A stretch of 64,000 nucleotides of DNA, from assembly GCA_000091205.1 (NCBI GenBank), contig AP006500.2. One strand, 5' to 3'. The DNA comes from Cyanidioschyzon merolae. Its lineage: Eukaryota. Positions 1 through 64,000 of this stretch are shown piece by piece. Under the pieces are notes generated by a model. That model was not told the DNA's origin, searched no databases, and saw only the letters and a program-made list of their open reading frames with translations. How positions within the stretch are numbered: position 1 is the stretch's first letter; each line of letters starts with the position of its first letter. The position numbers were made by a program, and so were the translations under genes.

Positions 1-4
1 TGCT

Positions 5-997
5 GTGCGTGAGCGGTGCACGCATGCTGATACGCGGGAAGTGCACGGAGGCGATGCCCGCTCGAGGCAGCGCTTGTCGTCTGCTGAGCGCGCTACACGG
101 GTTCATGCTGGGGACTCCGAGGCGAATGTCCGTGATGGAGCCATATATCGGGGAACTTCGAAGCAATGGACACCTGGTTCACCGGCTGGAGCGTCTGGTC
201 GCGTTGTTGAGCGTTTCGAACTTGGCAAGGAGCCCGACAGCGATCATGTGTTGGACACTGAGCCAGAGCACGCACAGTCAAGTGCAGTTGTTGACGCACG
301 TTCCAGAGCGGTGCATGTTATGTCTGTGACGGAATTAGAATCCATGAAAGAAGCTCGGTTTCCTCGTTTGCTTGCACCGAAAATGGAACCAGAGCGATTT
401 CCATATGCGTGGTGCTCCGCAGACGAAGCAGCCATCAGGCAAATGTACGCAGCGGATGAGATCGTGCGCATGCCGCGCTCGTGCCGATACGGAGCCGCTC
501 TGGGGCCGTCATCATCGGTACTGCTGCCGTCGCAGGCACCACGGTCGGCGGTGGGGGTTCAGCGCTCGCGTGCGAGCGGCTGGTGGCAGACCCTCGTCAC
601 CGCATTCCATGCGGGTGTCCGCAACTCCACAACGCACACGAATCGTGATGATGATGATGATGGTGATGACGGTGCTTGTGCATTCGCGGGTCAGGTGGAT
701 GACGGGACGCAGTGTCCACCACCGGCCTCGAAAGCGGGTGAAGCGGGCGCGCCGGCATTACGAGGTCTTTCTGAGACTGATTTTGGCCAAATCAGCTCAG
801 AAGGAGCTCATCCAAATGCAGCGCTCCATGGCTCCATGCTTCTACACAGACCAGGGGCGTACAAAGCGACTTTCCTCAATGAGTCCAGATCCTGTTATCT
901 GCAATCTCGGACGCGAACGTATGAACGCATCCGAGCGCTGCGGAGACAGCTGCAAATGCAGCGTCAGCAGCGAACAGCTGATGCCATCAGCACCTAG
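5..997 (+). CDS. hypothetical protein, 5' partial at window edge (acidic D-rich tract); overlaps alternative-frame ORF 372..1253 so frame choice is uncertain
   Basis: Long ORF from the six-frame track with no recognisable domain; GC-rich genomes give long spurious ORFs. Confidence 0.15.
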   Translation: MRERCTHADTREVHGGDARSRQRLSSAERATRVHAGDSEANVRDGAIYRGTSKQWTPGSPAGASGRVVERFELGKEPDSDHVLDTEPEHAQSSAVVDARSRAVHVMSVTELESMKEARFPRLLAPKMEPERFPYAWCSADEAAIRQMYAADEIVRMPRSCRYGAALGPSSSVLLPSQAPRSAVGVQRSRASGWWQTLVTAFHAGVRNSTTHTNRDDDDDGDDGACAFAGQVDDGTQCPPPASKAGEAGAPALRGLSETDFGQISSEGAHPNAALHGSMLLHRPGAYKATFLNESRSCYLQSRTRTYERIRALRRQLQMQRQQRTADAIST

Positions 998-1910
998 AGC
1001 GTTCGACATCGCTATGTGCGTTGAGATACTTGACCTGGGACTCGCACACATGGGCACGCGTGAGCGACTCCGCGTGTCCCATAGAGATATGTATCCAAGC
1101 CGCCTCGATCCTCGAGAGGATCATCTGGTTTGCGACTCGTGTTCCTTGCCGTTCCCTTTGAGTATATACCCGCTATTCACATGTTATGCTTCGTATGCTG
1201 CGCTACAATGTTTCCCCTTTGGGTGTTCGTGGCTGCATCGATTTTCGCCATAGCGCGCCAGGGCGCAGGTGGGCGCGCGGGCTCGTTCGGAACGTCAACG
1301 AGATGCGTTTCCCAGCTTCGCGTCGCCGACAGCAGCAGTGTCCGAGCGAACGGCGCAGCTGTTACAGCATTAGCTTTGGCGTCAGTTGCTCGCTCAAGTT
1401 CATGTTTTTGAATCACTGAGTCCCCGTATGGGAGCGCCACGGGCGGCTGTCCGCATCCTGAGGACTTGCACGAGGCAACGTGCCTGCCGAGCGTCACCGA
1501 GTCTGCGTCCGTCTGGAGCATACCTAGGGCATCTGTATCCCAGAGATGGGCGTATCTCGTCGGGACCGTCAGCCGCCGGTGGTATCCGAACGATCCACTG
1601 GATGGCAACGCGAGGAGTGCGTCTCGACGACACGCAACGCTTGACGGTAGCTGCACTGCCGCACTCGGTCTCTTTCGTTGTGTGCAGCGCCCCGATTCTA
1701 CTCGGCATTGAGAACATACGCTAATCTAACGATGGCATTAGCTGGCAATGGTCATACCAAACGATGCACCCGTGCGCGGTTTCGTAGAAGCGGCCGCAAG
1801 CGAGCGATTACCGTGATGCGCTCCCGGTTCACATCGAGCGTCACATGCCTGGTAATGCGCCTGGTACCGATGATGCGTATCCGAATCGTTTCAGCGTCGG
1901 GGTCTAGATT

Positions 1911-3501
1911 GGTGTCAGCATAAAATGGAGCAGGTCCACGAATACTGGCTAGCTCTCTAAAAAATGGGCCTCTTCTCCTGGCCGTCAGCGCCAGCCACTG
2001 TGGGATTTTTCCGTGACTGCTTCTTGTTTTATGTTTCTTGTATCTGAAATGAAAAACCGCGGTCTGTCCTTTTACTCTAGATCGGTTGTCACTAGTCGAT
2101 GGATATTGAGGAACACGTCCAAGCGCCGATGTGGCCGATTCAAGCTGTTATCGACGAATATCATAGACACTCGATCGTTGTGAGCTACGCTTCACTCGCC
2201 ATTTTCATGTTATTTATACAGAGCCCCAGTGCGTCCTTCGCGGCGGTGGCGCTTAACTCTTTTCAGATGTTCCTATACGCGCACCAAACATCCGCGGGCT
2301 TCTCCTCCTTCTTCTTCGAGCACCGCCACGTGACACGGGAACGCTTGCTTCGTCCCTAACCACACGAACTTGACGGGTAGCGTGGGGTTCCTTCGATGTC
2401 TCACTCCGTTTCCGCGCCTCAGTGCTGTACCCTAGGATGACGGGCGTCGTCGTCGGCAATCTCCTCGGCGAGTGTGCTGTTCGCAGGACACGAAAGCGTA
2501 GGCTGCCCCATTCGGCTGCGGATTTGTGGAACGCGATATTGACCATGACGAAACAGTGTCTGGAAGGAAACCCGGGCCTGACGAAGCACTCGAGAGATCC
2601 AGTTCCATCTACGCTCCGTTCGTGCAGCGGATTTGTGGAACGCGATACTGACCATGACGAAACAGTGTCTGGAAGGAAACCCGGGCCTGACGAAGCACTC
2701 GAGAGATCCAGTTCCATCTACGCTCCGTTCGTGCAGCGGATTTGTGGAACGCGATATTGACCATGACGAAACAGTGCCTGGAAGGAAACCCAGGCCTGAC
2801 GAAGCACTCGAGAGATCCAGTTCCATCTACGCTCCGTTCGTGCAGCGCGGTGAAGCAGCCTCCGATAGAAGCGATCGCTGCGATAACGCAAGTCCGAGTC
2901 CAAGACACTTCTCCATGCAAACCGAAGACACGCGGGCCTCTACGAGCATACCCCGTGCAGCGTCGCACGCTGTTGTTGGCTCGCGCTCCACCGATAGCGT
3001 CAAAACGGGTAGGAATTGTTGTTCGGTCGATTTCAGCTAATGGAGGCGACAAGGTCAGTGAGCTTACGTTATGAGCTTGTACATACGACGTTCAGGGACA
3101 GCATCGACTTTTTCGTTTCCACGTCAATCCACCAGCGCCAACGCCTGCACCAACGAGTTGCTTTGAACGAGAACGATCGAAAACTTGAGCAGTGTCTGTG
3201 CTGCGAGCCTGCTATACGTCGGGCAAGGACAGGTGCGGCGGCTTGTACGCATGCATCGAATAACGATATCCGTTATTTGAGGAAGCCTTGTCTGAGGGCG
3301 TCGCGAATCGTCTCGACCCCAGTGCCGTCACGAATTCCAGCAACGACGAATTGAACGGGAGACACTGCAACAGAGACCGACCGAGACTCCTACAACTGCG
3401 TATCGGTTCGTATGCTCTTATTGCTGAACTTCAAATGTTGAGGCCGTGCTTCTAAAAAATCTTCGGAAAACTATCGAATGGTTAGAATGGAGCGAGCGGC
3501 T
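1911..3501 (+). repeat. Left inverted-repeat arm (~1.59 kb), containing three copies of the 109-bp tandem unit
   Basis: Reverse complement matches 4442..5814 at high identity, by direct comparison of both ends and the internal ORFs. Confidence 0.85.
2520..2846. repeat. Tandem repeat, 109-bp unit x3 (ggatttgtggaacgcgata..ccgttcgtgcagc), inside the left arm
   Basis: Three consecutive near-identical 109-bp blocks read directly at 2520, 2629 and 2738. The only differences are single-base changes (t/c, c/t, g/a). Confidence 0.9.
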
Positions 3502-3529
3502 CAATGCTCTCTATTACGCCGAAACGACT

Positions 3530-4201
3530 CTAAAAGACGCACGTATTAGCTGCTGCTGTACCATCGGCCGAGGCAAAGCGCGTCCGAAGTTGTTCCCATA
3601 CTGCCGCTCTTTCCGATGAGACATCACCAACCGGACTGAGAAACATACTCAGTACCACCTCCTCGCCTGCCTTCTCGTGCCCGAGCAAGCGAATGATGTA
3701 TGTCGGTGTCGAGGGATCACCCCGACTGACGCCCTGTTCAAAACGCGCCGCACGAACGCCGCTGAGAAGAATGTGTAGATCCATGTTGATCGATAAGTCG
3801 ACGACGTTGGCGTAGAGGCCTCGGCGTGGCACCTCAGCGTAGAAGAGTTTCTCGAGGGTTGCGGTCGACTCAAGCACAACCGCCGCGTTCGTCGCGATAA
3901 AACGCAATTCGCCTAACTCCTTGCATGCTTCCAAAAACTCCACAAGACGAGGAAACTTTCCTGCAGCTTGGTCAACCGTCAACCGTCCGGGAGCTTGCGT
4001 TGCCATGCGCACAACGCTTCCCGTGCGCGCACGCCTTCGAACAGGGCGTGCGGCAGCCAGCGACGCGCTGTTCCAGGGCAGCAAACGCGTCCCATGAACG
4101 AGATCACGGTACACTGCCGCACAATGTAGTGCAGTATGTGTGCACCCACTAGATCTTGTGCGTTCTTCAAGCCTCAGCCTATTCAAGCCAGTGACAAACA
4201 T
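3530..4201 (-). CDS. Hypothetical protein in the unique core between the inverted arms; C-terminal half resembles the bacterial ChuX/HutX heme-utilisation fold (tentative)
   Basis: 223-aa ORF. The C-terminal segment ...PTYIIRLLGHEKAGEEVVLSMFL aligns by eye with the ChuX ...HIALIERKF..ASILFFNKEGSAMLKIFL region. This is from memory, not a profile search. Confidence 0.35.
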   Translation of the reverse strand: MFVTGLNRLRLEERTRSSGCTHTALHCAAVYRDLVHGTRLLPWNSASLAAARPVRRRARTGSVVRMATQAPGRLTVDQAAGKFPRLVEFLEACKELGELRFIATNAAVVLESTATLEKLFYAEVPRRGLYANVVDLSINMDLHILLSGVRAARFEQGVSRGDPSTPTYIIRLLGHEKAGEEVVLSMFLSPVGDVSSERAAVWEQLRTRFASADGTAAANTCVF

Positions 4202-4441
4202 CGCTGGAGTTGATCGCAGTCCAAATGGAGATCAGCGAGTGCTGCAATCGATGTCAGCGCCGCTCGCGTTCCATCTTCGCAGGAGCCGTAGAGGAAATCG
4301 TACATGAATGTATATCTAGGGACAGTAATGGACATGAGCGCCTTCGCCCGATGCCGAGTCTCCAGCAGGGCCGGAGGGTCCGTGACGCACCGTCACTGTG
4401 ACGCGCACGTGGAACGCTAGACACACTCAGATGGAAGATGC

Positions 4442-5814
4442 AGCCGCTCGCTCCATTCTAACCATTCGATAGTTTTCCGAAGATTTTTTAGAAGCACGGC
4501 CTCAACATTTGAAGTTCAGCAATAAGAGCATACGAACCGATACGCAGTTGTAGGAGTCTCGGTCGGTCTCTGTTGCAGTGTCTCCCGTTCAATTCGTCGT
4601 TGCTGGAATTCGTGACGGCACTGGGGTCGAGACGATTCGCGACGCCCTCAGACAAGGCTTCCTCAAATAACGGATATCGTTATTCGATGCATGCGTACAA
4701 GCCGCCGCACCTGTCCTTGCCCGACGTATAGCAGGCTCGCAGCACAGACACTGCTCAAGTTTTCGATCGTTCTCGTTCAAAGCAACTCGTTGGTGCAGGC
4801 GTTGGCGCTGGTGGATTGACGTGGAAACGAAAAAGTCGATGCTGTCCCTGAACGTCATATGTACAAGCTCATGACGTAAGCTCACTGACCTAGTCGCCTC
4901 CATTAGCTGAAATCGACCGAACAACAATTCCTACGCGTTTTGACGCTATCGGTGGAGCGCGAGCCAGCAACAGCGTGCGACGCTGCACGGGGTATGCTCG
5001 TAGAGGCCCGCGTGTCTTCGGTTTGCATGGAGAAGTGTCTTGGACTCGGACTTGCGTTCTCGCAGCGATCGCTTCTATCGGAGGCTGCTTCACCGCGCTG
5101 CACGAACGGAGCGTAGATGGAACTGGATCTCTCGAGTGCTTCGTCAGGCCCGGGTTTCCTTCCAGACACTGTTTCGTCATGGTCAATATCGCGTTCTACA
5201 AATCCGCAGCCGAATGGGGCAGCCTACGCTTTCGTGTCCTGCGAACAGCACACTCGCCGAGGAGATTGCCGACGACGACGCCCGTCATCCTAGGGTACAG
5301 CACTGAGGCGCGGAAACGGAGTGAGACATCGAAGGAACCCCACGCTACCCGTCAAGGGCGTGTGGTTAGGGACGAAGCAAGCGTTCCCGTGTCACGTGGC
5401 GGTGCTCGAAGAAGAAGGAGGAGAAGCCCGCGGATGTTTGGTGCGCGTATAGGAACATCTGAAAAGAGTTAAGCGCCACCGCCGCGAAGGACGCACTGCG
5501 GCTCTGTATAAATAACATGAAAATGGCGAGTGAAGCGTAGCTCACAACGATCGAGTGTCTATGATATTCGTCGATAACAGCTTGAATCGGCCACATCGGC
5601 GCTTGGACGTGTTCCCCAATATCCATCGACTAGTGACAACCGATCTAGAGTAAAAGGACAGACCGCGGTTTTTCATTTCAGATACAAGAAACATAAAACA
5701 AGAAGCAGTCACGGAAAAATCCCACAGTGGCTGGCGCTGACGGCCAGGAGAAGAGGCCCATTTTTTAGAGAGCTAGCCAGTATTCGTGGACCTGCTCCAT
5801 TTTATGCTGACACC
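4442..5814 (-). repeat. Right inverted-repeat arm (~1.37 kb), containing one copy of the 109-bp unit
   Basis: Reverse complement of the left arm. It is shorter by ~218 bp, which equals two 109-bp units. Confidence 0.85.
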
Positions 5815-6049
5815 GGTGTAACACGAGACACTTGCCACTGTCGCGCTTCTATCCGCGTGCATGTACGTATGCTCGAGTTACCCGCCCCGTTGCCGGCGAC
5901 GTAATGAACAAGCTCACTTGGCGCACACCTAAAGACTCCCAAGCATCACGCTTTGACAGGCTCTATTATACCACACTCTTTGAAAGAAACAGCGCCACAC
6001 ACAGTATCGACGAGATATCTCGTTGCTATGACCTGCGCGGCGAATACAG

Positions 6050-8782
6050 TCACAAATGCGGATGCTCTGATGCAGCATTGCGACGCTTGTCTCGCGATTG
6101 TTGAGTCGCTTCGGGAACTTGGGTCAACGATACGGGCGCCTCGTACATACTCTGCGCAGCGCCGGTTGGCAGGAGTCCTGCTGACTCCGCTGCGAGCGCA
6201 TCGAGCGACTCTGCCTCTGACGAAGGCTGAAGCGCACCTGACGCTGCTGCGATGAGTTCCTGAAACAACGCATCCAGGCTGTTTTCAGCCAGCATGCGGG
6301 GTCGTAGTTGTTCGACGCGCTCCGAGGACACCAGTCCGGCAGTGAGCAGTGCATCGAAGACAGACATATGTAACGTCGAGTCCACTGGGGCATCGGGCGA
6401 CGTCTGCTCAGGCGAAGAGATCGCAATAAGTGGCTCGCTGGCGTCCTCGTGCTTGTCAGCGGGTGCTGCAGCCACTGGAGCTGTCGTCGTTGCTGATGCC
6501 GTTGTTTCACCGAAAAACAGAGCTAACGAGTCCGCTGCGGGTACCGGATTCGTTGCCACTGGCGCTTGCAGCTCGGTGCTTGTGTCTTGGTGCTTTTCAG
6601 CAGCCTGGTGCTTCGATGCCTCGGTTGACGGTACCAAAGGCAGCGACACATGTAAAAGGTTCGCATTTTCCGGCAGACATGAGGAAAACGTCGCTCCCGC
6701 GGAAGTGCACGCACTCCATGCGCAGAGCAGACAGCCGTTCGTCCATGCACTGGGCACAGCGAATGCTACCGCATCTCGGTTTCTCAGTGCATCTATGGCG
6801 TCTGTGCGAACGTCATCCACTATTGAGGAGGTTCTCAGTGGGGCACACTGCGGATGTGCTGCGGCGGCTTCCGCAGTACCTGCTCGAGGCGTTGGGTCGG
6901 TGTCAATGAGGGTCGTACTCTGCGCTACGCGCGCTTCCATGGTATCCATTACGCTCTCTGGACGAACCGAAATCTTATCGAGCGATTGTGCGCACTCCAC
7001 CGCGTAGCTCAGAACATCTACATCGTCATCTTCGAGGCCAGCGACCAGCAGGCTATTGAGTGCGCGCCAAGCTCGATCCGTGGATGTCCTTCGCGCCGCG
7101 AGCGTTCGAGCAAGACGTAGCAACTCGAGGCGCACTGGTGCAGCCAAGAGCAATCGATGCTGCTGCTGTTGCTGCTGCTGCTGCATCCATCTTCGCAGCA
7201 CCTCGTCGGCGACAGTCCCAATATGATCGATCATCGTGCCTACGATCCAGAGAAAACGACTTTGTGTCGGCGAGTCGGACTCGATCCATGCCGCATTGAG
7301 CACAATCTCTTTTAAGAGATTTTCTGCTTGACTTATGCGTTCCCGAGGCGTCGTCCGTAGCGCTCCCACTGTCATGCGCAGCAGCAGAAGGCCAACAGCA
7401 CCATAGACTGACGGCGATACGACGCTTCGGCTGCGCCAAATGTCGATGAGTTGCGGAATAGCGGCAGCACTGCTTACCGGATGCACTGCTGCCATTAAAG
7501 CCAACGCACGTGCTGCCATAATAGCAAGCTCTTCGCCACGGCACTTCAACAGCGGCACTAGCCGATCCATAATCGTGATGCACAGCGTCTCCTCGAATTC
7601 GACAAGTTTCACCAGGATGCCCAGCTGATGGCGATACACTGCCGGTTCATCAGTGCCGATCGTCGGCACAAACAGGGGCGCGTACCTTGTCAAACACGCT
7701 GGTTCACGCCACGCGAGCACGTGCAGCATTCGCAGGGCCAACACTTTCAGGCCGCTCTCGTGATCCAGCGCGTAGCGAAGCAGCGTTCGCACCACCGTCT
7801 CCGTGACGTCGTTATCGCTGGAGCGCCTCAAATGGTACAGCGTTAGCGCACCGCTCACAGCGACCGCTGCCGACAGGGACTCTACAGCTTTCCTGGCGAG
7901 TCGGTCGACGGCTTGCACAAAGCGGGTAAGCTCTTCACCGCAGAGTGTCTCTGTCATTCGCTCGGGCCGCGTTGTAGTACGCAGTAGGACGTAGCGCAGC
8001 AGCTGATGCAGTGCTATCGGGAGCAGGTTCCCCGGAATCGTCTGGTACTCTTCATCTAGTCGCTCGACCAGCGACACGGGAATGTTGAGCATTGCATCTC
8101 GATCTAGCATGCCCAGTGCTGCAGCAGTTGCAACCAGTACGGGTGCTTCCCGGTCATTTAACAACAACTGCCACAGAGGTGCCGTCAACGCCGAAGCAAT
8201 CTGCTCAACAGGCAGCTGGTGGAGGCTTTGCGCAGGCTCCGCACCGTCGGGCTCGTTCCACGTTAGCACTGGTGGGATACTCAGGGCTGCGGTGAGTCGC
8301 ACTTGCGGATGACGGTCCCGCACACCGCGGTGAATCGCCAACCACATAACCTGGCGTAGAGCGGGAACACGTAGCGAAGTCAGTAGGCGGAGCGCCTGAC
8401 TCCGCACCCAAGGGTCATTGTGCTGCAGGTCCTTAAACAACGCGTTAACCGCCAAGAGGACCAAATGCGGTTCGTCGTCCGCATGCTGCTGCAGGAATAT
8501 GCACACCAGTCGTTTCAGTTCATAGTCTGCTTGCAGCAGATTGCTCACCACGGCGGGTAGCAACTTGGCTACGGGCTGGCCCTGAACGCTGAGCGCTAGC
8601 ACTCTCTTCAGCGCTTCCCTGCGAACCTGTGCGTTGCCCTGTTCAAGCTGGAGTCGTAAAAGTGCCCAGTCTGTGTTCGCATCGTCCAAGTACGAGGCGT
8701 CTGTCCAGTTGCCCGCTAACTGAGACGCCAGCGTTGTCATCGCCGAGGCGGTACAGCCGCGAACTCTCCCCTGGAGCACCAC
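6050..8782 (-). CDS. Adaptin-like AP-complex large subunit with an adaptin N-terminal HEAT/ARM trunk (which AP complex is unresolved)
   Basis: 910-aa ORF. The segment DPWVRSQALRLLTSLRVPALRQV..RGVRDRHPQVRLTAALSI matches the conserved adaptin_N pattern (NPLIRALAlRtm..iRv..i...........D.dPyVRKtAAlcv). A Pro/Ala/Ser/Thr-rich hinge follows the trunk. A polyQ tract sits around nt 7160-7190. Confidence 0.5.
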   Translation of the reverse strand: MVLQGRVRGCTASAMTTLASQLAGNWTDASYLDDANTDWALLRLQLEQGNAQVRREALKRVLALSVQGQPVAKLLPAVVSNLLQADYELKRLVCIFLQQHADDEPHLVLLAVNALFKDLQHNDPWVRSQALRLLTSLRVPALRQVMWLAIHRGVRDRHPQVRLTAALSIPPVLTWNEPDGAEPAQSLHQLPVEQIASALTAPLWQLLLNDREAPVLVATAAALGMLDRDAMLNIPVSLVERLDEEYQTIPGNLLPIALHQLLRYVLLRTTTRPERMTETLCGEELTRFVQAVDRLARKAVESLSAAVAVSGALTLYHLRRSSDNDVTETVVRTLLRYALDHESGLKVLALRMLHVLAWREPACLTRYAPLFVPTIGTDEPAVYRHQLGILVKLVEFEETLCITIMDRLVPLLKCRGEELAIMAARALALMAAVHPVSSAAAIPQLIDIWRSRSVVSPSVYGAVGLLLLRMTVGALRTTPRERISQAENLLKEIVLNAAWIESDSPTQSRFLWIVGTMIDHIGTVADEVLRRWMQQQQQQQQHRLLLAAPVRLELLRLARTLAARRTSTDRAWRALNSLLVAGLEDDDVDVLSYAVECAQSLDKISVRPESVMDTMEARVAQSTTLIDTDPTPRAGTAEAAAAHPQCAPLRTSSIVDDVRTDAIDALRNRDAVAFAVPSAWTNGCLLCAWSACTSAGATFSSCLPENANLLHVSLPLVPSTEASKHQAAEKHQDTSTELQAPVATNPVPAADSLALFFGETTASATTTAPVAAAPADKHEDASEPLIAISSPEQTSPDAPVDSTLHMSVFDALLTAGLVSSERVEQLRPRMLAENSLDALFQELIAAASGALQPSSEAESLDALAAESAGLLPTGAAQSMYEAPVSLTQVPEATQQSRDKRRNAASEHPHL

Positions 8783-10194
8783 ACAGCCGCGTTAGAGGAC
8801 GAGTATTGGCCGTTGCAGTGTACGGCCTGGGCAACAGTGACCTACAGTGCAGAAAGAATCTTGTCCGAAGACGCAGCGAGAAAATCTAGAAACGTACTGG
8901 TCTGAGCTTGCTGAGAAACAAACGCAACTCGAACGAGATGCGTCCAGTAGCACTCGCGCTACCAGTTTTCGGGCAACGGAACGCTGCACCTCCGGAGCCG
9001 CTTCCAGGTTCTACCAGCAACACCAACACCTTGTAAATTTAGACCTGTGCTCGTCCGCAGCGTCAAGGCACGAATCCCCGACTGCCAGGCTTGGGTCCCC
9101 GGTGTTACGGCACGGAGGCGAGGTCGTCCACCGGTGTCTCCTGGGAAATCCTGTCTCACGCTAGCCCATACGCCCTTGTCAGTGTAAAAACGGGAACAAG
9201 TCGACGAATACCGGCGCAGACACTCATGGATGTGTCGCTTATCGATGTCATCAACACGTGTGTGCGCAAGCTTTTTCTGTGAATGCCTCCTTTTCCTCCC
9301 ATACATCTCCGGCTTTCAACACGGTAGTATGCTTTCTTTCCCATGTTTACGGTTGTCAGCAGTCGAGGAATGTTGATGGCATCTTTAAACTACCGATTTC
9401 TCCGTTTCCGGTGAAGGTCTGCGTATTTCATGTACAGGCCAAAATTGCGATCTATATTTCGCTTACCACATTCATCTTCGTTGTACACAGCCTCGGTGGG
9501 CTTTTCTGGCGATGACTATTTGCTATACACAGGCACGCTGATCTATCCATCCAGCTGAGGCGCTCCTTGGAACGCTGCCCCCATAGCGTATGAAGCCAAG
9601 CTTCATCGCCCGGTACACACTCTTGATGGGTTCAGAGAACTATTCTGGACGCCCTATTCGTTTTCCATGCCAGACGCGGCACCTCACCACCAGAGGCTTC
9701 CTCATGGGATTATCCTGTCGGCGAGTGCGCTGCCAGCTGCACATGCCAGAACAGGCTGTTCCGTTCGATCGAGCACTTGTGGAACGAGATTTTCTTCTTG
9801 ACAAATCAAGTACTGGAAGAAAAATTCCAGCAGGGCATCGTTTTGATCGATATCACTCCGTCTACGCCCTCTGGGTGCAAAGCGGTGACGCACGCGCCAC
9901 TGTTCATCGATCGCTGCGATGCCTCAAGACCGAGTCCAGGACCCGTGTTCATGCAAAAAAGAGAAACGAGCATCTCTCGGAGCGTACCCAGCGCCAGGTG
10001 ACATGCTCCTGTCGATTGCTGTTTCGTCGAGAGCTAAAAAGAGAAGTGGATTCCCCTCTCAACGGAATCGATTATTTGACGTGACAAGTTCAGAGAGCTC
10101 TTGGTATGAGCTCGTGAACCAGCCGTCATGGTTGCTTTGGGACAGAAAAATTTCAAGATTTGAAGAATACGTGATCTAGGCATTCAACTGGTTC

Positions 10195-10480
10195 ATAAAG
10201 ACGAAGCGTGCAGTCTTCCATGTATGCATTGGATGGATGATATCGGTTATTGTCACGAACCCGTGTTCCAGGGCGTCGTGAATCCTCTTGATCCCGGTGA
10301 CGTAACGAATTCCAGTGGGAAACCGCCAGAGAAGCCATTCCTGGAAACACAACCAGCAATCCTTGATCCCCTAGTGATGCACTGCGAATATCGCTGCTGA
10401 TCATCTAAAAACATACTTCGGAAGACTAGTTCGAAATGCAAGAACAAAGCGAGCAGTTCAGAGCTCCATTTTATGTTCAT
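10195..10480 (+). repeat. Diverged partial copy of the inner-terminal ~250 bp of the 1.9-5.8 kb inverted-repeat arm
   Basis: By-eye alignment to 3260..3501: gatatcggttattg..ggcgtcgtgaatcctcttgatcccggtgacgtaacgaattccag versus gatatccgttatttg..ggcgtcgcgaatcgtctcgaccccagtgccgtcacgaattccag. Similarity stops where the arm ends. Confidence 0.5.
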
Positions 10481-10600
10481 ACGGGTGCTGCGATCTGCCG
10501 TCGCTGCTCCTTGTTTGCTGCGAGTCATATCCTACCTGCATTTCTGTTTGCGTTCATCAACGTACTTCCAGCGTCCAAGTGACGGGGTTGCGTCTGCCTC

Positions 10601-11449
10601 GTGATAGGGCTAGAGTGCTTGCCTCTGGCAAGCCCGTTCATGGGATCGGCAGCACCTTTGTCGCGGATCGCGAGACTCCTCGAACGGGACGCAGCTACGC
10701 TGGCGTGGAGCGAACTTCACGAAGCGCACCAGGTACTGCTGCGCTGCACGCTGCGCTCGACTGACGGACAGGCACTCTGGTTGCTGTCGCAGTTCTATGA
10801 ACGCGGGTTTCACGTGCAGTGGCAGCTGCGCCGCAAGACTCGGCCTCGTGGAGGTGGTCTCATCGCTCGCTGGTGGTCCTCAGCGCGATATCGGTGGCAC
10901 TCGCTGTTCACGGAGCCGGTGCTCGCGCTTGATCGCTTCCTCGCCGACAGATACCGCTATGCAGCGGCTCGTGCTGACGTGCTTCCGGCCCAACTAGCCC
11001 TGGTAGAGGAGCTTCGGCGCAACGGTGACGATGCGGATCACGAGCTCGCCTATGCGCTCCTGAAGCGCATGGTACGGTTGATGGCAGGACAGCGCTCAGC
11101 GGGCATGAACGCTGCTGTGCTCCCGAAAATAGGTCTTGTCTGTCTAACCCGTGGTGCGTTCAATGACGCGCTAACGTTCCTGGAGCAATGGTATGAAAAT
11201 GCAGCTCCTCGTGAGGGACACGCAGACACCATAGCGGTGCTGGGCGTGCTCTACGCTCGCCGGTGGCTGCACGCAACTGAAGCAGCGCGTACGGATCACG
11301 ACCTAATGCAAGCGCAACGATATCTGACAGAGGCTGCGGAGAACGGAAGCGTACTGGCGCAGTCATGGATTGTCGCACTGGAAGAGCACTGGAAACATCC
11401 CAGGTCTGGAGAGGAGCGAACGGCCTCCATCCAAGCGGTACACATCTGA
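10601..11449 (+). CDS. Hypothetical Sel1/TPR-like repeat protein
   Basis: 282-aa ORF. Segments such as AVLGVLYARRWL...AQRYLTEAAENGSVLAQSWIVALEEH fit the Sel1 repeat pattern (A..LG..Y..G.gv..d...A..w..kAAeqG...Aq..L). Confidence 0.35.
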   Translation: MIGLECLPLASPFMGSAAPLSRIARLLERDAATLAWSELHEAHQVLLRCTLRSTDGQALWLLSQFYERGFHVQWQLRRKTRPRGGGLIARWWSSARYRWHSLFTEPVLALDRFLADRYRYAAARADVLPAQLALVEELRRNGDDADHELAYALLKRMVRLMAGQRSAGMNAAVLPKIGLVCLTRGAFNDALTFLEQWYENAAPREGHADTIAVLGVLYARRWLHATEAARTDHDLMQAQRYLTEAAENGSVLAQSWIVALEEHWKHPRSGEERTASIQAVHI

Positions 11450-12163
11450 ATCCAGGGAAGCTAGACGAAGGCGTCGCTCACCTGAGCGACGGGATTTGGC
11501 ACTTTGGACTGCTGCTGCCTTTCGTCAAGAGCTACGTTCCTGGGCAGTGGCGATCAAGGTCGGTTTCCAAGGACGCTTGGTTGACCCAAACATCCCACAT
11601 GCGACAGCGCGTCACCGTAGGGCGTTTTTCATCGGGATCGGTCGCAACTCGATCATGTCCCTGGTAACTCGTGGGCGATAGAGACGAAGGTTTCGTGCAA
11701 ACGATCTGGTCTCGAGTTAGGCGCTTATGTGTGGTATCATGAATAAAGAAAGAAGGGCTTGCCGTCTCGGCGCTGCGGCGTCCGGCAAGTGATCTCCTGT
11801 TCTCACTTTAAAGGACGGGGAGTGCACCAAGTGCCGTATGGCCTCTGTTCCAATGACCTAGATGGAATCTGTTACTGACTTGAGCGTGAACCAAGCGAAC
11901 ACGGAGTGCTATGGCACACACGGAGCACATACGCCTGGGTAATGAAGACGCAAACAGATAAGTGTTCCGGGTTTGTGCTCATGCGGAACTGCCAAAGCAT
12001 TCCCGAGTGGTCCACAAATCGGCGAGAGGATACGCGCCGGACAAGAAGCGCATGCGCTGTGTCATCAGGAAGTGTCTAGTTCCTGGTTGCAACTGAACTA
12101 AAAAGCGGGATGCATCTCGCGCAACAACACGTCTTCTTTTCCTCTTTGGACCTATTTGGGATG

Positions 12164-13786
12164 TTATTTGGGGCGAGCTCGCACGTCCTCCAGCAGAAGC
12201 ATCGCATAGTCGCGAAATCGATCTTTTTCGGCGCCGAAGCTACGATAGAGCCCAATGAGGCGCTCATCCTGTCGCAAAGCCATCTGTACAAGCTGCGTTT
12301 CCTTCCAAGGTGCAAGTTTCAAGGCTGCAATCGCACCTAGCACGGACCAGGCAACGCCTCTCGAATCCGTACTCGTGCTCGGCGGTAGGGAAGCAGGGGT
12401 GTCTGCCAACTGCGCTTTCGTCGCCAAGTATGTCGAAGACGCGACGTCCGCTCTCGTCATATCTCGCGAGGCGTATCTTCCCCGCATCGACTCCATGCTT
12501 TGTTCTGTATCCAACGGGGGCACCAGTGGCGGCAGGCGCACATCCCTCGACATAGACCCCGCGGAAACGTTTGTTTGCACGGCCGCCAGATGCGTTGCAG
12601 CGTGCGTCACGAACGACCTCATTACATTTGCGGTTGTCTGCTGTTTCTCGTCGATGCTCGACGTCCAACCAGGCGCAGCGTTTCCCGGTTGCTGGGCCGC
12701 ATTTGAGCCCGTGAACGCGCTTTCCAAGGGACTCAGTTTCGCAGCGTCTTCCACCGGAGCCTGGATGGTCTGTACGACTTCGTGGTTCAGCACCGCGGAC
12801 TCGTTTCTTTCTTTGGTCGCTGCAGACGCGAGTCCGCAATGCTCGCTTCCAATGTCTGCGCCAGCTATCGGACCAGGCCGGGGTGGATGCGGTTCGCTCA
12901 TGCCGTCACCGCAACCGGGGAAGCGCTCATCTGTTCCTCTGATGCCCGCTATTCCTGGCGATGTCCGTCTAGGCTCCTGTGTCGTGCTTTCCTCTCGTAG
13001 TGCCTTCATTGTCGGCGGCCGAGTCCAGCCCTGGGACCATCCCGTTGGTATGGAACTGGCATGTTCTCCTAGTGAGGATGCGAGACCCAGCTCCTGTCGC
13101 ATCCGCTCCTCGACTTTGATGCGCAGTACACAAGCGGGGCAGAACCATTCTCCGCTTGGAATCGATGGCAACCCGATGCACTGCAAGTGATACCCCATGG
13201 GACACTCGTCGCAGCAGACAATATCGCCACCCAGACCGCAAATCGAGCACACATCGTCCGGCGCCCAGCCGTGCGCAATAGCCGCTATCGCGTGGTTCGA
13301 TAACGGGGTTCGGCACCGCCGGTATCGTTCCGGTATCGTCACTCGATTCAGATCTATCACCACACCGTGGCTGAGAGAGTGCAGCGACATCCGTTGTCGC
13401 CGCCATTCACTCGTTGAACCTGGCCTGCTCTCGAGCGACGCAACTGTAGGCAACGCCACACGCGCTTCAGTCTTCGCAGCGCCACGACGCCTACGCTGGC
13501 CGTTCCGCGGTACCACTTCTACATCCGCAGCTTCAGTTCCCAACCGCCGTCGCTTTATATTTTCGTTGTCGCGTACATTTCGCTTTGAAGGCAGCGGTTG
13601 TGCGAGCGAAGGTGGAACAGCCGGCCCCGCGCACGCAGCACGCAAACTGCTCCCGACTGTCGATAAACTTTGCGCACCACTTGCCACCAAAGGAACACGT
13701 CCACCTGATGCATGTGTATTCGCCCCACGAACGATCTCTTCTTCAGTCTCTGTGGAAGAAGTTTCAGTGCGTGAGTCTTCGCTCAT
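12164..13786 (-). CDS. PHD-finger protein. The ORF extends upstream to 14251, but that N-terminal part overlaps the FKBP gene on the other strand and looks non-coding; the start proposed here is Met156.
   Basis: C4HC3 PHD signature DDVCSICGLGGDIVCCDECPMGYHLQCIGLPSIPSGEWFCPAC at ~13150..13285, with a basic/acidic low-complexity N-terminus. The antisense ORFs 12255..13190 and 13197..14051 are considered spurious. Confidence 0.55.
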   Translation of the reverse strand: MSEDSRTETSSTETEEEIVRGANTHASGGRVPLVASGAQSLSTVGSSLRAACAGPAVPPSLAQPLPSKRNVRDNENIKRRRLGTEAADVEVVPRNGQRRRRGAAKTEARVALPTVASLESRPGSTSEWRRQRMSLHSLSHGVVIDLNRVTIPERYRRCRTPLSNHAIAAIAHGWAPDDVCSICGLGGDIVCCDECPMGYHLQCIGLPSIPSGEWFCPACVLRIKVEERMRQELGLASSLGEHASSIPTGWSQGWTRPPTMKALREESTTQEPRRTSPGIAGIRGTDERFPGCGDGMSEPHPPRPGPIAGADIGSEHCGLASAATKERNESAVLNHEVVQTIQAPVEDAAKLSPLESAFTGSNAAQQPGNAAPGWTSSIDEKQQTTANVMRSFVTHAATHLAAVQTNVSAGSMSRDVRLPPLVPPLDTEQSMESMRGRYASRDMTRADVASSTYLATKAQLADTPASLPPSTSTDSRGVAWSVLGAIAALKLAPWKETQLVQMALRQDERLIGLYRSFGAEKDRFRDYAMLLLEDVRARPK

Positions 13787-14020
13787 ATCCCCTGGAGTCC
13801 ATGCGCGTCTCCGCGTACGGCGAAACGTGGTTAGGCGCGAAAGACGCTGCGTGCAACGCAGTGGTGGCCCGGATCTGTCACGGGTCACGGAGCCGGCACT
13901 TTGGAACGCCCATATCTGTACAAAATGGACGCATTGCGTGAGACGCACGACACCGTGCGTGCGTGCGCGTGCGTACGCCGGAGCTGCGCATCCTCCTCCA
14001 GCCACGGTGATGTTGAGCAC

Positions 14021-14884
14021 ATGGGGGCGTGTACCACGCGAGGTGCACTGAGCAGTACCTTTGTTTGCCGAAAACTGTGTTTTATTGCCGGTACCGGCTG
14101 TTGTGGCAGTGCATTTCATCGAATTGTGTCTGATGAACGAGTTGTGCAGTTTTGTAGGCCAAGACGCCGTGTGCTCGCTGCCGCCGGGCCGTGTTGGCGA
14201 GCGGCTCTCTCCGAGGAACCCCCGGTGAGTCGCCGAACGTTGCTGCGGCACGGTGCTTGTGCACTTGTGACGCTTGTGGTGGCGCAGGTGCTCTCGGCAC
14301 GAGTTACACTAGCAGCGGCTGCTGCAGCCGAGACGACGCATGCAAGTGGCTCGGCTACGGAGCAGCAGGCAGCTGGTGCCCCGCTGGGCAAGGTGACTGC
14401 CACTGGGCTCCGGTACTATGACTTTGTCGAGGGCGACGGCACCTCGCCCGACTGGGGCGATCTCTGCGTTGTCGAGTTTGTGCTGTACAGTGTCCCGAGG
14501 CCACGCGCCGCGCCGGGATCTTCAGCGGCGCCAGCAATAAGGTTGCGACCGTGGTACTCTACCGGAGGCCGTGGATACTTGATCAAACACGGTGATGGTC
14601 GGACGATTGCTGGAATCGAAGAAGCGATTCACACTATGCGAGAGCATGGACGACGTCGAGTCATTGTGCCTCCTCGTCTTGCCTACGTGCACGCTGACCT
14701 CGGACCAGTACCGGACCGGACTTGGACACGCTTGCGCTTGGCGAAGAAATTGGAGGAGGGCGAGCTATTGGTTTTCGACCTGGAGCTTCGAAAAGTCATG
14801 AAGGATCCCAAAGATCGCGGATATTATAAGGACATCATTGTCCGCGATGGTATGCAACTGCCATCCCTAGCCGATAACGAATAA
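14021..14884 (+). CDS. FKBP-type peptidyl-prolyl cis-trans isomerase with a bipartite presequence. A twin-arginine signal (SRRTLL + hydrophobic core + AxA) precedes the FKBP domain, as in thylakoid-lumen FKBPs. The ORF is open from 13901.
   Basis: FKBP_C-like domain GLRYYDFVEGDG...GGRGYLIKHGDGRTIAGIEEAIHTMREHGRRRVIVPPRLAY. Upstream of it: VSRRTLLRHGACALVTLVVAQVLSARVTLAAAAAA. The gene ends at a TAA. Confidence 0.7.
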   Translation: MGACTTRGALSSTFVCRKLCFIAGTGCCGSAFHRIVSDERVVQFCRPRRRVLAAAGPCWRAALSEEPPVSRRTLLRHGACALVTLVVAQVLSARVTLAAAAAAETTHASGSATEQQAAGAPLGKVTATGLRYYDFVEGDGTSPDWGDLCVVEFVLYSVPRPRAAPGSSAAPAIRLRPWYSTGGRGYLIKHGDGRTIAGIEEAIHTMREHGRRRVIVPPRLAYVHADLGPVPDRTWTRLRLAKKLEEGELLVFDLELRKVMKDPKDRGYYKDIIVRDGMQLPSLADNE

Positions 14885-15400
14885 GCATCGCGCTGGGTAA
14901 CGCATGTCGGAACGCGATATCGAGAGGCACCTCACCGATGTTTCGGCCCTGTATGTCAACAGTGCTAACGAGATCCTCAGTTAGCGAGCGACAATTTCCA
15001 GCTTGGTCGTGTCCGGCATCGCGCGCTTGCCCGTCTGGCGCGTTCGTGCACGCAAGAATGTTCCGGCAAATGCTGATAAGCACAGCACAGCACAGCACAG
15101 CCTTATCGCGATGATCGGGCGAAATGCGGTAGCACTGGACAAACCGCTGATTGAAAACGAGTTGGGCGTCTCGCTAACACACGCAGCATCGCTGGCGTAG
15201 TCGATCGTACCTCGCAATGATCGTTGGCATCGCGAGGTTACCTGTCGAAATCACGGCTTCATACGAGCCACAGCACGACTCGGGGCATGATGACGCAGGG
15301 GTATCGATTTCGACCTATACTTCAAAAGCCACCTGCATGAGGCGCGCTCGATCAGCTGGCAAGCTGGTGTACACTGCGCCATTCGGTCAGGAACACCCGC

Positions 15401-16780
15401 CTAGAGACTCGGATGTTCTGGGACCTTTCTAGTCGAGTAAGCGTCGTTTTCGCAGTTAGGAAGACCGCCGAACTGCCGTCTTCGTTCGTGGAATGCCTCT
15501 AATGCCCGGAAAAAGTCACGAGACGTAAATTCTGGCCACAGGATATCGGTTGTATAGATTTCCGCGTAAGCAGCCTGCCAGAGCATAAAGTTGCTGAGCC
15601 GTTGCTCGCCGCCAGTGCGAATGATCAAGTCCGGATCGGGAACGTCGATTCCCCAGCACTGCGCCAGGTAGGTCTCAAACACGGATTCGTTGACACTGTC
15701 GGGGTCGAGCACGCCTCTTTCTACATCGCGAGCGACGCAACGTACAGCCTGTAGGATATCTTGTCGACCACTATAGTTGAGCGCTACCTGGAGACACAGA
15801 GCTCGATTCGACCGCGTGCGCTCTTCTGCATCGTGCATTCGTTCGCGAAGCGAGTCTGGAAGTGCACTACGGTCGCCGACAAAGCTCACACGCACACTAC
15901 GCGATTGCAGCTTTTCGAGCTCTGTATCCACAACATGTTGAAAAAGCGAGAGCAAACTCGATATTTCAGCAGCAGGACGTCGCCAGTTCTCGGTGCTGAA
16001 TGCAAATACTGTTAAGAATGGAATATGCAGCCAGAGGCAGTCCTCGACGATTCGACGCAATGTCTGGGTGCCGTACTCGTGACCCGCGGAACGACTTCCG
16101 CGGACGCGGAGCCCCCAGCGCCCATTCCCATCCATAATGATGCCTATATGAGTCGGTAACTTGAGCTTCTCAACCAAATGATCACGTATGCGTTCCATGT
16201 CTGTTTGACCGGCTACCTTGGGAGGCTCCTTCGTTGGATAGTCAGCGGCCACGGGACCAGTTGTGATACAATCTGAAGACGTTGCATGCTCCGAATTCTC
16301 CAGTTTTTGACATAACCTTAGCTGGAAACATCCACGATGCAGCCTGTTTCGGAGCTGGCGGTTGCTTGGACTCCGCGGAAGCAGGAGACAGTTGTGAAGC
16401 GTCCCGTTTTGACGAAGGTTGCGCGCTCCCCAGCGGACGCCAGCAGCGGAAAATGAGCGCCGATTTTCGGTGAAAGCGCCACTAGGTCGTCTGTGTCGAC
16501 AGGGGACCTTGGCGTCGTCGTGGAAAATACACCAAGTCCACGAAGACACACCAGCGGCCGGTGGTGGACCCGCGTAGGTCAGCAGACGCTCGTGGCGCAG
16601 CGAGCAACGTCCACGCAACCGCTGAGGTTCAGACGCTCGCGGAATTGTTTCCATCAAAAACACCGGCCACATGACGTCTTGCGTGCGCTCTGCAATGTCA
16701 GGGAAGACGAGGTGCGCTCTGTCGCACCGCGTAGCTAACGCTTCGTCTTCCGGCAACGCGCACGGCAGCCGTGAAGGCAC
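15401..16780 (-). CDS. Undecaprenyl/dehydrodolichyl diphosphate synthase (cis-prenyltransferase, UppS family) with a ~195-aa N-terminal extension. A possible alternative start is Met195 at 16198.
   Basis: Conserved UppS motifs are present: HIGIIMDGNGRW, FAFSTENWRRP, LNYSGRQDI, DLIIRTGGEQRLSNFMLWQAAYAEIYTTDILWPEF. Confidence 0.8.
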   Translation of the reverse strand: MPSRLPCALPEDEALATRCDRAHLVFPDIAERTQDVMWPVFLMETIPRASEPQRLRGRCSLRHERLLTYAGPPPAAGVSSWTWCIFHDDAKVPCRHRRPSGAFTENRRSFSAAGVRWGARNLRQNGTLHNCLLLPRSPSNRQLRNRLHRGCFQLRLCQKLENSEHATSSDCITTGPVAADYPTKEPPKVAGQTDMERIRDHLVEKLKLPTHIGIIMDGNGRWGLRVRGSRSAGHEYGTQTLRRIVEDCLWLHIPFLTVFAFSTENWRRPAAEISSLLSLFQHVVDTELEKLQSRSVRVSFVGDRSALPDSLRERMHDAEERTRSNRALCLQVALNYSGRQDILQAVRCVARDVERGVLDPDSVNESVFETYLAQCWGIDVPDPDLIIRTGGEQRLSNFMLWQAAYAEIYTTDILWPEFTSRDFFRALEAFHERRRQFGGLPNCENDAYSTRKVPEHPSL

Positions 16781-17337
16781 GCCCGCACAGCGTCTTTGGC
16801 ACAGCCTCAGAGCGCCAAAACCTCAAGAACTTCCCTCTATAGCCAGTACAAGTGTCCGAGTCCGTACAGTGCGCTGCTGTGCGAAGCGCACAGCTCGTCC
16901 AGTCTCAGCAGTTCAAAAAAGCGCGTTGTTTACGAGCACGCGTTCAGCGTATGTGGAGCGCCTTGCGCGGCACCGTTTACCACCGGCAGCTGCGTTGTGT
17001 ACGTTTCTGGCGGAAACGATTGCAAAGCTGGTAACGACACTTGTTTCACTTTATCAGACGTTCTGTTAGCGGGCGCAGTACGTAGAGCGCTTGCTCACAA
17101 CGTTACCAGCTGCCGATACGAGATCCCAATGCGGTGGCAGTGCGAGTTGCAGAGCGCACCCGTACGCTTGCTTGTGGTGTCGCGTGCTCGCTCAGGAGGC
17201 AAGACGACACAATCGGCATCTGATACTGGACGACGTTTACTTCGATGGTATTGGGCACTTGGCGTAAGCTGACACAGAAATGGATGCTACCTAGTCGTTG
17301 GCTGAAATGCCTGATCTGCCTTTCACGGAGCTTTTTT

Positions 17338-17566
17338 TGGGAGGCATGCTTGAGGATTTCCATCGGAACCCCTGAGCGCTCATGGGAAAGCGAGCATAAC
17401 GCGTTGGGTAAACGAGTTTGAGATAGTATCTCTACCCTTTACAGAGCATTTCTGGGAGGCATGGTTGAAGATTTCCATCGCAATACCCGAGAGCTCATGG
17501 GCAAGCGCGCTTCTCGTTTTATTCCGACGAAAAGACGGGTGTGTGTGTGTGTGTGTCTGTGTCTCT
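17338..17566. repeat. Two ~58-bp direct repeats 116 bp apart (gggaggcatgNttgaNgatttccatcg..gagNgctcatggg.aagcg), followed by a (GT)n microsatellite at 17539..17566
   Basis: Read directly from the sequence. Confidence 0.7.
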
Positions 17567-19170
17567 TGGAACGTCAAGTCATCCGGAGGGACTAGTTGAT
17601 CTGGTTTCGTGCTTGCTGGCTGTGCGGGCATATGCAGGAGGCCGCAATTGATGCATCAACCCCACAGCATGAGAAAAACACTCCTGGATGCAACAGCGGA
17701 AGTGACCATTCTTACTCGTAGGCAAGCGCGCAGAGATGTCGTTCAGGGATTTCGGATCGTCGACGCTGACTGCGAATCCCCGATGAAGCGATTGATATCC
17801 GCGTCCATCATTGCGCATCGCACTGTGAGGCGTCACCAATCACCACCTTTGCTTCTCTTCACGTATACTAGTCCGCCAGTTCGTGTGATGCTGTGTGGTG
17901 CCGACTGCCTACCCTGAGCGCCGACGAGGACGTACACGGTGCCGCAGCGGATGCTGCACGGAGGCAAAGCGGCTTCGCCATACCCGTGAGAACGTCGGCT
18001 CTAAATGTGGTTTATTTGACGCGTCGTCAGGTATCTCCCTCATGTCGTGCCCTGACAGTCACTGTATGCGGACCTGACTTTACATCAAGATGCGTTGCAG
18101 AAAAGAAGCTGTCAGGAGGAATCCTGAAAACCCCGAGTCTTCGCTTCCCTGTATTGGGAGGCATGCAATGCGGTCTTGCGACTCGGGGGCCATTGCGCTG
18201 CACTCAGCAGCCAGGAGATGCACGAAACGCCGGGCGCGCATGTTCATGCAGTTCGCGGCTCTTTTTCGCCTAGAAAGACGAATAAGAGTTTGGTGCCAGA
18301 TAGCGCGCATTTTGGTCCAACCAGTGGGCCTCCAATTGTCAGTTCTGCACCCAAAATAAGCGAACGCTCATGAGCATCTATAGTGACATCCACGAGGTGT
18401 GATTGCTCGAACAGCCAGCTTCGTTCCTGTGTCCGAACGCGAACACTGCAAAAGCGAGTCTCGCCGAGCATTGGGAGTTACGTCTCCCCTGCAGAAGCAG
18501 TATGATTCCCTGCGAGCATGTAATTTTTCGATGCAACACAAGGCCCGGACGTGCTAGACTTCACCGATTCGCTCTTTAGCGAGCCAGACGGTTCCCATGG
18601 GAACCTCTGACCACCCCAATGACTCCCGCCAAACGTTTCATGTCTCTACTCGGTGGTTCTTCTAATGGGATGCGAGGCCAACGTTGAAGATCCTGTTCTT
18701 TCGAAATCGGCATTTGCATTCTTTGCCTTGAACCGTTCGTTAGAGATGTCGAGAAAAGAGTCAGTCCCAGAAACCAACTGGTATATATCCACTCCAAAGC
18801 CATACTTGAGGAAAATCTGCCTCCACTAGACCCAAACGCTTTTTCGATACCTTGGGATGCACGCCATCATCCGGTTGAGCCGGGGGCGCGTGCTGGGCCT
18901 CTTGGCCCTTGTACGACGCGCTGCAGTCTGCTGCAATGACTTCCAACGGGGGTGTATAGGATTTACATCCGAGAGCTTCCGTGCTGGGTGCTCTGCCGAG
19001 CATCCCGACACGATTCGCATCGACCTGTTGACTGGGGTCTGCATTCGCGAAGCGAGTGCGAGGCTCATGCCCCACCATTCGACGCCCCAGGTGACCGCCT
19101 TGATGATGCACATCCTAATTGACCCGATGCAGACTCCCAGCGACATCCCTATGGGTCCGATAAGAACCTG

Positions 19171-19450
19171 CATGCACGAGCTGAGCGTTTCTTGATCTTG
19201 GCAATCTCCTCTCCTATATATACACACTTTCATCCAGTGTGCATGCACGAGCTGAGCGTTTCTTGATCTTGGCAATCTGCTCTCCTATATATACACACTT
19301 TCATCCAGTGTGCATGCACGAGCTGAGCGATTCTTGATCTTGGCAATCTGCTCTCCTATATATACACACTTTCATCCAGTGTGCATGCACGAGCTGAGCG
19401 TTTCTTGATCTTGGCAATCTTCTCTCCTATATATACACACTTTCATCCAG
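19171..19450. repeat. Tandem repeat, 71-bp unit x4, each unit carrying a TATA-like ctatatatacacac motif, immediately 5' of the oxidoreductase ORF
   Basis: Units start at 19171, 19242, 19313 and 19384. They are near-identical, with one c/t variant (ctcctct vs ctgctct). Confidence 0.85.
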
Positions 19451-19462
19451 CATCGACGTGAG

Positions 19463-20728
19463 TTGTACCAGGGCGCGGCGGGATTCGGCGTTGCCTCGCG
19501 AGCATCGCACTATCCGAAGATCGGCACTCGAGCTGCGCGTCCGAGGTGCTCCACAGCAGCTTCTAAGGTTCTGGCACAGCCTACGATGCGTATGGAACAG
19601 CCAGCAGCGTTTCTGAGTGGCAAACTACAACCCTTGTGCCTAGATCGCAAGTTCCAGTTGCGCGTGAGCGGGTCACGGCAACAGTTTCGGGGCCGCCGCC
19701 GACCCATTCTCGTCGCCCGGGTCGGGATCGGCGTCATCGGTGCAGGCCGCATAGGACAGGTACATGCAGCAACGATAGCTCGTCTGATGAATGCAGAGCT
19801 ACGAGGTATTGCTGATCCAATTGAAGCAGCTGGGCGTAAGGTGGCCGAGAGTTTCCAGACAGCGTACTTTCCAGACTATCGTACGCTGCTAGAGGACCCC
19901 GATGTACAGGGTGTCGTCATCGGCTCGCCAACGCCGTTTCACGCGGAACAAATGATAGCTGCAGCCGAAGCCGGCAAGCATATATTTTGTGAAAAGCCTA
20001 TCAGCAACGATCTCGCGACGATCGACCGTTGTTTAGAGGTGGTACGCACCAGCGGCGTCAAACTCCTGGTGGGGTTCCAGCGGCGCTTCGATAGTAACTT
20101 TAGCTACGTACGTGACCAGATTGAGCGTGGCACCATTGGGCAAGTGCGTATGTTTCACATCCATTCAAGAGATCCGGCGCCACCTCCGGCGGAATACTTG
20201 GCGAAAAGCGGAGGTATTTTCCTCGACATGTGTTCCCATGATTACGATATGGCGCGTTTTGTGACGGGCCAGGAAATCGAGGAGGTTTACGTGGTTGGCA
20301 AGGCCTTCGATCCCGAGGCACAGGCCGCAAATGATCTCGACACCCACATAACGGTACTGCGGATGTCGGGCGGGGTCATGGGCACCATCGACAACTCTCG
20401 TCGTTGCGCATACGGCTACGACCAGCGTATCGAGGTGTTTGGCTCCGACGGTTCGTTAATCGGTCAAAACAAGAGCAAGCACTCCGTAGTAGCCGCCGGT
20501 CAAGATGGGTATCATCATGGACGACCTTTTGATTTCTTTATGGATCGCTATCTGGAGGCGTACGGGAACATCATGACCGCATTTGTGCAGATGATCGAGC
20601 GCGGCACAGACCCCCCTGTCTCGGGGTTAGACGGTCGCGCGCCGGTGCTCGCTGCGCTGGCCGCAGCCCGAAGTGTCAAGGAGAATCGACCAGTGAAACT
20701 CAGCGAAGTCGATATACGCATGCGCTAG
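19463..20728 (+). CDS. Gfo/Idh/MocA-family NAD-binding oxidoreductase, closest to myo-inositol 2-dehydrogenase (IolG-like); ~85-aa N-terminal extension before the Rossmann fold
   Basis: Rossmann motif VGIGVIGAGRIGQVHA, then EKP motif (HIFCEKPIS) and the C-terminal GFO_IDH_MocA_C region. The real start may be Met42 (MRMEQ..). Confidence 0.75.
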   Translation: MYQGAAGFGVASRASHYPKIGTRAARPRCSTAASKVLAQPTMRMEQPAAFLSGKLQPLCLDRKFQLRVSGSRQQFRGRRRPILVARVGIGVIGAGRIGQVHAATIARLMNAELRGIADPIEAAGRKVAESFQTAYFPDYRTLLEDPDVQGVVIGSPTPFHAEQMIAAAEAGKHIFCEKPISNDLATIDRCLEVVRTSGVKLLVGFQRRFDSNFSYVRDQIERGTIGQVRMFHIHSRDPAPPPAEYLAKSGGIFLDMCSHDYDMARFVTGQEIEEVYVVGKAFDPEAQAANDLDTHITVLRMSGGVMGTIDNSRRCAYGYDQRIEVFGSDGSLIGQNKSKHSVVAAGQDGYHHGRPFDFFMDRYLEAYGNIMTAFVQMIERGTDPPVSGLDGRAPVLAALAAARSVKENRPVKLSEVDIRMR

Positions 20729-23700
20729 GAATGAATGCAATCGCCCCTAAACCAGTATCAGGTTCAGAACTGGAACGCCGAACTGTTCGCTCTGTTGCTT
20801 CCTTGCAGTGCATTCCGAAATTTTGCTTGGACGTACAGACTCGACATTCGATGGGCAGCAATGGGAGCCTTTGGGCGCACACACAGTTTTAGGATTCTTC
20901 GTCGTCATTTCCGAGTGGCACCTTCGACGCTTTGCTGCTGCCATTGGTTGCACGTGACCTTTACCAAGGTGACTCGCCACGTTATTCACCAAGAATTCGT
21001 CATATAACCCGTATCACTATCCAGTTCAATCGCACAAATTTCGACACTTCTCCTTTCGAAAAGTTGGGTATGCTCCAATCAAATACTCCTGAACCTTTAG
21101 GTGTCTATCTTACAGAGCAGCTCGTGGGCGCTGCCATTCGCACCGCTGGATTGATGGGGAAAAACACCCGAACGTCTTCCTTTTGACGCCTTGTGCACAT
21201 GTACATGCTGAAAGTTCACCGAAATTCTCATATTAGATACTTGATTCGTTTCGAAGGCCAAATTATTTTTTGCGGCAAGTAACGAAGCTGCATTCGGCAG
21301 CAACATGATATCTCTCACGGGATATGCTCCCAGAGGCTCCCGTCTATTTTGTTTGCAGGTAAAAGGGTCTTGGATTCAGAACTGATTCATCGCTGTGAAT
21401 GCTTCCAGCGGAGCATGCTTTATCGCTTGGCATGGAGCAGACGTCGAGGGATCGAAATTACGCAAGCGAACCTTCACCCTGGACTCCCTTCCGTTTCCTG
21501 GTTCATCGTGGGCAACATCACATTCCGGGGATTCTATCGAATGAAATGTTGTCCGCTTGTGTTTGCAGCGAACAGAGTACTCGCTGACGGGGTCGCCCCG
21601 AAGGAGCCCATAGCTGTAGGTTACGGTAGCGAGCGCGCAATCGGGTAAGAGAGTCTGTGAAAGCCCTCTGCATCCGTCCAGGGCATCTACGGGGCGATGA
21701 GGCAACCATTACGCGCCACAGGACGGCCCTAGGAGGAGGTCATTTGGTTTGCATATGGGAAGATTCGACCTCAACCATACGTGACCGCTGCAGAGGGCGC
21801 ACAGCAGCTGGATAAAATGAAACTGAAAGTGGCACGCGAAGGGTACACTCCAACTACCGCCTGTGCATGAAATGCGGCACTAGGAGCCGGAAGCTGCGAA
21901 ACTGAGACTTGAAGGCGCCAATCAGCCTCCTTTGACTGTTGAGAACAGGGCTGGGGCGAACGGAGAGACCGGCGTATTGAAAGCGGGAGATACGAGAGAG
22001 TAAATGAAGCAGTCGCTAAACAAACGCGCAAAGCTTGTTGTTGATGTCAGTGGAACGAGAACCGAACTTGAGCGTGGATGCCCCTGTTAGATGACCTCTC
22101 CTGTTTAGTTATACCGCGATGCCAAACAAAGACACGCCGAAACTTTGGTGACGAGAAATCCCGTAAGAAGACTGCGAATGTTTTGATGGAGTATTGGTAC
22201 GATGGCACATACTAATGTCTCTCGGGGACGCCATTGGATCCAAACTTTGGGGATCCTAGGCTCATCTAAGACGCCACTATCAGAGTAGGTCGTGCGGAAC
22301 GTGGTCGCGGTGCAAAGTACGAGCGCCATACGGCATGTACTCTGGGGAGCGTAGAGCGACGCGGTTCGAGCTCATGGACACGAGGGGTCTTCGAGATGAT
22401 TGTGCCATCATGTCATCTAACAAGATCCACAGTATATGCAGATTTGCGGATCATTACGCTTTCTGCTGGAATCCTGCGGCATTTCAGACCGCATACGGGT
22501 ATTCATATCCGTGAACAAGCTGCAAAGTCGATGAAAGTGGTTGCCGCAATGGGACTCCCAGCTCATAGACGCTCCTCGATCCGAGAGAAATGCCCATATA
22601 TCTCGTAGTTCGATACCCGATTGGCTGTTGGCGCAAATACGAGGTTGCTCACGTACCGTCTAGCGTTCGATCGTGCGTCCTCATGAGGATTTTATGCTGG
22701 GAAAGCCAGCACAAGCACCGCTCAGGCGAACCAGCCTGAGTTGGGCGCTCTATCCTCCGTCATTTTCATTTCTATTCAATTTGAGTGGATTCGCGGAGGC
22801 CTGCCAACAGACCTCTCAAGCTGCAAGCGGGCACGTTACACGTTGTGCGCCTCCACCACTGAGTCTCTCGGACACAGGCACTGTTGCGTTATTCAGGTAT
22901 GTGGGCATCGATACAAGCTTCGCAATACAGCGGCATGGACGTGCAACTGCGCCAAACGACGGCGCGGTAGCATTCCGCAAGCCCTGTTCAGCAGAGCGAC
23001 CAGCGCTAGGCTGTTCGCGCATGAGACCTGGCGCTTTCCTAAACCCCGAGACCTTCATGAACGTCATCCGTGGACAAGACGAGGTGCGCATCAATCGAAT
23101 AAATGTCGAGCCAGACGTATCCTGCGCCCGCAAAAACTGGATACACGGGCATCAATGCCTGGAAGGCTCCATGTGCGAGACTCCCGCTATTTGACGTCCG
23201 GTATCTCCGCTACCTCCGATTCTACGACGAATGCTGCGCGGTCAGTCTACAGGAAGTTTTTAACTCGGGCCCCGGATCCGATATAGACTGGACGCGAACC
23301 ATGTCAAATGCCTCGCCTGGAAAATGCCTGAGTGTCACCTTCGTCAAGTACCACGGACCGAGCGAGGCGCGTTTGCAAATGGTGAACTGGTTGCGAGTCC
23401 TTAACAGCTCCACCGATGACTAGCTAATCTGTCAACACTGGATACGCCTCAACCGCGCTCTTCGTTCCGAATTCTGATGAGCTTCGGCATACGTCAAGGC
23501 GATCAGGCAAAGCGTCTTCATCGGCTAAGGAACTGTACTCCAGAGCGGGGGCTCGCAATCGCTCGTTGCCCAACAGTCCAGCACGCGAACCTCAGAGGAT
23601 CAGCATTCCATGTAGAATTCAGAATGCTGGAGGCGGCGCGTAGATGAAGACTAGGCTAGATATAAGCACTCACATCCACAAACAGATGGAAACGTTTGCG

Positions 23701-23760
23701 CTGTGCAGAATACGATAGCATCGAACGCACAGAGAACAGTCGTGCAGTGCTCGTAGACGC

Positions 23761-25038
23761 TCAGTCTTCGATTCGTGCTTTCCGATCCATCCATTCCTCG
23801 AGCTTCTCTCTCGGACTTTGACGATTTTCTAGGACGTCGATGACGCCTAACAGAATCGGAAACTTCAACGCTCGTCTCATGGGGTTCAAGTGCGGAAACT
23901 GCCTTTCAATGAGACTCGCAACTGCCTTTGCCGTCGGCACGCCTTCAGCGACCTGACTCGAAGTCTCTAAAATATGAGCAAGGGTTTCACCCTGACCCAG
24001 GCGGTAGCCAACCGTTCTGTTCCGACTGCTCGTGCCGAAGCAGGTCATAAACGTATCGCCTACGCCACTGAGGCCGGCCACAGTCACCGGACGAGCACCA
24101 AAACTCCGCGCAAGGCGCCGCATCTCCGAGCAGCCGCGAGTCACCAGCGCAGCTGTCGCGTTCATACCGAGACCAAGTCCCTCGCAGATGCCGGCAGCAA
24201 GGGCGATAACGTTCTTCACAGCGCCACAAATTTCAACGCCAACAACGTCGCTCGAGCGAAATACTTTCAGTGCTGGTGAGCTAATAGCGGCTGCAATACT
24301 CGCACATGCAGCAGCGTCATGCGAGGCCAGGACGACGGCTGCCGGAAGATCGGCCAACATCTCATGGGCGAAAGAGGGTCCCGAGAGAAACATGCATGGC
24401 ACCGGACGCTCTTTACCGAATACGTCGTCGAAAATCTCGTACATAAAGTTGCCTGTGCTAACCTCAATACCCTTGCTTGTGGACAGAATCGGTGTTCCGG
24501 GCGCCAAATTCGGGCGAACGCTCTCCACGAGAAAAGCTCTGCTCGCTTGGACCGGCACAGCATGAACACATAACCAGCAGCCTTTCAGAGCATCTTCGGG
24601 GTCCGTGGTCGCTCGAACAAGCTTTGGAAACCGGAAGCCTGGAACTAACGCAGTGTAGCGAGGGTTTGTGCGCTCCTTGTTGATCGTCTCTGCGACCTCC
24701 GCTCGACGAACAAGCAGCACAACCTGGTGACCATTGTTAGCCAAGGCAAACGCCATAGCGCTCCCAAAAGAGCCGCCGCCACAGATCGCTACGTGTCGAG
24801 CTTCCTCTTGGCTCTGCCCAGACAATCGTGCGTGCGTAGGTGGAACCTTCCGCCTCACAGACCGCCGCCCATAACTGGGGTCAGCAGAAGGGCGTCGCCA
24901 CAGCGTCACAGAAAAGGCGGTTTCCGTTCGAGCGGATCCTGCGCCCTCGAAGCCCCTAGCCAATGAGATGGCACAAGTGAACGCACTCGAAACAGACCTC
25001 GTGCTCTGTAGCCGCGGCACAGTTTGCTCAGGCTGCAT
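23761..25038 (-). CDS. NAD-dependent glycerol-3-phosphate dehydrogenase (GPD1/GpsA family) with a ~80-aa N-terminal extension
   Basis: The NAD-binding segment begins VAICGGGSFGSAMAFALANNGHQVVLLVR and continues ...GKERPVPCMFLSGPSFAHEM, ...KNVIALAAGICEGLGLG and ...TCFGTSSRNRTVG (C-terminal domain). The ORF is a single uninterrupted frame. Confidence 0.85.
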   Translation of the reverse strand: MQPEQTVPRLQSTRSVSSAFTCAISLARGFEGAGSARTETAFSVTLWRRPSADPSYGRRSVRRKVPPTHARLSGQSQEEARHVAICGGGSFGSAMAFALANNGHQVVLLVRRAEVAETINKERTNPRYTALVPGFRFPKLVRATTDPEDALKGCWLCVHAVPVQASRAFLVESVRPNLAPGTPILSTSKGIEVSTGNFMYEIFDDVFGKERPVPCMFLSGPSFAHEMLADLPAAVVLASHDAAACASIAAAISSPALKVFRSSDVVGVEICGAVKNVIALAAGICEGLGLGMNATAALVTRGCSEMRRLARSFGARPVTVAGLSGVGDTFMTCFGTSSRNRTVGYRLGQGETLAHILETSSQVAEGVPTAKAVASLIERQFPHLNPMRRALKFPILLGVIDVLENRQSPREKLEEWMDRKARIED

Positions 25039-26581
25039 GAGCTACTATCCTGCATCGGAACGAAGGACGCTCACCCGCGGTAGTGTCGCGCTTCTGATCC
25101 GCGCAGGCGCGTAAGCCGGCAGGAGTCGTTGCTGCATCGAGTTTTTTTCGATGACAGAGCGTTTCCATTGACCATGAATCCCCAATAGCGGGATGGGTAC
25201 TACGATTCATGTAATTCTCCATCATGACGCAACCTATCTCCAAGTTCCATTACCCATATTTCCTCTCAGGTATACTGGTCTTTTCCTTTGTTCTATCGTA
25301 TGCCAAGTGCCTGCAGTGAGCACCCACCGCAGCGCCTAAACCGCTTGTGCGGATGCTACACGGAGACAGAGTAGCTTTGTCATACCACTGAGGGCGTCGG
25401 CTCGAGGAATGCTACACCTGACACGGGATCAGGGCTACTTATCATTCTGGGAGTCTGGAAGCTGCGCAGGCAGGCGTACTGCCTGCGGCAGCGCAGAGCG
25501 ATATTCTTCGAGGACACCACGACCAGCGCGACGCCCAGACGCAGCATACCGCTCTGAGTCCCAGAATAAACTGCATTGCGGACGAGTTGCTCAGATCTCT
25601 CTGCATGACCAGGCTCCGAGAGGTCTATGAAGCACGAGCCTGGGAGAATCGTCCGACTCGCGGGACATTCCGCCCAGAAGGTAAACTTTCGTCAATATGG
25701 AAATCTTTGCTCCCCATGAATTTTTATCATTGACAGGGAAGGCAATTGTTATCTCGCTGCCAGTCAGTAGTGAGTCTCTGCTCTTCGTTCTATAGAGTAC
25801 AGTCGATAGGCGCACCCAGGAGATCTGCCAGGCACGAGGTACGACGTGGATATCGCCATTGAAGAGAAACGCGATCCTGATCATTAGCATGTTGTATACC
25901 GTACAAGGTGTATTTGCGTTGAAGTCGTAGCAACGTTTAGTCTTCAGTTCAGTTGTGTTCCAACCCCAAAGCAAGTATATACGAGCGATTTTTCGTGGTT
26001 TATAGCAGAAGCGTTCAAAGTGTGTTCTTTTTCGAAAATAAAAAAGGAAAGTTCTGGACGAAGAAGTGGAGGATCCTGGAGGCACGGTGTCGCCAGGTGG
26101 CGAAAAGAACGAAAAATAGTGCCGAGCAAAGATGAACAGGAGAAGAAGAAGAAGAAGCGAGAGCCAGACCTCAACGGCTGCAAGAAAGGCGACAGCATGA
26201 CGAGATGATAGTGAACGCCTGCCTTCTTGGATGTATCAAGGATCCGTACGAGCAGAAGATGCGAGAGACCACCAGAAGCCGTGTCGATTCCTACTCCAGG
26301 AGCGTGCGTAACACTTCTTTTTGGACTGAAGCATACGGTGAAGGAGATATACGATGACCTTACCGACACGAAAACAGTCGAGGTTCCGGAAGCGTTTTTT
26401 TTAACAAGACCCTCAGCCGCCACTTGATGCTTGGCACAGGGGGACGTCGAGGGAAAATGAGCGCATGTGCGTCCTCCATGAAAAATACCCCTACTAGGGT
26501 CTCAAAGGTACTCGTTACAGGGGTGACTCGCGTATTTTCGAATACAGGGCAAAAAAGTATCTCACGAACCTGAACAACCAT

Positions 26582-28095
26582 ATGATCATGAAGCTCGAAC
26601 GTTTCATGACACGCTCCATCGTTGCGCGCTACCCGGGCCTCTCTCGCAAAGGGATACGGGCCATCATCAATGGCGTCAGGAACGATAGTAAGAATGAACA
26701 GGAGATCGAATTCCTCGACGAGAAGACATCACACAGGAGAACGAATGAAGCTTCTGCAATCCGTACGGCAATTCAAGAGCACCGTCCGGTCTCGGAGCTG
26801 GTCAATCCAGCAGGAAATGTATCAGGTATGGAAAAAGAAAAGCAAAGATGTTATCCCCTAATCCTGCGCTATTTCGTGTGTTTGGACCGCGAACTCGATC
26901 CCAAGGCCAATATGGAGCTGGGTGTGGAACAAAATGTAGAGTCAGAGAAACGGAAGGGTATCCTAACGGGTAAGCGCTTTAGCGTTGTTGCGTTATGCAT
27001 CACCAAGTTCCATTTTGTAACAATCGACTCCAGAGTCCTCAACGGCATCATGAAGGAGGTCTGTCTGGAGTTCGATGTAAGGAAGATAGAGTTCACCAGT
27101 GAAAACCGGGAGACGTACTGGAAGAATATCTTCAATTTCAAACGTCTCAATACGTGCAAGCAAAAGGTATTCACTGGCATCATCGAAACCGATGGAGTAG
27201 CCATGTGTGTACACTCTCGGCGCTTGAAGGCAGATCGTCCAGTTCCGTCCTCGACTGCGCCCGTGGCGAAGCATGAAGAAAACAAGGAGGCTGGCCTTAC
27301 AACGCAGGAGGTACAGGAGAACGATTTTGTTGTTGGCACGGACCCTGGGAACACGAATATCGTAACCATCGCAGTACCCAAGCGTGCGGAAGATGATATC
27401 GACGGCAACTTACGTCAGAAGGACATCCGTCTTTGAAAGCTCACGACAGCTACATCTTACCGAGAATCAGGAAAACTGAATGCAAGGAAAAGAAATGAGA
27501 CGTGGAATGCAGGAGTGAAAGAGCACAAGGCAGCGATCAGCCAGGTGACGAGCCGAGGAGCGGACTTTGAAGCTTTTCGAGAGTTCATGAAAGTCCGCGC
27601 TGCTCTTGACGAGCCGCTGTCGAAAGAATCTACAAAGCCCCGGTGGGCTCGTCTGCTTAGAATCTTGTACTTTGGGAAGCAGCACGCATTTGCCAACTTC
27701 TTCAATGAGTTGAGCGCTCTCAAAGAGGACAAAATTCAGAGACTCGTGGTGGTATACGGAGCAGGGCATTGGATGACACGGAAAGGTAGCACACCAGCTC
27801 CATCGACACGAGCGTATAAGGAGTGCACACTGTGCTTCGTCATGATGTCGATAGATGGGTTCCGAACGTCGTATACATCCACCATGAGCTAGGGTGTGTA
27901 CTTGAGAGTGTCGAGATGGAAAAGTGCCAGCAGAGCACTGAGGATGTAGCAAACTACGGAGCGCTGACAGAGCACCTAACGGCATGGAGGGTGCGAGTTC
28001 GAGGTCTACTTCCGTTGGTGAGTACAACCAATGCCAAGAAACATATGAAATTCGTGAACCGAGACTTCAATGCCGCCAACAGTATAAGCAGATAG
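26582..28095 (+). pseudogene. TnpB/Fanzor-like nuclease ORF, copy A. It is disrupted by an in-frame TGA at 27434, a frameshift near 27865 and a TAG at 28094.
   Basis: ORFs 26582..27436 and 27515..27892 are in the same frame, separated by one TGA. ORF 27823..28095 continues in a different frame. Copy B reads through all of these positions. Confidence 0.55.
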
Positions 28096-28410
28096 GCGGT
28101 GCTGGAGAAGAGGCCCCCAGAGTTGACCAGAGCCAACTTTCTGGGGCAACCTCTGCAGATGGCGCTGTACGAGAAGAAGCTGAAGCCAGTAGTAAATGGC
28201 CGGTCCAAAAACCCTGGGAGAATTCTGCACGCTGGCGTATATACATCAACGCTATCGGCTTGATGTGTGTGCGTTCGTTTGCTCGTTTTGCTGGCGGGAT
28301 TGATGGCGTCGATCCCGAGTCCAGATGGAGAGCTGGCGGGAATGCTGCTGCGCTCTTTTCGCTGCAGTGCGTTGCGAGGCATTCTGTAACGAGAGGCAGG
28401 TTTCCAGGGG
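28096..28410 (+). ncRNA. Candidate omegaRNA scaffold region of Fanzor-like copy A (conserved 3' tail shared with copies B and C)
   Basis: ~300 nt downstream of the RuvC-III motif align by eye between A (28096-28410), C (36140-36425) and the reverse complement of B (34262-34370), e.g. ccagagttg..gagccaacttt..ggggcaacctct..tacgagaagaag.tgaa.ccagtagt. In TnpB/Fanzor systems the guide-RNA scaffold occupies exactly this position. Confidence 0.25.
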
Positions 28411-28804
28411 CAGCACAGAGCAGCAACACAGGATACGTTCAAAGGCGTGCTTGGCGTGCTTCCGAGCGGCACCTTCGGGGGTTTATTTCGGAGCTTCGCC
28501 TTCGAGCGCTCTCCATAAGCGAAATACCAACGGTTTCAGTGATGGGCGGGCAACGATGCGTACAGGTGAGAAACGCTCCAGATGCCACGACCACCGCGCG
28601 ATCGTTGCGCCAGGAAACGACATAATTTTGAGAAGAAGCATATACAGGCCCAATCCTAATGATAAGCGATTTCATGTAGTCGACGCATCGAATATATGTA
28701 GCCGCTAGGCACCGACGCATCCTCGTTGACATGCGGAGCGCAGCGTTCTCCTGTCCAATGCCCAGTCATGCCCCGTACAGGTATTCATTTCTTGACCGCA
28801 TCAT

Positions 28805-29563
28805 TCATTCCTCAGCGGACGCCGATGACGCCGGTCGAGAGCGAGGCCGAAAGCGCAGCGGTGCAGCGCTACGCTTTCGGCGACTCGAGCCCGAGGTGGC
28901 TTTCACGATGTTCGCGTCGGCGGCCGTGCAGATAAGACGCAAACGATCAGCGTAAACGTAGGCCTCGGTAGTCGCGTCTCCAGCGGAGCGTGCATGACTG
29001 GTCACAGCGGGAACAGCGCGTCCGTCCAGGCAGTCCGGCCGAGGCGGTAAATGGGAAGCAAGTCGCGGGCCCTCGAGTTTCAGGCTCCCGCTCGCGGGAA
29101 CTGCCGGTTCAACGCGTATACTGGCATCCGTGGCGCCACCTAGGTCACTGGTCCGTGGCAGTCGCTCCACAGCAGCGTAGGTTTCCGGTTTGCGCTCGAG
29201 TCGAAGCAGTGCATGTCGGACGAGAAAAGTCCACACGTTATCTCGCAAGTTGTAGTGTGCGAGGCGTCCCCTGAGCACGGAACGCTGGCGGACTTTCCGT
29301 CGTAGATAGCGAGCAACTGCTTGGTCAAACTGGGTCCACACCAAAGCAGCCTCTGACTCCTGCAAGTGTCCCGCGCTCAATAACTCGTCGAGGGTGTCCT
29401 CAAGAGTCAGGCCAATTGTTGAGGCCCGGTAGTGAGCGTAAAACACCCCCGGCTGGTTAGCGGCGGTGTTTGCATCTTGTTTCCCTCCCCGAATGCTTTC
29501 CGTTGTAGCTTGGCCCGCATCTGGCTCTGCTTTTGCAGTACGCTGCGGTGTTGCGTCGCTCAT
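28805..29563 (-). CDS. Transcription initiation factor IIA small (gamma) subunit, with N- and C-terminal low-complexity extensions
   Basis: YRASTIGLTLEDTLDELLSAGHLQESEAALVWTQFDQAVARYLRRKVRQRSVLRGRLAHYNLRDNVWTFLV aligns closely with human TFIIA-gamma [71 protein letters not shown] (recalled sequence). Confidence 0.7.
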   Translation of the reverse strand: MSDATPQRTAKAEPDAGQATTESIRGGKQDANTAANQPGVFYAHYRASTIGLTLEDTLDELLSAGHLQESEAALVWTQFDQAVARYLRRKVRQRSVLRGRLAHYNLRDNVWTFLVRHALLRLERKPETYAAVERLPRTSDLGGATDASIRVEPAVPASGSLKLEGPRLASHLPPRPDCLDGRAVPAVTSHARSAGDATTEAYVYADRLRLICTAADANIVKATSGSSRRKRSAAPLRFRPRSRPASSASAEE

Positions 29564-31089
29564 CGCACGACCAGGATATTCCCCTACGGAGCACGCCTCG
29601 GCTGGCGGCTTAGGTACTGATCTTCACCGTACTGTACGTCCTACCTCAAGAGTTATCGCTCCTATTTTGTTTCACCTTGATCCAAGTAGGTTAGCAGTTT
29701 AAAGACTGGTTGCTGCCCAGCCGGTCCAGCAAGGCGCTCACGAGACGCAAACACGGAACGTTTCGCGCTCGCGCGGCGTTTGCAACGCCGGATACACGCG
29801 CTAGCCAGGGCGATCCATGACTACTCCCACCTCTATCACTTCTCCTACATCAATAACTACTTTCTGGGGTCCTAGAACGGAACGGAATGGTGGTCCCTTC
29901 CCTGGATGCCGATGATCATCACGCAATGGGCACTTCCACCCCAGTCTCATCGATCCAACACTATTCAAGTAAGTTATTGCGATCGTCCCGTGCCTTCGGC
30001 ACCGTCGTGAAGCTGCCGACGATCGCAGCACCACGGGACTCGGTTTATGCCGGCGATCAGGCTCCGCTGCAGTTCATGGACCGGCTGCGCTGCTGCATCA
30101 TGTGCATCGCTCAGTCTAGTTAAAAGCGTAAGCAAGCTCGACCAAAAATCGTTTGATCTCTGTGTATCCCCGATGAGGCTTTTGATGCTGGATGCGGGGT
30201 GACCTATCGTCTCCCGGTCCACGAGGAAAGACTCGGCATCCTGGCACGGCATATTGGCAACGACACCGGCTCCCGTGGCGTATTGCGAGCATCGGGTGCA
30301 TTCCAGAGAACCCGGCCATCGTGCTGCCTGCACCAAGCTGCTAACACTGAAGGGCCAGCATATGATCCTCCTCTTTCCTGTACGCGATGCACAGGGCACT
30401 CTGGGTGCCCAGGCCTATATGGGGCGCTTGCCATGACGCTGGGCGTGTCGCCGCCAATGCCGCACGAAGACAAGATGCATGCACGACGTGTTCTATGCTG
30501 TGCGACTGAAGCGTCTGCCCAGGTTTCGACGAATGCGGAATCGGTGATGGCAATCAGGGAAGAGCACACAACTCCGCTTCGAATCTTGCACCGTACTATC
30601 AGCACAAGGTCAGTAGTTCCGATGGGTATGTGGGTGCGTTTCAGAGACTCTCCGAGTACCAACTCTATTACGTCGATTTGCGCTACCACTACGGGCGTCA
30701 GTTCGATGTGCGTGAGTATCATTCGATGGGTGCGCTGGCGTCGACATAATCGCGCCCGTATCCGGCGCAGCTCGTGCACGACTCCATAGCGCTTTCTTAG
30801 CGCTTTTGTGGCGATACGTTCGGGCAGCAAGGATTCACTCATCAAAGCGGTGCGTTTGCCACAGACTTGGGTGAGCGTTCGGAGCTGCGAGCTCGTGCTG
30901 TCAGCGTGCTATTCCCCGATGCATCCAGTAGTATAGACGCCGTCCTCTCGAAGAAAAGCCAAAAAGCGATCAGCAACCATCCAGCAGACTTTCTCTTCAT
31001 GGAGTCTGTCTCTTTCCCGCTCATGGACGCCCCAAGTACGCAATCGACTCAGCAAATTTGCACCATCAAAAGTCGCCTCTGAAGCGCTT

Positions 31090-31140
31090 TTCGTGTCCTC
31101 ACGCACGCACGCACGCACGCACGCATGCATGCATGCGTGT
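31090..31140. repeat. (CACG)n/(CATG)n microsatellite
   Basis: The run cacgcacgcacgcacgcacgcacgcatgcatgcatgcgtgtg is read directly. Confidence 0.85.
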
Positions 31141-31265
31141 GTTCCAGTGCCGCAACCGCATCGCAACGCCAGCAATGAACGCGCAGGTACAGCAATGTCC
31201 AGAATCGATCCGTGTCGCCGCTCCGTGGCCCGACTGAAGATGCCGGCGGCGAGTGCCGGCATCAT

Positions 31266-31392
31266 CAATGCCCGACGAAGCAGCAGCAGCAGCGGCGGCG
31301 GTGGCGGCATCGATAGCGCGCCCGACAGCTGCGCACCGCTGCCGCCGAGCGCAGAATCGAAGGATTGCCGCCGCCGCCGCCGCCGCCGCCGT
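31266..31392. repeat. GC-rich trinucleotide repeats (CAG)n(CGG)n ... (GCC)n in the 5' region of the helicase gene
   Basis: The runs agcagcagcagcagcggcggcggtggcggc and gccgccgccgccgccgccgccg are read directly. Confidence 0.8.
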
Positions 31393-31687
31393 CAAATCCA
31401 GCGCCTACGAACCTGTAGCTACTGTTCTTATAGTTGTTTTCGGGGTATCCCTCACATACAGAACAAACTCGCAGGGTTTCGCAGGGCCCTATAGATACTG
31501 TGGTGCAGATCAACAAACCTTGCGCTTACGAACCTTGAGAACCGACGGAAATTACTACGAACGAACGCAGAGACGTACAGCGTACCACGACTTGATCAGC
31601 GACGGTACCAACCTGTATACACTCCAGCGCTCTCTTTTGAGCGTGCAAGTCGTGCACACGCAAACTTCATCGGGCACCGATCCCTAA

Positions 31688-33655
<1,968 letters not shown>

Positions 33656-34261
33656 ACACGTAAAGTGAATACCCTCAAGATGCCTGCTATCGTCCGCTGC
33701 GGCATTCTCCAAAGCGCGTATCCGCTTGTCGTGGACGCGAATACTGCGTGTCGGCGCTGCAGTTCCGGGACGGCCGCAGGGCCCGCAAGCGCGACACGCC
33801 TCGCTGGCGCGTTCCCGCTGGTAGCTGTCAACGCGAGCTTGTCGTGGGCTTCTCTGCCCAGAGCCGCTGTTATCGGAACCCGGGTTACGGTACTCAAGTG
33901 CGGACAGTGCAGGCAGGGGTCCGCCTAGGTCTGCAACGAGTGCCGCACTGGTCGGCGCCCGCCAGTTCAGATTCGAAGCACATGCCGAAGCGCGTCAGTG
34001 TCACCAGGTCGCTATGAAACGCCAGTGACACTCTCTCCAGATCCAGATACCCAAGTGAGTGACTTATGCTCCTTCAGCGAGTGTCAAGTTCCCGGTGCAT
34101 AAGCTTGCCGAACTGGCGCAGCATGCATCCTGCCAGATGGAAGCAGTTCGATGGTTCACGCTCGCTAGCCTGACGGATCATCTGTAGTCTTTTGTACATA
34201 CCAGGTTTGCAGCCCAGCGAGCCTGGATTCCGATGAAGCACTCGACCGCGATAGCGTACCA

Positions 34262-35330
34262 GGTCGTCTATTGCAGAGCACGACTTGCATCGATTCTGGA
34301 ATACCGCCACCAAACGCCGTTCGAAAGTCGAACGACGCCAACGGTGTACAGTAGTGGCGAGTGACCCGCCCTAGACAAGACGTCTCCAAGTGACGTGCAG
34401 ACGCCATCCGATCTTTCTCGACCGGCCACCTACGACTACTGCTCCCAACTTCTTCTCATATAGTTCGACTTTTGGAGGTTGTTCCACAAAGTTCTCCCGT
34501 GTCAACTCTGGAGGTCTCGTCTCTATCACCGCACATCTCCTTATATTGGTAGCGGCATTAAGGTCTCGGTTCACAAACTCCATACGTTTCTTGCAATCAT
34601 TGGTTGTACGTACTCATGCGAGTAGCCCTCGAAGTCTCGCTCTCCTTTCCATTTGCTCCTCCGTCAGCGGTCCATACTTTTTTATATCTTCAGGGCTCCG
34701 CTGACACTTTTCCATCTCCACTGTCTGAAGTGTACACCCCTGTTCATGGTGTGTATACGAGGTTCGGAACTCATCTACAGGTATCGTAACGAAACGCCGT
34801 GCGCCCTCCTTGTACGTTCTTGTCGTTGGAGCTGGCGTAGTCCCTTTTTGGGTCTTCCATCGCCTTGCTCCGTACGCTACGACGAGCCTCTGATTTCCAT
34901 CCTCCTTCAGGTCACTCAACTGATTGAAAAAATTCGCGAACGCCCGCTGCTCCCCACAATACAAATTCATTCGCAAACGAGCCCGCCGGGGCTTGGTATA
35001 CTCCTCCCACAGCGCATCCCAATGGGCAACGCGAACTTTCATGAATTTCCGAAAAGCTGCAAAGTCCGCGCCTCGTCTAGTCACCTCGCTCAAAGCTTCC
35101 AGGTGCTCTTTCATTCCTGAGTTCCAAGTCTCGATTTTCTTCCTCGCATTCATTATACCGGATTCTCGATAGTATCTTGCTCTCGAGAGCCTCAAAAGAC
35201 GCATGTCTTTCTGACGTAAGTTACCATCAGTCCCATCTTCCGCACACTTTGGTACAGAGATGGTTATGATGCTCGTATTCCCAGGGTCCGCGCCAACGAC
35301 AAAGTCGTTATCCTGCACCTCCTGCATCGC
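34262..35330 (-). pseudogene. TnpB/Fanzor-like nuclease, copy B. It lacks the ~230-aa N-terminal region and has one in-frame TGA at 34614-16; the RuvC-I..RuvC-III region plus the 3' conserved tail are otherwise contiguous.
   Basis: ORFs 34614..35327(-) and 34371..34583(-) are in the same frame. Motifs present: FVVGADPGNTSIIT ... FRTSYTHHEQGC ... FVNRDLNAATNIRRC. Confidence 0.55.
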
Positions 35331-35399
35331 AGGATCCGCATCATTCTCATCTACATCCTTCGCCAGGGGCGAAGCCGAGGACGGACCAGGAAGCGGGCC

Positions 35400-36425
35400 C
35401 GACGGCGCTGGAGGTGCAGAAGAACGCGTTTGTCGTTGGCGTGGATCCCGGGAACACCCACATCGTTACCATCGCAGCACCCAAGCGTGAGGAAGATGGC
35501 TCTGTCGGCAACTTACGTCAGAAAGACATAAGTCTGTTGAAGCTCTCATGAGCGAGATATTACCAAGAATCCGGTATAATGAATGCGACGGAGAAAAGTG
35601 AGACATCGAACTCAAGAGTGAAGGGAATTTGGAAGCGATCAGCCGGGTGACGAGCCGCGGAGCCGACATTGAAGCGTTTCGAGAGGTTATGAGCATTCAC
35701 GCAGCTGATGACGAGAGCTTTTGGAAAGAATGCACAAAGTTCAGGTGGGCTCGTCTGCGTATGAACCTGTACTGTAGGAAGCAGCGAGCATACGCCAGCT
35801 TTTTCAATCAATTGAGCGCCCTCAAGGAGGACATGAGCCAAAGGCTCGGAGTAGCATACGGGGCAGGGCGCTGGATGACCCAAAAAGGGTGTACACCAGC
35901 TCCAACGACAAGAACGTACAAGGAGTGCGCACATCGTTATGTCGAAATACCTTTAGATGAGTTTCGAACATCTCATACACACCACGAGCTGTGTTGTACA
36001 CTTCAGAGGGTCGCGATGGAGAAAAGCCAGCGGCTCGCTGACGGAAATGCAAATAGCAAGGAGGGCGAAACTTCGAGGACTACTCGCTTTGGTTCGTAAA
36101 ACTAATGATAGGAAGAAACGAATAGAGTTCCTGGACTGAGACTTTAACGCCGCCATCAGTATAAGGAAATGTGCAGTACTGGAAAGAAGACCCCCGGAGT
36201 TGGCGAGAGCCAACTTTGCGGGGCAACCTCTTAAAATGGAGTGATACGAGAAGAAGTTGAAACCAGTAGTAGGTGGCCAGTTGCTGAACGCCAGCACAGT
36301 CGTCTGCACATCATTGGGTAGACAATCGGTCTACGGCGGACGGTGTGAGAAACGCCACCATTGTACACTGGCTTTCCAGCGTTTCTCTTTTGCAAGGCGT
36401 TTGGTGGTGTTTCCAGAGACGAATT
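35400..36425 (+). pseudogene. TnpB/Fanzor-like nuclease, copy C, head-to-head with copy B. It has several in-frame stops, including CGA>TGA inside the RuvC-III NRD motif (LD*DFNAAISI), and it lacks the N-terminal region.
   Basis: By hand translation: 35423.. [42 protein letters not shown]; the ORF 35629..36099 carries the central region; 36130.. reads D*DFNAAISIRKCAVLERRPPELARANF. Confidence 0.5.
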
Positions 36426-36661
36426 GTTTACCAAAAACGTCTTCTATCGATCTTCGAAACCAACGTGCTGCTTCCTCTGTGCGGCACGGGGCGTACGCTA
36501 TGCGCTTTTCTGCTGATTGACAGCGGAAGCGACGAGTCCGGTTACTGCCTTGAAGACTTTGACGCTTTGGAGAGACCATCATATCGATGGTTTCAGTTTT
36601 CTGACCTCCTCCTAACCACCACGCTCGGATCTCTGTTGCAACGGCACGCGCAGCAGCTCTC

Positions 36662-37610
36662 ATGGCAGCCAAAGCTGAACCCGGGCATCGAGAGAGTGGA
36701 AAGCTGCATCAAAGGTGGCGGAAAGCCAATGAAGCTGGTTATCTGAGCAAGCTTGCATCACCTGCAGAGCTGCGAGCACTCGTCCAAGCGAAACTGACAC
36801 CCGAGGAGCAAGTGCGTTTTGGGATGCAGTGTGCAGGGCTGGCAGCCAAGGCACTTGAGGTACTCGACAAGTCGCTTACATCTTTAGAGCAAGACATAGA
36901 GAACGAGTCTTGTGACTGGGAAATAGAATCGGACGATGCCATGGACCGTGTTGCGAGACGATTCCTTGCCGATCTCGAACAGCTAAAGCAGACTGGCAGC
37001 ACGCGTCGACTCACCCAACTCAGTATTTGGCGTCGCATCAGTCGCTAGGTCGTACTGGCGGAAAGGCGAGCATGAACTGCAGGCTGAAGGCAGTCCTCTT
37101 GTGAGGCAAGTCGCGAAGATCGCGGACCAGGCATCCAAGACTCCGGGATACCGCCAGGTCGTTGCCTGGGAGCATCTGGAAGAGCTCGCAGATGCGGCAA
37201 CTGCAGATGGTGTATTCGGTTCGCAGTCGCGGTCGATGTCACGTATCTTACGTCGCCCAGAAAGTCGGTTTCGACTCTTGCTCACGAAACTAGAGCTTGG
37301 TGAGGAGCTCTGCACACGCGACGAGCGGCGTTTGATGCTAGCATTGGATACCTCTGATGCGAGACTTGAACCCGAACGCATGCGCTCGAGGAAGAGGGCA
37401 CCTGGTGGAGCGCAGGATGGCGCCTCTGCAAAGCGCGACCACGGGAGGTCTGCATCCGTTTCGTCGTCGTCGTCGTCGTCGTCGTTAGAGCCAGAGCACG
37501 AGGATCACGTGCACCCAGCGGCCAAGAACGCGTCTTCCGCGAGAAAGAAAAGACGACATCATCGGCGACGATCATCCAACAAAAACGAAACCCTGGAGAA
37601 TCCTCAGTAA
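36662..37610 (+). CDS. Hypothetical protein, possibly one gene split by a frameshift near 37000-37050 (ORFs 36662..37048 and 37101..37610 in different frames); Ser-rich and basic C-terminus
   Basis: Two adjacent same-strand ORFs whose open frames overlap for ~60 nt. No recognisable domain. Confidence 0.2.
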
Positions 37611-38604
37611 GCTAGCATTTGAGCGAGATTGCTGCCGAATCATCGCCGTGCCCTGGCCCAGTGGATATCGCATGATGCATCGTTTACAGCGTTTCAGTCA
37701 TGATCCTGGGTGGTGATTATCCCCGCCGGAATACCTCAGGACTAGATCGCGGATCGTTGGAAGCTACGCTCGCGTCCATCGCGTGTACCATGCGCTGCAA
37801 AAGTGGTGCTTGTCTGCAGCTCCTCAAAGAGCACATGATCGCTTGCTGTGCTGCGAGCACCACGCCGCCGGCCTCTGTCGGCAAACGCGCTCAAAGGCGT
37901 ACTCGCGACAAGCATGAATTCAGCAGGAATATTGGCGCTGGTTGAGGCACTGCGACTGACTATCGAGAGACCAATCTCAGCAACCGCAGCATGCGTCGAT
38001 CACTGGGGCGCAGCTTAAACTCCAGCAGCGATGCGGCAGTGTCAGAGCCAGACCTGCAGACTAGTGGACAGAGCGCAGCATGCCTCGTTCTGGATTTCGC
38101 AGAAGTACCCGCCAGAGACGCTTTTCAGGGTAGCCAGTGGCGGATCGCGTCTATTTCGCTACCGGGAATTCGGACGGATTCCGCGTCCAGTCGACCGGGG
38201 ACGGTTCACGCTCTCCACTCGGACGTCAACGCGTTTCACTTTGGTGATGAAGGTGCTGCATTCATCGACCGACCAGTCTGCATGACGATTCGAAGAACAT
38301 CGGGCGGAATCTTTGATGCATACCTCTGGAGCATGATTCGCAGAGGTGTACTTTTTTGCGGGTCGTCGAGGTGGAGCGTGTGGCGAGAGCCACATATTTG
38401 AGCGACCTCGCACCGGGCGTGATCCAAGTCACCATTCGGCTGATGCTCAAGCGTGCCTCGCGTACCCGACATGTCGTTGCTCACCTTCGTGATGCTGGTG
38501 TGCTTCTGTGGGTAGCGCACTTGCGCCCGTTTGCGAAGCGTAGCGGACCTTGAGGACAAATGGCACGCTCCAGCAGCCATGCGCTTGCATAGGTCATGCA
38601 TTCA

Positions 38605-39264
38605 TCATGTGATGCTTTCCAAAGCAGCACCCAGGGCGTGGTCATCAAACACGTCGTGGAAATCCCAGAACTGCACATTCCAGCGGGGGTGGTAGCGCCG
38701 ACACCAGCGCTCAAACCCCTGGATATATGCGGGTCGCAGGTGCGCATCCAAAGCGTTCCGGAACGCCACCATGGACTCCTCGATGATCGAGGGATCCATG
38801 AGAATGCTCCCCGACAACGGATCCAGCATCACCTTGACCGGAACATGCTCATAACCCCAGAAAGGCAGTTTCGTCCCGATATCGCCGACCGCTGCCCATC
38901 GGAATGAAAACGGCACATGTCGCTGGAACGCTGCAGCGAAAGCGCGATTCCCGACTCGAGGCGACCCAAAAGTCACACTCATCACCAGATCCGATGACAG
39001 ACGCAACGACTGTGAATTCTCAAAACACGTCATATCGAGGGCAGCGATGCTTGCCAGAGCCCCGCCGAGAGAGTGACCTCAAAAGATCACCGGTTTGTGG
39101 TTGCAAGATGCACTATCCAAGGAGTTCATCGCACTACACGGTTGCGCTTCGCTCGCATCTGCATCTGCTGCTGCTGCTGCTGCTGCTGCATAGGTCAGTT
39201 GAGCGTTCTGTGCAGTCTCTGCTTCCCAGCGGCTGGGGTGCCGGCTGCACTGGGGTCCGCGCAT
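38605..39264 (-). pseudogene. Class-3 (fungal-type) lipase remnant. The alpha/beta-hydrolase core from the GHSLGG nucleophile elbow to the C-terminus is intact, but an in-frame TGA sits at the codon immediately preceding GHSLGG and the N-terminal region is degenerate.
   Basis: Hand translation of the minus strand gives ...NHKPVIF*GHSLGGALASIAALD..VTFGSPRVGNRAFAAAF..RWAAVGDIGTKLPFWGYEHV (Lipase_3 motifs). The TGA is at 39079-81, exactly where the conserved Thr/Ser of (T/S)GHSLGG would be. Upstream there is a GCN-repeat poly-Ala tract instead of a FRGT oxyanion-hole region. Confidence 0.5.
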
Positions 39265-39767
39265 CGAGATCCTATCAGGTTGAGGCTTTCCGAACGATAC
39301 CGTCCATCAGGAAGCTTATCCATGATCCACGAATGCATCCTGATGTGCTGTTCAAGGAGCAGGTTGCTTCTTTCCATGCATAGCTCATGCACCGCTGACA
39401 GGTGCCGCGTACGGACGCACGCACGGCTCGCGCAAAGCCGCCCAGACACTCAAAGGCGTCTGCGAAACCGTTCCATCAAATCAGACTTGACGCTAAAACG
39501 ACAGCACTGTTCTGGTTGCAGCGTAACGTGGACGCGTCCGTATCGGAGTCGAGGTCTGGTCCTCGGGTCCAAGCAGCGTCGGTGCATCGCCTAGTACCTG
39601 GTTCAAACGAGGGAACACCTGCGTGGATGCGGCTTCATGTGGAGTGTCCTATTTGTACAGTATACGACAACGATGCGCTGGAGAGGATATTTTGGAACAA
39701 TCATATATATTTAGGACAATAGTCCGCCGAGCGTTTCGGGATTTCAAATGCAAACGCCTCGGAACGG

Positions 39768-42700
39768 ATGCGCCCGTCGGCCGGGCACACTGCGCAGCTG
39801 CAGCGCGCTCCCGCTCCAAAACACCCTATCGCTCTAGTTCACAAAACACTTCAAGCAATGACGTCTGCGGAAGCGTTTCTGCTCCCGTTCCATTGGGAAG
39901 ATGTGGTTCTGGATCCGGACCTCAGGAGCAAGCACCCCGCGAGAGGGCCGGTTGCTCCGCGCTACGCCGTTTCCGTGGACGCATTCGACCTCTCCGACCC
40001 TGATATGGTACAGAGCGCTGTGGCGCTCGCCTCCGGTCACGTTTCCGACCATGCTGCCAACGCGCTGCTCATACCCGAAGACGTTGCGGAAAACGAAACC
40101 ATCCAATGTTTGGACTCGCTTGCCGGTGTCGATGGCGACCAGTCCCTGTCCTGGTGGCTCGCTCCTCTGAGCGACCGAGCAGCAGCGCAACTGCGCGCTC
40201 TTCTTTGGTGCATTCATCACTGGTGCGGACTGAATGACTTCAGCATCCGGGCACAGCTTTTTACTTGTGTTCAACACGGGATCAAGCAAGCACTACACGT
40301 CATGCGGAACGCAGCCCGCGCTGAGCTCAGTGCAGACCCCGCAAACCGAACCGGTACGGATACCTGGCGCTCTATTCTTCGCTTGGTGGCGTTCGTTAGC
40401 GCCCACTGGCTGCAGGCCGTGGAGCGTGAACTTGCTGAGGACGCTGTCGCCTTAAGTCTGCCGCTTGCCGGTACCTCTGGTGGCAGCAGGGTAACTCGTC
40501 TTGAGAGCAGCTCGGCGCGCACAGGCACCAATCAAGGCGGCACACCGGCGCGCTGTCGGGCGAAGCGCCCCAACCTTCGCAAGAAGACGTCTCGTTTCAT
40601 CGTCGAGTCGGATGCTTCCGATGAGGAATCGCCAGCATACGCAGAAGACCAGGCAACGGTATGCACCGGGGACTTGCCTGGAGAACGCGAGCATGCTGGT
40701 CCAGAGAATTCATGGGCTGAGCTCTACGAGGGCGAGCGCGAGCGTCTCCTAGAGGCATTCGGTGAGCTCCTGCGCCAAGAAGGCATCATCAAACTCGCCT
40801 TTCCCTCAGCAATTCCCGAAGACGCATACCTCTACCTGTTTGTGCGCACGTCCTGTGCCTTGCTCGAGTCGCGTCTGGTATGTCGCAAGGAGCGAGCACG
40901 AGCGCTGCTCGTTGATCTCATCGTAGAGTGCCTCTCGCGCTACGGACAAGCTGGTCGATTGTGTCCCATTCTCGTTCACAGTTTGCAACGGTATGAGCAT
41001 GTAGCCCCGGTTCTCGTCGATATCGTGGTGGTGCTGTGTCAAGATGACGCTGACAGCGGCAACACGCAGCGCCGCAGCGGCTCTAATACCAGGGACGCGC
41101 TCCAGGAATCGTTGACTCGTGGCGATGTACCAGCGCTCTCCGTCAGCCAAGCCGGACGCGATGACTGCATTCGAGACCTGATGACGCAAGTGACCCAGAT
41201 TCCTATTAGTGAACTCGCTCGTGACAATACCTGTGCGCGTCATGTTGCACGGTTTCTCACGGAGCTTGCAGAGCGCTCTCCTGGGACGCTGGTTCCCTAT
41301 TTTGCTGCATGGATTCCGCATTTCGATGGTGAGGCATACTCCGTTCGTAACGCGCTTGTGCAAGCCTTTGGATGTGTCCTGAAGCATCTGGCAGAACACA
41401 GGAGCCCTGAGGCTGTACAGGCGCCTCACCAGGAGCCACACGACGAGTCCATGACGCTCCAAGAGCGCCTGCTGCAGTTGCTCTTGCGACGCCTGGATGA
41501 CGTGCATGCTTTGGCGCGCTCGCGGACGCTCCAGGTCTGGCAACAGCTCATCGAGGCTCGTTGTGTACCCGTCAGCTTGTATGCTACCCTGGCTGCTCAG
41601 GTCGCGCAGCGGCTGCAAGACAAGTCGATGCACGTACGCCGTGCTGCCCTGCAACTTATTGCCGTTGCCATCCGGTTGAACCCGTTTGCTGATCGTCTGC
41701 AGCCGGCATTGTTTATACAGCGCCAAGCTCAGTGCCTCCGTATAGCGCCCGATGACCCCGCCTCAACGTTCGAGATGCCCTTCGCGTTAGCGCAAGAAGG
41801 TGCTTCTTTCTATGCGGGCGCAGCTACTTTTGCGGAAATTCTCAACAAAGCTATCCCGCTGGTCAGCAGGCTGTGTCGTTCCCGTCAGAACGGTGACGTG
41901 CTCGATGCCATTCGTGTCTTGTGCACAGCTTACCAGTTCGAGGTGCCAGCTGCTGTGGCTGAGGCACCCAAGCAGACTTTACGTCTGGGTTTATCCCGGG
42001 AGGAAAGCGTTCAGACAGCAGCGCTCGATGCCTTTTACACCATGTGCTTCGTTCTGCCGCTGGAACAGGTCTTGCGCTCGACAAAGCAGCAACAAGATAT
42101 GGCACTCGCGACAGAAGCGCTGCAGACCATGGGTGTCTTGGCCATCACCAGATCCCTGGTGTCGCTGGTCGCTCGGGCTACTGTTGGCGAACTGACCTGC
42201 TTCGAGCGACTCTTGCCAGCATTGTATCGCAGTGAGCGCCTCGCTCCTTCGGTCCTGCAGTGCTGGTGGGACGTGCTCGCCGGTCGAATTCCCGGTGCGA
42301 ACTTGGAACTCATCCGTGGATGCACCTTCCTCATTCAGTGCGTCGTATCCGCAAAGCCACTCACCAAGTCGCAATGCGAGCTGCTGCGAGAGCACGCGTT
42401 TACTGATCTGGTGACTGCCCGTTGGGCCTGCGCGGCACTTACCCACGGTCTAGCAGCCCAGTCGTTAGACTCCGAAGATGGACTGCTTGTCGGCAAGGTC
42501 GAGGCGCTGCTCGTCGACGACACCAGGAGTGTGTACTGGCCAGCAGCCGCTCAGGCCGCTGTCACATGCCTCTTCCATTGCAGCCGGGATCCTTCGCAGA
42601 GCGTTCATCGGGTTCTGCAGCGCCTTGTGGAGCGGCACCAGGTTGCACAGCAACAGGCGAGAGGCTCGCAAGGCAGCACGGCTCATGGCGACGTGCACCA

Positions 42701-44237
42701 AGACAAACCGCAGGTTCGTTGCGCCAGCTCTTGGCTAAGCCGCCTCTTCACCGTGGGCAGCGCTTTTGCTGTGCACCAACTGCACTTTGCCGTGAAGAGT
42801 GTACGCGCTTGTCTGCGCTCCGAGTCGTCGACGAACCCGGTCGAGACCTGTCTCGCCGAGGCAGTTGCGCAGCTGCAACTCGACGATGCGTCAAAGCAGG
42901 TGGAGGCAACTTTGACGACACCGGCAACGGGCCAAGCGCGACGTGCTCGTCAGTCGCACTCGAAAGCGGCCGCGTCCGTTACGGAAGCTAGCGTCGCGCA
43001 CGTTGGTATCGATCCCGAGCGCCTCCAGTACCTGGAAAGTCGTCTGGATCAGCTGTGCAGCGTGCTGGAGACGGAGCTGACGGCACCGGAGGCACCTCTG
43101 GCGGCGCTGGCACCACTCGCTGCCCATGTGCTGTTACGCGCTTGTGCTTGGACACCGCAGTCGCAGTCGCAGTCGCAGTCGCAGTCGCAGCCTGCTGCAT
43201 CTCTCGAGGACGACTCCAGCGTTACCGCAGCGCAGACGCCTGTGCATGGCGCCCGAGTCCAGCCTCGGTCTAGCGCGGACAATACACTCGGGGCTGCTGC
43301 CGCCCTGTGCCTGGGACGACTCGCCTGTCTCCACGAGTCCGTTGCCGAGCGCTTCCTGCGTGTGCTCTTCACCGCCCTGCAACAAGCATCCAGCGCTGTA
43401 GTGCGCATCAACATTGTGGTCGCACTGGGTGACCTGGTTGCCCGCTTTCCCAACCGGCTCGAGCCGTGGACAGATCAACTGTATACGGTACTGCGCCAGG
43501 ATCAAGACGCTCGGGTGCGTCGCTATATGCTCATGGTGCTGACGCACCTCATTCTTAACGAAATGATCAAAATTAAGGGACACTGGGTCGACCTGGTGCG
43601 CTGTCTGCAGGATTCTGACGCTAGCGTCGCGCGACTCGCTCGAACACTTTTCACTGAAATGCAGCGTAAGCGCGTCAGTGCAGCACAAACGTTCATGCTG
43701 CTGCTTCCGGACCTGGTTTGCAGTCTGTCCCAGGAGGAGGAGGCGGAGGAGGAGGCGGCAACGCTGGTTAGCGGGCACGCACCGAGCCGGCTCACAAAAC
43801 CGAAAGCTCTGCAACCGTCCATATCCACGGAAGCATTCCTGGATATGATGCAATTCCTCTTATCGTTTGTGCGCCAGGAGCGTCTGACAGAGCACCTGCT
43901 GGAACGTTTCTGTTACCGTCTGCGGGGTGCCGCCGATGTGCATACTGCACAACGTTTGGCGCTGTGCCTGCCGCTGTTGCACTGCACCAGCGAGCGTTGT
44001 CTCCGCCGTCTCGTGGAGCTCAGCAAGTGCTACACGCACTGGCTAGCAGACGGTGTCGTAGCGGAGGCTCTGTCCCATGTGCTGGCTCGGGTGCAACGAG
44101 CCGCCAAGCGCCCAGAGCAACGCGAACTCGTCCAAGCGTTCGCACAGTGCCTCGCACGCGGCGCACATGTTGATCAGGGCGTTGGTTGTCACGGGATCAG
44201 CACTGGCGACAATGACGACGATGATGACAAGGGTGGC

Positions 44238-44275
<38 letters not shown>

Positions 44276-44747
44276 GATGACGACACCCGCACGCGTGCCC
44301 CAGCACCTCAGCAACAGCAACAGCAGTAGGTTGTCGATGCTCAGGTCTCCAGACGCGGACTCGCCCGTACTCTGGACACCAGGAGCACCTACAGCAACGA
44401 CAAGGGCAATATCAGCGTCTACATCGACTCCGAAAAACGCGGCTGGTGTGCCTGGGAGCGCTGCACTGTGCACACCAGGCAGCGGCTGGCGAACACCGGC
44501 AAGTGCGCGGCAACTTGCACGAGCGCGTGCTCGCACTGCAATGCAGCAACTACTCCAAGAGCACCTTCATCACCGTCATAATCATAACCATCGTAGTCAT
44601 TCTCGTAAGCAACAACAGAACAGCACCAAGCTGGAGCGTTCGCCCTCGTTTGATCAAGTGACGCCTGAGCGAGGTCGCTCGACAAGTCGTCGTCGTCGTC
44701 GTCGTCGTTGTGCGGGCAGCCCAGGGGCCTCGATACGTTCGCCCTAG
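39768..44747 (+). CDS. Condensin complex subunit 1 (Cnd1/NCAPD2 homolog), with a long low-complexity C-terminal tail
   Basis: Cnd1 C-terminal domain signature: VVRINIVVALGDLVARFPNRLEPWTDQLYTVLRQDQDARVRRYMLMVLTHLILNEMIKIKGHWVDLVRCLQDSDASVARLARTLFTEM. HEAT-like repeats run throughout. A 1659-aa single-exon ORF ending at a TAG. The tail holds (QS)n, poly-Ala, poly-Arg and acidic runs. Confidence 0.85.
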
Positions 44748-46510
44748 ACACCTACATCAGAGGAACGAAGGACTCTTGAAAAACGCAATCCATACATCGC
44801 TTTCGCTACGCATGTGTTCGTGGGGTTACCATACAAGCTCGGTGCGCTTGAGGCAGCGTCGTCGCTTGGCTATGGTCAGGTGTTTCCGTCTATCCAGCAT
44901 CGCTCATCTTCTAAAGCCGGTACAGCGACGCAGGAACGTTCTCTGTTTCATCGCTCGGCACGTATCGTGAACCGGTACAGAGGGCTCCTTTCGATCTCCT
45001 GCTTCATCATCTGCGCCAGGTGCTGTACCAGTCGATCACGGACCGCGGTTTGGCGATCGACTTGACGAGTACGCTGGGTGCTGCAGGTGCAAGCGCACGC
45101 TATGCCGATCGCTCGAAACGACTTGTGGAGTGCGGTACTGTCCAGTATGACTCGAGTACCATACGAAAAACCCAGACCGGTGCCGCAGTCGAGATATCAG
45201 CTCGATCCGTTGGGGCTCTGGTCGGGCGGAGGAGTCACGCGCGCTCCACTGGAAGCGAACGTTGCGAGACCGCTCGCGTCCAAGAAGTTTTTTTTTTGCC
45301 TAGGACCAGAAGAGACCGGGGCCTCGCTGGGACCACAATTGCTCGTGAACGGTTCATGTTGCCGTGGAGTGTCGTTTCGTTGATGTCCATAAAAAGAAGG
45401 CGATCTTTCGTTCTAGCGAAATCGATCATTTGACGTGACAAGCTCCGTGACCATTCGGTATACGCTGGTGAGCAAGTCGTCGAAAGCACGACGTCGTCGA
45501 CGTGCTATGCTCGTCTTTCGAGTAGTGCGAACTGGTGTGCCCGCGAGTTGCCTTGAATCAGGAAAAACGAAAACGTGAAAAATGTCTGATTTCAGCATGC
45601 CATACGGACGGAGATGAGAGGAACAGGGGATTCTGCGCCTGCACTGGATCCCGGTATCGATTACCTTGCGAATGCTTCTTCCGTTGCGTTCCGGATCATG
45701 TTGATTCTGTTGACGACGACGGGAACTCTAGCGCCAAACAGTCTACGAAGCCACATCGAAAAGAAGACCGTGCATCCTGAAGCGACATGCGAGTCCGCAA
45801 GGCCTTGCTCTTCTGCTGCGCTTCGAAATTCGGCACAATGCATATACGAGGGAACACCTCGGAGAACGTCGACGAACAGGTCCAGATCTAGCTGTCCAGT
45901 GTTCCAGTTCAAGCTGAAACTGGTGTCGTGATGCTGGGGCATGGACGGCGAGTCAACCGCTGTCGCACGGCTCGCGGAGGACGCACCCAGGCAACCGCTA
46001 TTGTCGTCCTCGTAACGATGCTGGCACGCTGGAACGCATCGGATGCGTATCGGTAAGCACGAGCACCGGTCGCTACCCGGAATTCAGAACAGGAGTGGCG
46101 TATTCACGAAGCATACGTCGTTTCACAGCATTGATCGTGTACCGCGCACACACATACACAAGCGATCCACGAGTCGGGAGCAGAACGTTACGCCCTGATA
46201 CCCTGAGCTCCTGGTCATTTGCGCGCTTGCGGTAGCGCTCGACGTGACACACGAGGCCGGCGGAAACCTCACGGGAGTGCAGAGCGAAACGAGATGCCAA
46301 AGCGCGCTTACGAAGCATCCCGCACGTCTTGAACCGAGTATCGACACGCGTGACCCAGCGTCGTGCGTATTCTCCCGCTCGGTGCAGCATGACAGCTGCT
46401 CCCAGCGATACCGAAAAACGTCATGCACTCGGCGATGCCTGGTTAGGAGCGACATCCTCGAGAAAGAAAGGCGCTGAACGCAGTCGTAGCATGCCGCCTC
46501 TGGTGTTGGT

Positions 46511-49308
46511 TCAGAGGTTTAGACGTTCACTCACGTCGCTGCTGCGCCACCATACTTGCCCGTAAAACTCCCATGACGCCAGTACCAGTCGATCTGTACC
46601 TGAACTATTTCGCAGAGCTCGTAAGCGAATGTAGCGCAGCAATGGTGCCTGAGCAGCAGCACCGGCAGCATCAGAAGCACCAGCAGCACCAACAGCACCA
46701 GCAGCAGCAGCACCAGCAACGGCAGCTTCAGAAGCACCAGCAGCAGCGCCCCGCTTGTCATGCGGATGCACACCAGTCCACGCTCTGCTTGGCTTGTTCG
46801 GCACTGCGCCCAGCGACCAGACAGCGAACGCATGTGGACTTGTCAGCCGTTCATCGTGGTGCTGGTGCTGGAGCACTACCCAGGGCAACCCATGGGTGGC
46901 GTTCGTTTGCCGTATCCGCTGCGACGATGTCGACGGTGCTGAGCAAGCGCAGGCGACCTGCGTAGGTCCACCGGCTTGAGTGTGCGCCTTGTCAAGCTTC
47001 TGATTCTCGAAATCGACATGATCGTTGTCGTCGGGTCTGCCTTCAAGAATCCATTCACGCAGGTATTCACCATCGCGCTCATCATGACGTAAAGCGTAAT
47101 GCGTCAAGCGAACGCGACGCAAAGCACCCAAGTCAATAGAGACCCATGCAGTGTCATTGTCATTGTCATTGTCGTTCGACTCTTGCAGAGCGGTCACTGG
47201 TCCCGTCTGTGTTATCGAACCGCTGTGCTGTCGCGCAGCACGCCCAGAAGAAAGCGTCGCACGATCCACGTCGTCGTCGTTGTCGTCGTATACAGGCAAC
47301 GAACGTCTGGCTGGCTCCTTGGTCCGCCTCGGAGCGACAAAGCTATGGGCAGCACGCCCCAGATGATCGCAGAGTAGTTCGCAGTTCAGGTTCAGTAACG
47401 AGGAAGCGGTGATGCGCACCATACCAGTTCGATGCGGATTTCTCCACACGCGTCCCTGGGGAAGCGTCCCGAGAAACGACAGGATACCATTGGCTTCTGT
47501 TCCCGGTAGATATCGCACAAAGACGTGCTGCCAGTTTCGTCCGTCTGGTGGCATATTCACTGGATCGCGACTCCATGGCGACGGTTGGAGTACTGAACAA
47601 GCCACGGCTAGCGACACGTGTTCGTCCACGAATGTGTCCAGCTGCGGCGGCACACAAACTCTCGGCCTATAGAACAGATGATCCTCGTCAATGAGTTCGA
47701 GGCTCGGCAAGCAATGCTCGTCGATTTCGTGTCGTTCGATATGGTGCTCCAGACTCGAAACATCGGCAGCTGCTGCGAATGCACAAGCCCATTCCAAAAG
47801 CATATTCGCTCGCTTTGCAGCGGCGTCGGCAGCAGGCCCTACCGCAGATGCTGCTGTCCCCGGTGATCCCATGAGTACCAGCTGCTCGGGTGTGTCGACT
47901 TTCGTGCACGTTGGTGCCTGGGCGCGCGTGTCGAGCCACTGCTGCAGTAGCACGAGCGATGCCTCAGGTCGATTCCAGAACGAAAGCATACCAAGGAGGC
48001 AGTACAAGTCCAGACGCTGCAGTGTCGCCTCGACAAGGGCGTTGGGATCCTCTGGCGGTGTCGAGGTGCTCGAGGCCGAAGCGCACGCTGCACCTCTACT
48101 CTGGCCTTCGAGGATGCCGGTCTGCACCTCCGCGGGTACCCAGGGAGGTACTGGCACGCTCGCTTCCTGTTCGTCGGGCGACGCAGGAGAATGCCACTGT
48201 GGTGACACGTTTTGTTCGGCACTTGGTACCGACGGGCGCGCGTCTGCCGTACTCGCACAACAGTGACTGGTATCGCAACTGCTCTCGCTGCTGCTGCCGC
48301 TGCTGCTGCTACTGCTGCCCGTCATGTCGGTTTGCATCAGGTCCCAGCAGTGATCCAGTGAACGCGCCATCGCTTCCCAGGCGGTGAGGAGCATATCCGA
48401 ACGACTCAGTCGCAGAGCTGTCTCCGCGACAGCTGCAGTCCACGGCAAGTGATGCTCACTCAATGTGCGCATATGGTGCACCAGTGCTCGGGCTGCTTCG
48501 CATTCAAGGTGATCCCATTGAAAAGTATCAGCGAAACAGAGCAGCGCTAGGGCCTGTTCCGGAGTCCAGTGCTCTCGATACGGGGTTTTCGCTTCTCCGG
48601 GGTATCGTTCGAGGAACTGCAGCGCGGTGCGCAGACACCCTGCCGACACGCTAGGTAGCATGATGCCACACAGAGGGTCCGGCTGCTTTACCACCGTTTC
48701 CGATTCGGGTGGTGCCCCAGCACCGGGGCATGTGCTGGTGAGTGATCGGCTCTCTCGCATGCCCGAGGTCTCGAGAAGTGCCCGAAATACCGGCGACACG
48801 GCGATGAGCTGCTGCCGTGGCGCCCATACGGGTACCCACTCGCCAGGCACGTCACTGGTGTTGGTGTTGATGTGCTGCTTCGTTCCGTGGTGACTGCTAG
48901 TGCTGCTGTTACTGTTCTTACGATTCTTAATGCTTTCATCTGTGTTTCTCAGTGCGAGTGCTTCGAGCTCCACTGACAATTTTCTCGGTGATCGATTTGC
49001 TGGAGCGGGCACAGCACCCGTCGTCCACGCAGGCACGTACACGGCATCCTTGGCACACCAGAAGAGCACCAGGTCGCTGCTCGATCGATGCTGGGATGCT
49101 TTCTGGCCCGTGCCGTTCTCTGCATCTCCCTGATCAGGTATTGGCGGGCGTGTTGTTGAGCGCAGGGGTCCAGCCTGCCGACGAAGGCTCGCGTCTTGTG
49201 CACGTGAAGGCAGCGGGCTCGTCGCGTGCTCGCAGCGCACCCGAGCCTGCGCACTGCCATGAACGCCGTCTCCGAGCGCTGTTGTAGAGCCTTCTTCTTC
49301 CTCTTGTT

Positions 49309-49339
<31 letters not shown>

Positions 49340-50071
49340 TATCCACGGTAGCAGCCGAACCTGCGGCAGATGCAGGACATCGACTCGATAGAAGATGACC
49401 GCGGTGTCCCAGCAAGAGAAGCCAATCCATTGAATGGGGCATGATTCGGTGAAAGCGTCCAGCACGCTTCCCGTAGCAACTGTTGTCGTTTGCTCACGCC
49501 GCATTCGCCGGTAATGGAGGTGAGACGACTCGCCCGGCCAACCGAGACCAGCGGCAACATATTCCGGCGAGAGCGCGACCCAGTAGCGTTGCCGACTTTG
49601 TCCATTGAGGAACTCTTGTGAGAGCGGGGCGATATCTCTTCCTGCATTGGTGAACGGGCCACCAGTCGCTACAGAATGCCCGGGAAAAGGCAAAGCAGCT
49701 CCACGGGGTCCAGCATGTGACTCCTGGCTCGCATTGCGTCCCAGTGCAGGACGCTCATATATGTACTCTTGGCGGACAACGCCATGCTCCCGAAGAAGCG
49801 TTCGCGTCCGTCGATGGCTTTGAAAGGATATCTCGAAGCAGGCTCGCGAGCCTTGTGCCTGTGTCTCGACCCGCGAGTCCGCATCGACACCAGTTGAGCG
49901 GTGACAGAGCAGACAAACAATGTCGTGGTCGCCGGCAGCCTCGAACACCACCAGGCCGAGGTTCGGCACCCTCAGGCGATGGGAGGTGAGCCAAACCGGC
50001 CGACCGCGACGGTTTACCAACGCAAAGGCTCCATCAGGATACGTTACCACCGTCGACGAGGAAGCCGGCAT
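46511..50071 (-). CDS. Large hypothetical protein with a central BTB/POZ-like segment and a C-terminal galactose-binding-like (discoidin/DOC-like) region; poly-Ala/Glu and Ser runs
   Basis: BTB-like: QLIAVSPVFRALLETSG..DPLCGIMLPSVSAGCLRTALQFLERYPGE. C-terminal: AWVSIDLGALRRVRLTHYALRH..LREWILEGRPDD ... LLRYIRLRALRNSSGTDRLVLASWEFYG. The domain calls are from memory of motif shapes, not profile searches. Confidence 0.4.
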
Positions 50072-50268
50072 TCACCACCGTGATGCGAGGAGCGTGCGGG
50101 CACGGCGTTTCTCACACGGTGGAGCGCCCCCAGCCCAGCTTTGCCACTCGCGTTTTGCTCTCTGTACCAGATCATGTACGCGTAGAGCGTACAGTTGAAA
50201 AGAGACCCGCCTCGTAACAAGGAATTCGAAGAACGGCTCGTAAACTCCAAGCGAGACAGCGTCGAGCA

Positions 50269-50294
50269 CACAGACAGACAGACAGACAGACAGC
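50269..50294. repeat. (CAGA)n microsatellite in the divergent intergenic region between the BTB-like gene and the PAP2 gene
   Basis: The run cacagacagacagacagacagacagc is read directly. Confidence 0.85.
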
Positions 50295-51005
50295 GCAGCG
50301 TTGACAGTAGCTGCCAGACGCTGCACCAGAGGACACCTGGTTCCACAACCAGGAGCAACTCAGTCAGGGCCCAAGACCCTGTACGGGTACCGGAACAGCG
50401 TACTACACAGCGCTCGTAGCGTTGTGGAAATCCGTAGTGACACAGCGGCAGCAGCAGTACTGATAGTTCACCAGGTGTCGAGGTACGTTCCGTAGAGGGC
50501 TCGTCTGTACCTGGGGGCTCCACCGCCGCACCGTTTCCCGAGCCAGTCAGTCGAGTCACTCTCGGCGAAAGCGCACAAATCGTGCGATTCTACCAGCAAG
50601 AACGCGTGTCGTAGCAGGCAACCCTACGACACCAGTCACTGTTCAGGCTGGTCCAACGCTCGAGCGCCAACACCTCCTCGATTAGCCTTTCACGCTCCGC
50701 TCCGCTACGACAAGACAAGCTACGCGCTCACAAGTCGGGAACCGTTGACCCGTAGGTATCGTGACTCGTGTCCCAAGGCAGTCCCTCACTGAACCGAAAC
50801 TGATCAGGCTACTCCCTGTCAGTGTTCTTGTTTTACGTCTGAGAAGCACTGTGACTTTTTCGCCTGTAACGCAGTCCCCGCGGTACCGGTACCGGGGCTT
50901 CGCTGCAGCGGCCGATGCTCCCCTGCCCGGTTACGACGCTGAACGCTAAACGCTTCATGCACAAGGCTACCATCGTTACTTTCGAGCCCTAACAAGTATT
51001 TCGGG

Positions 51006-51962
51006 GTGTATTCTCTGCAAGACGAGAGTCACTGCGTAACCGACATCGATGCGATGAACGGCAGTTACGCTCTGGAAGCGCTTGACAGTGAGCGTCGTTG
51101 GATGAAGCGTTCGGAACTGGTGGACTGCAGCCTGGCGGTGCTTGTCGGATGGGTGCTCCCCCTTGTCCTCGATCGATACATACCGCCTCGGGTCACTGCA
51201 GTAGCGTTGGAAGATCCCAGCGTTCAACTTCCGAAACGGGCAGAGCTGGTCCCGGCGCCGCTGCTGCTCCTTTTTGCCTACGTGGCTCCAGTGGGGATGC
51301 TTTGGTGGCAGCAGCAGCAGCAGCAGCAGCGGCTGCGCGAGTCGTTTGGAAACGGCTTCAGATCGAAGGGCGGCACCTTGCTGGATCTTTTAACGGGCGT
51401 TATCGAGGCCAATGGCCTGACACTGCTCGCTACCGTCGTACTGAAGCTGCTGATCGGAAAACCGCGTCCCTACTTTGCACAAGTCTGTGGGCAGTACCTG
51501 GACCCCGTCCTGCGTCACGAGTGTGCCGGTGACCCGTGGCAGGTACGTGAAGCGCGCAAGTCGTTCCCGTCTGGACATGCCGCTTTAGCTTTCAGTGGTG
51601 TCATGCACTGGCAGTGCTGCATCTGGTATCTCGGCATACCGCTGCCCTGGTTCGAGGCATTGCCCAGCGTAACCATGGTTCATTTGCTTTTACGCTTGCT
51701 GCCGTGGACCGGGGCGACCCTGGTTGCGGCCTCACGCGTTCTCGATCATCACCATGACGTGGTTGACGTGCTAGGAGGAGCAGTGCTGGGTTGTGCATTG
51801 TCGCACTTGGTGACCATGAACCGGTTCCTCCGACTCGAGGGACGCGTACCTGGACATCAGAGTACCGCGTCGACGGTTGGTGCACGAAGGACTGCATCCG
51901 CATCGGAGATGGAAGCGATACAGGTTTCCGAGACGACGTCCATTCCTGACGCTGTCGTCTAG
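51006..51962 (+). CDS. PAP2-family lipid phosphate phosphatase (phosphatidic acid phosphatase type 2)
   Basis: The three PAP2 motifs are present: KLLIGKPRPYF (KxxxxxxRP), SFPSGHAALAF (PSGH), ASRVLDHHHDVVDVLGGAVLG (SRxxxxxHxxxD). Hydrophobic segments are consistent with a 6-TM topology. There is an internal polyQ run. Confidence 0.75.
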   Translation: MYSLQDESHCVTDIDAMNGSYALEALDSERRWMKRSELVDCSLAVLVGWVLPLVLDRYIPPRVTAVALEDPSVQLPKRAELVPAPLLLLFAYVAPVGMLWWQQQQQQQRLRESFGNGFRSKGGTLLDLLTGVIEANGLTLLATVVLKLLIGKPRPYFAQVCGQYLDPVLRHECAGDPWQVREARKSFPSGHAALAFSGVMHWQCCIWYLGIPLPWFEALPSVTMVHLLLRLLPWTGATLVAASRVLDHHHDVVDVLGGAVLGCALSHLVTMNRFLRLEGRVPGHQSTASTVGARRTASASEMEAIQVSETTSIPDAVV

Positions 51963-52897
51963 GGCAGCAGGCCTGTAACCAACCGGTGTTTACCCACGAT
52001 ACGTTGCTCTGGGTTCGTCTGGGAGCACGGTGTGGTGAATTCGAGTCGGCGGCTTGCATGTTTCATGCTAAAGAACATTGAGCTGTGGAATAATTGTCCA
52101 TGACTATCAATTGTGGATACGGAGAATCTATGAGGCATCCACACTACTGATCAATCTATGCATTGATCCGTCTCCACCGCTCTACCTGTCTATCGATGGA
52201 TCGCTTCGGGGCAAGCGCCAAGGCGAAGTGCATCGCCTGGAGCGCCGACGGACGCATTGGTAGAACACCAAAACGCATCTAGACTGCTCATCAGTGATAG
52301 AGGAGAAGGCGTGGAGCCCAGTGCTCGTCGAACATGCAATGCTGCCGCACACCAGTGCGTTCACGATAACCCTGCCTCCTCTGGTGCGCTTCTTCCATAG
52401 GCAGCGCCGCGCCTTTGCATACGTTGTGCACAAGGCGTGCTCGATAGCCTCGCTCGACACCGATGCCCATCATTCATTCATTCATTCATTCATTCGTTCG
52501 TTCGTTCATCCAGCATGATCTTTGTACATCATCATGCTGGAGATCGGTTTTTCCGTTGGCAACGATTACGGCCTGGCTGCACTCTACCGCGTTACAGCAG
52601 TTCAAGCGGACCTGCAACGCGTGTATCGAGAGAAACGGGGCCAGTGGCCCTCTGCATACACTGTATCGACCTTGTCGATGTCGATGCCGCCACCCGCACG
52701 GTATCTTTGCGGCTGTATGGCGCCCACAGGTAGCCAAGCAGGGCGTCGCTGCGTCGCAGAGCCTTGCTCCCACGCGACTGCAAAGCAAAAGCATGTGTAT
52801 GAATGTGTGTCTGTGTCCAGAGATGTTTTACGAATGCGTACGACCAGCATGATGTGTCCCGCTGCTTCCGCTCATACGGCATGCGCGTTTCAGAGCG

Positions 52898-55699
52898 TTA
52901 TCGATCGTAGCCGTGCACCTGTGCCGCCACCGCATCCAACAGCAGAGAACGCATGCGCTCCTGGTGCTGTCGCAGCGTCGACACTGCCGCCCGCACCGTC
53001 TGAAAGCCGAAACGAGCAACCGCATGACAAAGCACTGCCTGCATGGTCTCTGGAAGCAAGCGCTCCGTTCTCGTCGTCAATGTACTCTTACCGGAATCAT
53101 CGGTATGCTCAACCAAGTATTGCCAGATGTGATCCAGGGCTTGCACAACGGCAGGCGCCTCGCCGTGCTCTGTCTGCAAGGCCGCCAAACGAAACCAGAC
53201 GGTAAGCGTTGGCGTCTGAGCCCGCTCTGCAACACCGAGGCAGATACGGTAGGCGCGCTCTGCCATCTCTGGTCGACCGAGTCGCTCGGCCAGTTCACCA
53301 CGTCGAAGCCAATCCACTGGTGCACGTCGTGTTTCGGTAATCAACAATGATTCAGAGACCAGCGCTGGAGATGCAGCACGCTCGGCATTCTCCGCAGCCG
53401 TCGTTTCGTTCGAATGCAGAGACTCATAGAGCGTGGATTCTTCGTGTTGCCAAATCGACCAGGCTCTCAGGTCCTCATACAAGCAATGAATCAGCATATC
53501 CAACCACGCCGTGCAGAGCGCTTTGCTGAGCGCAGCAGGGTGCACCTGACGCCGCGCGTCCGCCAGTGTCAGGGTTGCTTTGGGTTCGCCTTGTTGGTGG
53601 CCGTCCAGGTCGCTTTGGGTAGCGCCAAGCGGTCCAGTGCCCGTGCTGTGTACTTGTGTTTCGGTTGCTGGTTCGCGTCTTGAAGACAACGAGATCGTCT
53701 GCAGGGACGGCTCTTCAGCGTTGTCCGTACTTGAGTGCTGCGGAGGGGATTCGTGTGGCGGTGCGGGGCGAGCCTCGGCAGATGCCGTCGACAACTCGAG
53801 AGCTCCAGTACCAGCCGACTCCAAAGGCAATACATCCGACTCCATGATAAAGACTCGATTGCGAATGAGAAGGAACTCATCCCAACCGATTTGGTTGACG
53901 ATCTTCACCAGGATATCGAATGCTTCCCGCTCCTCCGGGCTGAGTACACTCGCTGTGAGATCACCCAGCAGGCGATCGGCGTGGTGTTGCTCACGACCCT
54001 TGCCAAAGGCGCCTGCTCCTATACGTTCCTCCGAGAGGCGACGCGCCAGTACTCGAACACCGTCGGTTCCGGCTGCAAAGCCCGGACGAGGCTGTGTCAA
54101 CTGCCGCATCTTGCTTGTTTTCCCCTCAATCCCAGGGCTTGAATCGGGTGCTGTCACCTGCCTCAGAAACCAGTCCATCTGCGGCGGTTCCACATCTGCT
54201 ATATTCAACGAGCGGAGCGCGGACTCATACTCCCCAGTTTGTACATAGAGGCGCGCGAGCAGGAAACAGGCGAGACGTCCAAGTTCACCTGGTGCAGCGA
54301 TCCGAACGTTGGCGCTCTCTTCGTCGCTTGCTTCGACGGCATCAGTCGTATTCAGGTGCTTGGTGCGTTCCTCTTGAGCAGCTGCTCCAGTAGCCGATGA
54401 TTCTGGAGACGTGTGCGTACCGAAGCACTCCGGAATCACCGTACCCTGGATGCGATCCGTAGCTTCGATCAGGTTGCCAAGCTCGAGCTCACATTCCGCG
54501 AGCGTCAGTTCGAGCAGCAGTCGATCGATACCAGGAAGTTCGGCGCAAGCTGCCTGATCCAAAAGCAGCTCTTCCAGCTTTTTCTGAGCAATCTGATGTT
54601 GGCGCTGGCCCATCAACGATCGAGCGACGTAGAGCACGAGTGCCGGCTCGTGGCATGACGTCGCGAGCGTCTGGAAGAAATCCTGAGCGGCCTGATAACG
54701 AGCGTAACGTGCGAAATACTCCCAAACGCCCTCAGCGATGATAGAGCAGGTCGCCGTCGCCTGGGCAGCGTCAACAAAGCGAGAGCCTGCCAGCTTCCAT
54801 TGTGGCAAAGTACGCGCCGCAGCGTCGAGGAAGAGTTGTTCCGCGTTCCACGCTACATCCAACGTAGCAACAACTTTGAGAGCTGGATAGAGGGGATGCT
54901 CACCAGTTGCTTTCACAGAGCGGAGAACAGCACTGACGAAGAGCTGTGCCCATTGGTTCTCGTCATCTTGAGTGTCGGCGACTTGTCGCGTAGCAGGTTG
55001 CCCATTCTCGTTTGCAACGCTTTGGTGGAACGGCTCCGGACCTCTCAGTCGTTTAACCTGCGTACACCCAGGAAAGCGTGCCTCGACAACGGTATCTTCG
55101 TTGGTGAAACAGTTGTAAGCCAGGCAGGCAGCTCGATCGATCCGATAGCTTCCAGTAGCGTACCACGAGGCGCCCTCGAGACCGTGCTTCACGAGGGAGC
55201 CCAGATAGCTCGCTGCGTCCGCAGGTGTTCGATGCCATATCCCGCGAACGAAGTGAAACCAAGCAGCCAGCTGTGCTCCACGACTTTTGAGATCTCCGGA
55301 CGTTACCTCCATGGCTAGGGAGTCTGGGGTGCTCGTTGCCGGCACTTCGGCACCGGCACCGCTAGAAATGTTCACTTTGGTGCTGTTTGCACGCCCGTCG
55401 CTTCCGCTCGCAAGCACAGTCCTCCAGCTTTTGTAAACGACACATAGATCAGGTGGCCCCAGCGTACGCCGGAAAGTCGGTAAGAGTACCTGACGTACGC
55501 GTATCGAGCGCGCTACCCAGAGGTCTTCGTTCAACGTCGACGCGGCGTCATGTGTTGCAGTTCCTGTGTTTGCGTCAACGCCTGCCAGCACCGCTTCGTG
55601 CACACCAACAAACGGATCCGACACTTCAACGGTACCACGAATGGTTTCCGTCGTCATCAAGGTCCGGACTGACGTATAACCGCTGTACACGAACACCAA
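52898..55699 (-). CDS. Large hypothetical alpha-helical (TPR-like) protein
   Basis: 933-aa uninterrupted ORF with helical-repeat-like segments (e.g. LACFLLARLYVQTGEYESALRSLNIA; AERAYRICLGVAERAQ). No specific family recognised. Confidence 0.35.
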   Translation of the reverse strand: MVFVYSGYTSVRTLMTTETIRGTVEVSDPFVGVHEAVLAGVDANTGTATHDAASTLNEDLWVARSIRVRQVLLPTFRRTLGPPDLCVVYKSWRTVLASGSDGRANSTKVNISSGAGAEVPATSTPDSLAMEVTSGDLKSRGAQLAAWFHFVRGIWHRTPADAASYLGSLVKHGLEGASWYATGSYRIDRAACLAYNCFTNEDTVVEARFPGCTQVKRLRGPEPFHQSVANENGQPATRQVADTQDDENQWAQLFVSAVLRSVKATGEHPLYPALKVVATLDVAWNAEQLFLDAAARTLPQWKLAGSRFVDAAQATATCSIIAEGVWEYFARYARYQAAQDFFQTLATSCHEPALVLYVARSLMGQRQHQIAQKKLEELLLDQAACAELPGIDRLLLELTLAECELELGNLIEATDRIQGTVIPECFGTHTSPESSATGAAAQEERTKHLNTTDAVEASDEESANVRIAAPGELGRLACFLLARLYVQTGEYESALRSLNIADVEPPQMDWFLRQVTAPDSSPGIEGKTSKMRQLTQPRPGFAAGTDGVRVLARRLSEERIGAGAFGKGREQHHADRLLGDLTASVLSPEEREAFDILVKIVNQIGWDEFLLIRNRVFIMESDVLPLESAGTGALELSTASAEARPAPPHESPPQHSSTDNAEEPSLQTISLSSRREPATETQVHSTGTGPLGATQSDLDGHQQGEPKATLTLADARRQVHPAALSKALCTAWLDMLIHCLYEDLRAWSIWQHEESTLYESLHSNETTAAENAERAASPALVSESLLITETRRAPVDWLRRGELAERLGRPEMAERAYRICLGVAERAQTPTLTVWFRLAALQTEHGEAPAVVQALDHIWQYLVEHTDDSGKSTLTTRTERLLPETMQAVLCHAVARFGFQTVRAAVSTLRQHQERMRSLLLDAVAAQVHGYDR

Positions 55700-57452
55700 T
55701 ACCGAGCAGTTAGGCCCGTACCAAGCCGCGTGGTATGCCGAGTCACGAGCACAGCTGCTATTGCGCTCGTCTACGACGACATCGTCTACATCCTGTGGAT
55801 GCTACTCAGAACTGGTGCATCGTTCGTGCGTTCGTTCTATGTCGATTTTCGACTAGATGGGAATGGGTTCCCAAACCAAACACGAGGCTACACACGAAAG
55901 TTCGCGTCTCTTCCCAGTGTCATGAGCGTTGGAATCTGCAGCCTGTTTTTGCTTGTGCGACTGCTTCCGTTTCCTGTGTCTCTGATTTCCGCCTTGAACG
56001 ACGCCTGCCTCTTCTGTGCTTCGAGATCGGTGATCAGCAGTCATTGGATATTGATGATGGCGTTCAAATCCCGATATCGGTGCTTTGGATTGTTGCCGAC
56101 GCATTTCATGCACAAGCGGTCGATACGAAATGCGCTTGGCTTGCCACTTTCATCCGCTTGGTAGACCGTCCTGTACGCCAGTTGCAACGGTGACACTTGG
56201 TTGTGTTCTGGGATACCTGTATGCCAACTGCAGCTTCGCTTAGTGAGGTCGCCCTATGGCTTGTGTGAACGTTCGCATCATCGCCGGTCACATGTCCTTG
56301 ACGAGCTCCGAGGGATGCCTCTGACGTTCGCATCAGACTCCGCACTCGGTATCGTGTCCTGGGATCAGCGGCTTCTTCTTCGTGGTCTTGTCTGCGAGTT
56401 TACGTTATAGAGCGCCCGCCGGTGCACGATGTTCCAATCGATCGAGGATTTGTGGAAGGCGCGTTGTTGTCCCTGATGAAACAGGAATCAAAAAGGAAAA
56501 TTCCAGGATGGAGAAGTGGAGAGCGTCTGATCCATCTGCGATTCCTTCAAGCAAGGCGGTGACAGTCGCTCCACTTGTCGAGATCGCTACGATGACTCGA
56601 ATCCGAATCCAACACCATTATCCATGCAAACGGAAGCACCGGGAGTCTCTGGAAGCATATCCAGATAGAGGACTCATGCAGACGCGGAATGCCGTCGCCT
56701 CCATGACCGCAAAGAGAGCAGTTTTTGTGTTTGGAATGGCATGTTTTACTTGACAGTTTCTTTGAACATTGTGTAGGAGCTTGCGCGAGAATCACCAACG
56801 CACGACCTAGCGTACTTCTCCTTGTCGATCCAGAGGCGCTCATCGTTGCACCATTCGCTTACGTTGATGCACAAAAATCTAAAACTTGGAGAATGCCAGA
56901 TTTTGAAGCATGCTGCACGCAAGGCAAGCAGAAGAAAAGAGACCTGCAGGTACGCATTGGATAAGGACATGGGAGAGGCTACGAGCCCGTGTTCAAGAGC
57001 GTCGCGATTGATCCTGACTCCATCGATCGAACATGTTGCAGCGGCAGAGCGTCTAAGGAACGCCCTGGAAAGGACGACTGAGAATTCTTGTAACCCACGT
57101 ATGAATCCAAAATTGATTGTGACTGCAAACAGATGTTCAATGCTCAGTCTCGAAAAAAGTTCGGAAAAAAACCGAAACGCACGAACGAATCGATCAGGTT
57201 CGAATACCACGTTCATTGGACTAGGGCGTCGCAGGGACGTTCGCTCGACAAGCGCCTCACCGCCACTGCAACTGGTAGCTAGCTAGGTATTCCTTCGAGA
57301 TCAAAGGCGGAATCGCTTATCATTGTGTGGACGGAAACAACTGAGCACGCCACGGGAGACTTCTGGTACGGAATCTGGGAACTCGCTCAGCGCTTCGTTT
57401 CGGGGAAGCGAGCAAGGCACGACCCCAGCCTCCTGCTCGCTGCAGCGAAGTC

Positions 57453-59240
57453 GTGTGCCCAGGATCGTATCACGCTACGACTCGCTCTGTAAATTTCCTG
57501 CATCGAAACAGTGCGTCGTTTCAAGCGGTTCACAGGACGCTGTCAGTCACCAGAATGGAGAGCGCCAACCAGCGACCAGCAGGGGACGTAGCAACAGATG
57601 CAACGGCAACCCGTACACCGCTGTCGTCGAACCTGTCTGCGGAAACCGCGTCTCCGGGTACGGCACCAGCAGCGCTGCACCCGGAGACTGCTGGACCAGA
57701 GTCCGCTGTTTCGGCTTCAGAAGCCCTGGACAACTGGCGCAGACGAGTATGCAAAGCACTACACAAACTTACGACAGCGGAGTCGATCTCCTCCATAACC
57801 TCTGGGCTTCAGGTGCATAGAGGAAAGCTTGCAGCCCTCGCAGACCTACTCGAGGAGCTCCACTTCATCGAGTGCTGGGTACACGAGCTCGCCCTTCGTC
57901 GCGAAGCCGCACGCCTCGCATCCGACTGTGCTTCACCGGAGCAGTCAGCAACCCGCGAAGAACCGCTCGTTATTCCCGATATTCCAGCGTGTTTTGCCGA
58001 CTCCCTCCTGAACTGGCAGGGCATATTCACGGAAACTTGCAAGCCATCACCGCTCGACATAGCCCTGTATACCTGGCGAACATGTTTCGGAGTTCTTCTG
58101 GCGGCTGCGATCCAGCATGCAGTCGCTATCGATGGCCACGCGCTGGTCCTCGATTACCTAACCTCCTTCCTGACCCGCACTGGCTACTTTCAACAGAGCG
58201 TCTGCAGCGCATGCCTGGCGAAACAGGCCACCACAACGCACCACCGGATACACGGCTGGCAACCGCTACTCGATATGGTACCAAACGCGCTCAATCTCTG
58301 GGAGACGACGCAGCTCGTTCAGCTTCTGCTTTGTATCATGCGAGGGTTCCTTTCCCTGTTAGCCATCGAGTGCGCCGTAGCGACACTGCAGCTTTGCGAG
58401 CAAATTCTCAAGCGACTGCAGTTGCTGGCCGGAGAAACCGGTATACGCGCACCCGACACCGCCGACACCGCCCCGCGTGCGGAGATTTTCCAGGTACCCG
58501 ACGAAACACCAGAGTCGATGATCCAGAGTCAAGAGCGTCCACGCGAAACGCTGCCCATTCCAGTGGCTCCCGAAATGCCGTCCAGTGCGTCCACGGGGGA
58601 AGCGCTGCCAGAGCGCACGTCGTTCGAAGCTGTCCCTGCAATGACCTCCGATATCGTCCAGGGGCAAAGTCGAATAGCGCAACCCGCTCTGGAAATGACC
58701 GTGCAAGCGTTGCGGGCATTGCTGTTGTTTCATCGCGGCCTTCTGGACGGTATGCGCGGTGCCCACGAGGACAGCATTGATGCCTTCGATGCGGCAGTGA
58801 TTCTGTGTGAATCGCTCGATCATGGCGACTGGGCGTTAACCCCAGAATCCGAAGCGATGCTGCCGTCGGCAGCGGTGCCCAGCGGCCTATTCCGTACTGC
58901 ACCTATTCGGGACTGGGTTCGAGTTGCCTACAACAACAGCGCCCTCTGCAGTGTGCAAGTGGAAGATCTTGCGGATGCTCTGGAGAAACTTGATCAGGCG
59001 AAGCGTTTCTCGGTTTCAGCAGCGACGGCATGGCTATCGGATCCGTGTTCGTTAGGACGCAACGAGGACGTGGAGCGCTCTGCGGAGATGCCGCTGCATT
59101 CCGAGGAGCACTGTGTGCATGCCCATTACGCCTGGGTTGCGGAGCGTGTGCCGTGGGAGCTGCAGCCTACCGACCATAGTGCGGCCCTAGAATGGTCCTC
59201 GGTTATCCAGCAATTCGAGGATACGAGTCTCAGACGCTGA
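57453..59240 (+). CDS. Hypothetical protein (595 aa), no recognised domain
   Basis: Long ORF with plausible coding composition and no overlapping alternative gene. Not homology-supported. Confidence 0.3.
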   Translation: MCPGSYHATTRSVNFLHRNSASFQAVHRTLSVTRMESANQRPAGDVATDATATRTPLSSNLSAETASPGTAPAALHPETAGPESAVSASEALDNWRRRVCKALHKLTTAESISSITSGLQVHRGKLAALADLLEELHFIECWVHELALRREAARLASDCASPEQSATREEPLVIPDIPACFADSLLNWQGIFTETCKPSPLDIALYTWRTCFGVLLAAAIQHAVAIDGHALVLDYLTSFLTRTGYFQQSVCSACLAKQATTTHHRIHGWQPLLDMVPNALNLWETTQLVQLLLCIMRGFLSLLAIECAVATLQLCEQILKRLQLLAGETGIRAPDTADTAPRAEIFQVPDETPESMIQSQERPRETLPIPVAPEMPSSASTGEALPERTSFEAVPAMTSDIVQGQSRIAQPALEMTVQALRALLLFHRGLLDGMRGAHEDSIDAFDAAVILCESLDHGDWALTPESEAMLPSAAVPSGLFRTAPIRDWVRVAYNNSALCSVQVEDLADALEKLDQAKRFSVSAATAWLSDPCSLGRNEDVERSAEMPLHSEEHCVHAHYAWVAERVPWELQPTDHSAALEWSSVIQQFEDTSLRR

Positions 59241-60924
59241 CCTCATTCCCCAGGCCGTGACTCCATCTCTGAGACGTTCACCTCACTCGACGGGCATCAG
59301 AAGCATCCTGGTGCGCAGGGCACTTCATGTTGATGATTCCTATCGCTGTGCTTTAGGGGTCTGGATGCGCGACCGCTTCGCGAACCTGCACCGCTCGGTA
59401 CCGTTTGAAATGATCACGACGTTCTGGTCAAGCAACGACGTGTGCAGCGGATCGCCAACGCTTTGGAAGAGCGAGCGAGCGAGCGAGCGAGCCAGCTACG
59501 TCCATATCGAAAGAGGGACTGGACTAGGTTCACGTGGCTGACTCTGGCGTGCACGCTCGAGTTTGGACCTATTGACATCGTTGTGAACATCAGCATGTTT
59601 GCGACGCTTTTGTAACCGTGTCGTTTTCCCCACTCTTATATCCGACTGTGAAAACATTGGTCTGTCTTTTGACGCCAGATGTGTTGCCGTCAGTCGAAGG
59701 ACGTTGATGGTCGCGTGCAAGTCCCGAATGCACCGCCATTGCCTCTTGTCGACGCTTTTTATGAACAGGCGCATGAGGAGATCTTCGCTTTGCTTGACGG
59801 TTTCATTCTGTTTGCAGACAGCCTCGGTGCACGCTTCGCAGCAGTGACACTTTGCTGCGGTCCGGTATTCGCAGGCGTCCACCTGACCTGGTCTCTCGCC
59901 GGCCGTCATAGTTGGTGCGTAAAAGCTTGCCTCGTCGCTCGTTACGTGCCTGTGACGGGTACAGAGGGTGCCCCTTCGACGCTGTCGTCCGTTTTCCGCG
60001 CCCGTGGTGTACGCTTCGATCACCGGCTTCTTCTGGGCGATGCTCTCCGCGCGAGTACTCCGTCTGCCGCACACACGCGCACGCGTTTCCGTTCGTGAAA
60101 GGATTTGTGGAACGGAACCCGTCCGTGATGAAAGAAGAACTGGAAGCACAATCCATTCTGGAGAGCAGTCCCAAAAGTTCGAACTGTCTTCGCCACCTTG
60201 AAGCGATTGCCGTTATGACTCAAGCCCGAATGACTGCCAGACACGCTCCCATGCACACCCAAGAGCTGGGCACGTCTCGGAGCATATCCCGTGATACGTT
60301 GCATGCTGGAGTCGAATGGCGTCTCGTCAAAGCGTAGATCCCGATGGAGACGAGTTTTACCACCAGAAGCGATTGTTTCGCAAGTTCATTGAACTTTCCG
60401 CACGAACCTGTGAACAAGTCGTCGAGGGACAATGGCTCGTGCTTTCCATCGTGCATTGCGCGGCGAGTACTGATGCAACCACAAGTTTATTTCGAAAAAG
60501 AACGATAAAAAACTTGGAGAATGCCTGAAACAAGCGTGCTACCCGAATGGAAAGGACAAGTCTTAAACCCATTCCGAATGTATTCGATATTCATAGATCG
60601 CATACCTTACGAAAGCTTCATTGAGAGCGTCGTAAATCATCCTGATTTCAATCGCATCACGATTTCCAGCTGCCGAGCATCTAAGCAGCCACTCCGGAAA
60701 CAACTCTCAAGGAATCCGTAGAATTTGATTTTCAAATGCCGATTTTCGGCACTTTACAATTAGGAAAATACTTCGAAAACAGATATCGCAAGCCAGGACC
60801 ATACCGAACACTTCACTACCCGGTTTCTTTCTCTGACACGGTTGTAGCCGCAATACTGAGGTTTCGAATATCGAGCGCATGCCTTACTAACGTCCTCGCA
60901 GTTGCCTCCGTGCATCGATACCCA

Positions 60925-63654
60925 CTAGATGGCGAAAGCAAACCAGCGACTGAGAACCGAACGACTGCGATGCAGATGCGCTGTAAACTCCTCGGGTTCG
61001 TGGTATTCGAATACAACGTGCAAAGGCAGGTTCGGGATCGTGTACAGTGTCAGCATTTCAAAGGAGTTTGTCGCTTGTCGTGTCTTCAGAGCAAGTTCCA
61101 GCTCTCGTTCAAGCGTCTCCCACATGGCAATTTTCTCGTGGATCGAGTCCACATAGAGGCACTCGGTTATGGCAATGTTCCACGCCAGGCGCAAGCTGGC
61201 ATACAAAAGCTCCACCGGGGCACGCGAGCCACACCAGATGAAGAGACGCGTATCGCCGAGCCATTCGTTCTCCTCGGGACGCACGGCAGCCAGTGCATGA
61301 CTCGGTGGATCGTGCACCATCGATTGGGTACCGACCGAGACCGAACGGCGATGTCGTACCCGATTGACTGGTTCAGCGGCGGGCTCTGGAGCTGAACCCG
61401 TGGGATACCGCTCCAGAATGGAGTCCGCCAGACGCCCTAAGAAGGTAGCGCTGAACGGTGTATGCAGCACGTAGCATCGATCGGAGGCGATGCGAATTCG
61501 TCGCTGCAGTTTGCCGGTGTAGAAGCTGTGGCATCCCGACGCTCGTCGTACGCTACGCTGCGTAGTGGCGGCGTCCTGCTGGGCGCCACTGCCAGCATCC
61601 AGAGCACCGACGCTGTGCGGTTCCCCGGAGCGCTCTGTTTCATGCCCCGGGGAAAGCGGTGATCGGAACGAGCGCAACAGCAACAGGTATCGCATTCCGC
61701 GGTGACCTGTGGGACTCGGCATGCCGCGGTATTTTTCGAGGCGAAACAGCCGTAGCTTGAGCAGTTCATCAACCTCCTCGGGACGCAGCAGCGTGCACTT
61801 ATCCGATGTATGTGGTTGCGTATCTGCAGGACACTCTGTTGATGAACCCAGAGTCCACATCGAAAGCAGGTTCGTTAGTCGGCTCGTGGAAAACTGGGAG
61901 ATGCAGCGAAATGGTGCTGCGTTTGCTACCGTACTCGAAGCGCGGCCAGATGAGGCTCTCTCTCCCGATGGCATTCGTTGTGCATAACCGCAGTTCGTCG
62001 CAATGGAGCGCTCTCTGACTTTGTGTTTCGCAGCTTCTCCGGTAGAGGCAGCGCCATCACTCGCTGTTGGCGACGCTGCAGACGTGGGCATCGAAGGCTC
62101 CAGTGCCCGATTCTGGTGATGCGTCGCCGCGAACGTGTTCTGGAAGAGAGCGTTGCGCGCGGTCATCGCAGCGTAGGCAAAGTCTCCGGTCTGGCCAAGG
62201 AGGGCGTTGCGCATTGCGGCGCGGTAGCGCCCAATAAGAATGCGAAGTTCGATCTCAGACAGTGCATCCAGAAAAGCCGCGTTCGGGCAGGCGGTTGGTC
62301 GAACCCGCAGCAGCTGGCGGACGGCCTCCTCCAAAGGCCAGATACTTTCCCTAATCAGCAGGTAAGCGAGAGCGAGTGCACTCGACCGTGAGATGCCTTG
62401 ATAGCAATGAATGAGAACTCGCCCGCCTGCTACTCGAGCAGCGTCTATGAAGTCGCAAACTGGATAAAAGAGTTGCATCATTTCTTCGGTTGCGAAGCGT
62501 TCATCCCGATCCTGGATGAAGAGCGGCAGATAACGGAATTCGTTTTCAAAGAAATTCGGCACTTCGAGTCCCGAGGCGTTCACAATATGCGTGATGCCGT
62601 GGTGCTGAAGCAGAGCCGCATTGGCAGCTGGTTTTCGCCCACTGACGCCTAGATAACTGCGAACGAACGAAATGCTCTCCGACAGGTGCTGCACAAGGCT
62701 CGATACGTCCTGCCCGGATACGGGCGTTACGGGTGGTAACGTTGCCTCCGTATAGCCTGCAGCTTTCCCTGAAGTTGTGGACGCGTCCGGTGTGAGCGAT
62801 TCCGGTCGCCCCGACGCTGCGGTCGCGTGCAGCCGAAGCGGCGACCGACTGCGAAGGCGGCTCACCCAGCCCAAGGATCCAGCACGCGACCGATGGCCGA
62901 CACCATTTTCAGTACCGTAAACAGACCGATTTCCAGTCTGGGATGACCGAGGCTGACCCGAGCTCGTTCCCGGAGGTGACAACGGTTGGGCTGCATCCGT
63001 GCGACGTTCAGTGCTGCAGTCAGCGTTCGCGCGCTGCGCTGCCGGGCAATCGGGACTCTCGGATCCCGTGCTGCACTTGGTTTTCCGAGTCTCGGCTTCT
63101 ACCTGCGAAGCCAAATCTTGCCACCAATCGTCTCGTTCGCCATTGGATCGAGAACGGCTTCGGAACCGCCTTCGTGTCATGTTGCCCTCAATACTCCAGC
63201 CCAGTTCAGAGAGAAAATGTTTGGATTGCTGTTGTTGTTGTTGTTGTTGCTGCTGCTGCTGATCTTCTGCGGCCGGTATTGCAAAGCGTGCGAGCCCATC
63301 TTCGTTTGCAGCACACGATCGGCTGCAGGTCGCGGCGAGTTCCGAACGATAAATCGGACATGTCGCCACCGTGCTGAGATCCAAACTAGGCAGGCTTGTG
63401 GGTGTTGAGGTTCGACTCCCCAGTGAGCGCGCGCTGTTCAAGTCCTCTGCGTGTGAAGCTCTTATCGGTGTCGTCGGAATTACGAGGGTATCTGGCTTTG
63501 CATATTCGGCGGAGAAGCGCACCTCACTCCCGTGGCCTAGCTGTGGGCCAGTCCCGCGTTGCGAGCAAGAATGACAGGGTCGTGCATGGGCGTCCGGCGT
63601 TTTCGGCAGCCCGAAATGTTTCGCGTGCTCGCCGCTCTCCAGCAAAGGACACAT
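60925..63654 (-). CDS. Dual-specificity protein phosphatase (DUSP catalytic domain) embedded in a large low-complexity protein with a long polyQ tract
   Basis: The DSPc domain runs GITHIVNASGLEVPNFFENEFRYLPLFIQDRDE...GRVLIHCYQGISRSSALALAYLLI, carrying the HCxxGxxRS active-site signature. A Q13 run (from CTG/CAG repeats) sits near the N-terminus. The antisense ORF 60736..61395 is considered spurious. Confidence 0.75.
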   Translation of the reverse strand: MCPLLESGEHAKHFGLPKTPDAHARPCHSCSQRGTGPQLGHGSEVRFSAEYAKPDTLVIPTTPIRASHAEDLNSARSLGSRTSTPTSLPSLDLSTVATCPIYRSELAATCSRSCAANEDGLARFAIPAAEDQQQQQQQQQQQQSKHFLSELGWSIEGNMTRRRFRSRSRSNGERDDWWQDLASQVEAETRKTKCSTGSESPDCPAAQRANADCSTERRTDAAQPLSPPGTSSGQPRSSQTGNRSVYGTENGVGHRSRAGSLGWVSRLRSRSPLRLHATAASGRPESLTPDASTTSGKAAGYTEATLPPVTPVSGQDVSSLVQHLSESISFVRSYLGVSGRKPAANAALLQHHGITHIVNASGLEVPNFFENEFRYLPLFIQDRDERFATEEMMQLFYPVCDFIDAARVAGGRVLIHCYQGISRSSALALAYLLIRESIWPLEEAVRQLLRVRPTACPNAAFLDALSEIELRILIGRYRAAMRNALLGQTGDFAYAAMTARNALFQNTFAATHHQNRALEPSMPTSAASPTASDGAASTGEAAKHKVRERSIATNCGYAQRMPSGERASSGRASSTVANAAPFRCISQFSTSRLTNLLSMWTLGSSTECPADTQPHTSDKCTLLRPEEVDELLKLRLFRLEKYRGMPSPTGHRGMRYLLLLRSFRSPLSPGHETERSGEPHSVGALDAGSGAQQDAATTQRSVRRASGCHSFYTGKLQRRIRIASDRCYVLHTPFSATFLGRLADSILERYPTGSAPEPAAEPVNRVRHRRSVSVGTQSMVHDPPSHALAAVRPEENEWLGDTRLFIWCGSRAPVELLYASLRLAWNIAITECLYVDSIHEKIAMWETLERELELALKTRQATNSFEMLTLYTIPNLPLHVVFEYHEPEEFTAHLHRSRSVLSRWFAFAI

Positions 63655-64000
63655 TGTGCTGGACTAGGCGTCTGTGAGCGACCACGCAGAACTCTATCAC
63701 CAGCGCAAGATCCGCGCCAAGTATCTGGCCCAGCGCTGTAGCAATTATATCCGCAAGAAACACCCTCAAAAGCTCGTTCAACCAGGCTCGGCTGGGTGCC
63801 ACCTCAAGAGCGCCCTGTGAGCGTGTACTGCCGTCGGTTCGCACGGCACCAATTGCCCCTCTACCGCGGGATCCCGTGTCTCAGAATAGGGTCCGAAGTA
63901 CCTGCGTTGAAAAGTCTGAGGTTACTTTCACCTCAGCGCTTCGCTAACTCGGTGAGCGCTCAGAAGAGGCGCTGCGGCGTTACCGCTACGAACGTGGTCC

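Follow-up and report, generated by a model that had tools for sequence, protein, structure and literature searches.

A degenerate full-length CMe-1A (Fanzor1) element and two truncated relics of the same family in a nuclear segment of Cyanidioschyzon merolae

The window analysed here is a 64,000-nucleotide stretch of contig AP006500.2 of Cyanidioschyzon merolae (assembly GCA_000091205.1). Between the genes for GPDH (23761-25038, minus strand) and TFIIA-gamma (28805-29563, minus strand), it carries a repeat that aligns by BLASTN with the published 3,169-bp CMe-1A consensus (PMC3627910, supplementary file 2) at 82.5% identity, covering consensus positions 1-3087 and window positions 25149-28231 in 3,098 columns. 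The GPDH matches that of C. merolae 10D (XP_005538677.1 / BAM82641.1) with 100% identity across 425 aa, which assigns the window to this strain or one nearly identical to it, and both flanking genes had been correctly named in an earlier note that was made from the bare sequence of the window. Two further stretches related to the same consensus lie at 34303-35391 on the minus strand and at 35358-36410 on the plus strand, and an isolated fragment of the TE-N2_CMe / CMe-1A 5' module is located at 17900-18001 on the plus strand (consensus positions 153-252, 74% identity). The region from 25149 to about 28305 on the plus strand (copy A) is almost certainly one full-length, long-dead CMe-1A, a member of the Fanzor1-carrying repeat family of C. 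merolae, and the two other stretches (copies B and C) are, with the same near-certainty, truncated relics of that family. Scanning the whole window against Rfam and for tRNAs returned no matches. An exact look-up of the DEAD-box helicase product in the window found no record, probably owing to a different annotated start.

Copy A begins with a non-coding 5' module at about 25149-25785 (plus strand), placed by BLASTN on consensus positions 1 to ~637. This module is assigned to TE-N2_CMe because PMC3627910 gives that repeat as the opening ~635 bp of CMe-1A. At related loci the ~640-bp module (window 25143-25785) is a discrete unit, found alone and in both orientations. The leader of the Fanzor unit follows at 25794-26053 (plus strand), with a short hairpin at its start (GCGCGGTCGATACGCGC in the consensus) that is degenerate in copy A. 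The unit is placed from about 25794 because all related loci become similar there, whatever their upstream sequence. The remnant of the 734-codon Fanzor1 frame occupies 26054-28268 (plus strand), as determined by codon-wise alignment to the consensus open reading frame and by homologues (E=3e-212), and comparison with full-length relatives indicates that this frame extends upstream of 26582 across several frameshifts. Behind it, the 3' non-coding tail survives in heavily degenerate form (28269-28305, plus strand), the likeness to other copies fading beyond 28231.

Within the frame, all on the plus strand, the RuvC-I D-P-G at 27341-27349 (catalytic Asp codon 27341-27343) is intact by direct reading and is aligned to DPN 383-385 of SpuFz1. 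The alternative-Glu motif of RuvC-II at 27854-27862 reads D-G-F in copy A versus D-E-F, the Glu being invariant in an alignment of 22 homologues (E656) and aligned to E541 of SpuFz1. The RuvC-III motif N-R-D-F-N-A-A at 28057-28077 (catalytic Asp 28063-28065) is also intact, as judged from direct reading, the homologue alignment and the profile, and the segment around it reads FVNRDFNAANSI. The putative zinc-ribbon segments read FRTSYT, HHELGC and EMEKC. The three motifs quoted in the earlier note are present in the frames given there, and its boundaries needed revision. The element it had placed at 26582-28410 extends over about 25149-28305, 1.4 kb having been missed on the 5' side; the Met at 26582, taken as the start, is internal (about codon 177) to a frame that starts near 26054; and a protein reconstructed as ~520 aa with a ~230-aa N-terminal region has 734 aa, with ~455 aa before RuvC-I.

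Copy A carries at least 10 disabling lesions and is ~17% diverged from the family consensus. In the codon-wise alignment its ATG start codon is gone, and three in-frame stops fall at codons 149, 462 and 682 (TAG at 26495-26497, TGA at 27434-27436 and TAG at 28093-28095). At least six frameshifts are uncompensated (~26102, 26163, 26318, 26392, 26443 and 27878, the last being +2), and in IDGFRTS the catalytic Glu has become Gly. A TGA, a frameshift and a TAG had been noticed before, and they correspond to the lesions at 27434-27436, ~27878 (+2) and 28093-28095. The accompanying description of a recent pseudogene stands as to the pseudogene, since the lesions are present, but not as to its age: with ~83% identity to the consensus, at least 10 lesions and the loss of the catalytic Glu, the copy is not recent, and the ~17% divergence marks it as an old relic.

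In copies B and C the first ~400 codons are missing. Copy B (34303-35391, minus strand) is the RuvC half of a 5'-truncated CMe-1A, matching consensus positions 2093-3169 plus ~12 nt at 88.2% identity; its frame is broken by one stop (34612-14), and its structured 3' tail is intact and ends in a long hairpin. Copy C (35358-36410, plus strand), also 5'-truncated, matches consensus positions 2110-3169 at 77% identity and contains four stops and several indels, with a stop in place of the RuvC-III Arg codon. In a self-BLAST against copy A from about 27240 on, copies B (34414-35391, minus strand) and C (35358-36281, plus strand) showed 75.6% and 72.2% identity, respectively. These matches, together with the alignment of the CMe-1A consensus to all three copies, bear out the multi-copy mobile family that had been proposed from the sequence. 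The cut in both B and C falls on one and the same palindrome, which belongs to the element itself (consensus GGCTTCGCC-CGT-GGCGAAGC) and on which they join head to head at 35358-35391. B and C are 73% identical to each other and have 10 derived sites in common, compared with 48 for A and C, and are therefore not sisters; the same figures rule out a fold-back duplication of one copy. The junction may have arisen when two insertions lay side by side, head to head, and the sequence between their palindromes was deleted. As read from their sequences, none of A, B and C can make the nuclease, and all three are genomic fossils.

The element itself has been known since 2013. CMe-1A, or the CMe-1 Fanzor1 of C. 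merolae, was described and named by Bao and Jurka (2013, Mobile DNA 4:12; Repbase; PMC3627910), who reported ~150 copies, which individually show ~80% identity to the 3,169-bp consensus, a 734-aa protein, no TIRs, no determinable TSD, and a 5' end of 635 bp identical to the separate repeat TE-N2_CMe. Family, host, copy number, length and the TE-N2_CMe link are thus all published. The window copies belong to the same family in the same genome and show no difference in kind, being degenerate (A) or truncated (B and C) representatives, and the published length of ~3.17 kb, the 734-aa protein, the TE-N2_CMe 5' end and the absence of TIRs all agree with them. Our analysis likewise identified no transposase, TIR or target-site duplication for CMe-1A.

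The anatomy of the element was also derived from 80 related loci, all in a handful of JGI metagenomes with a C. merolae-like GPDH. Upstream of the core, these related copies carry at least four different modules between them. Their terminal stem continues ~10-12 nt past the last published consensus base, where the consensus stops at the end of GAAAGGCG and the copies go on with TTTGTTGTTG, and the published 3' end is therefore probably slightly short. An intact element would start with the ~640-bp 5' module common to the non-autonomous TE-N2_CMe, followed by the leader and by one intron-less gene for the 734-aa Fanzor1. In the predicted protein, a Lys/Arg-rich N-terminus would be followed by a long helical WED/REC part and by a RuvC nuclease that bears the signature DPG, 'alternative' Glu in DEFRTS, and RD-NAA, and past the stop codon a conserved ~60-nt tail would close in a long G·U-rich hairpin. 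Two apparent regularities among the metagenome copies were discarded. A recurrent 44-bp spacing between the Fanzor right end and the TE-N2 left end (L028, L033 and L064) came from one locus sampled three times, and a common 5' truncation near consensus positions 2117-2124 was an artefact, since BLAST alignments break at a variable tandem repeat there.

The conceptual protein of copy A has 104 homologues in a large protein collection (best E=3e-212, 61-67% identity), including intact proteins of 676-752 aa. This match, like that of the DNA to the CMe-1A consensus, greatly exceeds chance. A Pfam check had been proposed beforehand, and it came out negative: nothing exceeded the threshold, and the only signal, Cas12f1-like_TNB at E=0.05-0.007, was below the cut-off. 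The protein alone also had no match among PDB sequences, for which a profile of homologues was needed. The family profile, an alignment of 22 homologues searched against all PDB sequences, matched PpFz1 of Parasitella parasitica (9cf0, E=1.1e-14), SpuFz1 of Spizellomyces punctatus (8gkh, E=1.2e-11) and GtFz1 of Guillardia theta (9cer, E=0.011), and gave no credible match besides Fanzor1. The Asp of DPG, the Glu of DEFRTS and the Asp of NRDxNAA are all invariant in the 22-homologue alignment. In the profile alignment the family motifs correspond to DPN, DEYKTS and NRD of SpuFz1, whose metal-coordinating residues in the solved complex are D383/N385, E541 and D606 (PMC10432273). RuvC-I, for which DPG serves as the Fanzor1 criterion (PMC10711439), reads GTDPGNT in copy A, GADPGNT in B and GVDPGNT in C. 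The alternative RuvC-II Glu (DEFRTS), just upstream of the TNB/zinc-finger segment, is kept in B and C and is Gly in A, and RuvC-III reads NRDFNAA in A and NRDLNAA in B, with Arg changed to a stop in C.

An AlphaFold2 model was made of P0002, an intact relative of 752 aa, and not of a window pseudogene (mean pLDDT 74.8, pTM 0.71). The best seven Foldseek matches of this model in the PDB were all Fanzor1 structures (SpuFz, PpFz and GtFz; E 4e-16 to 2.5e-13, TM up to 0.57/0.70), with SpuFz at the top (E=4e-16, TM 0.56/0.70), and the Cas12 proteins listed were weak (E>0.005). By profile and modelled fold, the CMe-1 protein is a predicted Fanzor1-type RuvC nuclease. The earlier note had recognised a Fanzor/TnpB-type RuvC gene from three motifs in the raw sequence, and the profile and fold matches to solved Fanzor1 structures agree with it. 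[quoted passage not shown]

CMe-1 resembles SpuFz1 (8GKH, 9CEU-9CEZ) in overall fold and in the sequence of DPx, the alternative Glu in DE[FY][RK]TS, and RD, but the two are only ~14-15% identical. CMe-1 is longer, with a larger N-terminal part, and it has no counterpart to the CCCC zinc finger of the SpuFz1 NUC domain: C7 is replaced by His, C10 by Leu, and the second Cys pair is lost. The Spu-1 elements carry 30-nt inverted repeats, whereas CMe-1A has none, and the activity demonstrated for SpuFz1 is predicted for CMe-1 by analogy. A RuvC nuclease with a D-E-D triad is common to CMe-1 and to ISDra2 TnpB and the IS200/IS605 OMEGA systems, in which the 3' end of the gene, at the right end of the element, encodes the RNA scaffold and the flank supplies the guide, an arrangement that CMe-1A may also have. 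However, TnpB has the canonical Glu, DΦG, a length of ~400 aa, a CCCC ribbon and a TnpA partner, none of which is found in CMe-1, and no TnpB chain was significant in either the PDB profile search or Foldseek. Fanzor2 (for example the mimivirus ApmFz2, IS607-like) is, like CMe-1, a eukaryote- or virus-borne relative of TnpB with DPG and the alternative Glu. It is compact and TnpB-like and is accompanied by a serine-recombinase TnpA, whereas CMe-1 has the extended REC/RuvC of Fanzor1 and no recombinase.

Fanzor1 proteins have reportedly been demonstrated, since 2013, to be RNA-guided nucleases. Their ωRNA derives from the 3' end of their own locus and, in every tested Fanzor1, from the tail position (PMC10432273). 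In CMe-1A the 3' tail is conserved across ~56 distinct copies, and that of copy B folds with z=-3.6. The terminal hairpin occurs in two palindromic versions, GCCGTTCGA-CTT-TCGAACGGC and CAACGTTTTTC-TTTT-GAAAGGCGTTTG, and the terminal stems contain 54 G·U versus 9 A·C pairs, which points to a sense-strand RNA rather than a DNA hairpin. RNAalifold predicted no consensus structure for 45 or for 32 tails, and when the minimum-free-energy structure of the copy B tail was projected onto the alignment (71.7% paired), covariation did not exceed that of shuffles; a lack of significant covariation is unsurprising for decaying copies. To judge by sequence, the conserved G·U-rich 3' hairpin tail looks like a putative ωRNA scaffold. 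By analogy with SpuFz1, PpFz and GtFz (PMC10432273, PMC10530073, PMC11423790), the 3' end of the transcript would serve as the scaffold bound by the CMe-1 protein, and the bases that directly follow the element would supply the guide. Together, protein and RNA would cleave matching DNA beside a short motif, and such cutting would help the element to persist or spread. No report of a nuclease or ωRNA activity assay on C. merolae CMe-1 was found in the literature searched. S. punctatus has ORF-less 'ghost' ωRNA loci; TE-N2_CMe was considered for such a role and rejected, its 3' end matching the CMe-1A tail at chance level (score 19 versus 20.7±4).

Other readings of the locus deserve consideration. 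Copy A could still be functional or only recently inactivated if introns, programmed frameshifting or read-through bypassed its lesions. It keeps long open stretches, such as 284 aa at 26582-27436, its RuvC-I and RuvC-III are unbroken, and intact proteins are still encoded by some CMe-1A copies (PMC3627910). However, neither the consensus nor an intact relative such as P0002 (752 aa) calls for introns, each being one uninterrupted ORF, and copy A combines the ~17% divergence with the missing ATG, the three stops, at least six net frameshifts over 2.2 kb and the change of the catalytic Glu to Gly; survival of a working gene or a recent loss is therefore exceedingly improbable. Hardly any weight can be given, either, to a TnpB of prokaryotic type (IS200/IS605 or IS607) or a Fanzor2, acquired for example by bacterial or organellar transfer, in place of a Fanzor1. 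The RuvC fold and RD-NAA motif in common with CMe-1 speak for it, as does the weak match to the Cas12f1-like TNB domain. Against it, TnpB and Fanzor2 structures are in the PDB and yet are absent from both the profile matches and the significant fold matches, all of which are Fanzor1. At 734 aa, CMe-1 has a basic N-terminus and an N-terminal part that is long and helical, and its DPG and alternative Glu stand against the DΦG and canonical Glu of TnpB. No TnpA gene was seen beside the matches at the 80 related loci, as far as these were inspected, and the neighbours of copy A are nuclear genes of C. merolae.

The 3' tail of the element might act at the DNA level, as a cis element such as a subterminal hairpin for an HUH/Helitron-like transposase, the Fanzor gene being a mere passenger and the tail no ωRNA. 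Its closing in a long palindrome would suit such a role, as would the non-significant covariation test and the joining of one core to at least four different 5' modules in related copies, a pattern suggesting that the element is defined by its 3' end. On the other hand, the 54 G·U versus 9 A·C pairs in the stems are the asymmetry expected of a sense-strand RNA and not of a DNA hairpin, the ωRNA of every tested Fanzor1 sits at precisely this position (PMC10432273), and no Rep/HUH gene was seen at the loci inspected. We consider the DNA-level explanation unlikely and prefer the putative ωRNA scaffold. One tail could also combine both roles.

A CCCC zinc ribbon between RuvC-II and RuvC-III is listed as conserved in TnpB and Fanzor proteins (PMC3627910; PMC10432273; search pattern of PMC10711439). 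The corresponding region of CMe-1 reads TSYTHHELGC...EMEKC...GLLALVSTT, and the CCCC ribbon is absent. The earlier note had described a degenerate zinc ribbon; the segments it quoted are present, but CCCC is absent across the whole clade and not just in this copy, CxxC being missing in 55/56 close homologues. An exhaustive profile search returned 5,102 clusters with E≤0.001, and with E≤1e-30 there were 617. Among the 146 top-ranked representatives (50%-identity clusters) analysed, 115 lack CxxC, and more distant ones keep CxxC...C-x4-C, which places the loss of the ribbon inside a large Fanzor1 sub-clade. One distant member lies in a giant-virus-like gene context. Despite having no ribbon, CMe-1 stays within Fanzor1 on account of its placement by its describers, its fold and its profile. 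A search of the literature, which was not exhaustive, found no discussion of zinc-ribbon loss in a Fanzor1 sub-clade.

It is conceivable, and we put it forward only tentatively, that the CMe-1 lineage belongs to a large ribbon-less Fanzor1 sub-clade comprising most of the 146 best clusters analysed, some of them in giant-virus-like contexts. Intact members of this sub-clade, such as the 752-aa ORFs from metagenomes in which C. merolae-like sequences occur, may be active RNA-guided nucleases whose ωRNA scaffold would close with a long G·U-rich hairpin extending beyond the published end of the element. As the family was published in 2013, the discovery value of the window copies is small. Their interest is for specialists and lies in a clade without the usual defining ribbon and in an element, CMe-1A, without transposase, TIRs or TSD and with variable 5' modules in related copies. 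If the tentative proposal is true, it would mean a structurally distinct type of Fanzor1 from a warm, acid-adapted alga, and the copies in the window would still be dead.

Copy A, the full-length CMe-1A element in the window, ends on its left side only ~111 bp from the start codon of GPDH, upstream of that minus-strand gene (window 25038–25149), and it therefore fills most of the 3.8-kb spacer between the TFIIA-gamma and GPDH genes and abuts the GPDH promoter region. The C. merolae genome is intron-poor, and the uninterrupted open reading frames of large genes in the window, such as GPDH and the DEAD-box helicase gene (31703–33655), fit this feature. Neither tRNA genes nor Rfam families at the gathering threshold were detected in the 64-kb window.

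The Fanzor1 sub-clade that includes CMe-1, the protein encoded by CMe-1A, is large, with 617 clusters recovered at E ≤ 1e-30 in the profile search. The zinc-ribbon CxxC pairs are mostly absent from this sub-clade, being missing altogether in 115 of the top 146 representatives analysed (P0253–P0398), and are kept in more distant members. A cysteine-free relative with ~32% identity, P0094, is encoded at 6001–7791 of ENA contig k141_710473 (L085). The densely packed genes around it encode a helicase, an ERCC4 nuclease, RNase III, and an HNH protein, a gene context that looks like that of a giant virus.

The two 5'-truncated copies, B and C, are non-sister CMe-1A copies that meet head to head at window 35358–35391, each being cut at one common internal palindrome, GGCTTCGCC-CGT-GGCGAAGC (consensus ~2105–2125). 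Since metagenome relatives carry a variable tandem repeat with a unit of ~24 codons at the equivalent position, the palindrome site looks like a rearrangement hot spot. At the 3' end of the element, the outer stem of the terminal hairpin (…GTTGATGGTG or …TTTGTTGTTGCTGG) extends ~10–12 nt past the last published consensus base, for example at 7280–7325 of L015 and 7440–7490 of L020, two related metagenome loci, and at window 34303–34350 (minus strand), so the published CMe-1A consensus may stop slightly too early on its 3' side.

An isolated fragment of ~100 bp of the 5' module shared by TE-N2_CMe and CMe-1A lies at window 17900–18001 and matches consensus 153–252 with 74% identity. Among the metagenome loci L004–L079, at least four different upstream sequences are joined to one common Fanzor core at a junction equivalent to window ~25794. 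The upstream partners are TE-N2 in forward orientation, as in the window, an inverted TE-N2-like left end, and two other conserved modules. This variety of upstream sequences on the same core suggests that the CMe-1A-type element is defined by its 3' end and that its 5' part is exchangeable.

Follow-up and report, generated by a model that had tools for sequence, protein, structure and literature searches.

Three decayed CMe-1A copies in Cyanidioschyzon merolae and the probable relocation of the RuvC-II glutamate in their Fanzor1 progenitor

The window analyzed here, a stretch of 64,000 nt of Cyanidioschyzon merolae 10D DNA, carries three decayed copies of the transposable element CMe-1A. Very probably their progenitor encoded a protein with a complete but rearranged D-E-D active site, in which the RuvC-II glutamate is relocated to E603. 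The copies themselves are pseudogenes. Fanzor1 proteins are eukaryotic relatives of TnpB; guided by an ω-RNA, they cut DNA with a single RuvC active site of the RNase H fold. The initial annotation of this DNA had noted that the segment expected to carry the canonical TnpB RuvC-II glutamate reads Tyr-Gly in all three copies, and had left two readings: either the catalytic glutamate has moved, as in the rearranged sites of Fanzor1 proteins, or the ancestor of the whole family was already catalytically dead. The CMe-1A element, its C. merolae host, the CMe-1 Fanzor1 protein and the rearranged site are all already published.

Bao and Jurka (2013, Mobile DNA 4:12; PMC3627910) described one Fanzor1 family, CMe-1A, in the C. 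merolae genome. They counted about 150 copies, which match a consensus of about 3 kb (exact length 3169 bp, their Additional file 1) at about 80% identity each. No terminal inverted repeats were found, target-site duplications could not be determined, and some copies still code for intact protein. The copies in the window were aligned to the published consensus DNA (Additional file 2 of PMC3627910) by blastn and by global alignment; the 734-residue CMe-1 protein was also taken from the additional files of that paper, and residue numbers are those of CMe-1 throughout. Searches with blastn and tblastn found exactly three related copies in the window:

25149 to 28245, + strand: copy A, a near full-length CMe-1A (consensus 1 to ~3090), ~83% identical, pseudogene
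34315 to 35391, − strand: copy B, a 5'-truncated CMe-1A (consensus 2093–3169), 88.7% identical
35358 to 36399, + strand: copy C, a 5'-truncated CMe-1A (consensus ~2110–3169), 80.3% identical

Identity to the consensus is 83.0% over 3131 nt for copy A, 88.7% over 1074 nt for copy B and 80.3% over 1029 nt for copy C, so that each copy is about 80% or more identical over most of its aligned length. In copy A, consensus 1–3087 aligns to window 25149–28231 at 82–83%. The copies have their host genome in common with CMe-1A, and protein motifs as well (DPGNT, VVAYGAG, VDEFRTS, NRDFNAA); the published CMe-1 consensus protein contains VVAYGAGRW, VDEFRTSYTHHELGC and NRDFNAAINI. Because nucleotide identity and motifs match the published consensus, the three loci are ordinary CMe-1A members, individually degraded and with no family-level difference. 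Since they are copies of one transposon family, the agreement between A, B and C is neither chance nor the product of three independent events. The neighboring host gene, an intact NAD-dependent glycerol-3-phosphate dehydrogenase (G3PDH) of 425 aa in a single ORF (23761–25038, − strand), stands upstream of copy A, about 110 bp from its left end, and the product of this gene is identical in 425/425 aa to XP_005538677.1 of C. merolae 10D.

All three copies are pseudogenes, and no copy is able to make a Fanzor protein. Copy A lacks about the last 75–90 nt of CMe-1A at its 3' end; its start codon has changed from ATG to CTG at 26054, it has at least nine frameshifting indels, and stops interrupt the consensus frame at 26495, 27434 and 28093. 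It also differs from the consensus by the change E603G. Copy B, in which residues 1 to ~395 are absent, has no frameshifts and a single in-frame stop (TGA, 34616–34614). Copy C lacks the N-terminal part as B does; 26 nt are deleted near 36033, several frameshifts break the frame, and there are four stops, one of which, a change of Arg671 to TGA at 36137–36139, adjoins the RuvC-III Asp. Both B and C have kept the D, E and D codons. The window copies are dead because of stops, frameshifts and truncations.

The 5' segment of copy A (window 25149–25785) corresponds to the 635 bp shared with a short element, TE-N2_CMe. The 5' 635 bp of CMe-1A are 95% identical to TE-N2_CMe, a separate element of about 70 copies (PMC3627910). 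Blastn found no stand-alone copy of a TE-N2_CMe-like segment elsewhere in the window.

The three β4 peptides quoted in the initial annotation exist exactly as written, and none has a Glu at the canonical TnpB RuvC-II place. The interval given for them, 27700–27760, does contain the Tyr and Gly codons of copy A but covers just the first half of its peptide. The codons and peptides of interest are as follows:

27341 to 27343, + strand: copy A, RuvC-I Asp codon GAC of DPGNT (D431 of CMe-1)
27743 to 27775, + strand: copy A, β4 peptide LVVVYGAGHWM, with Tyr at 27755–27757 and Gly at 27758–27760 (Y569/G570 of CMe-1)
27857 to 27859, + strand: copy A, codon of the relocated Glu (E603 of CMe-1), here GGG, Gly in IDGFRTS
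28063 to 28065, + strand: copy A, RuvC-III Asp codon GAC of NRDFNAA (D672 of CMe-1)
34886 to 34854, − strand: copy B, peptide LVVAYGARRWK, with Tyr at 34874–34872 and Gly at 34871–34869
34772 to 34770, − strand: copy B, relocated Glu codon GAG in VDEFRTS
35845 to 35877, + strand: copy C, peptide LGVAYGAGRWM, with Tyr at 35857–35859 and Gly at 35860–35862
35959 to 35961, + strand: copy C, relocated Glu codon GAG in LDEFRTS

The RuvC-I DPGNT and the RuvC-III Asp named in the initial annotation are likewise present in A, B and C, with the Arg of NRD replaced by a stop codon in C. Fanzor1 features of the family thus include the DPG Asp, found as DPGNT in every copy, and a RuvC-III Asp in (N)RD followed by NAA. 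The alternative Glu at the end of β5, which precedes the zinc-finger position by six residues, is present together with a non-acidic canonical β4 place in the consensus and in copies B and C; copy A individually has lost the Glu by a single A-to-G change (GAG to GGG, 27857–27859). Where canonical TnpB has its Glu at the end of β4, about 50 residues before the zinc finger, CMe-1 has Gly570.

Previous work showed that Fanzors have Pro or Gly at the canonical RuvC-II position, and an alternative conserved Glu about 45 residues downstream that lies near the other catalytic residues in models; mutating this alternative Glu in ApmFNuc (E467A) abolishes cleavage (Jiang et al., PMC10530073). In the definition of Yoon et al. 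(PMC10711439), a Fanzor has DPG and an alternative Glu that precedes the zinc finger by six residues; the canonical type they found only in mis-annotated prokaryotic sequences. The suggestion that the catalytic Glu of this family had moved was borne out: the Glu of vDEFRTS (E603), at the end of β5, aligns with E541 of SpuFz1, which is catalytic in the solved structure. Calling the rearrangement Fanzor1-type was too narrow, although the relocation itself was read correctly, because the rearrangement characterizes all Fanzors, and some TnpB clades as well.

A single-sequence phmmer search of the PDB gave no matches. When a profile of 20 homologues was used to search the PDB, PpFz1 (3.7e-14) and SpuFz1 (2e-9) were found, GtFz1 weakly, and only Fanzor1 proteins rose above noise. 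In the profile alignment (chain offset 394), the three acidic residues of the family fall on D383, E541 and D606 of SpuFz1, at an identity of about 14% between SpuFz1 and the CMe-1 clade. According to the two structure papers on the solved SpuFz1, these are its Mg-coordinating catalytic residues.

For a view of the fold, we used an AlphaFold2 model of a close homologue, P0002 (pLDDT 76, pTM 0.71, with most of the RuvC domain at about 70–95). In this model β1 (479–484) ends in Asp, β4 (618–624) ends in Tyr-Gly-Ala, β5 (650–655) is directly followed by Glu, and a helix (724–737) starts at Asp, the overall order being that of the RNase H fold. A Foldseek search with the model gave SpuFz, PpFz and GtFz structures as all of its best seven PDB matches (E 9e-16 to 2.4e-13, probability 1.00, target-normalized TM up to 0.70); the eighth match had E 0.04, and no Fanzor2 or TnpB structure was among the 50 matches listed. 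From the alignments and the predicted fold, the putative active site of CMe-1 is D431/E603/D672, with Y569-G570 at the canonical place and the Glu at the end of β5.

A homology search with a repaired protein yielded 133 relatives, some 55–83% identical and another set 31–41% identical; 20 homologues, with identity down to about 31%, were used for a conservation alignment, and 120 retrieved homologues for column counts. Only 33 of the 563 well-occupied columns in the 20-homologue alignment are invariant, and the DPG Asp, the vDEFRTS Glu and the NRD Asp are among them. Among the 120 homologues, the RuvC-I Asp was present in 104/112 rows, followed by P in 105/112 and G in 106/112; the relocated Glu was present in 82/85 rows and the RuvC-III Asp in 72/76. 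In the canonical RuvC-II column 90 rows are occupied, 81 of them by Gly and only two by Glu; the Y-G pair is a trait of the CMe-1 family. The check that the initial annotation had named, a search for a conserved Glu at the canonical place, therefore turned up none, and its hand alignment proved to be within one residue of the published one.

In pairwise comparisons between the copies, and with a related environmental copy (L001), dN/dS was 0.22–0.31 at dS values of 0.36–0.91. Therefore most of the divergence between the copies arose while selection acted on the protein, in separate sub-lineages of a family that was active. Judged by these ratios, the divergence is not neutral decay from one dead ancestor. 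Bao and Jurka (PMC3627910) argued likewise, from the persistence of intact ORFs, that the family was not dead.

CMe-1A is a transposable element of about 3.2 kb, without terminal inverted repeats, that codes for the 734-residue Fanzor1 CMe-1. In the mechanism that we propose, the non-acidic Tyr569-Gly570 at the end of β4 replaces the acidic residue of canonical TnpB, as in every Fanzor, and the triad would be completed by E603 (vDEFRTS, end of β5) together with D431 (DPG, end of β1) and D672 (NRD, start of the last helix). By analogy with the established Fanzor1 mechanism, intact CMe-1 would be an active RNA-guided nuclease; it would bind an ω-RNA from the 3' end of the element and cleave the DNA that matches this RNA, by means of two metal ions bound to D431, E603 and D672. 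The metal-binding role suggested for E603 comes from homology to SpuFz1 at about 14% identity. Decay has cost copy A its start codon, brought it many frameshifts and stops and changed E603 to Gly; B and C have lost the whole N-terminal half and carry stops. Our literature search found no report of RNA-guided, TAM-dependent DNA cleavage by CMe-1. The ORF stop lies 59 nt before the end of the CMe-1A consensus; for the final 238 nt of copy B the fold has a z of only −2.3, which is weak, and neither C nor the consensus shares its terminal hairpin.

The second reading of the initial annotation was that the family came from a catalytically dead progenitor, CMe-1 being a nuclease-dead RNA-guided DNA binder, like TldR, or a structural transposon protein. 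This we consider improbable. The canonical Glu and the zinc ribbon cysteines are indeed absent, and one Fanzor1, CrFNuc-1, showed no cleavage in vitro (PMC10530073). The absence of the canonical Glu, however, is the norm among DNA-cleaving Fanzors, and the alternative Glu stands at the position that active Fanzors use. This Glu and both Asp residues are invariant down to about 31% identity, are all in the published consensus, and align to catalytic D383/E541/D606 of SpuFz1, so that no family-wide loss of the triad of the TldR kind was seen in the 20-homologue alignment. The copies diverged under purifying selection; selection on the protein is by itself no proof of catalysis, and it is the conserved triad that argues for catalysis.

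It is more improbable still that the hand alignment was shifted and that a conserved Glu or Asp really stands at the canonical RuvC-II position. Acidic residues do occur just upstream of the strand (KEDESQR in CMe-1), and in this segment the HMMER alignment to SpuFz1 could be off by one to two residues. These upstream residues, however, are at the N-terminal end of β4, away from the active-site edge, and are unconserved in distant homologues. From two positions before the Gly to two after it, the columns read A/G, Y/F, G, A/S and G/A; no more than 2 of 90 rows have Glu, and the strand predicted in the P0002 model (618–624) ends in Y-G-A. Further, the published Fanzor/TnpB alignment sets the Glu of TnpB VVVEDLQ opposite Gly570 of CMe-1 VAYGAGR, and E603 opposite a Pro of TnpB VPPQYTS. 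An hhalign comparison of the family with three canonical TnpBs agrees with the published alignment in the register of β5 (probability 24%, E 8e-4); it spans β5, TNB and RuvC-III only, and the equivalence of β4 rests on the published alignment and the predicted strand. That the Y-G motif is a decay product of three pseudogenes and no family feature is the least probable of all, for though the copies are heavily mutated (11–20% from the consensus), Y-G is also in the published consensus, in intact close homologues and in homologues at 31–41% identity.

The relocated-Glu reading being preferred, a second peculiarity of the protein concerns the zinc ribbon. A strictly conserved C4 zinc finger (OrfB_Zn_ribbon/TNB) was part of the 2013 definition of Fanzors (PMC3627910). 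The CMe-1 clade, which reaches down to about 31% identity and takes in Cyanidioschyzon, Volvox-like and many environmental sequences, has no such C4 finger between RuvC-II and RuvC-III, and among homologues P0001–P0120 no CxxC...CxxC ribbon follows the relocated Glu. In the window the region concerned is as follows:

34758 to 34778, − strand: copy B, region of the absent zinc ribbon
35953 to 35973, + strand: copy C, the same region
27851 to 27892, + strand: copy A, the same region

At the columns that match C548/C551 of SpuFz1, CMe-1 has His/Leu and distant members have Tyr/Asp; Cys occurs in no more than 1 of 85 rows. The columns of the second ribbon pair hold Leu and Thr/Ser in the CMe-1 clade. 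The Cyanidioschyzon subfamily has H-H-x3-C-x9-C (THHELGCTLQRVEMEKC) at this place. In Pfam scans of the repaired protein and five homologues, PF07282 scored 13–15 bits, below the cut-off of 26.3, and the TNB domain is therefore atypical. Because CMe-1 was counted as a member by the definers of the group, and the fold search points the same way, the zinc finger is treated here as typical of Fanzor1 but not universal. A tentative possibility is that CMe-1 clade Fanzors kept the D/alternative-E/D site while losing the four TNB cysteines, with a TNB domain that would be zinc-independent if the proteins are active; the H-H-x3-C-x9-C of Cyanidioschyzon might be a replacement site. A non-exhaustive literature search found no description of zinc-finger loss in Fanzor1.

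The arrangement of copies B and C deserves separate description. B (−) and C (+) abut head to head at window 35358–35391, and both are 5'-truncated within about 45 nt of each other, at consensus 2093 and ~2110–2137. At the junction there is a palindrome, CTTCGCC-AGG-GGCGAAG (window ~35359–35375, consensus ~2111–2127). A recent in-situ inverted duplication was considered and rejected: B and C are 74.9% identical, no closer than A-B or A-C, and a dS of 0.91 with an ω of 0.22 and the unequal distances from the consensus (11% for B, 20% for C) also speak against it. Environmental relatives of CMe-1 have two to four tandem repeats of a unit of about 25 residues (..ATQEVQDNDLVVDA..K.E..KEA..) immediately before the DPG strand. 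That these repeats are at the same place in the gene as the B/C breaks suggests a rearrangement-prone segment. At the other end, about 10 bases (TTTGGTGG) past the published 3169-bp 3' end are common to B, C and L001, and CMe-1A probably extends slightly past its published 3' terminus. These features are located as follows:

L001 (JGI 3300005573 contig), 6441 to 6660: tandem repeats, also found in proteins P0002 and P0005
34303 to 34315: copy B, extra 3' bases
36399 to 36411: copy C, extra 3' bases
L001, ~7650 to 7660: extra 3' bases

The relocated RuvC-II Glu has been in the literature since 2023 as a hallmark common to all Fanzors, backed by mutations and structures. The significance of the present analysis lies mainly in correct annotation: the three loci are non-functional relics, and the raw sequence was read correctly, with nothing added to the literature. 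A glycine at the canonical RuvC-II position of Fanzor-type genes is not to be taken as the sign of a dead nuclease; the diagnostic residue in such genes is the Glu of the (D)E(F/Y)(R/K)TS motif.

Among known systems, SpuFz1 (PDB 8GKH, 9CEU–9CEZ), PpFz1 and GtFz1 are the best structural matches of the CMe-1 clade (Foldseek E ~1e-15). SpuFz1 and CMe-1 are alike in having a non-acidic canonical β4 place and a Glu within the (D)E(F/Y)(R/K)TS motif. They differ in the zinc ligands, which are CPRC...C-x5-C in SpuFz1, whereas CMe-1 has H610/L613 and L/T there; in the ends of the elements, with 30-nt inverted repeats for SpuFz1 and none reported for CMe-1A; and in the RuvC-I motif, DPN in SpuFz1 and DPG in CMe-1. 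Individual copies in the window depart further from the CMe-1A consensus, A by its missing 3' end and E603G, and B and C by their truncation and head-to-head joining.

Canonical TnpBs (IS605 OrfB, ISDra2 TnpB), Cas12f and CMe-1 share the order RuvC-I Asp, β4, β5-TS motif, TNB and RuvC-III RD helix. In canonical TnpB the Glu is at the end of β4 (VVVEDL), whereas CMe-1 has Gly there and its Glu opposite the Pro of TnpB VPPQYTS. The TnpB2 or pro-Fanzor TnpBs (for example TvTnpB, and the cyanobacterial IS607 TnpBs with DPG and the alternative Glu) have a rearranged RuvC-II as CMe-1 does, and the pro-Fanzor TnpBs also have the DPG motif in common with it; unlike CMe-1, these are compact prokaryotic proteins that are paired with a TnpA and have kept the zinc finger. 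The nuclease-dead TnpB-like repressors, TldRs, resemble CMe-1 in that a residue is missing at a canonical catalytic position. In TldRs the triad has been lost altogether, whereas CMe-1 keeps what appears to be a full alternative triad.

Follow-up and report, generated by a model that had tools for sequence, protein, structure and literature searches.

Three dead members of the published Fanzor1 family CMe-1A lie in the window (the whole stretch of 64,000 nucleotides analysed here), and the short conserved tail at the 3' end of that family, together with the end of its ORF, probably forms the omegaRNA scaffold of active members, a reading to which we give a probability of roughly 0.6. For the window itself the result is mainly a correction. 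A preliminary description made from the letters alone had proposed that all three copies share a 300-nt non-coding tail; this tail is a pseudogene artefact, in a family already described in 2013. New here are the placement of the right end of CMe-1A to ~10 nt and the definition of a two-hairpin tail of 54-67 nt, possibly reaching ~65-80 nt into the ORF.

The identity of the host and of the element is clear. A 425-aa ORF on the minus strand (23764-25038) encodes G3PDH (glycerol-3-phosphate dehydrogenase) and matches XP_005538677.1 of Cyanidioschyzon merolae 10D exactly, which establishes C. merolae 10D as the host. Self-comparison of the window gave three related copies, A and C on the plus strand and B on the minus strand, and six-frame translation identified each as a pseudogene for the same protein, whose RuvC motifs are of the TnpB/Fanzor type; a working nuclease is encoded by none of the three. 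With the reconstructed protein as query, 161 homologues were retrieved. The Fanzor-like identity proposed earlier was confirmed at the profile level, where a 16-member family profile matched the solved Fanzor1 structures PpFz1 (9cf0, 9.7e-16), SpuFz1 (8gkh, 4.5e-9) and GtFz1 (9cer, 0.006). The profile search alone succeeded: single-sequence searches of Pfam and PDB with the reconstructed protein yielded nothing usable, the Pfam model Cas12f1-like_TNB giving E 0.13 and 12.8 bits, below the model cut-off. The RuvC D/E/D motifs read DPGxxNI, VDEFRTS and FVNRDxNAAxNI in the family consensus. The region of the insert between RuvC-II and RuvC-III reads HHE.GC...C, unlike CxxC...CxxC; in the motif of Bao & Jurka the zinc-finger/TNB insert is C4 (PMC3627910).

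Hot-spring metagenome contigs contributed 218 relatives, of which 80 were kept (protein identity 71-99%). Their copies are ~75-80% identical over an element of ~3 kb, and similarity has sharp boundaries on both the 5' and the 3' side. Bao & Jurka (2013) listed CMe-1A as the one Fanzor1 family of C. merolae, with ~150 copies of ~3 kb that are ~80% identical to the consensus, no TIRs and undetermined TSDs, and with a 5' portion of 635 bp that also exists as the separate repeat TE-N2_CMe (PMC3627910). The first ~560-640 bp of the element likewise recur alone at other places and in other orientations, equivalent to TE-N2_CMe. Since the published description fits the copy number, length, identity, ends and 5' module found here, the element was already known; copies A, B and C belong to CMe-1A, and nothing points to another family. 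Fanzor1 is thus found here in a eukaryotic genome, inside a repeated mobile element.

Copy A (25144..28231, plus strand; left end ~25133-25153, end of 3' similarity 28230-28232) is a pseudogene from ~26100 onwards: the E of its RuvC-II is replaced by G (SIDGFRTS), and the reading frame is broken by stops and frameshifts. The stop that had been read as its protein C-terminus is a premature TAG (28093..28095, plus strand). Both B and C have TGT at this codon, and the codon is Cys (TGT/TGC) in 60 of the 69 family copies aligned. A copy-specific nonsense mutation, TGT->TAG, makes the last 45 codons of copy A appear non-coding, and the similarity over 28096-28231 therefore represents shared coding ancestry. 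The stretch that follows, AVLEKRPPELTRANFLGQPLQMALYEKKLKPVVNGRSKNPGRILH (28096..28231, plus strand), is decayed C-terminal coding sequence in frame with the upstream ORF, and the next in-frame stop is a TGA at 28261-28263. In homologues of 35-50% identity the pattern NIRRC..RP..L.R..F.GQ is retained to the natural C-termini. Among 52 non-redundant copies, diversity at codon positions 1/2/3 was 0.18/0.165/0.247 from A's stop to the family stop and 0.155/0.142/0.266 overall. A significant fold was absent from A 28096-28231 (z -0.96). By reading frame, homologues and codon positions, then, 28096-28231 is in-frame coding sequence and not non-coding, and coding conservation is what the preliminary description had itself named as speaking against an RNA.

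Similarity does continue past A's stop, as had been claimed, and it reaches 28230-28232 against the 80 related loci, stopping there in three quarters of the matches. Within the window, blastn alignments end at A 28211 against B (35391->34414) and at A 28204 against C (35358->36281). The similarity past 28095 thus spans 136 nt, at most ~175 nt, and not the 250-300 nt proposed. The end suggested for copy A, ~28410, lies in unique DNA unrelated to the element family (28270..28410, plus strand) and 3' of the TFIIA-gamma gene. This segment had zero matches in the 80 loci or the window, and A 28270-28420 scored 13 and 16 against the flanks of B and C, the level of shuffled sequences (15+-2.3). Since the DNA there is unrelated, the guide-equivalent positions that had been named for A were wrong, and those for B were ~45 nt off. 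The TFIIA-gamma gene occupies 28805-29563 on the minus strand.

Copy A is without the last 14 codons, the stop, hairpin 1 (H1) and the linker of the family. When the family 3' end (98 nt) was searched downstream of A, nothing significant was found, the sole trace being a 9-nt exact match at the breakpoint, CGCTGGCGT at 28230-28238, which corresponds to family tail positions 61-69. Downstream of it, CGGCTTGATGTGTG at 28256-28269 resembles the terminal CGGCGTTGATGGTG, and 28230..28269 (plus strand) could be a remnant of hairpin 2 (H2), with a 19-bp G.U-rich hairpin. This tentatively suggests that an internal deletion of ~50 nt left copy A with a rebuilt terminal hairpin. The fold of A 28232-28380 has z -3.99; the alignment of the remnant, taken alone, is not significant (score 20 versus 15.1+-2.1, with 12 of 300 shuffles as high). 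An empty site was sought through G3PDH-bearing contigs of related strains, and the orthologous contig (L082) also has copy A.

The end of the family became visible in an alignment of 66 distinct related copies; the diversity figures come from 52 non-redundant copies. The consensus end is ...RRFV-TAG-GGCGGGTTTCTCGCC-ACTACTGTACAC-CGCTGGCGTCGTTCGACTTTCGAACGGCGTT-GATGGTG. The family stop codon lies 159 nt downstream of A's premature stop, and 30 of 48 copies have a stop at this consensus position. From the stop to the boundary there is a tail of 54-67 nt, with length differences that are not multiples of 3; this conserved non-coding tail takes the place of the ~300-nt scaffold envisaged before. 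At 61-68 nt from the stop, and within ~7 nt of the boundary, diversity climbs from ~0.3 to the random level of 0.70-0.75; the boundary falls at B ~34313-34307 and C ~36401-36407 rather than at 34262 and 36425. This sharp boundary is the right end of CMe-1A. The comparison of right ends over more copies that had been recommended at the outset defined this end; on the left side a TAM could not be defined.

Diversity within the tail is patchy, with stems and linker at 0.04-0.2 and loops at 0.4-0.6. The mean, 0.33, does not fall under the value for third codon positions (0.27), so the case for constraint rests on the patchy pattern and on preservation of the fold. The linker CGCCACTACTGTACAC is almost invariant and within the window occurs only in the tails of B and C. 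As the loci contain one such linker motif per Fanzor copy, solo right ends are unsupported. The 5' module that is repeated on its own (TE-N2-like) has a 3' end unlike the right end of CMe-1A.

Copies B and C are joined head-to-head. Copy B (34307..35391, minus strand) is 5'-truncated with one internal stop, its RuvC motifs are intact (DPG / DEFRTS / NRD), and it has the family stop codon, TAG, at 34373-34371. Its true non-coding tail of 64 nt (34307..34370, minus strand) is the best-preserved omegaRNA-scaffold candidate in the window. It consists of H1 (GGCGGG-TCA-CTCGCC, 34370-34356), the conserved linker ACTACTGTACAC at 34355-34344 (motif match 34344-34359) and H2 at 34346-34308 with its core at 34338-34314. 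The last ~70 nt of the B ORF (34371..34441, minus strand) pair with the tail in the family consensus fold, a possible overlap of scaffold and ORF. Beyond the tail, the copy-specific flank CGGTATTCCAGAATCGATGC (34287..34306, minus strand) would be the equivalent of the guide, provided that the tail serves as an omegaRNA scaffold. Two related loci, L002 and L003, are 98.5-99% identical to the 3' 800 nt of B, flank included.

Copy C (35358..36407, plus strand) is also 5'-truncated and has several stops and frameshifts, including a stop within the RuvC motif, FLD*DFNAA. The codon equivalent to the family stop is mutated to TAC (36332-36334). It is followed by a decayed tail (36335..36407, plus strand) that is similar to the B tail and retains the linker motif as CGCCACCATTGTACAC at 36353-36368, with 2 mismatches. 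The fold of this tail is not significant (z -0.47). The two tails align with a score of 39, compared with 13.6+-2.2 for shuffles, and a further ~75-95 nt are common to B and C. The guide-equivalent flank of C would begin at ~36408, or at ~36418 if TTTCCAG is counted into the end. A putative conserved non-coding scaffold at the right end is, on this evidence, a feature of the family and of B and C, and is lost in A. Only B has an intact-looking scaffold in the window, that of C being decayed and that of A largely deleted, so that the idea of a tail common to all three copies survives for B and C and fails for A, which lost the stop, H1 and the linker. The reasoning that led to an omegaRNA fared in the same way: a structured, bounded 3' module followed by copy-specific sequence is present in the family, B and C, but not in the region that had been flagged in A.

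The tail has a stable fold with a bias to the sense strand. The B tail including its stop (34373-34307, 67 nt) forms two hairpins with -33.2 kcal/mol (z -4.50, a stability matched in 0 of 200 shuffles), compared with -21 kcal/mol and z -2.19 for the antisense strand. The consensus tail of the v1 subfamily has z -5.8 and that of v2 a moderate fold (z -1.8), and the 149-nt consensus, with 81 nt on the upstream and 68 nt on the downstream side of the family stop, has z -4.8 (-4.81). Across 47 copies the sense strand of the tail is more stable than the antisense (-23.3 versus -18.5 kcal/mol, p 1.6e-9), a bias that is absent from the flanks. Substitutions have tended to preserve this structure: real tails exceed in stability a consensus into which equal numbers of random substitutions were introduced (mean z -0.84, 79% below zero), and H2 is kept in two subfamilies with differing stems, ..CGTTCGA-CTT-TCGAACG.. 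in one and ..CGTTTTTC-TTTT-GAAAGGCG.. in the other.

Covariation lends modest support to the predicted fold. In the 149-nt structure, which was derived from the consensus of these same related and non-independent copies, double changes occur at 22 pairs, where shuffles have 14.5+-2.5, and the covariation score of 0.121 compares with 0.109; each of the two values was reached by 2 of 500 shuffles. Slid partners scored 0.056-0.080. Because the copies are related, such p-values are optimistic. For a model of H0, H1 and H2 only, covariation is not above shuffles, and default RNAalifold on 48 tails returned a weak consensus of -2.35 kcal/mol, which is explained by the different H2 registers of the two subfamilies. 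On the conserved structure that the preliminary description had asked about, stable folds (z -4.5 to -5.8) and positive counts for the 149-nt structure stand against no such support from the hairpin-only model and little from RNAalifold. H1 and a long-range helix are mutually exclusive. For the helix that would join the linker to AGTAGTAGGTGGC within the ORF, upstream variants seem uncompensated by eye; the formal count modestly supports the larger structure. Rfam models searched over 25500-37500 at E<=1 gave no relevant families; two sub-threshold, miRNA-like chance matches fell at 31101-31386.

Several observations bear on how far a scaffold may reach into the gene. Codon periodicity, expressed as the diversity of position 3 over that of positions 1+2, is 2.0-2.6 upstream, 1.4-1.6 over the last ~160 nt and 1.27 over the last 42 nt. 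The proteins of distant homologues are ~25 residues shorter at the C-terminus than that of CMe-1A, and five of these homologues have, after the stop, hairpin-rich non-coding sequence of 135-205 nt with a common TCTATATA motif at its end. A scaffold of ~130-150 nt that the CMe-1A ORF has grown into would agree with these observations, a view drawn from small numbers. The tails of these distant homologues (L086-L090) are not alignable to the CMe-1A tail, and RNAalifold on three sequences was uninformative. The Fanzor1 genes of distant relatives lie directly downstream of Tc1/mariner-type DDE_3 transposase genes, the DDE_3 being carried by L087-L089 and by the P0092 contig. Weak DDE_3 remnants are found near some CMe-1A copies; in the window there is no DDE_3 similarity.

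The left end of the element is of a different nature. The 5' similarity to the 80 related loci begins in a cluster at 25133-25153. No fold there was significant (z +0.9 and +0.2), and neither a structure matching the right end nor an inverted repeat or TIR was present. No TSD was found in 7 full-length loci. Of 13-17 junctions, about half have GAT(T/C) at 2-8 nt on the upstream side of the left end, and fixed-register conservation was absent from the left flank in 9 unique junctions. With no DDE_3 in the window, no TIR and no TSD, CMe-1A does not match a Fanzor1 borne by a Tc1/mariner element.

The omegaRNAs of known Fanzor1 proteins offer the closest comparison. SpuFz1 has a conserved region of 75 nt between its stop and the 3' IR, and its ncRNA of 88-90 nt reaches 14-15 variable nt past that region (Saito et al. 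2023, PMC10432273). Xu et al. (2024, PMC11423790) described Fz1 omegaRNAs of 150, 90 and 75 nt; their SL1 is 7 bp long, and just one more stem-loop precedes the guide in SpuFz1 and PpFz1. The CMe-1A tail resembles the SpuFz1 omegaRNA (Spizellomyces punctatus) in position, in size, in its two stem-loops and in the variable sequence that follows; the proteins are homologous at the profile level (E 4.5e-9), whereas the RNAs are likened by layout and not by sequence. Unlike SpuFz1, CMe-1A has no TIR and no defined left-flank motif. The match in position and size to the SpuFz1 scaffold makes the omegaRNA idea plausible for B, C and the family. In GtFz1 (Guillardia theta) and in ISDra2 TnpB the scaffold and the ORF's 3' end overlap, with 17 C-terminal codons involved in the case of the GtFz1 omegaRNA (PMC10432273), and the 149-nt fold of CMe-1A similarly pairs the end of the ORF with the tail. 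Unlike that of GtFz1, the overlap in CMe-1A is deduced solely from folding and conservation patterns, and the alternative is a model of the hairpins only. The published account of CMe-1A (PMC3627910) predates omegaRNAs and has no 3' structure, stop-to-end distance or right-end boundary.

By analogy with these systems, we infer that the tail is transcribed, bound by protein and used for guiding. The family ORF ends 159 nt past the position of A's TAG, and the tail continues for 54-67 nt to the right end. The two hairpins around the linker CGCCACTACTGTACAC, probably with the last ~65-80 nt of the ORF, most likely form the scaffold, which would be made as sense-strand RNA, either as a portion of the gene's 3' end or derived from it. 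The Fanzor1 protein would bind this RNA, and the 15-20 nt of flank beyond the boundary would act as the guide. For the Fanzor1 of a red alga, a genetically tractable thermoacidophile growing at about 42 C, the tail provides a specific candidate omegaRNA. If the reading is true, intact members of the family in hot-spring metagenomes would supply, from a thermoacidophile, a compact Fanzor1 together with its guide scaffold.

The terminal hairpins could instead be DNA-level transposition signals, recognised at the element end by a mobilising enzyme, and not an RNA scaffold. They do sit exactly at the end of the element, the distant relatives follow Tc1/mariner-type DDE_3 genes, with the terminal TCTATATA motif in common at 135-205 nt from their stop, and weak DDE_3 remnants lie by some CMe-1A copies. 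The left end, however, has no matching structure or inverted repeat (z +0.9, +0.2), as the absence of TIRs in PMC3627910 also indicates, and the clearly better folding of the sense strand, through G.U pairs, is expected of RNA or of single-stranded top-strand DNA but not of duplex. We regard such a purely DNA-level role as improbable, if the most serious of the alternatives. Both roles, RNA scaffold and end recognition, coexist in TnpB/Fanzor systems, and this alternative is therefore not fully exclusive of a scaffold. It could also be argued that the tail has no function and was inherited from one master sequence, with decay yet to come. The mean diversity of the tail (0.33) is indeed slightly above that of third codon positions (0.27), the hairpin-only covariation test was negative and RNAalifold gave little support; but against shared ancestry alone stand conservation that follows stems and linker (0.04-0.2) rather than loops (0.4-0.6), a fold kept by substitutions better than by random placement, differing H2 stems that pair in both subfamilies, and double changes above shuffles in the larger structure. 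The codon periodicity, moreover, indicates that the family diversified under selection and so had active lineages. We consider a functionless tail distinctly doubtful.

Two further readings concern the gene rather than the element. That the whole conserved stretch is coding as far as the right end, as an extended C-terminal domain, is true of 28096-28231, and one metagenomic gene call (P0005) passes the family stop by 23 codons. Extended to the tail, the proposal is very hard to sustain, given the stop at its consensus position in 30/48 copies, tail lengths that differ by non-multiples of 3, diversity that tracks stems, linker and loops and not codon position, periodicity that has faded over the last 42 nt of the ORF, and distant homologues that stop ~25 residues earlier. 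Similarly, a tail that directly follows a stop codon and carries a stable hairpin on the sense strand might belong to the Fanzor mRNA as a conventional 3'UTR, a terminator or a processing signal; its conservation, however, halts at a fixed point that is the end of the mobile element, and its size and two-stem layout match published Fz1 omegaRNA scaffolds, so that we give this possibility very little weight.

A more speculative view concerns the element as a whole. CMe-1A may be a transposase-less element with only Fanzor1, in which the pair of Fanzor1 and omegaRNA would by itself, through RNA-guided homing, sustain spread or retention in a red alga and the ORF would have grown ~25 codons into the scaffold; we think this unlikely as it stands. 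It draws on the asymmetry of the ends, with no TIR, no TSD and structured hairpins at the right end alone. On this view both the ORF and the 3' RNA structure would have been kept under selection through >20% divergence.

One short segment within the open reading frame of the Fanzor1 CMe-1A family is nearly invariant. In the pseudogene copy B, the block GAACTATATGAGAA lies on the minus strand at 34453-34466 (family positions -95 to -82, counted from the family stop codon) and encodes E-L-Y-E-K. Across 48 copies it is almost unchanged, and since this near-invariance extends to synonymous positions, the alignment suggests that the block is under constraint at the nucleotide level. The version carried by copy A is mutated (CTGTACGAGAAG).

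Five distant relatives (loci L086-L090), with 35-41% protein identity, all carry a hairpin-rich stretch of 135-205 nt after the stop codon, which terminates in a common (C)TCTATATA motif. In L087-L089, and on the P0092 contig, the sequence immediately upstream contains a DDE_3 transposase gene of the Tc1/mariner type that reads in the same direction, the L087 case being a tblastn match. On Cyanidioschyzon-type contigs, some CMe-1A copies also have weak remnants resembling a DDE_3 transposase in their vicinity (L077, 218-731; L076, 22-252; L069, 4633-5405; L020, 5907-6125; tblastn E values of 1e-4 to 1e-8); none was found in the window.

The 5'-most ~560-640 bp of copy A (25144-25785) are also found alone in related loci, where they occur in either orientation and apart from Fanzor ORFs. 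This solitary recurrence fits TE-N2_CMe, a separate repeat equal to the 5' 635 bp of CMe-1A (Bao & Jurka 2013, PMC3627910). The 3' end of the module showed no resemblance to the CMe-1A right end. Copy A lies upstream of G3PDH in divergent orientation, with only ~105 bp (25038-25144) between it and the start of that gene; on its other side, the TFIIA-gamma gene (minus strand, 28805-29563) is ~540 bp away. Since copy A, G3PDH and TFIIA-gamma are arranged in the same way on the orthologous contig L082 from a metagenome, the insertion must be old or fixed.

Past the point where family similarity ends in copy A (28231), the unique DNA at 28232-28380, located beyond the 3' end of TFIIA-gamma, has an unusually strong predicted RNA fold (-68.1 kcal/mol, z -3.99), which includes a G.U-rich hairpin of 19 bp at ~28234-28275 as well as another hairpin, GGCGGGATTGATGGCGTCGATCCCG.

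Copies B and C adjoin each other head-to-head (34307-36407), with their junction at ~35358-35391, and form a ~1-kb imperfect palindrome of ~73-79% identity. Both are truncated at nearly one point of the element, equivalent to ~27238-27270 of copy A. A contig from a related metagenome (L006) matches the 3' end of copy C (800 nt from 36030) at 95.8%, and there the C-like match adjoins another copy, arranged as B and C are in the window.

Sub-threshold covariance-model matches to the miRNA families MIR5534 (30.1 bits; gathering score 79) and mir-3149 (29.1 bits; gathering score 100), both within 31101-31386 on the minus strand, are most likely due to chance. Elsewhere, four copies of a 71-nt tandem repeat occupy 19169-19521, and three copies of a 109-nt tandem repeat (2515-2847) sit within a pair of long inverted repeats (1911-3501 with 4442-5814), whose arms of 769 and 719 nt are 99% complementary.

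Follow-up and report, generated by a model that had tools for sequence, protein, structure and literature searches.

Two truncated copies of the Fanzor1 element CMe-1A, B and C, stand head to head in the 64,000-nt stretch of Cyanidioschyzon merolae DNA analysed here (the window), and they abut at a junction that is real and old. Sequence comparison shows the two arms as members of different subfamilies that did not arise from each other. We favour an origin in which two separate insertions formed a pair with tails pointing outward and one microhomology-mediated deletion then removed its centre, and we put the probability of this reading at roughly 55%.

Copy B (34295..35391, minus strand) is a 5'-truncated pseudogene that covers consensus positions 2093-3169 plus a 3' extension of ~20 nt and corresponds to residues 397-734 of the element's protein. 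Copy C (35392..36417, plus strand) is an older, more decayed 5'-truncated copy covering consensus ~2139-3169 plus the 3' extension, and copy A (25149..28231, plus strand) is a near full-length old copy that covers consensus 1-3087, the last ~80 nt being absent. A preliminary description of this DNA had copy A begin at 26400; alignment to the consensus moves its start to 25149. The layout given there for the pair is borne out: both arms start near RuvC-I, with the truncation just upstream of it in each, the codons of their DPGNT motifs (35274..35288, minus, in B; 35444..35458, plus, in C), reported as ~150 bp apart on opposite strands, lie ~155 nt apart, and each arm runs outward to its own element 3' terminus (34295 and 36417). 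Together they form an inverted repeat (35499..34295, minus, against 35233..36417, plus; 71.6% over 1222 nt, E = 3e-178, blastn), seen in a repeat search as inverted arms of 233-421 nt at 73-79%. Homology of B and C to copy A, which had been set beforehand as a test, was found with blastn at 27238-28211 (75.6%) and 27255-28204 (72.2%), and TRF detected no tandem repeats in the window copies (34000-36800). The window has a GC content of ~56% and its genes are intron-poor, features that together with the element itself point to a Cyanidioschyzon-like host. A DEAD-box helicase encoded in the window has 100% matches in JGI, Logan and ENA metagenomes alone, its best named matches reaching no more than 62% identity.

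Both arms are pseudogenes, fragments that lack at least the first 396 residues, and neither is able to make a Fanzor protein. With tblastn, B keeps one frame throughout residues 397-734, and its sole in-frame stop is the TGA already pointed out in the preliminary description, which replaces a Leu codon at 34614..34616 (minus). The CGA>TGA change claimed for the RuvC-III NRD motif of C is likewise present (36137..36139, plus), accompanied by further lesions: C has three stops including this one, two frameshifts that spread the match over three frames, and an 8-codon deletion.

The copies had been called Fanzor-like, and the family proves to be a published one: all three copies, A, B and C, are members of CMe-1A, the C. 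merolae Fanzor1 element for which Bao and Jurka (2013, Mobile DNA 4:12; PMC3627910) gave a Repbase consensus of 3169 bp, a 734-aa protein (CMe-1), copies ~80% identical to the consensus, and a 5' module of ~635 bp named TE-N2_CMe. The same study left the element unclassified and did not treat truncated or head-to-head copies. Aligned to the published consensus with blastn, A is 82.4% identical over 1-3087, B 88.2% over 2093-3169, and C 77.1% over an aligned span of 2110-3169, while B matches the CMe-1 protein at 84% identity in a single frame (tblastn). The termini are shared as well: the 5' terminus CGATGACAAAACGTTT... stands at 25149 in A and is common to full-length copies at other loci, and the 3' terminus ...GCGTTTTTCTTTTGAAAGGCG is found in B and C. 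Copy B also contains the Fanzor1 motif D-X(125,275)-[TS][TS]-X-X-[zinc finger]-X(5,50)-RD (Bao and Jurka 2013; PMC3627910), running from the D of GADPGNT through EFRTSYTHHEQGC...C to NRD with 176 residues between D and TS; in C the R of the RD motif is a stop codon. The zinc-finger positions read HH..C..C and not four cysteines (C4). The link to Fanzor1 structures in the PDB was obtained with a profile of 33 homologues only, not with single sequences: hmmsearch matched 9cf0 (E = 2.3e-17) and 8gkh (E = 1.1e-10), with 9cer reaching only 0.14, whereas 8 ORF fragments and 4 full-length homologues gave no Pfam match above threshold and the B ORF gave no PDB match with phmmer. Precomputed database matches of the homologues include a weak one to DUF8286.

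At the junction, B ends at ~35391-35393 and C starts at ~35387-35392, with ~8 nt of microhomology common to both, CCAGGAAG (35386..35393), where the end of B read antisense equals the start of C read sense. The preliminary description had the two 5' ends overlapping; instead the arms abut, since positions 35366-35391 align with the upstream sequence of both A and the consensus and so belong to B. What looks like an overlap, or like the centre of a palindrome, is caused by the 7-nt inverted repeat CTTCGCC-AGG-GGCGAAG (35356..35372, within B, consensus 2110-2126), a part of the element itself that A and the consensus also contain. The junction recurs base for base, save for a polymorphism in a 75-nt unit, in eight metagenome contigs (L002, L003, L006, L015, L016, L020, L036, L073), which were independently assembled, carry five sample-accession prefixes, and differ from the window by 3-6% in the C arm and right flank; L002 and L003 match the window at 99% across left flank, B and junction. 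As far as independent assemblies can tell, it is therefore not a mis-assembly of the window. An assembly artefact could be suspected in so high-copy a repeat, the more so as the contigs disagree on the distal B arm and left flank, but with the same junction in all eight contigs we consider it scarcely credible.

The arms differ in age. Measured against a family consensus built from 57 non-redundant copies, B diverges by 9.0%, C by 20.3% and A by 20.4%, with a family median of 10.4%. C and A have 59 derived sites in common (11.9 expected), whereas B and C have 15, no excess over B and unrelated copies, and at 52 of the 59 sites diagnostic of the old subfamily B has the young state, with no gradient along the arm and with young-type states extending to ~25 nt from the junction. 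All 4000 bootstrapped quartets came out as ((A,C),(B,Y)), none of them with B and C as sisters, and the terminal-hairpin variants differ between the arms. By these sequence criteria B is a typical young copy from the family's younger main burst, and C is an old-subfamily copy whose closest relative within the window is A. A blastn comparison found no similarity between flanks W and R, and the inverted homology stops at 34295 and 36417.

These results bear on the three origins put forward in the preliminary description. Local inverted duplication predicts sister arms and homology that continues into the flanks; the sisters never appear and the homology ends at the element 3' termini. Template switching during transposition likewise predicts sister arms and fails on the same ground, B and C being of different subfamilies. 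Nested insertion comes closest in positing two separate insertions, for each arm has a transposon 3' terminus (the hairpin end) of its own and so arrived by transposition, but the nesting itself falls away, as C has no sequence to the left of B. Because the truncation points are matched, two insertions do not suffice, and an additional step, a deletion or a joining, is needed.

The conserved tails correspond to the terminal hairpin region of the element, which is retained in most of 49 copies in two sequence variants. In B the hairpin GGCGUCGUUCGA-CUU-UCGAACGGCG has an 11-bp stem (34313..34339, minus) and a minimum free energy (MFE) of -15.9 kcal/mol against -5.5 for shuffles; in C the decayed hairpin is of the other variant, GCGUUUCUC-UUUU-GCAAGGCG (36366..36391, plus), with an MFE of -3.9. 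Folded one by one, the 49 copies average an MFE of -9.6, compared with -4.4 after shuffling. No consensus structure emerged from RNAalifold for the 49 tails; the two variants pair in different registers, which makes column-wise covariation uncountable and is why folding per sequence was used. Rfam gave no match for the tail, and what is conserved is a predicted hairpin, from which a guide (omega/f) RNA or an activity may not be claimed.

Is the arrangement peculiar to this locus? We inspected 80 of 236 related loci, picked with a C-terminal query, so that arrangement frequencies are biased. Four independent head-to-head, tail-out loci occur among ~57 non-redundant copies (B/C, L061, L056, L008), and two of them, B/C and L061, are centre-deleted at matched positions. 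L061 is a second abutting pair, joined at consensus ~2030 and 1976 with a 2-nt gap and the microhomology GAAGAA; since its arms are sisters in just 0.7% of bootstraps, its sequence marks it as an independent, non-sister pair of the same geometry. In L056, 23 nt separate a minus-strand copy (consensus 1 to at least 2420) from a plus-strand one (660-3145), and L008 is a similar tail-out pair with an intact centre. Around one fifth of the inspected copies keep the 3' end without any 5' end, starting at consensus 729, 869, 1215, 1976, 2030, 2093, 2139, 2236, 2507, 2665 or 2890, and nine loci hold internal-deletion derivatives of five distinct structures that keep both ends; symmetry is absent from these other internal deletions. 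Just upstream of RuvC-I lies a 75-nt minisatellite of 1-3 units between copies (three in L001), whose unit number also varies between alleles of the B/C locus, and the breakpoints 1976/2030 and 2093/2139 together with a class at 2236-2243 fall within 270 nt around it. The TE-N2 5' module (~635 bp) is a separate unit, found in either orientation or replaced, and the element's 3' end extends ~13-20 nt beyond the published consensus. Variable 5' ends and inverted 5' segments had first prompted a LINE-like reading. We rejected LINE-like 5' truncation and twin priming, as internal deletions keep both ends and TE-N2 is a separate module, and equally a truncation of the non-LTR type, as there is no A-rich tail and both arms carry the same 3' part.

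Among the metagenome contigs the right flank is constant wherever a contig reaches that side, and we rejected the B/C pair moving as a unit on this ground. Past its first 100-280 nt, the B arm differs in other contigs together with the left flank (variants W, X, Y, Z), and over one 100-nt tract the B arms of L036, L016 and L020 resemble C at 87-88%, where the window has 78%. B arms may thus have been exchanged by recombination, in which case C could originally have been paired with another copy; the other possibility is that those contigs are chimeric. No allele with an intact centre at the B/C locus was found among the contigs examined, and exact look-ups of the window ORFs in the contig index returned none.

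Why would two separate insertions be cut at nearly the same place? We infer that the precursors of B and C stood head to head with tails outward, as in L056 and L008, and that a single microhomology-mediated deletion would then have taken the centre, that is, both 5' parts, leaving two 3' thirds to abut at consensus 2093 and ~2139. The near symmetry could come from pairing of the inverted arms, as a hairpin or cruciform or by slippage across the base, or from a fragile spot common to both copies, the minisatellite that lies just upstream of RuvC-I. Internal deletions are common in the family and tail-out pairs exist, which speaks for deletion; against it stand the asymmetry of the family's other deletions and a B/C locus without an intact-centre allele. 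Inverted Alu repeats in yeast imply weak hairpin or cruciform formation at arm identities of ~75-85% and a spacer of ~650 bp (as in L056), which speaks against arm pairing. A bolder idea, that recurrent head-to-head pairing is a systematic property of CMe-1A and not an accident, we regard as improbable and put forward tentatively; the cause might be insertion of the Fanzor core at either end of the TE-N2 module, or Fanzor-linked breaks near the RuvC-I minisatellite that drive rearrangements. If it were true, pairs of this kind would offer a first way into the mobility of 'Fanzor-only' elements of the CMe-1A type and into their reshaping of red-algal genomes, including the swapping of arms and flanks between populations.

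The favoured sequence of insertions and deletion has to be set against three others. Two copies already truncated at their 5' ends might have landed side by side, by chance or by target preference, with no later deletion. The abundance of 5'-less copies with 3' ends kept would supply the material, 3' ends are also overabundant in the other Fanzor1 elements CRe-1, 2 and 3 (Bao and Jurka 2013; PMC3627910), and non-sister arms are what such landings would give. The history nevertheless leaves unexplained the zero spacer and the cuts within ~50 nt of the same element position (by our estimate, truncations matched within 55 nt have a chance of ~4% per pair over the 2.45-kb core), as well as the twofold occurrence at B/C and L061 (~0.2% for both, again our estimate), and the heads showed no target motif; we rank it as unlikely, if first among the alternatives. 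Breakage is also doubtful, and a shade more so: double-strand breaks in two CMe-1A copies, at a fragile site made of the minisatellite and the short inverted repeat just upstream of RuvC-I, would have been followed by mis-joining of the ends; B/C would then be one of the two products of an inversion (between direct copies) or of a translocation. The clustering of both junctions and the 2236-2243 class around the minisatellite, its variable unit number, microhomology at both junctions and a B left flank that differs between contigs all agree with this. The breakpoints are not, however, at a single site, existing tail-out precursors make a simple deletion sufficient, and the reciprocal 5'-to-5' junction is not among the loci, although C-terminal sampling is unable to reveal one.

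A true palindrome of one old C-type copy, made by fold-back priming, inverted duplication or template switching and later overwritten in its left arm by young copies through recombination or gene conversion, seems to us quite improbable. Abutting arms with ~50 nt of single-copy asymmetry do resemble fold-back inversions, and both the apparent exchange of B arms between contigs and the C-like tract of L036, L016 and L020 would suit overwriting. But old-type states were sought in the junction-proximal part of B and not found, so that we rejected an ancestral true palindrome; old and young copies, ~75% identical, are a poor substrate for conversion; a chromosomal fold-back would run into flanks that here are unrelated; and the arms of L061 are likewise non-sister. 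Deletion of the centre from a tail-out pair thus stays our preferred account.

Several comparisons place this account among known systems. The profile that matched the Fanzor1 structures of Parasitella parasitica (Fz1, 9cf0) and Spizellomyces punctatus (Fz1, 8gkh) spans WED/REC, RuvC-I and the DEFRTS...NRD C-terminus; by contrast with these solved proteins, B and C are fragments with stops and an HH..C..C finger. The window copies share with published CMe-1A the 5' terminus, the 3' hairpin end, the 734-aa Fanzor1 ORF, the separate 5' module, and an old and diverged state; they differ in a longer 3' end, two hairpin variants, and a 5' module that is flipped or replaced. These comparisons sharpen the picture of where CMe-1A, an element not yet assigned to a class, ends and of how it is assembled from modules. 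CRe-1, 2 and 3 of Chlamydomonas, non-autonomous Helitron2 elements carrying Fanzor1 (Bao and Jurka 2013; PMC3627910), resemble CMe-1A in their intact 3' ends, variable 5' ends and sub-terminal 3' hairpin; CMe-1A, however, ends without 5'-T/TC or CTRR-3', and many of its short copies retain the 5' end. We rejected an assignment to Helitron or Helitron2: a hairpin is present, but the ends are 5' CGATGAC... and ...GGCGTTGATGGTGC 3'.

Centre deletions of long inverted repeats and palindromes are a general phenomenon of genome instability, and the pair described here resembles them in having two inverted arms that lost their centre, end points close to symmetric, and a join with microhomology. It differs in that its arms are ~75-85% identical and were probably spaced, which are inefficient conditions; the link is a proposed one. 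A palindrome-like structure can evidently come from two unrelated copies, and arm identity alone is not evidence of duplication. Near-symmetric pairs, together with B-side flanks that vary between natural populations, offer a lead on Fanzor-linked instability. Set beside these systems, the locus is a real but ordinary transposon scar of a family known since 2013, and what is mildly novel about it is that near-symmetric head-to-head pairs recur.

The window (GC ~56%) has a eukaryotic look with long uninterrupted ORFs, and blastn and a repeat search of it place a long imperfect inverted repeat between 34295 and 36417, with 35499..34295 aligning to 35233..36417 (1222 nt at 71.6% identity, E = 3e-178). 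Copy A has homology to each arm at ~27238-28211. The left arm, copy B (minus strand), reads in one frame throughout with a sole TGA at 34614-34616 and carries its DPGNT motif at 35274-35288, and the right arm, copy C (plus strand), needs three frames, contains three stops, including a CGA>TGA change within the NRD motif at 36137-36139, and has DPGNT at 35444-35458. The preliminary description, made from the sequence alone, had reported this pair, its motifs, both lesions and the likeness to A, and blastn and frame reading bear it out on all of these.

To what family do these copies belong? Single ORF fragments had no match in Pfam or PDB; the repaired protein recovered >130 relatives, every one from metagenomes, and a profile built from 33 of these relatives finds Fanzor1 proteins of solved structure (Parasitella 9cf0, E = 2e-17; Spizellomyces 8gkh, E = 1e-10). 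A published Fanzor1 family, CMe-1A of Cyanidioschyzon merolae, which points to a Cyanidioschyzon-like alga as the probable host here, comprises ~150 copies, each ~80% identical to a ~3-kb consensus, lacks terminal inverted repeats and was not assigned to a class; its 5' 635 bp is a separate element, TE-N2_CMe, and the supplementary files hold a 3169-bp consensus and a 734-aa protein (Bao & Jurka 2013, PMC3627910). The family is thus already known, since by blastn this consensus matches A (25149-28231, plus; consensus 1-3087, 82.4%), B (35391-34315, minus; 2093-3169, 88.2%) and C (35358-36399, plus; 2110-3169, 77.1%), and B and C are pseudogene remnants of it. Copy A begins ~1.25 kb further 5' than first placed, at 25149; it is near full-length with several stops and frameshifts, includes a 635-bp TE-N2-like 5' module (25149-25808, 81%) and lacks the last ~80 nt with the terminal hairpin. 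A 100-nt fragment at 17900-18001, distant from every Fanzor core and 74% similar to positions 153-252 of the TE-N2_CMe-like module, is probably a solo TE-N2 remnant. An intron-less DDX5/DBP2-type DEAD-box helicase gene (31703-33655) ends 640 nt from the B 3' end; its 100% matches lie solely in JGI, Logan and ENA metagenomes, and its nearest named relatives are <=62% identical.

Many "short" copies in related loci prove, in consensus coordinates, to be internal deletions that retain both ends, and five distinct structures, among them 1-1037|1736-3168, 1-423|1399-3169 and 2-636|2239-3169, are spread over nine loci; about one-fifth of copies truly lack the 5' end. Upstream of the core (consensus ~648-3169) lies the TE-N2 module, direct or inverted, or other sequence. 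The 635-bp module sits at the 5' core edge in either orientation in L040 (3852-4471), L053, L029, L034, L041 and L056, where cores start at 648-660, and an unrelated ~450-bp module replaces it in L014, L055, L076, L038 and L074; the core thus seems separable from its 5' module. A short derivative joining the TE-N2 module to ~2239-3169 recurs at more than one locus (L041 9143-10739; L046 4659-6110; L073 3551-4478), which suggests a non-autonomous deletion derivative that was itself mobilised.

All copies share one 3' end, ...GTCTAGGGCG...CGCCACTACTGTACAC...GGCG, a terminal hairpin and ~13-20 nt before unrelated flank. Among the 3' ends of 49 copies, these ~13-20 nt extend past the published consensus (e.g. 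TTGATGGTGC); the extension occupies 34295-34315 in B and 36390-36408 in C, and in these and several other copies contains TTCCAG(A/G), either element sequence or a preferred target. RNAalifold found nothing in the 3' tails because the two hairpin variants, CGTTCGA-CTT-TCGAACG and CGTTTTTC-TTTT-GAAAGGCG, pair in different registers. Folded singly, the 49 copies average -9.6 kcal/mol versus -4.4 for shuffles (B -15.9, C -3.9), and the tail has no match in Rfam. The hairpin may mark where the transposon ends, belong to a putative guide RNA, or do both.

The 5' ends of B and C had been described as overlapping, an appearance produced by a 7-nt inverted repeat, CTTCGCC-AGG-GGCGAAG, at 35356-35372 (consensus 2110-2126), which A also carries. 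Positions 35366-35391 match, on the B strand, the upstream sequence of A and of the consensus and do not match the C start, so B ends at consensus 2091-2093 (35391-35393); C starts at ~2139 (35387-35392), and B exceeds it by ~48 nt in element coordinates. The arms abut, sharing only 8 nt, CCAGGAAG (35386-35393), assignable to either, and the junction is a microhomology join with neither spacer nor overlap.

A metagenome contig scan (80 loci out of 236 relatives) found the identical junction in eight contigs, L002, L003, L006, L015, L016, L020, L036 and L073, with five sample-accession prefixes, which rules out, as far as independent assemblies can, the mis-assembly that the preliminary description had named as a possible refutation. 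In L002 and L003 the left flank, B and junction are ~99% like the window, and in L006 and L036 the junction, C and right flank are 94-97% like it. Being shared by populations that have diverged by 3-6%, the junction predates their divergence.

The sole junction difference is one additional 75-nt repeat unit in 6/8 contigs. Copies differ in the length of this minisatellite, which lies directly upstream of RuvC-I and comprises 1 to 3 units (three in tandem in L001), and alleles of the B/C locus differ in it too. The unit at 35316/35317 occurs once in the window and L006 and twice in six other same-locus contigs (comparison of L002 628-702 with equivalents in L003, L015, L016, L020, L036 and L073), and in intact copies it encodes KHEExKEAxPATQxVQDNDFVV repeats. 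In L006 (4531-10450), L036 (3763-9653)/L015/L016 and L073 (1342 onwards), identity to window B falls to only ~87% beyond the initial 100-280 nt of the arm, and the left flank, equivalent to sequence left of 34295, occurs in four unrelated variants (W, X, Y, Z); identity remains at 94-97% for C and the right flank in contigs with differing B arms. These arms reflect either ectopic recombination with other CMe-1A copies in natural lineages or short-read chimeras within a high-copy repeat, and we favour recombination, as the L036/L015/L016 arrangement recurs in three samples.

Are B and C sister arms? We annotated all copies in 81 loci, aligned the shared 1 kb and dropped near-duplicates, leaving 57 copies. 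Measured against their consensus, the bulk of copies diverge by 7.7-13.6% (median 10.4%), B by 9.0%, C by 20.3% and A by 20.4%. C and A have 59 derived states in common where chance would give 11.9; between B and C the number is 15, B's level with any copy. Quartets with each of 20 young copies (200 replicates apiece) returned A with C and B with the young copy in 4000/4000 bootstraps, and B with C in 0. The terminal hairpins of B and C also differ in sequence. The inverted homology ends at the element 3' termini, 34295 and ~36417, and comparison of left with right flank found no similarity. Chromosomal fold-back or inverted duplication would not stop at transposon boundaries, and homology bounded by element ends between unlike flanks disfavours both. 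Together with non-sister arms of different ages, it leads us to reject both a local inverted duplication and template switching in a single event, origins that the preliminary description had put forward; its picture of truncated, tail-out, Fanzor-like copies stands, as does its option of two insertions. The one escape for duplication or template switching, a true palindrome whose left arm was almost wholly replaced later, faces a B that carries the young state at 52 of the 59 sites that mark the old A/C subfamily, with no gradient toward the junction.

Head-to-head, tail-out neighbours recur across loci, and apart from internal deletions we saw no tail-to-tail or head-to-tail neighbours <300 nt apart. 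One such pair, in L056, consists of a minus copy spanning consensus 1 to at least 2420 and, 23 nt away, a plus copy spanning 660-3145; L008 holds a similar pair. L061 holds a second abutting pair, its minus arm from ~2030 and plus arm from 1976, joined across a 2-nt gap with microhomology GAAGAA; these arms too are non-sister (sisters in 0.7% of bootstraps), the plus arm grouping with a copy ~10 kb off. Two separate truncated insertions would make each pair directly, but that unrelated copies should twice be cut within ~50 nt of the same position, spacerless, is unlikely by chance (by our estimate ~4% per pair over the 2.45-kb core). The simplest account is that a tail-out pair like those of L056 and L008 arose from two insertions that differ in age, that a single microhomology-mediated deletion then took out the centre, and that pairing of the inverted arms or a shared fragile region gave the symmetry. 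The fragile-region idea has some support, as both junctions and a breakpoint class at 2236-2243 fall within 270 nt around the variable minisatellite. Against centre deletion, the arms are only 75-85% identical, deletions elsewhere in the family lack such symmetry, and no allele with its centre intact turned up among contigs with the B/C locus. A two-break inversion or translocation is a further rival to insertion followed by centre deletion. As remnants of an already known transposon family, B and C are of low interest in themselves, and the modest lead they offer is that non-sister Fanzor1 copies repeatedly pair tail-out, with near symmetry.
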